Part shown: one piece after another, positions 1 to 64,000 of the stretch
Layout of the letters: every line of letters begins with the position of its first letter
Numbering within the stretch: position 1 is the first letter of the stretch
Assembly (NCBI GenBank): GCA_964016885.1
Contig: OZ024756.1
Location: 15,438,001-15,502,000, forward strand
Direction of reading: 5' to 3'
Length of the DNA stretch: 64,000 bases
Source of the DNA: Eledone cirrhosa
Lineage: Eukaryota
The notes under the pieces: model-generated
What the model saw: the letters and a program-made list of their open reading frames with translations, nothing else
Databases searched by the model: none
Told to the model about the DNA's origin: nothing
Translations under genes and position numbers: made by a program

Positions 1-41842: not shown

Positions 41843-41954
41843 TGTATGTATGTATGTATGTATGTATGTATGTATGTATATACATATGTATATATATAGT
41901 TCTATAGTCATAGGTATGTAAATGTAATCTATATGTTCGAAGGATGTATTGTCA

Positions 41955-42164
41955 GGTGGTGGCACCATGGTGATATGGTGGGGTGGTGGTGGTGGTGAGG
42001 CGATCGTGGTGGTGGTGGTGGTGGTGGCACTTTGGTGATATGGTGGCGGTGTTGGTGATGGTGTTGGTTGTTGCGGTGGCGGTGGTGGTGTTGGTGGTGT
42101 TGGTGATGGTGTTGGTTGTTGTGGTGGCGGTGGTGGAGTTGGTGGAGTTGGTGATGGTGGTGGT

Positions 42165-42195
<31 letters not shown>

Positions 42196-43228
42196 GTGGC
42201 ACTCTGGTGATATGGTGGCGGTGTTGGTGATGGTGTTGGTTGTTGTAGTGGCGGTGGTGGTTTTGGTTGTTGTGGTGGCGGTGGTGGTGTTGGTGGTGTT
42301 GGTGATGGTGTTGGTTGTTGTGGTGGCGGTGGTGGTTTTGGTTGTTGTGGTGGCGGTGGTGGAGTTGGTGGAGTTGGTGTTGGTGGTGTTGGCGGTGTTG
42401 GTGTTGGTGATGGTGGGGTCAGTATGGTGGCGGTGGTGGTGTTGGTGGTGTTGGTGATGGTGTTGGTTGTTGTGGTGGCGGTGGTGGTGTTGGTTGTTGT
42501 GGTGGCGGTGGTGGTGTTGGTGGAGTTGGTGATGGTGTTGGTTGTTGTGGTGGCGGTGGTGGAGTTGGTGTTGGTGGTGTTGGCGGTGTTGGTGTTGGTG
42601 ATGGTGGGGTCGGTATGGTGGCGGTGGTGGTGTTGGTGGTGTTGGTGATGGTGTTGGTTGTTGTGGTGGCGGTGGTGGTGTTGGTGGTGTTGGTGGTGGT
42701 GAGGTCGGTATGGTGGCGGTGGTGGTGTTGGTGGTGTTGGCGGTGTTGGTGTTGGTGGTGTTGGTGGTGGTGTTGGTTGTTGTGGTGGCGGTGGTGGTGT
42801 TGGTGGAGTTGGTGATGGTGGTGGTGTTGGCGGTGTTGGTGTTGGTGATGGTGAGGTCGGTATGGTGGTGGTGGTGGTGTTGGTGGTGTCAGTGGTATTG
42901 GTTGTAGTGGGGGTTAGGTGTCTCCCTCTGCTGAGAAATCCCGACTGTGGGGGGCTATGTGCCCGTGGGTTGGGGCTAATGGAAATATCTGACGACACAC
43001 GGAGAGAAAACAATTTCCATTTATTAACACTCCCCTCCCCACCCTTCTCCCCTCCAACTCCCTCCCTATCCCATCCCCCACCTCCCTCACTCCTTTCCAC
43101 CTCAAACCCCTCCTCCTCCTCCTACTACTACTACTACTACTACTACTGCTGCCACTAATTACACCACCACCTCAACTACTACTAGTGTTACTACTACTAC
43201 TACTACTACTACTACCACTAATTACACC

Positions 43229-43263
<35 letters not shown>

Positions 43264-43291
43264 CACCACCACCACCACCACCACCACCACC

Positions 43292-43338
<47 letters not shown>

Positions 43339-46300
43339 CACTACCACCACCACCACCACTACCACCACCACCACCACCACCACCACCACCACCACCACCA
43401 CTACTACCACCACCACCACCACCACTACTACCACCACCACCACTACTACCACCACCACCACCACCACCACTACTACCACCACCACCACCACCACTACAAC
43501 CACCACCACTACTACCACCACCACCACCACCACTTATACCACCACCACCACTACTACCACCACCAACACCACCACTACCACCACCACCACCACCACTACT
43601 ACCACCACCACCACCACTACCACCACCACCACTACTACCACCACCACCACCACTACCACCACCACCACCACCACCACCACCACCACCACCACTACCACCA
43701 CCACCACCACCACTACTACCACCACCACCACCACTACTACCACCACCACTACTATCACTACTACCACCACCACCACTACTACCACCACCACCACCACCAC
43801 TACTACCACCACCACCACTACTACCACCACCACTACTACCACTACTACCACCACCACCACTACCACCACCACCACTACTACCACCACCACCACCACCACC
43901 ACTACCACCACCACCACTACTACCACCACCACCACCACCACCACTACTACCACCACCACCACTACCACCACCACCACTACCACCACCACCACCACCACCA
44001 CCACCACCACTACCACCACCACCACCACCACTACTACCACCACCACCACCACTACTACCACCACCACTACTATCACTACTACCACCACCACCACCACTAC
44101 TACCACCACCACCACTACTACCACCACCACTACTACCACTACTACCACCACCACCACTACCACCACCACCACTACTACCACCACCACCACCACCACCACT
44201 ACCACCACCACCACTACTACCACCACCACCACCACCACCACTACTACCACCACCACCACTACCACCACCACCACTACCACCACCACCACCACCACCACCA
44301 CCACTACTACCACCACCACCACTACTACCACCACCACTACTACCACCACCACCACCACCACCACCACCACCACCACCACCACCACCACTACTACCACCAC
44401 CACCACCACCACCACTACTACCACCACCACCACTACTACCACCACCACCACCACCACTACCACCACCACCACCACCACTACCACCACCACCACCACTACT
44501 ACCACCACCACTACTACCACCACCACTACTACCACCACCACCACCACCACTACCACCACCACCACCACTACTACCACCACCACCACTACTACTACCACTA
44601 CTACCACCACCACCGCTACTACCACCACCACCACCACTACTACTACTACCACAATTCTGTCCCGACACCAAGTAATCTGTCACCCCAGTATTTGACTGGT
44701 ATGTTATTTTATCAAAGTTAACCATGGCTGGGAGTTCAACTCAGAATTACTGATGTTGGGGTTGGTGGCAGTGATGAGTGGAGGTAGGAGTGATGAGTGG
44801 AGGTGGCAGTGATGAGTGGAGGTGGCAGTGATGAGTGGAGGTAGGAGTGATGAGTGGAGGTGGGAGTGATGAGCGGAGGTGGGAGTGATGATTGGAGGTG
44901 GGAGTGATGAGTGGAGGTAGGAGTAATGAGCGGAGGTGGGAGTGATGAGCGGAGGTGGGAGTGATGAGCGGAGGTGGGAGTGATGAGCGGAGGTGGGAGT
45001 GATGAGTGGAGGTGGGAGTGATGAGTGGAGGTAGGAGTGATGAGCGGAGGTGGGAGTGATGAATGGAGGTGGGAGTGATGAGTGGGGGTGGGAGTGATGA
45101 CTGGGTGTAAGAGTGATGAGCGGAGGTAGGAGTGATGAGTGGAGGTGGGAGTAATGATTGGGGGTGGGAGTGATGTGGGGGTAGGAGTGATGATCGAAAG
45201 TAGGAGTGGTGAGTGGGGCTAGGAGTGATGAGTGGAGGTGGGAGTGATGAGTGGGGGTAGGAGTGATGAATGGAGGTGGGAGTGATGAGTGGGGGTAGGA
45301 GTGATGAGTGATGAGAGGAGGTGGGAGTAATGGGTGGAAGTGATGAGTGGGAGTAATGAGAGGGGTTGGGAGGGCGGGAGTGATGAGGGAAGGTGGGAAT
45401 TGGGTATGAGAATTGATGAGTGGAAGGTGGTGAGTGTCGAGTGGGAAGTGTTGAGTGGGGTCTCGGGAGTCGGGAATTTGTGCAATGTGGGGGAAAGTGG
45501 TAGTGAAGAGTGGGAGTGGGGGATGGGGGGGGGGAACCAGGAAGAGAGATCACATGACCAATGTTTGACGATCCTATTTGGAAGGATAGGAAGAAGCGCT
45601 AACGCGGAATAACTGATGGGAGCAGAATATAATATGGCGTGTGTGTATGTGTTGGTGTATGTGTGTGTGTGTGTTGGTGTATGTGTTGGTGTATGTATGA
45701 GTGTGTTTTGGTGTATGTGTATGTGTGTGTATGTGTTGGTGTATGTATGTGTGTGTATGTGTTGGTGTATGCGTGTGTATCTGTATGTGTGTGTGCGTGT
45801 TGGTGTATGTGATGGTGGTGGTGATGGCGGCGGTGATGGTGGTGGTGGTGGTGATGGTGGTGATGGTGGTGGTGATGGTGGTGGTGGTGATGGTGGTGGT
45901 GATTGTGGTGATGGCGGTGGTGATGGTGGTGGTGATGGTGGTGGTGGTGGTGGTGATGGTGGTGATGGTGGTGGTGATGGTGGTGGTGGTGATGGTGGTG
46001 GTGATTGTGGTGATGGCGGTGGTGATGGTGGTGGTGGTGGTGGTGATGGTGGTAATGGCGGTGGTGGTGGTGGTGGTGGTGGTGGCGGTGGTGATGGTGG
46101 TGGTGATGGTGGTGATGATGATGATGGTGGTGGTGGTGATTGTGGTGATGGTGGTGGTGATGGTGGTGGTGGTGGTGGTGGTGGTGATGGTGGTGATGAT
46201 GGTGGTGATGGTGGTGGTGGTGGTGATTGGGCTGATGGCAGTGGTGATGGTGGTGGTGATGGTGGTGGTGGTGATGGTGGTAATGGCAGTGGTGATGGTG

Positions 46301-46464
46301 GTGGTGGTGGTGGTGATGGTGGGGGGGGGGGGGTGGTAGTGGCGATGCTGGCCTGAGATTGAGGGCGGGGTAGAGACGGAAGCCCGATTTATGTGAGAAC
46401 GATAAGAATCTTCAGACACAACTATATCGATGTTCAGCAATTAGTTGCTGTGTAACACGACAGG

Positions 46465-46532
<68 letters not shown>

Positions 46533-47110
46533 AACTACGACCACCACTAAAACTACAGGAACTACTACTACTACTACTACTACAACTATTACTACTACCA
46601 CTACTACTACTACAACCAACCATGCCAAACCCGCCCAAACAATTTCTCTACATTTGATCAAAGATATTTCGGAAGGAACCAACGAAGCGCAAGGAATTGC
46701 GGGAGGTCCACTGCGAGACATTGGGGGGGGCGTATTGGTGTGGTGGTAGTAGTGGTGGTGGTGGTGGTGGTGGGGTGTTGGTGGTGGTGGCAGTGGGGTA
46801 TTGCTGGTGGTGGTGGTGGTGGTGGTGGAGTATTTGTGGTGGGGAATATTGGTGTTGGATGTGGTGCGGTGGTGGTGGGGGTATGGGGGGCTTGTGGTGG
46901 TCGTGGTGGTAGAGGTACTGGGGGGGTATTGGTGGTGGTGGTGGTGATCGTCGTGATATTGATGGTGGGGGGATTGGTGGTTGTGGCGGCGTGATGTGGT
47001 GCTGGTGCTGGTGGTAGTGGTGGTGGTGGTGGTGGTGATGGTGGTGTGGTATGGTGTTGGTGGTGGTGGTGAGGTGATGGTGGTGATGGTGGTGGTGGTG
47101 GTGGGAGAAG
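41955..47110. repeat. Composite low-complexity block: (GGT)n variants, 1.5-kb (CCA/CTA)n, 19-bp GTGATGAGTGGAGGTGGGA array, (GGT/GAT)n
   Basis: Direct inspection; short unique islands lie in between. Confidence 0.95.
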
Positions 47111-47290
47111 TCATGTGATCAAGACTGATTGAGGTTCCCTTTTATCGGATCTTTTTAAAATATCTTTCCGAGCCTCCTCCAAGTACATAATATTTTCCTG
47201 GCTTTCAACACACCTTTATCTATCTATTTATCTATCTATCTATCTAGCTAGCTAGCTATCTACATATCTATCTATCTATATATCTATCTA

Positions 47291-50076
47291 TAGATTTCTA
47301 ATTGGACAGAATGATAAGGAAACATTAAGCTATCCACAAATGCACATGGTTGCCTATTCAGACCACAAATTAGTCACCTGCATAGTCAACCTTGATAGAA
47401 CTCATAGACAGGGACCCGGATACTGGAAGCTAAACATATTTCTCCCGGCGCGTAAGGCCTACAGTAAACAGATTAGCAACTTAGTTAAGAGCCAGTTGAC
47501 GGGGGCCATCGTCAACAACAGGTGGTGGAGCTCTCTCAAGAGAGCAATTAGAATAGAATCGATAGCATTTAGCAAGGAAGTAGCTTTAGAAAAGAACAAA
47601 ACTGGAAAAGAACTTGTAGTTAAAGTAGAAGAGGCATTAGGAATGGCTGTACAGCTGACGTGTTAGCGGCGAGAACGGCACTGGACCAGTTCTTCAACGT
47701 GAAACACGAAGGTTGTATTGTCAGAAGTAGAACATGTGCTCTAAGAAACGAGGAAGCCAAAGCTATTAGCTGGGCCCGAGTGGCAGAGACGAAAAGTAGC
47801 AACAAATCCATAATTCGATCTTTGCAAGGCAAAGATGGACGCATTCTACTTGAATCCAAGCCGATGTGCACGGCCTTCCAGCAGCACTTTGCACAACAGT
47901 TCAGGCAAAGCGGTACGTCGAGCGAGGTGATGGACTTCAGTTCCTACCTCGACGGCCTACCACGACTCTCGAGTACGGATGCAGAAAGCTGCGAAAGACC
48001 GATCACAGCGGGCGAAATAGAAGATGCTCTAGGCCGCTGCGGGAAATGCAAATCCCCCGGTTTAGATGGTGTACCCTATGAGTTTTACATAGGCATGCCA
48101 GACTTTTTCTTTGGCGTCCTCGAAGCGGTCTATTGCAACTGGCAGCCGAACGGGAGGATTCCCAGTTCTGTAGGCAGAGGCGTAGTAATGCTTATCAGGA
48201 AAGATGAGAACAAAGGGATGAGATAAGCAATTTCAGGCCCATAACTCTGCTCAACACAGAGTTAATGATTTGGGCCAAGGTGTTAGAAACGAGGCTGGTG
48301 TTTGTCGTCGAGAACCTGGTAGGGGAAGCGTAAACTTGTGCAATCCCGACCAGGTCCATATACGACAACCTCATGTGATACATCATAGAGAGGGTTGGGT
48401 GTAAACCTGGCTTCGGTGGGGCTCTGATCAATTTAGATCAATCTAAGGCATTTGATAAGGTCGACCATCAATATTTGGAAGTTGTTCTCAGCGCGGCCGG
48501 CTTCAGTCCCGTCTTCAGAGGCTGGATCGCTGCCATGCACACCAGCATCTGCTCGGCAGTCAAGGTAAATGGCTACCTATCGGAGCCATTCCAAATCATG
48601 TGTTCCAGCCGTCAGGGATGCCCTATCTCATCCATTCTGTATGTACTGACTCTAGAGCCATTACTTCGGAAGTTGGAGCTGTTGCAGGGTATCCCGGTCG
48701 AACTAGGACTGCGGAAAGCAGCGTCGGCCTATGCCGACGACGTAACCGTAATGGCGTCGAAAACCTCGGAAGTCGGGCTAATCGGCAACCTATTACAAGA
48801 ATACGAAACGTTGACAGGAGCAACACTAAACCCAAACGAGTCTGTCGGTTTACAACTCGGCACATAGAGAAGCAAACCCATGCCTTCCGACAGCGTCGTT
48901 GGACGCTGGACGGAAGGACCGGTGAAATTGCTCGGGATCTGGTTTGGTCCGTGGCTGATGATGCGTAAACACGCGCTGAGGCTACGCCATCTCCAGTTAT
49001 TCCTAACCGGCGAACCGGTGTGCATGTCGTTTGTGAGACGAGCTCTTCCACAACTCGTCTCGCTAACAGAGTTGCAGTCCTGGATCAAGAGAAGACCGAA
49101 AATGGGTGCCTGGCACCTCGAGTGCCTTCAGGCGCTCACAGCCTTCTACCAAGCGGAAACGGCAATTAGCAGAGACTCCACTTCGACATTCTATATGGGG
49201 ATTAGTGGAGGATAAGTGCGACGACATTCTCGGGGAAACTCTAGGCATCGAGGAAGACGAACTGACCAGTCTGTTCGGGAGGACTTTCCCTCCAGGGCCT
49301 ATGGATAACTTCCAGAGGTCTCTGCCCTGGCAGTGCTACAGAGGAGCTTCACCAGTTCGAGACAAAATCTACAGGCACAGACGCCCTGGCAGAGATCCTG
49401 CCAAAAGGACCTGTCCAAGATGCGAGCAAGACATTGAAACCGTCCTGCACGCAATTGTTCAGTGCTCAGGGGTGACCGACCTGTGGAATTATGTCGAGCA
49501 GCTACTGTCACGTGTGGGACGCATGCAGGTGCCAGCCGAGTCCATCGTGAGGATCACGCCGCCGCCTTCATTTAAGAATGAAGGAGAAGCGGTTTTACTT
49601 TGTCTCGTGGCTATGACGAAAGAGGTAATATGGTGGACGAGGTTAAAAGGACTGAGGGCAAACATCTTTCTCTCCAGACAACAACTCATCCCCTTCTTTA
49701 AGTACCACTTCAGAAGGAAGGTGAGAGTGGAGAGAGAGGTGCTACACCCCAGTAAATTCGTTGAAAGGTGGGTGAACGTGGCGAAAATGGCTCGAGTGAA
49801 TGGGCCTTCTCTGTATATAAACCTGTAGGTTGAGGAAGACAAACAGAGGGAAGACGGGAACACCTACAAAACGTGTTCCTGGTGTTGAGGGTTGTTCTAT
49901 CCACGTGGTGTAAAACAACCCTGCAGTAACGTTCCCTCCTATTGGGGATTTCGATTATTTTATTTTTTATAAATTCTATTGTTATCCATTATTATTGTCA
50001 AAGATTTTATGTAAAACCCCCGCCGTCACGTCTTGTAATGTCCCATTTTTGTACGCCCTTGTGGCAAATAAAGAAA
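47291..50076 (+). mobile_element. 5'-truncated, disrupted Tx1/L1-clade LINE (APE C-terminus, RT, zinc knuckle)
   Basis: SDHKLV, GPGYWKLN, KSPGLDGVPYEFY, NFRPITLLNTE, LDQSKAFDKVDH, QGCPIS, AYADDVT, CPRC...ETVLHAIVQC; stop at 49828; AATAAA at 50067; (TATC)n on both sides; several frameshifts and stops. Confidence 0.95.
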
Positions 50077-50126
50077 TCTATCTATCTATCTATTTATTTA
50101 TCTATCTATCTATCTATCTATCTACA

Positions 50127-50165
<39 letters not shown>

Positions 50166-50339
50166 TTATCTATATATCTATCTACATATCTATGTCCATA
50201 TATCTATCTACCTATCTATCCATCTGTCGATCTGAAAGAAAGAAAGAGCAAAACGATGTGAGAATAAACCTGTATATATGAATTTATATGAATTATAATA
50301 TATATCTGTGTATATAATATCACCTTGATCACCTTGACC

Positions 50340-50730
50340 ATCCAGACTGTCGGATGTTGTTTTGAATCCACTGGCCACAGCATTTCATCCATCCCATTCT
50401 TGACCACACCCTCCTTATCCATTACCGTCCCATTGTTCTCTTTATACTGTCAATCCATCTGAGTGGAGACCTTTCAACAAATGGTTGTTCCTCACATGTG
50501 CAGGTACCACTCAATAACTACACAGGTCCACTGATTATCAGTGAACCATACATGTCCGACCTGTCCGAGTTTGTTCAGACGGTTCTCGGCTATAACATCC
50601 TTCACTCCGGTTCTTTCCCTAATCTGCTCATTTTGGATGTGATCTCTCAAGAAGACCTTTCCATGTCTCTTTAGAACGTTATTAACCGCTGTACCTTCCT
50701 CTTCGACGTCGCCCAACTTCCACTTGCAAA
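50340..50730 (-). mobile_element. RTE LINE 3' fragment
   Basis: LRDHIQNEQIRERTGVKDVI...KLGQVGHV...QWTCVVIEW. Confidence 0.75.
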
Positions 50731-50761
50731 CACGCACACACACACACACGCACACACACAC

Positions 50762-50833
<72 letters not shown>

Positions 50834-50959
50834 GTAGGAGGTGAGTTTTATTGTAGTACAATAAAGCAATGCAGATATCGGATAAGAAGCACTCTACAAT
50901 TTGTAGGACTGGAGTATACATAATATATAAGAACAAAAGATGGTTAAAAGAGTTCCATG

Positions 50960-51030
50960 TATTTTATTATGCGCATTTCAAAAACAAATATCATCATGCA
51001 ATAATATTTGTGTTTTCATCAGATAAAATA
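50960..51030 (-). ncRNA. Type I hammerhead ribozyme
   Basis: UAUUUUAU-CUGAUGA-helix II-GAAA-UGCGCA-UA-AUAAAAUA. Confidence 0.8.
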
Positions 51031-51138
51031 GGAAGACATGATATGAAGGTTAAAAAACACTTGTGGATAGTGCAGTTGATATGTTGATTTAAAACTGCAC
51101 TATCCACAAGTGTTTTTAACCTTCATATCATGTCCTCC

Positions 51139-51209
51139 TATTTTATCTGATGAAAACACAAATGTTATTGCATGATGATATTTGTTTTTGAAATACGCAT
51201 AATAAAATA
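51139..51209 (+). ncRNA. Type I hammerhead ribozyme (mirror copy, helix III UACGCA)
   Basis: CTGATGA 51147-51153; GAAA 51190-51193; ATA site; one substitution breaks the palindrome. Confidence 0.7.
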
Positions 51210-51244
51210 CATGGAACTCTTTTAACCATCTTTTGTTCTTATAC

Positions 51245-51310
<66 letters not shown>

Positions 51311-51520
51311 ATATATTATATATATATTATATATATATATATATTATATATATATTATATATATATATATATTATATATATATTATATATATATATATAT
51401 TATATATATATTATATATATATATATATTATATATATATTATATATATATATATATTATATATATATTATATATATATATATATTATATATATATATATA
51501 TTATATATATATATATATAT

Positions 51521-51551
<31 letters not shown>

Positions 51552-51581
51552 ATATATATATATATATATTATATATATATA

Positions 51582-51689
<108 letters not shown>

Positions 51690-51896
51690 AAATTAAGATA
51701 AATCAAATGAATTTAATCTAAATCAAAATTATGGGTGTCATGCCAGAAAGACATGCGCCATATCACCCGCAAAATAAGCTCTAAGATTCTAACGAGTAGG
51801 TCCGAGCATTTTATAATAACTAGAGATTGATTAACACTTGTAAAAATTATCTCCTGTGATTATTCATGTTTATTTATATGTTAATCAATCTCTAGT

Positions 51897-51950
<54 letters not shown>

Positions 51951-51958
<8 letters not shown>

Positions 51959-52545
51959 CGTAAAATAAGAAAATTTTAAAAAATTAACTTACTTACTAAA
52001 GTTTTCACTCCAACTAATTAGTTTCTGCAATGGGATAAAGACAGTTACGTAATAAACTGTCGAGAATTCATTGCGTCATCAGGGAGTCTATTCTCAGCTA
52101 AGTCTCCAGGCAATGCGCGGTCACTGGGGACTCATATAAAAATAATAATAATTCGGTAAATGGAACAGCTAGCGGGGACTGGATTCCATGCACTGAAAAT
52201 CTCGCTGTCACTGGTCAAATGGCAGATTCTAAAGAATCAATCACGTGACACAGAGGCTAGTCGGTAGGAGTGGGATGGTAAGATGACAGAAGCCTACTAA
52301 CACACCAATAAATTAGTAGTGGTTTTGGCAGGTTTGCTCGACAAATAAGTAATTTGGAGATAAATATAGAAAATTTAGTATATCTACTAACATATGCGTA
52401 CAGATGTACGCTAATACTAGCAAATACACAGGTTATGTCATAGTACCTAGGTGGTTCAATGCAGGAGGATGCAGAACAATAATATAAAAGACGTAAAATA
52501 AGAAAATTTTAAAAAATTAACTTACTTACTAAAATTTTCACTCCA
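51951..52545 (-). mobile_element. Retrozyme-like element: 533-bp monomer plus a ~62-bp terminal direct repeat
   Basis: Direct repeats 51951-52012 and 52484-52545; hammerhead at 52007-52087; 3' end in (TA)n. Confidence 0.8.
52007..52087 (-). ncRNA. Type I hammerhead ribozyme
   Basis: ACUCC-CUGAUGA-C-GCAAUG...GACAGUU/AACUGUC...CAUUGC-A-GAAA-CUAAUUAG-UU-GGAGU; palindromic helix III; GUU site. Confidence 0.8.
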
Positions 52546-52561
52546 GTATCGAGTACTCTGG

Positions 52562-52630
<69 letters not shown>

Positions 52631-52633
<3 letters not shown>

Positions 52634-52780
52634 CAAAGAGGGTGTGGTAAGATACCAGATGGACCATAACGCACCAGAGTACTCGATACTTAGAGTAGTA
52701 GAGTGGGTAATATGAAAAAATTCAGGACCCCGACGGCTGAGCTCCGGCCGTTTCGACAGCTAGATTTCGACAGCTAGATC
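52631..52780 (-). mobile_element. Family A copy just upstream of the Barx acceptor
   Basis: GGACCATAACGCACCAGAGTACTCGATAC...GACCCCGACGGCTGAGCTCCGGCCGTTTCGAC. Confidence 0.8.
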
Positions 52781-52786
52781 AGCTGA

Positions 52787-53450
<664 letters not shown>

Positions 53451-53488
53451 TTAGAGTAGTGAACGCTGCAAATTGGCAGAATGGTAAA

Positions 53489-54440
53489 TTCCCCGACCAC
53501 ACCATCGATCTATACCGCGACGACGGTCTTTCTTTGGCCTATGACTGCAGTAGGCAAACTCTGGGTAGGTCCTGTAAGGATCTGATAGACACATTTAGCA
53601 TGTCAGGACATAAGATCACAGTAGACACTAACCTCACTAGCGCAGACTTTCTTGATGTCAAGCTAGACCGATCAACAGGTACACATAAACTGAATGAGGG
53701 GCTGAAATATACTAACGGAGGATCCTGCCACCCACCTACAGTTTTTAAAAATCTGATATCCGACATTAGCCGTAAAATCTCTAACCTATCATCTAGTAGA
53801 GTAACATTTGAGAAGGTAACACCTCCGAGATAGTGGATTCAGGGAACAGATCAAATACATGCCTAATAGACCCCCACCTAAAAATAAAAATAGAGAAAGA
53901 AAAATAATCTGGTTCGCTCCTCCTTTCTCACTAAATATAAAGACTAATGTAGGTAAGAAATTCTTAGACCTAATGGATAAGCACTTCACCCAACAACATT
54001 GATACAGTAAAATCGACGTTCGGTGAGAATATCCTGCTCTTGCGCACCACCAGGAAGAAAGACAACTGTCCATTACAACTGTAATGTAAAGTCCATAATA
54101 TACGAGGCAGAGATCAAACACACAAACACCAGCTAGTCAGAAACCCGTGAAAATGTGTAATTACGGTCCATGACCGATTTAAGCAAAGGTTCTACTTTTA
54201 CAACTCCTCATTTACGCATCCCGACATGAAAACCACCACAGTGCTGACAAAAAGGAGTACTGCACGATATTACATGGAAAGTGTTCGAAAAGTCCACGCC
54301 GTAAAAAAACGGAACGAAGAGATGCCCGCTCTGCCTCGCCGAGAAATTTAGGATCTTGCAGGGTTTATACTCACTGGACACATACCTAAACTCCAAGACT
54401 TTAGACTTTATTTGCATCAGAAAGCCCATCTCTTATCCAA
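53489..54440 (+). mobile_element. Decayed Penelope-like retroelement (RT C-terminal half, thumb, GIY-YIG endonuclease)
   Basis: [92 protein letters not shown]; frameshifts and stops present. Confidence 0.85.
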
Positions 54441-54909
54441 CCGGAAACCCAAACCACAAGATACCTTCTCACCGGACCTGTTAAATCCTCCATGATCCTA
54501 TTGCTCTCTGTTACCTATCCACGCACAAAAAATTTGAACCCATCACATCCATACTAAATAATGATCTGTTGGAAGAGGGTTTAGTATCACAATATCACAT
54601 TGCAACCTAACGATGACACATACAATCAACTATTTTATTTAAAAAATAATTTTACATATTCAGATTTTAGGTATTGAGAAGTTATTAGAGGTGGCTTAAA
54701 TATTTTAAATATCTTATCTTAATTATTTTTGATATTTGCAATTTACAATATAGCTGACAAGCCAGATTGCAAACAGGCATTTACACCCCAAAAGTTGCCT
54801 CCCTTGATTGCCCAGAAATAATCATTCTACCATTTATAAAGTGGTAATCATAACTGAACCCCGAAATCTAAGATGGCGCATACATGTTAAGTGTATGAAA
54901 CTTTATTTA

Positions 54910-54989
<80 letters not shown>

Positions 54990-55169
54990 CTTATTATATA
55001 TATATATATATATTATACCTCATTATACCTAATTATACAAAACAAATTATATTGAATAATTCTAACAAATGACTACAACTATAAACAATAGTTTTCGTAA
55101 AAGTAATTCCCTCCCTCTCTATCTCTCTCACTCTCTCTTTCCCCCTCTCATCCCCTCTCTATTTATCTA

Positions 55170-55227
<58 letters not shown>

Positions 55228-55332
55228 TCACCCTTGCCCTTCTCTTTCTAGTGTGACAGATTTTTTACACCACAGATACCCTAAATTTAAATATAATACT
55301 GTTTCATCGTTATTTTTTTTTTTTTTTCTTAG

Positions 55333-55497
55333 GTTATGCAGAAAGGCGGGACAGAGCCCCCAACGAAACCAAAAGGCAGACCGAAAAAGAACTGCTTCGT
55401 ATACCCAGAAAAATGTAGGGAAGGTCAGTCGGTGATGAGAGAAATAGATTTAAGTGAATCGTCCAACTGTAGTGAGACGGCACGAGAGTTGGAGTGA
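55333..55497 (+). CDS. Barx: Barx-class homeobox gene, exon after the homeodomain
   Basis: Acceptor (T)nCTTAG|55333, phase 0. Encodes VMQKGGTEPPTKPKGRPKKNCFVYPEKCREGQSVMREIDLSESSNCSETARELE*. PTKPKGRPKKN is the Barx basic region. The 3' boundary is uncertain (possible donor at 55424). Confidence 0.88.
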   Translation, partial: VMQKGGTEPPTKPKGRPKKNCFVYPEKCREGQSVMREIDLSESSNCSETARELE

Positions 55498-56190
55498 GAA
55501 CAAAACTGGGAGAGTGAGGTTGGGAGTGAGAGAGGTGAAAGTGGGAGAGATGTTGAGTAAGAGAGTGGGGAGTGGGGGAGAGTGGGGAGTGGGAGAGAGA
55601 GGGGAGAGTGGGAGAGGGAGAGTTGGAGTGAGACGGCACGAGAGTTGGAGTGAGAACAAAACTGGGAGAGTGAGGTTGGGAGTGAGAGAGGTGAGAGTGA
55701 GAGAGATGTTGAGAAAGAGAGTGGGGAGTGGGAGAGAGAGGGGGGAGTGGGAGAGGGAGAGTTGTAGTGAGACGGCACGAGAGTTGGAGTGAGAACAAAA
55801 CTGGGAGAGTGAGGTTGAGAGTGAGAGAGGTGAGAGTGGGAGAGATGTTGAGTAAGAGAGTGGGGAGTGGGAGAGAGAGGGGAGAGTGGGAGAGGGAGAG
55901 TTGTAGTGAGACGGCATGAGAGTTGGAGTGAGAACAAAACTGGGAGAGTGAGGTTGGGAGTGAGAGAGGTGAGAGTGGGAGAGATGTTGAGTAAGAGAGT
56001 GGGGAGTGGGAGAGAGAGGGGAGAGTGGGAGAGAGAGAGTTGGAGTGAGAACAAAACTAGGAGAGTGAGGTTGGGAGTGAGAGAGGTGAGAGTGGGAGAG
56101 ATGTAGAGTAAGAGAGTGGGGAGAGGGAGAGAGAGAGGGGAAAGGGAGAGTTGTAGTGAGACGGCACGAGAGTTGGAGTGAGAATAGAAT
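55468..56190. repeat. ~139-bp purine-rich tandem repeat overlapping the Barx stop codon
   Basis: AGTGAGACGGCACGAGAGTTGGAGTGAGAA units start at ~55468, 55624, 55763, 55902 and 56152, with a partial unit at ~56039. Confidence 0.9.
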
Positions 56191-56704
56191 TGGGAGAGGT
56201 GGAGAGAAGGGTAAGAGCGAGAAAGAGGGGAGAGAGAGAGGAGAGAGTGTGAGAGGTGGAGAGAGAGAGAGGTGAGAATGGGAGAGAAAGAGAGAGTTGA
56301 GAGTGTGAGAGTGGTGAAAGTGAGAGAGGGGGCGAGGTGAGAGAGAGTGTTGAGAGTGACAGGTGGGAGAGGGGGCTGTGGTGAGAGTGGGCGAGGTGGA
56401 GAGAGAGAGGTGAGAATGGGAGAGTGAGACAGAGAGGGTGTGTTGAGAATGAGAAATAATGGTGAAAGTGAGAGAGAAAGAGAGAGAGTTGAGAGTGAGA
56501 GAGAGAGTAGTGTTAAGAGAAAGAGAGAGAAAGAGAGAGAAAGATGGGGAGGTGGGTTAATGATGATAGAAAGATGGTGCTGATGATGAGGGAGGGAGAA
56601 GCTTTTGTTGGGAGAGAGGGAGAGAGAGAGATGGCGCTGGGGTGAAAGAGAGAAAAGGAATGATAGGAATACAGAGGGTAGGGAGGGAGAGAAAGAGAGA
56701 GAGA

Positions 56705-57125
56705 GAGGCAGGACAAGGCAGTTAGAGGGAGAGAGAGGGGGAGGCAGACAAGGTAGTTAGGGGGAGAGAGAGGGGGGAGGCAGGACAAGGTAGTTAGAGG
56801 GAGTGAGAGAGGGGGAGGCAGGACAAGGTAGTTAGGGGGAGAGGGAGAGGGGGAGGCAGGACAAGGTAGTTAGGGGGGCAGGACAAGGTAGTTAGAGGGA
56901 GTGAGAGAGGGGGTGGCAGGACAAGGTAGTTAGGGGGAGAGAGGGGGGAGGCAGGACAAGGTAGTTAGAGGGAGTGAGAGAGGGGGGAGGCAGGAAAGGT
57001 AGTTAGAGGGAGTGAGAGAGGGGGTCAGGACAAGATAGTTAGAGGGAGAGAGAGGGGGAGGCAGGACAAGGTAGTTAGAGGGAGAGAGAAGGGGAGGCAG
57101 GACAAGGTAGTTAGAGGGAGAGAGA
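56705..57125. repeat. ~37-bp purine-rich minisatellite (GGCAGGACAAGGTAGTTAG...)
   Basis: About 12 units. Confidence 0.9.
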
Positions 57126-57283
57126 GAGAGAAATCTGTTGGAAAATATATGAATGGACCTTTTTTATTTTATTTTTATTCTCAATAATCTCTATATTCAA
57201 CTATAAAAGGAAGTGAATAAAACAAGAACTTCCGGTCAATAGAGAAATTTTAAAGCAATATGAATATATATATGTGGGGGGGG

Positions 57284-57341
<58 letters not shown>

Positions 57342-57342
57342 C

Positions 57343-57441
<99 letters not shown>

Positions 57442-58047
57442 CGTGCGTGTGTGTGGGGGGGGGGCGTGTGTGTGTTTGTGTGTGTGTGTGTGTTCGACAG
57501 AAATGTTGAATTTTAATATAATATTCTATAAAATCCAGCGGTTGGGGGTTCGGGTGTGGGGAGAAGAAACAATCCTGTGAAAATAGAATAAATATATAAC
57601 TTGGAATGTTTTGATGAATTCTGTAGTAAATATGAATACTTCTTCCGGTTTGGGAGGAAAGAAGAAATAAAAACAATAAATTAAAAAATAAATAATAAAT
57701 TGATTCCCTGAATTGTGTGAAATTACGACAAAAGAAATAATTTTTCTTCAATAAATGAAACTGAGAAAATAAACGCTAAAAGACATTTTGTGTGGACAGT
57801 TGTCCTGCATCTTACGCGGTTTTGAATATACGCGATCGGAAAATCTTTTTTTTTAATTCAAAAAACAAAAAAAGCTACTATTCCGCACGGAACCGCATCA
57901 CTTAATGTAATGGAGTAAACTCTTTCACTTATTTTCCTGAGTTTCCTCAATTTCCAAGAAGTAGTTCCAAGCTGGTGTATGAAAAAATTATAGGACATAC
58001 AAAATTTCCACATAGAAAATACGAAACACTTACGCACACATAAATGT

Positions 58048-58108
<61 letters not shown>

Positions 58109-59596
58109 CATGTGTGGGGGGTGAAATAATGTGCCTTGAAAGGTGTATATATATTAAATACTCGGATCTCTGGATGAAACAAACAAATAAATAATAATAA
58201 TTTTTTTTTTCTATTATTATTATTATTATCTTTAGAGAAAAAAATGAAATGTTGTGGGTGTATCTTTTGTGTTAGGTATATAAAATTGTCGGCGATAAAA
58301 TTAATGAAATGAAACAGACAAAATAATAATCGCAAATAAAATTGTAAATAAAATGAAACTGGAAATTTTTGTTTTTTAAATTGCCTTTATATTTAATAAA
58401 TGGCTGATCGGGGAAAAAACTGCTGTAACAATTGCAGTCAAGATCATAAATATTTTAACAAAGAAATCTTTCGGATTTTGGCGACATCAAACCAACGCTA
58501 CCATAGCAAACAAAGACGGGTCTATTGTTCTAATTCCTTAAATATTTTGACAAGAGATACTTCGCCCGAAATATATCAAGGACCAATAAAATATTTTCAA
58601 GATAACATTTCAACACCTTTGTTATTGGTATTTTTAATATTTAAATGTTCTACATACATTGCTGTAATCTTCTGAAGGAAACTGCTTTCGATCATTCTTT
58701 TATAGTCATGTAAAATTATTTTATTGTCGAAAGATCCGTCTATTTCAATTTCATTTTATTGTCGACCACCTAAAACGAAAGATCACATGGAATGAAATTA
58801 TGAAATACAATGTGTATATTTTGGAGTACATCATCCATCAGCAGTGAATATCATACAAACCTCCGGATAAAACCTGAATTTTGACGAACAAGACAATAAA
58901 CTGAAATAAAATAAAACACTTGATATGTTGATATAATGAGACACTGAATGTAAGGAACCGGAAGTATCTACCTTCTGACACGACCGTCAATTTCAATGAA
59001 GTGTCACTAATGACATCAAACCTATATGCTAAACATTGCTTGTATTTATTCTGTTCAAAAACATTTTTTTAAATAAAATTCGACAATGACGAAATAATAA
59101 CTTGGTCTTCCTATAATTCAATCAAAGATACGAAAGACAATAAAGAGCAAGGGAGTCAATCGTCAGATAAAACCAATGAAACAATGTTTCTATTGGTCTT
59201 TCTTTCCTTATTTGATATTGTCTGCTGGTCGCAACTCCTGGCAGAGGAAGGAGGTATTTGAACGTTTTTAAAAAGGCAACAACAAAACTAATACTTCCCT
59301 GAATAATTTCATAGCTAAAATATAAGATATGAAATATAGGATGTGAAATATAAGATATGAAATATAGGATGTGAAATATAGGATGTAAAATATAAGATAT
59401 GAAATATAAAATTCTATATTTAATGTAGTTTTTTTTTATAACAAAATAAATGTTTCCTTTAAAACAATAAAAAAAACAAATAGCAAATTTCGAGCCAAAC
59501 TTTATTTTCTTATCATTTTGTATCGCAATTTGTGAAGAATAACGTCTTTGATTACACATTTTCCACGCGTGTACACACGCATGCGTATATGCACGC

Positions 59597-59645
<49 letters not shown>

Positions 59646-59742
59646 TTAGTTGTACACTCCCGTATATTTTCACTTCATCCCAGAAATCAGAAAGGGGTTC
59701 CTTTAATTATTCTTATTGAGAACACCCTTCTGTTCTATTTAC

Positions 59743-59876
59743 TGACACCTCGGGCAAGGGGACACACTATTTAGTGACACCTCGGGCAAAAGGACACACT
59801 ATTTAGTGACGCCTTGGGATAGGGGACACACAATTTAATGACACCTCGGGATAGGGGGACACATTATTTAGTGACA
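59743..59876. repeat. 32-bp tandem repeat, ~4 units
   Basis: TGACACCTCGGGCAAGGGGACACACTATTTAG variants. Confidence 0.85.
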
Positions 59877-60528
59877 TACCACTTCCACCCCACCTTCTCT
59901 GATTTGATTCATCCTATGTACAAGACATGCCTCTGACCAGCGACGGTAAAATAAAACTATTGCTATTACATGGGCGGTGGGACTGGGGGGGGGGGGGCTA
60001 TGGTCGCATCCCCCTCCCCAATAATTATATTTCTCCCCCCAAAACTACCAAAACACACATCTATTTGTATATACGCTACAATTTATGTACATGTTATGTT
60101 TATTACATATCGAAGTTGTTTTATATCTTCGTTGATATTTGATAACCGCCAAACTAATCACTACAACTAAATTGACCAAATTTTCCCCCTTTCCCCAATT
60201 CAGAAATCCCCCCCCCCCCCCTGTTTTAACGTCATTTACAAATATTTCCGTTCAGCAAAATACATTGGAAACAATTGTTGTTACTGTATCCAACCGTGCC
60301 ACACCAAACAGATTCTTCACACTTCTGTTATCATTAATGTTTTCTTTCAAAAATTGTAAAATATTCTTGTGTATTTCCAGTTTTATTTAATTTTATTTTT
60401 TTTTATAATAATCGCATCTTTTTATTCACAGTTGTATAAAAAATATGATATGATGCTTAGAAAACGAAAACACAAACAAATATAATAAATAAAAAGGAAA
60501 AGGAAAAGAAAAAAAAGAAAGAGAAAAA

Positions 60529-60971
60529 ACACACAAGCAGGTCATACACACATCTAGGAGCACATACAACACACTAGCAGGTAATACACACATCTACGAC
60601 CACATACAACACACAAGCAGGTAATACACACATCTAGGACCACATACAACACACAAGCAGGTAATACACACATCTAGGACCACATACAACACACAAGCAG
60701 GTAATACACACATCTACGACCACATACAACACACAAGCAGGTAATACACACATCTACGACCACATACAACACACAAGCAGGTAATACACACATCTACGAC
60801 CACATACAACACACAAGCAGGTAATACACACATCTACGACCACATACAACACACAAGCAGGTAATACACACATCTAGGACCACATACAACACACAAGCAG
60901 GTAATACACACATCTACGACCACATACAACACACAAGCAGGTAATACACACATCTACGACCACATACAACA
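60529..60971. repeat. 40-bp minisatellite, ~11 units
   Basis: ACACACAAGCAGGTAATACACACATCTACGACCACATACA. Confidence 0.95.
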
Positions 60972-61355
60972 AAAGGCAGGCGAAAGGAGTGGACAAACGA
61001 GCCGCTACCAGAGCAAAAGATAACAATATCCCGTGAAATCTTGTGCTAGCAGCCGCTAAAAATGTCTGTTCTTTTATTAATAATAGATTTCGTATTACCA
61101 ATAATATGAAGAATTTTGGTATTACAGAGATTACAATTTTTATAAATAGAAGAATTTACATATGGTAGGGCGTTACCAGCTTATACCAAGATAGGGAGTA
61201 ATCTATGTTTTTGTTTTTTAGAGACCATATTAATTGAGATCGGGAAGTTGAGAATTTCTTATCCATTCTTCGAAATGTATGCGTATGGTTATATCGTCTT
61301 TCCTTAAATTTAGAAGAAGTAGCGCCTATATAGTTATACGATGTATAAACACACG

Positions 61356-61491
<136 letters not shown>

Positions 61492-61552
61492 TTGTATGTT
61501 TTTATTTGTATGTTTATTTGTATGTTTATATATATATACATATATATATATA

Positions 61553-62130
61553 CTAGCTGAATGACCCGGCGTTGCCCGGGTTGCTGCTATTCTTTTTCAG
61601 ATTAGTAAACAATAGTTATGAAGATTTTTTTTCTCCTAATTATTTTAATATATCTATATTTTATAAAGAAAAATTGTAATGATAATAGAATTTAGAGATG
61701 AAAATCTGTCAATCTTGAAGCACCTCAAGGTAAACAATATTCATTGTGTAATTTTTTGTTGGTGTCCAAATGTATAAAGTGTCCCTGCTTCCAACTCGTG
61801 AGCAACCCTCATAGAGTTGTCCGTGGGAGAAACATGTAATAGAGAGATCAAGTCCAACTACCTTGAGGGATTGACCCTGAGATTTGTTAATTGAAATAAC
61901 AAAACTTAGTTTGACTGGAAACTGAAGCCTCTTAAATTCAAATGGAACAGCTATAGGTATGAGAGGAATATTTAGAATAAAACGGGTTTTTTTTCAATGT
62001 TGTAAACAAATAAGTATCAACATACAAAAGAAATATATATTAATTATTATTTTTGTATGCAGTGTAAATTAACCAAATATAAGCAAATGTATTAACTGCT
62101 AATTTAACGGTATGAGAATATAAATATAAA
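61553..62130 (-). mobile_element. Non-autonomous Helitron-like element (3' end at 61553; other boundary uncertain)
   Basis: The minus strand reads a CCCGG-GCAACG-CCGGG hairpin, 8 nt, then CTAG|T. Confidence 0.65.
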
Positions 62131-62304
62131 CGAACAGGCACACATACACTCACACAAACATACACTTATAAAAACACAGACACAGACATACATTCATACA
62201 AACACACACACAGTTTCACCAACGAACAGACACACATACACTCACGCATACACTCACACAAACTCATAAAAAACACACAGACATACATGCATACAAACAC
62301 ACAC

Positions 62305-64000
62305 ATGTGCCAAGTTGCAAACCAACAGACTTGTTTGGCTTTAGTCTTGCTCCTGTCAACGTTTCGTATTCCTGTAATAGGTTGCCGATTACCCCGATTT
62401 CCGAGGTTTTCGACACCATTACTGTCACGTCGTCGGCATTGGTCGACGCTGCTTTCCGCAGTCCTGGTTCGATCAGGATGCCCTGCCACAACTCCAACTT
62501 CCGCATTAATGGCTCGAGAGTCAGTACATACCAGAATTGAGGAGAGAGGACATCCCTGTCGGATGGAACGCATGATTTGGAATGGCTCCGATAGGCAGCC
62601 ATTCACCTTGACTGCCGAGCAGATGCTGGTGTGCATGGCAGCGATCCAGCCTCTGAAGACAGGACCGAAGCCGGCCGCCTTGAGAACCGCTTCCAAGTAT
62701 TGATGGTCGACTCTATCAAATGCCTTAGACTGATCTAAATTGATCAGAGCCCCACCGAAGCCAGGTTTACACCCAACCCTCTCTATGATGTATCGCATGA
62801 AGTGGAGGTTGTCGTGTATGGATCTGGTCGGGATTGCACAAGTTTACGCTTCCCCTACCAGGTTCTCGACGACAAGCACCAGCCTCGTTTCTAACACCTT
62901 GGCCCAAATCATTAACTCTGTGTTGAGCAGAGTTATGGGCCTGAAATTGCTTATCTCATCCCTTTGTTCTCATCTTTCCTGATAAGCATTACTACGCCTC
63001 TGCCTACAGAACTAGGAATCCTCCCGTTCTGCTGCCGTTTGCAGTAGACTGCTTCGAGGACGCCAGAGAACAAGTCTGGCATGCCTATGTAAAACTCATA
63101 GGGTACACCATCTAAACCGGGTGATTTGCGTTTCCCACAGCGGCCTAGAGCATCTTCTATTTCGCCCGCTGTGATCGGCCTTTCGCAGCTCTCTGCATCC
63201 GTGCTCGAGAGTCGTGGTAGGCCGTCGAGGTAGGAACTGAAATCCATCACCTCGCTCGACGTACCGCTTTGCCTGAACAGTTGTGCAAAGTGCTGCTGGA
63301 AGGCCGTGTACATCTATTTGGATTCAAGTAGAATGCGTCCATCTTTGTCTTGCAAAGACCGAATTATGGATTTGTTGCTAATTTTCGCCTCTGCCACTCG
63401 GGCCCAGCTAATAGCTTTGGCTCCCTCGTTTCTTAGAGCACGTGTTCTACTTCTGACAATACAACCTTCGTGTTTCACGTTGACGAACTGATCTAGTCCT
63501 GTTCTCGCCGCTAACACGTTAGCTGTACAGCCATTCCTAAGTGCCTCTTCTACTTTAGCTACCAGTTCCTTTTCAGTTTTGTTTTTTCCTAAAGCTGCTT
63601 CCTTGCTAAATGCTATCGATTCTATTCTAATTGCTCTCTTGAGAGAGCTCCACCACATGTTGTTGACGACGGCCCCCGTCAGCTGGCTCTTAACTAAGGT
63701 GCTAATCCGTTTACTGTAGGCCTTACGCACCGGGAGCGACATGTTTAGCTTCCAGTATCCGGGTCCCTGACTATGAGTTCTATCAAGGTTGACTATGCAG
63801 GTGACTAATTTGTGATATGAATAGGAAACCATGTGCATTTGTCGACAGCTTAATGTTTCCTTATCCTTCTGTCCAATTAGAAATCTATCTAAATACGATC
63901 TAGAAGACCCAGTGTGGTCGCTCCATGTCCACAATGGTGCACACGGGAAGTCTAGTCGATATCTATCAGCCAGCTGGAATTGGGTGATGAGATTTTTTAG
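62305..64000 (-). mobile_element. Disrupted Tx1/L1-clade LINE (APE and RT), runs off the window
   Basis: WTWSDHTGSSRSYLDRFLI, GPGYWKLN, LDQSKAFDRVDH, QGCPLS, NADDVT; highly similar to 47291-48868 in inverted orientation. Confidence 0.95.

Follow-up and report, generated by a model that had tools for sequence, protein, structure and literature searches.

Non-LTR retrozymes of animals, as far as the accessible text of the two closest sources describes them (PMC7229834; 10.64898/2026.07.22.740005), are non-coding tandem elements with one type I hammerhead per unit, a GC content below 45-50% and no LTR; they occur in thousands of copies, from monomers to multimers, in genomes that also hold Penelope-like elements (PLEs). 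They are known as RNA, and their mobilization by PLEs has so far been argued from co-occurrence and sequence trees. For PLEs themselves, a tail on one of the inverted ends and TA targeting have been reported (PMC8557442, PMC3846280), and a PLE studied in vitro, predicted to be a dimer, extends both strands, primes in the absence of homology, works on uncut RNA and initiates at two internal positions, by which the tail is defined (PMC11167929). In the accessible parts of these sources the one-ended tail, TA targeting, internal initiation and a circle model are already in print for PLEs, and the origin of inverted arms and tails is named as an open task (PMC8557442).

The family described here was met through one copy in the window, the whole 64-kb stretch of DNA that was analysed out of a 3.0-Gb genome (contig positions 15438001-15502000). 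Judged by its sequence, it is a non-LTR retrozyme whose copies number in the thousands and sit in (TA)n runs: the units stand head to tail as dimers to multimers, are low in GC, non-coding and free of LTRs, each carry a type I hammerhead recognized by motif and compensatory changes, and co-occur with autonomous PLEs. At 525-594 nt the unit is longer than the RNAs reported by Cervera & de la Pena 2020 (170-400 nt; PMC7229834) and falls inside the range that Li et al. 2026 give (51-972 bp; 10.64898/2026.07.22.740005), according to the available portions of both. This family, described from genomic DNA, showed no pLTR homology, and it has fixed two-site ends and head-to-head arms, of which we found no description in the accessible text on animal non-LTR retrozymes. 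Plant-type LTR retrozymes carry a type III hammerhead in LTRs and have a 4-bp target-site duplication (TSD), in contrast to the type I hammerhead, tandem units and TA targets seen here. With EN+ PLEs, in what is accessible of PMC8557442, PMC3846280 and PMC11167929, the family shares partial tandems, an inverted 5′-truncated arm, TA targets, an optional 3′ tail on one end and two internal starts downstream of the hammerhead cut. It differs from them in the missing ORF, in a tail of ~115-125 nt (30-40 in PLEs), in TA microhomology at both starts, whereas the anole PLE primes without homology (PMC11167929), and in the addition of (TC)n at one start. The value lies in the family-wide end pattern and not in the focal locus.

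The focal copy and its surroundings

Positions within the element are given as q and counted along the minus strand, with q1 at window position 52544 and q533 at 52012. The locus contains the following features:

51900-51948, no strand: (TA)n target, 3′ end of the element
51949-52011, minus strand: terminal repeat q1-q63, its end being the putative priming site A (UAUAU also part of the TA run)
52007-52087, minus strand: minimal type I hammerhead with stem I, CUGAUGA, C.A mismatch, extended helix II, GAAAC and palindromic 3-bp helix III, from motif and covariation
52012-52544, minus strand: 533-nt retrozyme monomer between successive cut sites (q1-q533), structured and without coding capacity, from sequence, fold and genome matches
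52357-52372, minus strand: internal site B (q173-188), second family-wide 3′ end, read through in the focal copy
52545-52562, plus strand: filler of 18 nt at the 5′ junction, matching 52673-52690 exactly in inverted orientation
52563-52632, no strand: (TA)35, 5′ side of the target
52633-52790, minus strand: neighbouring copy of another TA-ended repeat family, outside the element, likely donor of the filler
52838-53125, plus strand: BarH/Barx-type homeobox exon on the strand opposite to the element, from homeodomain frame and database match

The monomer (533 nt, GC 37%) lies on the minus strand and starts exactly at the predicted cut of the type I hammerhead. A sequence-only reading of this DNA had described an insert that starts within 1 nt of the predicted cut, runs 533 nt to the next hammerhead and closes with a redundancy of about 61 nt ending in (TA)n, and in these points the sequence and blastn agree with it. 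The direct repeat (52545-52482 against 52012-51949) is 63-64 nt long with one mismatch, its last 5 nt (TATAT) being common to the repeat and the (TA)n run; blastn returned it as 62 nt at 98.4% (E 2e-25). The monomer folded better than 100 of 100 shuffles (z = -5.9). Across the trimer at locus L004 the longest stop-free frame spans 97 codons, and the element lacks the RT and GIY-YIG ORF of an autonomous PLE.

One feature was absent from the earlier reading, namely the inverted 18-nt copy at the 5′ junction (52545-52562 = 52673-52690) followed by (TA)35. This filler was likely templated from local DNA during joining, and its sequence variant is that of 2 of the 28 distinct contexts of the flank repeat family. 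Taken on its own, the focal locus is ordinary and gives no demonstration of a circle.

The homeodomain frame from the ATG at 52838 had its best match in Homeobox protein BarH-like 1 (PDB 2DMT, E 8e-33), which we take to be Barx. The element had been placed upstream of a Barx exon, and a homeodomain of BarH/Barx type was confirmed; the retrozyme lies ~290 nt before its ATG, antisense to the homeobox frame.

Family size and sampling

A search of the genome with the monomer gave at least 142 matches from the best 40 of 1,988 candidates. Exact 24-mers occurred 1,506 times for q1-24 and 5,680 times for the junction, while both controls gave 0. Arms were taken from 33 top-hit young loci, from the loci of the first 100 listed q1-24 matches (L031-L114) and from 40 stretches among the first 100 listed matches to the junction 24-mer. 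After 13 fragments were dropped by hand (neighbouring insertions, one segmental duplicate and short pieces), 247 arms remained, or 245 without L114, a duplicate of L021 that was left out of the end and pair counts; junction-crossing counts and 5′-junction comparisons also exclude L111. Periodicity in other copies had been set as a test, and it is conserved at 525-594 nt, with tandem multimers of up to six units (six junctions in one arm at L097). In four sequencing runs, two of DNA and two of unspecified kind, the family was present, with no locus-specific signal and none that bears on circles.

The hammerhead

The motif is made up of stem I (ACUCC/GGAGU), CUGAUGA (52082-52076), helix II (GCAAUG/CAUUGC) and the 3′ part GAAAC-UAAUUA-GUU with a palindromic helix III of 3 bp, and the predicted cut falls at 52012|52011. 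Helix II opens with a C.A mismatch in 206 of 218 pattern-picked motifs. Across 24 copies 96.5% of cells were paired, compared with 30-48% when the partners were slid; because related sequences can inflate this control, we gave more weight to compensatory changes, and two-sided changes were found in four pairs, three of them among the six pairs of helix II. The hammerhead junction is not a chance product, as its 24 nt had 5,680 exact matches in the genome against 0 for the reversed control. The earlier claim of a complete hammerhead thus stands on all motif parts and the compensatory changes, even though the C.A pair is non-canonical and Rfam at gathering scores gave 0 matches across the whole 64-kb window. 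A motif that appears complete but is non-canonical in this pair does not guarantee cleavage activity; 8 of 9 predicted Xenopus retrozyme dimers failed to cleave, according to the available part of 10.64898/2026.07.22.740005.

Compared with the minimal PLE hammerheads in the accessible text of PMC4209133, the motif has the same short palindromic (dimer-dependent) helix III, 6-bp helix II, extra base after position 9 and covariation within families. It differs from them in an extra A before GAAA, by which helix II opens with the conserved C.A pair, and in a loop II that is a long second helix.

Two fixed 3′ ends and head-to-head pairs

The 3′ ends of arms fall at two places, A (~q58-63) and B (~q173-188), which we scored leniently as q20-88 and q165-210. 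TA followed 111 of 117 A ends and all 118 B ends, and ten further arms end elsewhere. Among 91 head-to-head pairs, 80 combine an A with a B end, two are A+A, none is B+B and nine have an unclassed end, so that 80 of the 82 classifiable pairs are A+B; in both A+A pairs one arm is, by eye, broken within the poly-T tract. Pattern-picked loci alone gave A+B in 64 of 65 classifiable pairs (binomial p 4e-18). The family thus has a tail (two 3′ ends), an inverted 5′-truncated arm and a (TA)n target, the features of PLE-mobilized sequence.

As arms end at two fixed sites, the redundancy of ~61 nt reflects a fixed start and not a free overshoot. It had been read as the overshoot of slightly more than one round, which gives way to a fixed internal start at A with a second site at B. 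Of what had been looked for in other copies, tandem multimers are present, but in place of variable redundancy lengths there are two fixed sites.

The two arms of head-to-head copies belong to the same subfamily, with the divergence threshold exceeded in only 2 of 65 pairs. No difference between arms was seen at 452 sites in L029 and 454 in L192, for which the nearest other loci differ by 1.1% and 0.7%, respectively; gene conversion or assembly could have contributed to these zero values. Twin priming and 3′ slippage in LINEs are analogies.

Added (TC)4-34 was found at 52 of 118 B ends, and four or more TC units at 0 of 117 A ends. Four TC units were seen at 0 of 123 read-through B sites, as scored with a pattern blind to inserts longer than 14 nt. 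The (TC)n at B would have arisen by realignment during priming, and later slippage beside the TA run may be another source. In a literature search with most subscription journals beyond reach, we found neither retrozymes in head-to-head arrangement nor the addition of repeats at the starts of PLEs described.

A collision of two cDNAs on one circle was considered and rejected, as stops at the start of the other arm were near expectation (A arms at q166-195, 6 with 4.9 expected; B arms at q31-68, 13 with 11.7 expected).

5′ ends and the predicted cut

The 5′ ends are variable, with a mean stop rate of ~0.002 per nt. The junction was crossed by 211 of 233 arms, and twice or more by 66, one of the sample sets having been picked for holding the junction. 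An exact start at the cut was found in 8 of 237 arms, against 286 junction read-throughs. By eye, six of these starts are among the 50 arms of the top-hit young set (L001, the focal copy, L003, L011, L016, L026 and L154) and two among the 187 pattern-picked arms (L082 and L194), where 1.4 were expected and there is no enrichment. Leaving out the focal copy, 5 of 49 young arms stop exactly at the cut, compared with ~0.6 expected (p 4e-4). Automatic assignment to q1-3 had given 9 of 50 top-hit and 3 of 187 other arms, before L004, L014, L018 and L087, which retain 3-9 nt before the cut, were removed from the exact-cut set by eye. Other excesses of 5′ ends in pattern-picked arms, at q4-30 (30 vs 13) and q490-512 (21 vs 10), are not evidence on the cut site, because AT-rich or palindromic zones favour microhomology joins.

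In young copies the exact start at the cut is genuine though rare, and it marks an RNA end. On a closed circle this position is not an end, so a start there points to a cleaved RNA end, linear or nicked, and its earlier interpretation as the footprint of a circle was not borne out.

Just after the cut, an A-to-C change at q9 is seen in one unit each of L002, L004, L011, L012, L016, L023 and L026, whose subfamily backgrounds differ. This position may be a site of recurrent error or modification.

Units within a locus

Units in the same direction differ within a locus by 2.3% (131 pairs, 70 loci), and between loci by 10% for the median and 2.0% for the nearest other locus; units of one locus are therefore no closer to each other than to the nearest other locus. 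Twelve locus-private variants are uniform over all units that cover them and 192 are not; the uniform ones span up to three units and both arms. Mixture within a locus was seen in 630 of 2,065 cases for variants present in at least five loci and in 352 of 394 for those in two to four, probably owing to recurrent mutation. By eye, the 16 near-matching pairs of 5′ junctions among 243 arms proved offset or of different subfamilies, with no clear sign that parental flanks were carried along with the element.

The within-locus pattern would fit repeated copying of one monomer, whether through a circle or through precise jumps from end to end. Precise read-through and near-identical units suggest a circle at the level of the family and are no proof of a covalent one. 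What survives of the proposed ribozyme-processed circular template is a retrozyme-like element with circle-like read-through elsewhere in the family; the redundancy and cut start of the focal copy are not circle evidence.

A candidate Penelope-like helper

A PLE-like family of the same genome gave 7,230 candidates, of which the best 150 were scored and showed 94-100% identity. An intact copy has an ORF of 1,229 codons with YVDD, a CX4CX2C linker and a C-terminal VVY-YIG nuclease. A Pfam search of this ORF named no family, and RT, GIY-YIG and HTH_animal families were present in its atlas neighbours. By layout it agrees with the account of Neptune in the accessible text of PMC8557442. Copies of this Neptune-like PLE (L129, L126, L125 and L135) are young and abundant, with a period of 4,073 bp, intact ORFs of ~1,200 codons and an Asn/Thr-rich insert. 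Its hammerhead is minimal with a helix III of two base pairs, and it has two TA-followed ends, 167 and 227 nt after the cut (a 60-nt tail), one per arm in L125, L126 and L135.

Comparing the retrozyme with 11 stretches holding this PLE, one of several PLE families, gave no blastn match at E 0.01, so pLTR homology does not mark it as a derivative of the Neptune-like PLE, and among the sampled copies listed none was seen by eye to run from its own hammerhead into an ORF. At L006/L138 a retrozyme A arm stands head-to-head with a PLE arm whose end, followed by (TA)n, is at the long site; the PLE arm is 95% identical to its nearest copies and the retrozyme arm 98% to the copy in the window. With L012 and L096, three retrozyme-PLE joints occur in the sampled loci. 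All three could be nested insertions, which explain L096 at least as well. The Neptune-like PLE is a candidate helper on this evidence from sequence comparison, and other PLE-like fragments are also found in the genome.

Such RT and GIY-YIG fragments lie in the window at 53369-53830 (plus strand), just after the homeobox exon, and at L139:3518-4162 and L140:5915-7686.

Proposed mechanism and alternatives

The reading that we favour, and regard as probable, is that the focal element is a young non-LTR retrozyme copy, with a unit of ~530-590 nt, made by a Penelope-like enzyme through a fixed internal start, one crossing of the junction and run-off at a cut RNA end. Tandem transcripts would be cut by hammerhead dimers into monomers, most of which would be ligated to circles. 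A PLE protein, probably as a dimer, would nick both strands of a (TA)n run, and UAU-type microhomology would let one of the two 3′ ends prime at A and the other at B, where priming would often stutter on CUCU. Each cDNA would then round the junction until drop-off, and the two would join each other, giving a head-to-head copy, or the target, giving a single arm as in the focal copy. There, priming at A would have been followed by one crossing of the junction and a stop at a free 5′ end at the cut, offered by either a nicked circle or a dimer cut in part; 18 nt copied from the flank would then have patched the joint.

A more specific version, which we put forward tentatively, is that a PLE dimer grips one circular RNA asymmetrically, primes both nicked (TA)n strands simultaneously, one invariably at A and the other at B, adds short repeats at B by telomerase-like realignment and then rolls round the circle, and that it can co-load its own RNA, as at L006. 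If this is true, the retrozyme family would read out the PLE integration complex without any protein of its own. The footprints that this non-coding passenger carries can be counted: a short and a long end in 80 of 82 pairs, arms that share one template type, and repeats added at one start only. Two start sites are mapped on the putative 533-nt RNA and the genome also holds an intact candidate enzyme, which allows a direct in vitro test.

A covalently closed 533-nt circle, copied for slightly more than one round and with the start at the cut as its footprint, would account for the precise read-through of the junction in 286 cases, the multimers and the near-identical units, and circles have been shown for coral, mussel and axolotl retrozymes (accessible text of PMC7229834). 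Such a circle gives no reason to stop at q1, however, where ~0.002 stops per nt amount to ~0.6% per pass for a 3-nt window, and a fixed start site determines the redundancy; we consider this account improbable. Nor does it seem likely that circles played no part and that the templates were partly cut linear oligomers, or linear monomers jumped end to end. The exact stops at the cut in young copies speak for such templates, as does the finding that a PLE in vitro mainly uses uncut RNA (PMC11167929, in its accessible part), but they are only 8 against 286 read-throughs, the near-matching 5′ junction pairs betray no clear parental flanks, and some private variants are uniform over up to three units and both arms.

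Arrays formed at the DNA level, by tandem duplication or unequal exchange, with inverted arms arising by self-priming and not by two-ended priming on RNA, appear very unlikely to us. DNA-level amplification and self-priming have each been proposed, in the accessible parts of 10.64898/2026.07.22.740005 and PMC3846280, respectively, and units 1 and 2 of L004 resemble each other more closely than either resembles unit 3; this leaves unexplained, however, why ends followed by TA fall at two fixed sites and are divided one to each arm in 80 of 82 pairs, why (TC)n is confined to B ends and why dispersed copies vary in their 5′ ends. That the 64-nt direct repeat flanking the focal copy is a fixed LTR or TSD, which would have spoken against the sequence-only reading, is refuted, and we give it next to no credence: the repeat is internal sequence of the element, 5′ ends vary, multimers occur and flanks differ between loci.

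Other repeats

The element had also been called the second and larger of two retrozyme-like families, rightly so, as a 310-bp hammerhead tandem lies in the same window at 126-1207 (plus strand). This tandem has its own minimal hammerhead with T.T opening helix II and ends in (TA)n; its TA-followed matches end at ~139 and ~163-170 of the query, hinting at two ends. Another family with a CUGAUGA...GAAA motif forms head-to-head pairs beside TA runs at window positions 7154-7293 and 51022-51147, and two more hammerhead tandem families with periods of ~467 and 465 bp were seen at L136:966-1900 (minus strand), L140:3319-4225 and L127:1223-1432. A small TA-ended family is present in the window at 9660-9860, 13370-13520, 23800-24040, 25570-25700, 27230-27380 and 52633-52790; the copies read consist of a short inverted arm and a longer arm, the short end lying at an internal TAT, in the same two-end layout. 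Finally, two related broken copies, oriented oppositely and matching at 95% over 736 nt, lie at 47624-49825 (plus strand) and 62169-64000 (minus strand), and from their motifs we take them to be LINE-like.
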